Assembly (NCBI GenBank): GCA_033442325.1
Contig: JAWQFM010000031.1
Location: 338,395-348,035 of the forward strand
DNA length: 9,641 nt
From: Salpingoeca rosetta
Lineage: Eukaryota > Protista > Choanoflagellata
Reading direction: 5' to 3'
This document shows, piece after piece, positions 1 to 9,641 of the stretch. Both the position numbers and the translations under genes were made by a program. The notes beneath the pieces are model-generated. The model searched no databases. It saw only the letters and a program-made list of their open reading frames with translations, and had not been told where the DNA came from. Position 1 is the stretch's first letter; every line of letters begins with the position of its first letter.

Positions 1-36
<36 letters not shown>

Positions 37-48
37 CACACACACACA

Positions 49-79
<31 letters not shown>
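1..79. repeat. (CA)n microsatellite, intronic
   Basis: Near-perfect CA tract with two G interruptions. Confidence 0.97.
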
Positions 80-80
<1 letters not shown>

Positions 81-129
81 ACCTTTTTCACCCAATCCCC
101 TAAACCCCCGACCCCTCATTCCTGCTGAC

Positions 130-1085
130 CCGGGTGGACTGGAAGTGGATATAGTAGGTCCTGTTTTCCTCTGGCACGAGGAGCGCCACGCCGTTGTCGC
201 GATTCACACGATCACGGACGGGCCTGTTCTTCACCAGCTTCACCGACGCGCTGCTGTTCAGCGCCCGCAAGTCTCCGCGATTGCACGGCTTTGGCCACGG
301 GCGCAGAGTGGATGCGTGCATGGAGGCGAACATGTACATTCGTGTGTGTATGTGTGTGTGTGTGTGGTGGGGGGGGGGGTGCACGTGCACTCAAAGCTTC
401 ACAACAACCGCAACCAGAATAACAGCATACAACACAACACAACACAACACACAACACAACACAACACACCACAACACACGCACGCCCAAACACACCTGTG
501 CCAGGCAGAAAGGGGTGAGCGTGATGATGCCTTTGGGCGTTGTGGATTTCTCGTTCTTGTAGTATCTCAACGATGTCGCATTCAGCTTGAACAGCCGTTG
601 CTTCCACGTCGTGTGCGAGTACCCTGAATACACACACACCATACGATAGCGTATCAACAGTGAGCAATCAACAAACAGTACAGTGCCGGGCACATCACAA
701 TACAGCATAAAACCAAACTCCAACCGCAGAACATCACAATACAGTGCAAACCAAACTCCAACCAGAGAACATCACAATACAGCATACAACCAAACTCCAA
801 CCAGAGCACGTACATCACAGTGCAAACCAAACACCAACCACAGAGCGCAACAACAACGAAACAAAATCCCCCCCCCACACACACACGCGCCTTTCCGTTA
901 CGTTGCCACTTCTCGCAAACACGCCCATTTCCCTTCATTTCCTCACCCATCTTTGTGCCTTGCTGCGCCAGCTCAATGTGGCCTGCTCGCACAACCTGCG
1001 CCTGCGGTGCCACGCGCACCAACTCCAACACTGCCCTGCCGCGCACACCACCATCCGCCATTGTCGTCGAGTTGTTGTTGTTCAT
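130..1085 (-). CDS. PH-domain protein, 5' part; exons 1085..947, 623..496, 288..130, continuing beyond the left window edge
   Basis: Phase-consistent GT-AG junctions (ATGG|gtgagg..ttcag|GG; CAG|gtgtgt..caaag|CCG; CGG|gtcagc) give MNNNNSTTMADGG...VVRAGHIELAQQGTKMGYSHTTWKQRLFKLNATSLRYYKNEKSTTPKGIITLTPFCLAQPCNRG...NGVALLVPEENRTYYIHFQSTR. WKxRxFxL, LxYYK, PKGxIxL and RTYY match PH strands b1-b7. The C-terminal helix would lie outside the window. Start uncertain (ATG at 1085 or 1061, or an upstream exon). Confidence 0.85.
428..479. repeat. (ACAAC)n pentanucleotide repeat, intronic
   Basis: acaacacaacacaacacaac... next to the donor at 495. Confidence 0.9.
692..846. repeat. 38-39 bp minisatellite, 4 copies, in intron 624..946
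   Basis: Units at 692, 731, 769 and about 808; consensus acatcacaatacag(cata/tgca)..accaaactccaacc.ga. Confidence 0.92.
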
Positions 1086-1207
1086 CGTCGTCGTGTTCCA
1101 GCTGTTTGCTGAATTTCGTACAAAAATATCCACCAATCCTCACAAACCGCAGCGTCAAACCAACGAAGAGCACTGGACACCTGGTGCGTGGTCGGAGCAG
1201 CAGAGCC

Positions 1208-4200
1208 TCAGCGCGTAGGCGCGTTGCTTGCAGCCAGCAGAGCATCCACACGCTCAAGCTTGTCGATTGCCGCATCAACCAGCGAGACAGGGCATCCGAG
1301 TGCCCATCCCACACCTGACCCTGACCGATAACGCCGCAGCGCACCAGGCGCGGCCTGTCAGTGCACGAAATTGTTCGTGCTGTTTGGCGTGTTTCGTTTC
1401 AGTCTTAACATCTAGTAACATGCATACATGTCAGCAGTCAACAAACAATGCAACAAACAAATGGCCAAACGAACAACTGAACAGCCTATGAACCGAAATC
1501 ACCCAACAGCAGCAAACAAAACAATTTGCACACACACACACACACACATCACAAGCCACCCGATCATGGTGGACGAACCCGACCCAAACCACCCATGCCT
1601 CCCAAGTGAGCTTGTGGAGAGTCAGCATGAGCAAAACTGGACAGCGTTGAGACAAAGTCAGACGATTGAAGCGAGGACGTTGATGACAACTTGATGGGAA
1701 TCTGCTCAACAAACTGACCAATCCCAGTGGCAGCGTCTTCGTGCGGGGCCCAGTGCTCACTGTAAAGGCCACTTGTGTCCTTCAACAGCTTCCCAAACTG
1801 CTGCAGGCGTTGGTGATCACGATGAGACAGTTTGGTCTTAACGTGGGCACCGGGGCGTTTTGTGCTTGAGGAGGAACGACGGCCCAGCGCACCACCGCCT
1901 TTATGACCACGAGCACCGACCGTGGAAGACAGCTCCCCCAACTGCACGTGGAAGGGTTGGGGTCGAGGTACTCTGTGAGCCAGTAGCAGCCACCGAGCAA
2001 ACGCTGGCGTTGCAGCGTACGTCGGACGGCTTTTGGAGTCAAATAGGGCACGAGAGGTCTTGGTCGTATGTGAGTGGGCCGGATGTTGAATGTGGGCAGA
2101 GAAAGGTTGTGTCCACATCCTCAGCGCACGTGAAGAGCTTTGTCGCACAGCCTCATTCAGGTTGCCCTCCTTCAATGCACGCACGCATTGCTTCAGGTGC
2201 ACATGCCCATACTTAAGCGCGTACCCCTCCACAAGGTCATGCATCTCGTGATCATGTGTCATGTCCTTCAGCCTTCGATCGCCATGCTCTTCGAGCAGGC
2301 CTCGCTCCTTCATCACACGCATAGACGCCTGCGCAAGGATGGCATCGCCCTCTCGCGTGTCCACCCAATGCGCTCCAGCTCGCCGTTGGTTCGTCAAGAA
2401 TGACATGAGGTTCTTGTCCAGTGGTTGTATGACGTCTGTAGATGCGTGGCCAGACGTCAAGAGAGGTGAGAGCTTTTCAAGCAGGCGCCGCGTGACGGCT
2501 TTGCTCTGGACCCGCTCACCGCCGCACAGCTCGTGAACGTCGCTGGCACGTAGCGGCTCCTTGCTTGCGGCCACCACCGCCAACGTTCCACGCAGCACGC
2601 CTTGTAACGCGTTCTTGACCTCTGTATCCCCACCAGCCGCTTCATCAAGCTGTGCCTGAATGCGGGAAAGCGTGTGCGCATATTGCCGCTCGGGTAGACT
2701 CAACTTGCTCTCCTCATCATCAGCCAAGATGCGGCGCACGTCCCCCATCGTGAGCGATCTTGTCGTCTCTGCCTCGGCTTCGTCAACAGCTCGGGAAATT
2801 GCACGGACAATTACAAACGCCTTGTCGCCATCGCCAGCGTTTGCTCGCCTCGAAACATAGCGAACGATCATGTCCACCACTCGGTCTTTGCCGTCACAGT
2901 CCAAAGAGCTCAGGCTTGTGAGCTGAACAATCTTCTCACGGGCAGTTGCCTGAAGATTTGCCTTGAGATGATCATCAGCGTTGACAGCGAGAGGATGCAT
3001 GCTGTTGAGCAACTCTGCCGTGTTTCCGTCTGGCGGGGACGTTACAACGAAGCGAACAGCCGATGGAAGGCGCTCCAAGAGTTGCAGCAGTTCTCGGGCG
3101 TCGTCGGCATGCAATTCGTCCACTGCATCCAATAGAATGATGACGCCATATTTTTGCGTGTGCGGGCGTTGCTTGCCAAGCATTGATTCCAGCGGATGAG
3201 CAAGCGCCACAGTCACGAGTTCCGACAAGGGACCCCGCTTCACACGCGTGAAGAACTTCTCCCACTGCTCCTCGTCTTGGGCAATACATGCATATTCTGC
3301 TCGCACTGCAGGAAGCCGCGAGGCCAGCGCGAATGCAAGGGTTGTGATGATCTTGTGCACGCTTTCGCGACAGGTCTCGTCGCGCTTGCAGAAGAAGTAG
3401 GTAGCAATATGTGGCGGTTGCAGTTCACCTGGATCATCACCACGCTGCTCGAAATGTCCAAATTGTCTGACCAGCTGCACGGCAGTCCCCGATCGCGCAA
3501 TGCTGCCCGTGCCCTGAATCCATAGCACGCGCCGCTCAGGGGCGGTTGACGGCAGCCTCAGCCACTCTTCGAAAGTTTCAAGCATCTTCAAGCGTGAACC
3601 TTGCAAGAGCAGACGGGTGTAGCTGTTGAGGTCCTGCGCAAAATCAGCTGGCTGCAGCAGAGATCTCAGCTTCGCCATGAGGTGATTGCCAATGGAGGGT
3701 GGTGGTGGTGGTGGTGGTGGGGCTGTCGAAGTTGAAGACATGGCTGTCACGGCTGAGGGTGCCGGCTTGACAGCGTGCACGACAGCTTCCGCCACAGACG
3801 CTGCGCCACCGAGAAAGGCTCTGAAGGCCAACACGCCCACGTCTTTGCCAGGGAACCAAGAACGCAGCTCGGGAATGTTAGTCAATTTCCTGCATTCGTC
3901 AAGGTGAAGCCGTTTCTTGTCATCTTGGATCCACTGATCCATGGCAAGCAAGAGGCGGTCAACCTTGATGTCATCATGCTGGTCAAACCCGTTCCAAGAC
4001 CAGAACGCGGGCGCGTCTTTAGCCTCCACATCAAAAAGGATGTTGAATGGGTGCCCTGAGTGGAGGACCAGCACGATGATACTAAGTGCAAGGACGAGCT
4101 GCCGCGATGCTTCCTGAAATGCCGCCAATTGGTCGGTGCAGTGTAACAGGGCAACGATGGTGCGCAAACCATGTGCCTTGTCCCTGTCAGTCACGAGCCG

Positions 4201-5120
4201 GAACGGACAAAACGTAAGCTGCAGTAAATCCTCAGCCTCATCTGACGCACAAGTGTCAATTGTGGCGAAGAAGTTCGCTCCCTTCTTGTTGATATGGCGT
4301 GCCAGGACTCGCATGCGCAGTGCAGGAGACACGTGAGGCACACGTGCTCCTGCGATAGCCTTGCACAGCTCAAGTGCAATCTTGGCAAGCCAAGCTGTCC
4401 CTGTGGTTGGCGTCAAGCAGTGGGGAATGACCCGCTTCACCTCCTTAAAGAGCAGGGTTCTCAGTTGTGATGACGCGATTGGTGAAGGCAAGTGCCAGTG
4501 CTCTAAAGCCTTGATTGCGACAGACAACTTCAAGCATAGAAGAGAGAACGAGGCAAACCCCCCAAGAAGCATGTGGAGATGTGAGCGGAAACGCGAGTGA
4601 TGGCATCTGCATCTGAAGGACAAGTGGAACCGAAGCAAGACAGCAACTTTGCTTGAGTGCGCCGGGAGCGCAAGCAACAATGCAGGCAGGCACAAGAACA
4701 ATGCCGTGATGTGGTGCGAGCAAAGCAATGCCAAGCAAAAGAGCAGGGATGAGGCTGTGGGTTTGCATTTACATGCACTGGAGACTGGACCCTGACGTCA
4801 ACAGAAGAACGCACTGGGTCGGTGGAAGGCAACAAAGCCTTGTATTGATCAATCAGCTTGCAGATGATGTGATCTTGTCCCAAGTGTCTCTGAACAGCAT
4901 CTTGAAGTGGCGTTAAGTCGCTCTCAATGTTTAAGAAAGGTGTATCCGATGTGGGTGGGCAGTATTGTTGAAGCTTGGATACAAGCTCTTTGCCAGTCTG
5001 CTGCACACGCCCAGGAACCCCGAACGTTGCTGATGCAACCACCATGACCTCCCTCTCGTCCAAGTGGACGAACGCATTCACAATCTTCGCGAACAAATCA
5101 TTCCGGGTCTCAGTCGCCAT
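1208..5120 (-). CDS. NLR-like STAND protein: death-fold(DED)-like N-terminus + unknown domain + degenerate NACHT + winged helix; exons 5120..4815, 4527..1579, 1354..1208 (about 1133 aa)
   Basis: ATG in AAGATGG context at 5120. Intron 4814..4528 (CCA|gtgcgt...tctcttctatgcttgaag|TTG, phase 0) joins ORFs 4530..5330 and 1564..4734. Intron 1578..1355 (CGG|gttcgt...ctgacag|GCC, phase 0) adds AAPGALRRY...VDAAIDKLERVDALLAASNAPTR*; if unspliced, the gene stops at 1564. NACHT motifs: GSRLKMLETFEEWL, VLWIQG, YFFCKRD, IITTLAFALA, VIILLDAVDE, RFVVTS, VVAASKEPL, YALKYGHVHL. Confidence 0.8.
1579..4527 (-). CDS. Large 2949-nt exon of the NLR-like gene containing the NACHT and winged-helix module
   Basis: Uninterrupted 983-codon frame. 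Degenerate Walker A at 3490..3513, Walker B hhhhDxxDE at 3115..3144, sensor-1 region at 3031..3057, winged-helix region about 2330..2600. Confidence 0.9.
3697..3720 (-). repeat. (CCA)7CCC coding octa-proline linker
   Basis: STAPPPPPPPPSIG immediately upstream of the NACHT domain. Confidence 0.95.
4815..5120 (-). CDS. First exon of the NLR-like gene, 102-aa helical DED/death-fold-like domain
   Basis: MATETRNDLFAKIVNAFVHLDEREVMVVASATFGVPGRVQQTGKELVSKLQQY...LTPLQDAVQRHLGQDHIICKLIDQYKALL. Length and amphipathic-helix spacing resemble DEDs. Ends at a gtgcgt donor. Confidence 0.6.
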
Positions 5121-5335
5121 CTTCTTCCTTGTTGGCGGTGAGGGATCGGAGAGCCACGATGGTTGTGTTCTTTCCTCAACGTGTGGTTGAAATGTGAGAA
5201 ATGTGGACTTCCTCCTTTCCTTCTCTTCGGTTTCATGCATTGATGGAACTGATTGTGGAACATTACGGGTGACATTCATAATCGTCAACGCGCACGACCT
5301 CATGTTTGTATGTTTTGGTCGCGCATACAAGGACT

Positions 5336-5348
5336 CACAGCTACACAG

Positions 5349-5445
<97 letters not shown>

Positions 5446-5545
5446 GCTACACAGCTACACAGCTACACAGACAGCTACACACGCACACACACAGCTACAC
5501 ACACATACAGCTACACACACACACACAGCTACACAGCACAACACA
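5336..5545. repeat. Compound (CA)n + (CACAGCTAC)-type repeat between genes A and B
   Basis: About 90 bp CA tract flanked on both sides by repeated acagctac units. Confidence 0.93.
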
Positions 5546-5569
5546 CGCCACGACACGTCATGTGTCACA

Positions 5570-6882
5570 TCACACGTCCTCGTCTTCGTCAGTAACGAGT
5601 CCGTCCACGAACATGTGTGCGAGCGGGTCGCCGTCCTTGCGTATGAGCACGTGCCGCAGCTGCGCCTTGACGCTCTCCTCGTTGGCGTACTCCGGCAGGG
5701 ACGCCGTCAGCAGCATCATCAGCACCTGCTTGATGGTCTTCTGCAGGCAGTGGTGCGGCGACGGGTGCCCGCCAACCAGCAGCTTGCGCGCCTGCTGCCC
5801 CGACGAGACGCGAGGCAGTGGCGACTTGGCTATCGTCGTCTTCGTTGTCGTCGCTGTGTTGGCGTCGGTCGCGTTGCTGGGCGAGACGGCTGTGTGCGTC
5901 AGGGTCTCCTTGCCCAGCAGCACGGCGTCCGTCCTGAAGCGGTAAAATGCCTTGGCGCGATCCTCAACACGCAACGCGGGCGTGGTGCTGGTGGCGGTGG
6001 AGAGAGATGAGGAGGAGGGTGATGACAGGGTGGATGTGCTCAAAGACGTGGCATCCTTGCCTGCAGGCACCAGCACTCCCGCATTCAACAGCTGCGACGC
6101 CACGGCCTGTGTATATGTGATTGTGTGCATGTGTGTGTGTGCGCACATGTGTGCACATGTGTGAGCGTGGGTGCATGCGCATGTGTGGGTGTGGGGGTGT
6201 GTGTGTCAGAACGACAAGCAACACCAATCAGCAGTGGTACACCAGACCACACCACAAGCAGACCACACACACACCACACACACACACATACACGCGCACA
6301 CACATACACACACACATACATACATACACACGCGCACACGTACCTGCGCGTTCTGGCGCTGCGTAACGGACGGCGGAAAGGTAACGCGACGGCGGATTTG
6401 GCGGCGGACACGCAGCACAATGTCACTCGGGCTGCAGTTGGGGAGCAGGAGGGAGGGACGAGAGGGATGGAGGAGGTTTAGGTGGGAATGGCGACATGTC
6501 GTGAGGCAGGAGTTCCGTGAAAAGAGCTCAGTCGTCACCAAACACAAACAAACAACCAACCAAACAACCAACCAAACAAACAAACAAACAAACAAACAAA
6601 CAAACAAACAAACAAACAAACAAACACGTGCCACTGCACCTGATGTGTGCAAATTCTGCAGACGTTGCGAGCGCCTCTGTGTGCGGGAGCGGCGTCAGCA
6701 GCAGCTGTTTCACGTCCTCCAGGCGACACGACTCCACATCCTGTCAACGAGGGCGCAGGGCATATGGTCGTGGTGGGCAGCGACGTGAGGGGAGAAGAAG
6801 AAGCAAATGGTGCGTCAAACATGACACTTGCACAAGGCGTGCAACTACGCGCAATTACACACACACACACACACACACACGC

Positions 6883-6913
<31 letters not shown>

Positions 6914-7952
6914 ACTCACACGCACACGCACACACGCTCAGCTCACCCGGCCGTTGATGGCGACGACGACGTCGTGTTTGCGCATTCCGGACACGTGTGC
7001 CGGCGACGCGCGGCGCAGATGGACGACTTCCGGCGATCCGGTCCGGTCCCGCCCAAACTCTATCCCGAGCCGCTCGCACACCGACGGCAGCGACTGGCAA
7101 CGTGCGTGTATGTGTGTGTATGTGTGTGTGTATGAGTGAGTGAGTGAGAGAGTGACCTCGGGCGTGCATTTGTGGGTACGTGATCGAAAACACATGCCTG
7201 CGTGCAATCACGTCGTGGTTGCTTCACGTATTGGGGCGGTGCACACTGCATGCAGTGTGCCATCACGAAGCACAGCACGTCATCTGCCAACAAGTGCCTC
7301 ACCTGTGGCACTGCGCGTGCGGGGATGACGATGGAGGTGTGCATGTGCTCAGGACCCGTCGTCGGCGTACGCGAGAGAGTGTCAAAGTCGCCATGATCCG
7401 AGATGGCCGTGATCAAATCCCTGAACACGCCAAGCACATGTGCTCAAGGTGAGAGGGCATGATAACAAGGAGGTGGCAGTTTCAACATCCGCGGCCAGAA
7501 ACCGACATCATGAACGCACGCACGCACACACACGCACGCAAACACACACACACACACACACACAACACGACGCAACCTAACACACCACATCCCCCAGCCC
7601 CTCAAACACACACACACATACACACACACACACACACACACATACACACACACACACACACACACGTCCGCGTTCACACTCACGCGCCGGGCACGACGGC
7701 GTCGTCGACGGAGAAGATGCCGATGTCGCGGACGAGGCGGCGGTCAATGAGGGCGATGTGCAACAGGTGCGACAGCAGCGACACGCCAGTGTGCTCATAC
7801 TGCATGTTGAGAGGTTGGGATGGATGGGAAGTGAGGGGTGGGGGATGGATGGGAGGTGAGGGTGGTGGAGGCGGTTTGTTTGTTGCAATAAATGGCCAGG
7901 ATTTGCAAGTCAAACCAGCAGCGAACACAACGCTTATGCACACACACACGCG

Positions 7953-8033
<81 letters not shown>

Positions 8034-8300
8034 CGCTGCCCTCCCCTCCCCTCCTCACACATCCCACAAAGCATCCGTGCTCACGTCCAGAACGTGTCTT
8101 GGGGCGAGTTCCGGCTCGCGCGCGTGGAAGAAGGATGTGAGGGAATCAAAGACGCTGGACAGGCGGTTTGCGACATCACGATTTAAGCGGAACAGCGCAT
8201 CTGTGGAGCGGACGACCGAGTTGACGGCCATGTCAAACACACGCCGCCACAGCCGCTGATAGTGTGTGTGTGTGTTTGTGTGTGTGTGTGTTTGTTTGTT

Positions 8301-8366
<66 letters not shown>

Positions 8367-8460
8367 AGTGTGCGCGCGCTACGAGCGAGGCAGTGTGAGC
8401 AAGAACGGATAGCTTGGGATAGCTGTGCTAACATCATGAACCACCTCAACCCAAGCGCAG

Positions 8461-8495
<35 letters not shown>

Positions 8496-9641
8496 CGTAG
8501 AAGATTGCAAAGACGGCGGGCGTGAGATGCTGCTTCGTCTGGCGAACAATTTCCCGTAGATATCTGGCAACGTGCGCGCGCGCGTGTGTGTGTAAAACGT
8601 GAGCATGAACACTCGCGAGCATGTGTGTATGTGTGTGTGTATGTGTGTGTGTGTGTCCTTGTGCACACGACAACAAAGCAGCCTTCTTGCACGTTCCTGT
8701 CTGCAAACACTCACATGGTGACGGGCTCAATGTGCACGGGCGAAGTGCTCTGAACAATCTTCAGCCTGGAAAATGCAAACAAGACCAAACAAGGCACACA
8801 TGAACCAACACATGAGCAAGCATCGTGTTGAAAAGGCAAATGTTGTGGTGAAGGGCAAAGCACACATACACGCACGCCAACACACACCCACAAGCACACA
8901 TGTACACATTCTCATACGCACATACACACGGGAACACACACCCACACGCACACACGTACACATACACAAAGCCAGTGATAGCGCGTACGTACGTCTGTGC
9001 GACAAACTGCGAAACACGAGCGAGGGCGATGCCAAGATGGTAATGAAACGCCGTCTCAATCTCATGGCGACCTGATGATGGCCATGGTTTGAAGGTCACG
9101 CACACAAAGGAAGTGTGTGTGTGTGTATGTGTGGGAATATGCAATCACGCAAGATAAAGCAAGTGTGTGTGTGTGTGCGTGTACGTGAGTAAAAATAACG
9201 CCACACGTCCGCGCATGCACTTGTCTTCAGGACGTGTACAAAACACATTGCATCACCACGGGCCCACACGTACTCTTCGCCTCGGCGAGCTTCAGCTGGT
9301 GGCGCGCGTCTCTGCTGTACACGCGATAGCCTGGACGCAGGTCGAATTGGAGGCAATGGGGGAAATGGAGGCAATGAATTGGTGAATTGGTGAATTGGTG
9401 GGTGAGCAACATGTGCGGAACGCAGGACAGCACGCCACCAAACACATGCGCACACACACCACACACACATCACACACACATCACACACATCACACACATC
9501 ACACTCACACACACACACACATCACACACATCATCACACATCCTACACTCACACACACACACACACAAGCACCAAACACAGAGCAACAACATTTCTACCA
9601 AACACCCACGCCACCGTTGCGCGCACCTTTTGGCAAACTGC
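5570..9641 (-). CDS. MUN/MHD2 (Munc13/PATROL1-like) protein with DEP and PDZ domains, 3' part; exons >9641..9627, 9330..9274, 9071..8993, 8765..8715, 8563..8494, 8255..8085, 7799..7684, 7420..7303, 7093..6947, 6740..6640, 6431..6344, 6106..5570
   Basis: All 11 introns are GT-AG with matching phases (1,1,2,2,0,0,2,0,0,2,0) and no internal stop; TGA at 5570-5572. MHD2-like [36 protein letters not shown]...[14 protein letters not shown]; PDZ LGIEF...[22 protein letters not shown]...EDVKQLL...IVLRVRR; DEP-like [19 protein letters not shown]...[10 protein letters not shown]. Confidence 0.85.
6541..6626. repeat. (AAAC)n tetranucleotide microsatellite, intronic
   Basis: aaacaaacaaac... adjacent to the donor at 6639. 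Confidence 0.95.
6857..6935. repeat. (CA)n microsatellite, intronic
   Basis: Imperfect CA tract next to the donor at 6946. Confidence 0.93.
7519..7665. repeat. Interrupted (CA)n microsatellites, intronic
   Basis: Two CA tracts in intron 7421..7683. Confidence 0.9.
7940..8030. repeat. (CA)n microsatellite, intronic
   Basis: Long CA tract in intron 7800..8084. Confidence 0.95.
8085..8765 (-). other. Munc13 homology domain 2 (MUN subdomain)-like region of gene A
   Basis: Pattern I.P...YL......L....F......LW...F and L...F..L..FFHA matches what I recall of MHD2 in UNC13D/BAIAP3-type proteins. Confidence 0.7.
8262..8493. repeat. Complementary (TG)n 8262..8363 and (CA)n 8463..8493 tracts at the two ends of one intron
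   Basis: Directly visible; the tracts abut the acceptor (8256) and the donor (8493). Confidence 0.93.
9450..9567. repeat. (CA)n/(CACACACAT)n microsatellite, intronic
   Basis: cacacacat-type units in intron 9331..9626. Confidence 0.88.

What the first reader, a model, noticed from the sequence alone, without database searches (positions are those of the whole stretch)
2410..3513. Pseudo-ATPase NACHT: three nucleotide-contacting motifs degenerate in an intact ORF
Seen: Walker A is GTGSIARS instead of GxxGxGKS (G>A, K>R; 3490..3513). Sensor-1 is VVTSPP instead of TSRP (3034..3036). The winged-helix motif is PLDKNLMSFL instead of HKSxxDFL (H>D; 2416..2418). Walker B (LLDAVDE) and the structural motifs remain, and the 983-codon exon has no stop. 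Inference: coordinated loss of nucleotide binding in a retained protein, i.e. a nucleotide-independent scaffold, decoy or inhibitor NLR comparable to P-loop-independent partners in plant NLR pairs.
Basis: partly seen in the sequence, partly recalled or inferred. Interest (0 to 1): 0.7.

Follow-up and report, generated by a model that had tools for sequence, protein, structure and literature searches.

The report
Switch-dead NACHT protein in a choanoflagellate
One Salpingoeca rosetta copy of a NACHT-WD40 sensor family has lost every key nucleotide-contacting residue and its WD40 sensor, yet has stayed an open, constrained gene, so it is probably a nucleotide-independent adaptor or regulator, not a switch.

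Summary
The minus-strand gene is PTSG_12916 of Salpingoeca rosetta, with two exons and 1129 aa. It encodes an NPHP3_N/NACHT-type STAND domain. Walker A reads GTGSIARS, sensor 1 reads TSPP and the winged-helix motif reads PLDK.

- **Family comparison:** six own-genome paralogues and about 100 other family representatives keep GK[ST] (107/107), the sensor-1 Arg (106/108) and the winged-helix His (106/108). This copy alone lacks all three. It has also changed the G of the GxFL motif and the D of HKxxxDFL.
- **Other S. rosetta NPHP3_N loci:** all have a canonical P-loop.
the paralogues carry 10-13 WD40 repeats. This copy stops at the WD40 boundary, and no WD40 trace lies within 11.5 kb downstream. 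Exon 1 encodes a death-fold, DED-like domain that Pfam misses.
- **Selection:** my two-ratio codon model gives omega 0.20 on this branch (profile interval about 0.10-0.30). Omega = 1 is rejected (p = 2e-18). The key codons differ from the family codon by 2-3 bases, so the changes are old.

The verdict is a retained pseudo-NTPase. A scaffold or inhibitor function is inferred only, and there is no genomic NLR pair.

The parts
4815..5240 (-). CDS exon 1 of PTSG_12916 (aa 1-142)
   Evidence: tblastn of the public protein P0001 on the window. The frame and the exon end were read from the sequence.
4821..5108 (-). DED-like death-fold domain (aa ~45-140), six helices
   Evidence: AF2 pLDDT 77. VIA-align against 48,161 chains: PEA-15 DED Z 9.2 (rmsd 2.8, 84 aa), caspase-8 DED Z 8.4, vFLIP MC159 Z 8.2, FADD DED Z 7.5, then DD, PYD and CARD entries. 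Pfam is blank. At least 9 more copies exist in the genome.
4528..4814 (-). Intron, 287 nt, GT...AG with a polypyrimidine tract
   Evidence: Read directly from the sequence; boundaries.
1564..4527 (-). CDS exon 2 (987 codons, aa 143-1129) plus stop codon at 1566..1564
3679..4515 (-). Middle region (aa ~147-425) shared with the paralogues' N-terminal halves; ends in a poly-Pro tract; fold unknown
   Evidence: tblastn and blastp to paralogues C4a and C4c. No Pfam match. The Atlas search was uninformative.
3037..3579 (-). NPHP3_N (NACHT-type) nucleotide-binding domain match
   Evidence: Pfam PF24883, E 6.1e-13, 49.7 bits
3490..3513 (-). Degenerate Walker A, GTGSIARS (family: GTGGLGKS)
   Evidence: Codons: K is AAG in all six paralogues and CGA here (3 differences); G is GGC/GGA and GCG here (2 differences).
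3115..3135 (-). Walker B, LLDAVDE, acidic residues intact
   Evidence: D, D and E are 108/108 in the family and kept here
3031..3048 (-). Sensor-1 strand VVTSPP (family: VVTSRP), Arg replaced by Pro
   Evidence: Codon CGC/CGA in the paralogues, CCG here.
2812..2829 (-). HD1 signature GDKAFV (family: ADGVFL); the conserved Gly is Lys at 2823..2821
   Evidence: Gly in 100/108 of the family
2395..2424 (-). Winged-helix motif PLDKNLMSFL (family: PLHKTVNDFL); His to Asp and Asp to Ser
1567..2394 (-). C-terminal helical region homologous to the paralogues' linker between winged helix and WD40; ends about 15 residues before the point where their first WD40 blade starts
   Evidence: Alignment; tblastn extent to 1690
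1..1563 (.). Downstream non-coding, low-complexity DNA; no WD40 remnant here or in the next 10 kb
   Evidence: tblastn of three full paralogues against the window plus L011 at E <= 0.01; ORF list

Best explanation
PTSG_12916 is a diverged, lineage-specific paralogue of the S. rosetta NACHT-WD40 (NWD-like) STAND family. Its layout is a DED-like death-fold domain, a shared helical region, a NACHT domain, a winged helix and a helical linker. It has lost the residues that hold the phosphates of ATP/ADP and couple them to domain closure: the P-loop Gly-Lys, the sensor-1 Arg and the winged-helix His. It has also lost the whole WD40 sensor. The protein has nevertheless been kept under purifying selection. 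It therefore most likely cannot act as a ligand-triggered nucleotide switch. It more likely works as a constitutive, nucleotide-independent adaptor or regulator that uses its death-fold domain and its NACHT surfaces to join, cap or sequester other signalling proteins. What is shown: the sequence changes, their specificity to this copy, the retained STAND fold, the absence of WD40, the death-fold prediction and omega below 1. What is inferred: loss of nucleotide binding, and the adaptor or regulator role and its partners. What is not tested: expression.
For: Motif loss is exact and unique among 109 family sequences, and all other S. rosetta NPHP3_N loci keep GK[ST]. At 74 family-conserved, outgroup-polarised columns this copy changed 34%, against 1-10% in each paralogue. 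The changed columns include G, G, K, R, H and the motif D. The two-ratio GY94 model on 457 codons and 7 paralogues gives omega_W 0.20 against a background of 0.23 (p = 0.51). Omega_W = 1 is rejected (2dlnL = 76, p = 2e-18), and the profile interval is about 0.10-0.30. For the NBD alone, omega is 0.34 against 0.185, and omega = 1 is still rejected (p = 7e-5). An open frame of 987 codons tolerates at most about 0.03 neutral substitutions per site. The K, G and R codons differ from the family codon by 3, 2 and 2 bases, which means silent changes accumulated after the replacements. The AF2 model of aa 425-965 has pLDDT 82, and Foldseek matches MalT, Cdc6/ORC, CED-4, NOD2 and NRC. The paralogues carry 10-13 WD40 repeats and this copy carries none. 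The N-terminal domain is DED-like. Precedent exists for P-loop-less or truncated NLRs that still function: Pb1, ADR1-L2 and NLRC4 P-loop mutants (PMC3478704) and NRG1C (10.1101/2021.01.27.428547).
Against: No expression evidence was obtained. Synonymous sites on this branch are saturated: pS is 0.67-0.74 and the fitted branch is 2-6 times longer than the paralogues' branches. GC3 has fallen to 0.63 from about 0.74, so a stationary model may underestimate omega. One third of the family-conserved positions are lost, and no close orthologue (above 50% identity) was found in the databases searched, so long-term conservation across species cannot be shown. Walker B D/D/E and the Walker A Ser are kept, which leaves room for residual nucleotide or metal binding. 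No partner was identified, and the one complex prediction gave no verdict.
Confidence: 0.55

Rival explanations
1. It is a decaying relic: a partial duplicate that lost its WD40 region and is drifting. It may be transcribed but has no function, and its frame happens still to be open.
For: The WD40 sensor is gone. At family-conserved columns 34% are changed, against 1-10% in the paralogues. The protein end branch is 1.36, against 0.03-0.5 for the paralogues. GC3 has dropped towards the bulk composition. No orthologue and no expression evidence were found.
Against: Omega is 0.20 with an upper bound of about 0.30, and omega = 1 is rejected at p = 2e-18. An open 987-codon exon allows at most about 0.03 neutral substitutions per site, while the branch carries more than 1 synonymous substitution per site. 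There are no frameshifts against the paralogues. The GT-AG intron and the 142-codon exon 1 are intact. Multi-hit codons at the key sites show that the replacements are old.
Confidence: 0.2
2. It still binds nucleotide. The non-canonical P-loop (GxGxxARS), together with an intact Walker B, would give a hydrolysis-dead, permanently loaded or 'locked' STAND module, not a nucleotide-free one.
For: The Walker B Asp-x-x-Asp-Glu and the Walker A Ser are kept although a third of conserved columns changed. The NBD remains constrained, with omega 0.34 and omega = 1 rejected. From general knowledge of P-loop NTPases, Lys-to-Arg often keeps some binding while abolishing hydrolysis.
Against: Five pocket positions changed together: the two P-loop Gly, the Lys, the sensor-1 Arg and the winged-helix His. 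The His and Arg are phosphate contacts in solved NLR structures (established knowledge of NLRC4, NLRP3 and NOD2). The GxFL signature is also changed. No family member among 108 tolerates Ala-Arg at this place.
Confidence: 0.15
3. It is a mis-annotated fragment of a longer gene whose WD40 exons lie elsewhere, so the protein is a normal sensor apart from its motifs.
For: The frame ends exactly at the domain boundary where the paralogues' WD40 blades begin.
Against: No WD40-like sequence lies in any frame within 11.5 kb downstream. The region after the stop is low-complexity DNA. The paralogues encode NACHT and WD40 in one uninterrupted frame.
Confidence: 0.03

Closest known systems
NACHT-WD40 (NWD-like, Pfam NPHP3_N) STAND NTPases of choanoflagellates; S. 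rosetta paralogues on contigs C4, C15 and C23, Barroeca monosierra and Monosiga brevicollis proteins
   Same: Homologous over about 850 residues at 32-46% identity. It has the same middle region, NBD, HD1, winged helix and linker, and it lies inside the S. rosetta clade of the family tree.
   Different: There are no WD40 repeats. The Walker A Gly-Lys, the sensor-1 Arg, the winged-helix His, and the GxFL Gly and motif Asp are all replaced. The protein branch is 3-40 times longer. It has a DED-like N-terminal exon that the canonical paralogue C4a lacks.
Plant NLRs that work without a P-loop (rice Pb1, which lacks the motif; Arabidopsis NLRs with degenerate P-loops; helper ADR1-L2) and mouse NLRC4 P-loop mutants
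   Same: A STAND/NLR protein whose function does not depend on the canonical nucleotide switch and which is proposed to act as a scaffold or adaptor (PMC3478704).
   Different: These belong to a different STAND clade (NB-ARC or animal NLR) and have an LRR sensor. Here three separate nucleotide contacts are lost, not just the P-loop. No function has been shown here.
Truncated or atypical NLR modulators: Arabidopsis NRG1C, Nicotiana NRCX
   Same: A family member that lacks a canonical domain and may modulate its full-length relatives (10.1101/2021.01.27.428547; PMC9851556).
   Different: NRG1C lacks the N-terminal signalling domain and sits next to NRG1A and NRG1B. This gene keeps its N-terminal domain, lacks the C-terminal sensor, and has no family neighbour on its contig.
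Death-fold pseudo-enzyme regulators such as cFLIP (DEDs plus an inactive caspase-like domain)
   Same: A DED-type interaction domain is fused to a catalytically dead copy of the family's enzymatic module. This is a working analogy from established knowledge.
   Different: The dead module is a STAND NTPase, not a caspase. No homology is claimed beyond the death fold, and no binding was shown.

Membership tests
NACHT-type STAND NTPase (Pfam NPHP3_N, PF24883) | Significant match to the family profile | tested here: met
   E 6.1e-13, 49.7 bits against a cut-off of 24.8. Own-genome paralogues are found at E 1e-80.
NACHT-type STAND NTPase (Pfam NPHP3_N, PF24883) | Walker A GxxxxGK[ST] | tested here: not met
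   GTGSIARS here. G and K are 107/107 in the family.
NACHT-type STAND NTPase (Pfam NPHP3_N, PF24883) | Walker B hhhhDxxDE | tested here: met
   ILLDAVDE here. D, D and E are 108/108 in the family.
NACHT-type STAND NTPase (Pfam NPHP3_N, PF24883) | Sensor-1 Arg (TSRP) | tested here: not met
   TSPP here. R is 106/108 in the family.
NACHT-type STAND NTPase (Pfam NPHP3_N, PF24883) | Winged-helix His that contacts the bound nucleotide | tested here: not met
   PLDK here. H is 106/108 in the family.
NACHT-type STAND NTPase (Pfam NPHP3_N, PF24883) | NBD-HD1-WHD fold | tested here: met
   AF2 pLDDT 82. Foldseek matches MalT, Cdc6/ORC, CED-4, NOD2 and NRC at probability 1.00. The model leans on the paralogue alignment.
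NACHT-type STAND NTPase (Pfam NPHP3_N, PF24883) | C-terminal repeat sensor (WD40 in this subfamily) | tested here: not met
   None in the gene or within 11.5 kb downstream. The paralogues have 10-13 repeats.
Pseudoenzyme (pseudo-NTPase) | Homologue of active enzymes with catalytic or binding residues replaced | tested here: met
Pseudoenzyme (pseudo-NTPase) | Retained under purifying selection, not decaying | tested here: met
   Omega 0.20 (interval 0.10-0.30), omega = 1 rejected, frame open. Caveat: dS is saturated and no orthologue is available.
Pseudoenzyme (pseudo-NTPase) | Expressed as RNA and protein | tested here: inconclusive
The runs that hold the stretch are of unknown kind. No paper or supplement gives expression values.
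Pseudoenzyme (pseudo-NTPase) | Lacks nucleotide binding and hydrolysis | not testable with these tools
   Needs biochemistry. It is inferred from the residues only.
Paired sensor/helper NLR (plant type) | Genetically linked partner NLR | tested here: not met
   This is the only family member on contig C31. The upstream neighbour is an unrelated gene (notes 2 and 3).
Death-fold superfamily (DED-like) | Six-helix bundle superposable on DED, DD, PYD or CARD | tested here: met
   Z 9.2 to the PEA-15 DED, and about 45 of the top 50 rows are death-fold entries. Foldseek E-values alone are not significant. For helical bundles a Z under about 13 can reflect only a common arrangement, so the strength lies in the consistency of the list.
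Death-fold superfamily (DED-like) | Sequence-profile membership (Pfam DED, Death, CARD or PYD) | tested here: not met
   No Pfam hit at E <= 0.1.

The most novel reading that the evidence does not exclude
S. rosetta may have a pre-animal death-fold signalling network in which DED-like domains link STAND modules, a ROCO GTPase and other enzymes. Within it, PTSG_12916 (DED-like plus dead NACHT, no sensor) and paralogue C15c (DED-like plus WD40 sensor, with the NBD core deleted) would be complementary, nucleotide-independent components. They would either assemble with each other or act as cFLIP-like brakes on the ATP-competent NACHT-WD40 proteins.
Probability: 0.1. Interest if true: 0.8.

Novelty: new variant of a known kind. 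Interest (0 to 1): 0.5.

Why it matters
Naturally P-loop-dead or truncated NLRs are known as helpers and brakes in plants. [quoted passage not shown] This gene is a clean natural experiment. Six ATP-competent paralogues sit in the same genome beside one copy that has lost the switch and the sensor yet is still constrained, and it is joined to a DED-like domain. S. rosetta now has a fast knock-out method (10.1101/2024.07.13.603360), so it is directly testable whether such a protein regulates STAND signalling or cell death before animals. The claim stays modest: it rests on one species, with no orthologue and no expression data yet.

Tried and rejected
- **Spliced transcript contigs:** The look-up of encoding contigs with P0001 found none on record.
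- **Literature:** a full-text search for the gene id gave 0 papers. Supplements of three S. rosetta papers gave only an OrthoMCL cluster line; the FPKM table is cut in storage.
- **PDB sequence searches:** profile A1 was swamped by WD40 hits because full-length paralogues were in the alignment. The NACHT region of C4a alone gave no hit.
- **Complex prediction:** the DED-like domain of this gene against that of C15c gave no verdict and is not evidence either way.
- **Middle region:** the Atlas feature search of aa 147-425 scored below 0.8 and is uninformative.
- **C4a N-terminus:** hhalign of the DED-like profile against the C4a N-terminus gave no relation.
- **Sub-region omega:** the estimate for the HD/WH part ran to an absurd branch length (t = 17), so only the direction is used.
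- **WD40 exons:** an origin as a mis-annotated fragment with distant WD40 exons is rejected.
- **Spliced model:** I built no spliced model of my own. The spliced protein used throughout is the public record P0001, by id. Exon-level searches were made by reference.
Full report
**Identity and gene model.** The window is G000:C31:338395-348035 of a 55-Mb, 68-contig genome. A word search returned the window's own protein as PTSG_12916 of Salpingoeca rosetta, 1129 aa (P0001). Earlier notes of the scan name the same organism. The minus strand holds a 1056-codon open frame at 1564..4734. The public protein maps as:
- exon 1 at 5240..4815;
- a 287-nt GT...AG intron at 4814..4528;
- exon 2 at 4527..1567 (987 codons), with the stop at 1566..1564.

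I built no spliced model of my own. P0001 was used by id, and exon-level searches were made by reference.

**The observation.**
- GTGSIARS lies at 3513..3490.
- The Pro in TSPP lies at 3036..3034.
- The Asp in PLDK lies at 2418..2416.
- LLDAVDE lies at 3135..3115.

Pfam assigns residues 386-566 of the frame to NPHP3_N, a NACHT-type P-loop domain (E 6e-13), with a weak TANC1-like winged helix behind it.

**Is the degeneracy specific to this copy?** The own genome holds about seven close paralogues, at 41-46% identity over the NACHT-WH region, on contigs C4 (three), C15 (three) and C23. All of them read GTGGLGKS, ILIDALDE, VVTSRPE and PLHKTVNDFL.

A search of 1.84 billion representative proteins gave 227 relatives, with the best non-self hit at 38% identity. 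In a 109-sequence alignment of the core:
- the P-loop G and K are 107/107;
- Walker B D, D and E are 108/108;
- the sensor-1 Arg is 106/108;
- the winged-helix His is 106/108.

Four sequences lack one of the three nucleotide contacts. Only this gene lacks all three.

It also replaces a second P-loop Gly, the Gly of the GxFL signature of HD1 (100/108 in the family) and the Asp of HKxxxDFL (98/108). The remaining, more distant NPHP3_N loci of S. rosetta all have GK[ST].

The motif roles (P-loop Lys, sensor-1 Arg and winged-helix His as phosphate contacts) come from established knowledge of solved NLRs such as NLRC4, NLRP3 and NOD2. They were not measured here.

- *No WD40 sensor.* The paralogues are NACHT-WD40 proteins with 10-13 WD40 repeats. 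This gene aligns with them up to about 15 residues before their first blade and then stops. No WD40-like sequence exists in any frame of the rest of the window or of the next 10 kb. The DNA after the stop is low-complexity.
- *A death-fold domain.* Exon 1 encodes a domain of about 100 aa that Pfam misses. It recurs at nine or more other loci, among them the C-terminus of a ROCO-like LRR-Roc-COR protein, a PNP_UDP-like protein and a coiled-coil protein. Its AF2 model (pLDDT 77) matches the PEA-15 DED at Z 9.2 (rmsd 2.8 over 84 residues), then caspase-8, vFLIP and FADD DEDs, then DD, PYD and CARD entries. These fill nearly all of the top 50 rows. Foldseek alone was not significant. I read this as a DED-like death fold, supported by the consistency of the hit list more than by any single score.

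**Fold of the dead module.** The AF2 model of aa 425-965, built with a 16-row alignment, has pLDDT 82 and the NBD-HD1-WHD order of helices and strands. Foldseek finds MalT, Cdc6/ORC, CED-4, NOD2 and NRC. The architecture is therefore retained. The confidence leans on the paralogue alignment.

**Phylogeny.** In a maximum-likelihood tree (the quick search; the careful one did not finish) the gene falls inside a clade made only of S. rosetta copies (SH-aLRT 97). Three Barroeca monosierra proteins form the sister group and a Monosiga brevicollis protein lies further out. B. monosierra is described as a close relative of S. rosetta (10.1101/2024.07.13.603360).

Forcing the gene outside S. rosetta plus Barroeca costs 11.3 lnL units (AU p = 0.017). 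That group was named after the tree had been seen. Its end branch is 1.36 substitutions per site, against 0.03-0.5 for the other S. rosetta copies. No protein above 50% identity was found in either database.

**Selection.** The evidence comes from several directions:
- *Pairwise estimates.* NG86 gives dN/dS of 0.20-0.32 for this copy against each paralogue, the same range as among the paralogues. Its pS of 0.67-0.74 is near saturation, and its GC3 is 0.63 against about 0.74.
- *Branch model.* I wrote a two-ratio GY94-F3x4 likelihood model on the 7-taxon tree with 457 codons. It gives omega 0.20 on this branch and 0.23 elsewhere (p = 0.51). Fixing omega at 1 on this branch costs 2dlnL = 76 (p = 2e-18). 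The profile interval is about 0.10-0.30.
- *By region.* Split by region, the NBD shows omega 0.34 against 0.185 in the paralogues (p = 0.057). That is a hint of relaxation there, but omega = 1 is still rejected (p = 7e-5). The estimate for the rest is unstable.
- *Conserved columns.* At 74 family-conserved columns polarised by near outgroups, this copy changed 34% and each paralogue 1-10%. Two thirds are still kept, against 42% identity overall.
- *Open frame.* 3.3% of random substitutions in exon 2 would create a stop. An open frame therefore allows at most about 0.03 neutral substitutions per site at the 5% level.
- *Codon age.* The Lys codon is AAG in all six paralogues and CGA here. Gly GGC/GGA became GCG, Arg CGC became CCG and His CAC became GAC. 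Two or three differences per codon mean that silent changes followed the replacements. The altered residues therefore long predate any possible recent neutral phase.

Together these results argue that the protein was maintained after it lost its nucleotide contacts.

*Caveats.* Synonymous saturation and the GC3 shift could bias omega downward. The fitted synonymous length of this branch is 2-6 times that of its sisters, which I cannot fully explain. Gene conversion among the canonical copies or non-stationary composition are possible causes.

**Expression.** This is the main gap. Twelve public runs hold the stretch, but their kind is only guessed. Three 2026 RNA runs are kept as raw reads. Papers and held supplements gave no expression value for the gene.

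**Mechanism.** A STAND protein without a sensor and without the residues that read the nucleotide cannot be a ligand-gated switch. It keeps an interaction domain of the death-fold type and the oligomerisation-prone NACHT scaffold under constraint. The most economical reading is a nucleotide-independent adaptor or regulator of other death-fold or NACHT proteins.

Known parallels are:
- P-loop-less plant NLRs, and helper NLRs that signal with a dead P-loop (PMC3478704);
- truncated or atypical NLR modulators, NRG1C (10.1101/2021.01.27.428547) and NRCX (PMC9851556);
- by analogy, cFLIP.

Unlike plant pairs, there is no linked partner. A complex prediction between two DED-like domains gave no verdict.

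**A second non-canonical member.** Paralogue C15c has a DED-like exon joined directly to the GxFL/HD1-WH-WD40 part. It lacks the whole NBD core. Both DED-bearing members of the family therefore lack a working nucleotide site, one through point changes and one through deletion. This suggests, without showing, that the two are functionally related.

**Verdict.** It is a new variant of a known kind (degenerate or truncated NLR-like regulators), in a lineage where none was described. Interest is moderate. It would rise if expression and partners are shown.

Noticed in passing
window 4821..5108 (-); L035 1501-1833, L036 1498-1818, L037 1501-1791, L038 1504-1797, L040 1510-1800, L041 1495-1824, L043 1519-1803 and 2107-2349: A DED-like death-fold domain of about 100 aa, invisible to Pfam, occurs at 10 or more S. 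rosetta loci. These include the C-terminus of a ROCO-like LRR-Roc-COR protein (P0063), a PNP_UDP-like protein (P0068), a coiled-coil/AAA_23 protein (P0125) and a tandem pair on contig C4. Richter et al. 2018 (PMC6040629) reported no Death or CARD domain in choanoflagellates.
   Followed up: partly
L014 (G000:C15:316000-325000), minus strand, about 6681..7500 and downstream: Paralogue C15c joins a DED-like exon, through an intron, directly to the 'ADDVFL' HD1 motif, winged helix and WD40 repeats. The whole NBD core, from Walker A to sensor 1, is absent. It is a second nucleotide-site-less family member.
   Followed up: partly
L031 (G000:C15:208000-217500) 1841-4012 and 3838-7701: A tandem pair at 87% identity. 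C15a is a 724-codon NACHT-only frame with canonical motifs. It lies immediately upstream of, and overlaps, the frame of C15b, which starts inside the P-loop region and carries the WD40 repeats. This could be a frameshifted single gene or a recent partial duplication. The pairwise dN/dS between them is 0.57.
   Followed up: no
codon alignment of 7 paralogues: The fitted synonymous length of the PTSG_12916 branch is 2-6 times that of its sister copies, although the tree places it inside the same species-specific clade, and its GC3 is 0.63 against about 0.74. Gene conversion among the canonical copies or a composition shift might explain this. It is unresolved.
   Followed up: partly
P0003 (Barroeca monosierra), sensor-1 motif: One Barroeca family member has TSQET in place of TSRPE (sensor-1 Arg to Gln) with an intact P-loop and His. 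Single-site degeneracy occurs in 4 of 108 relatives.
   Followed up: no
L032 (G000:C23:1133000-1142900), frame 953-8137: Paralogue C23 carries very long poly-Gln runs, more than 60 Q in one stretch, inserted between Walker A and Walker B and again in the WD40 region, within an open 2395-codon frame.
   Followed up: no
L014 892-4590: A 3.7-kb run of N (withheld or masked) lies inside the WD40 region of C15c, so its repeat count could not be read.
   Followed up: no
window 1..1563: The DNA downstream of the stop is strongly strand-skewed low-complexity sequence (GC skew -0.27, AT skew +0.25), with CA/TG microsatellites that give His-Thr or Cys-Val runs in translation. No coding signal was found.
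   Followed up: no
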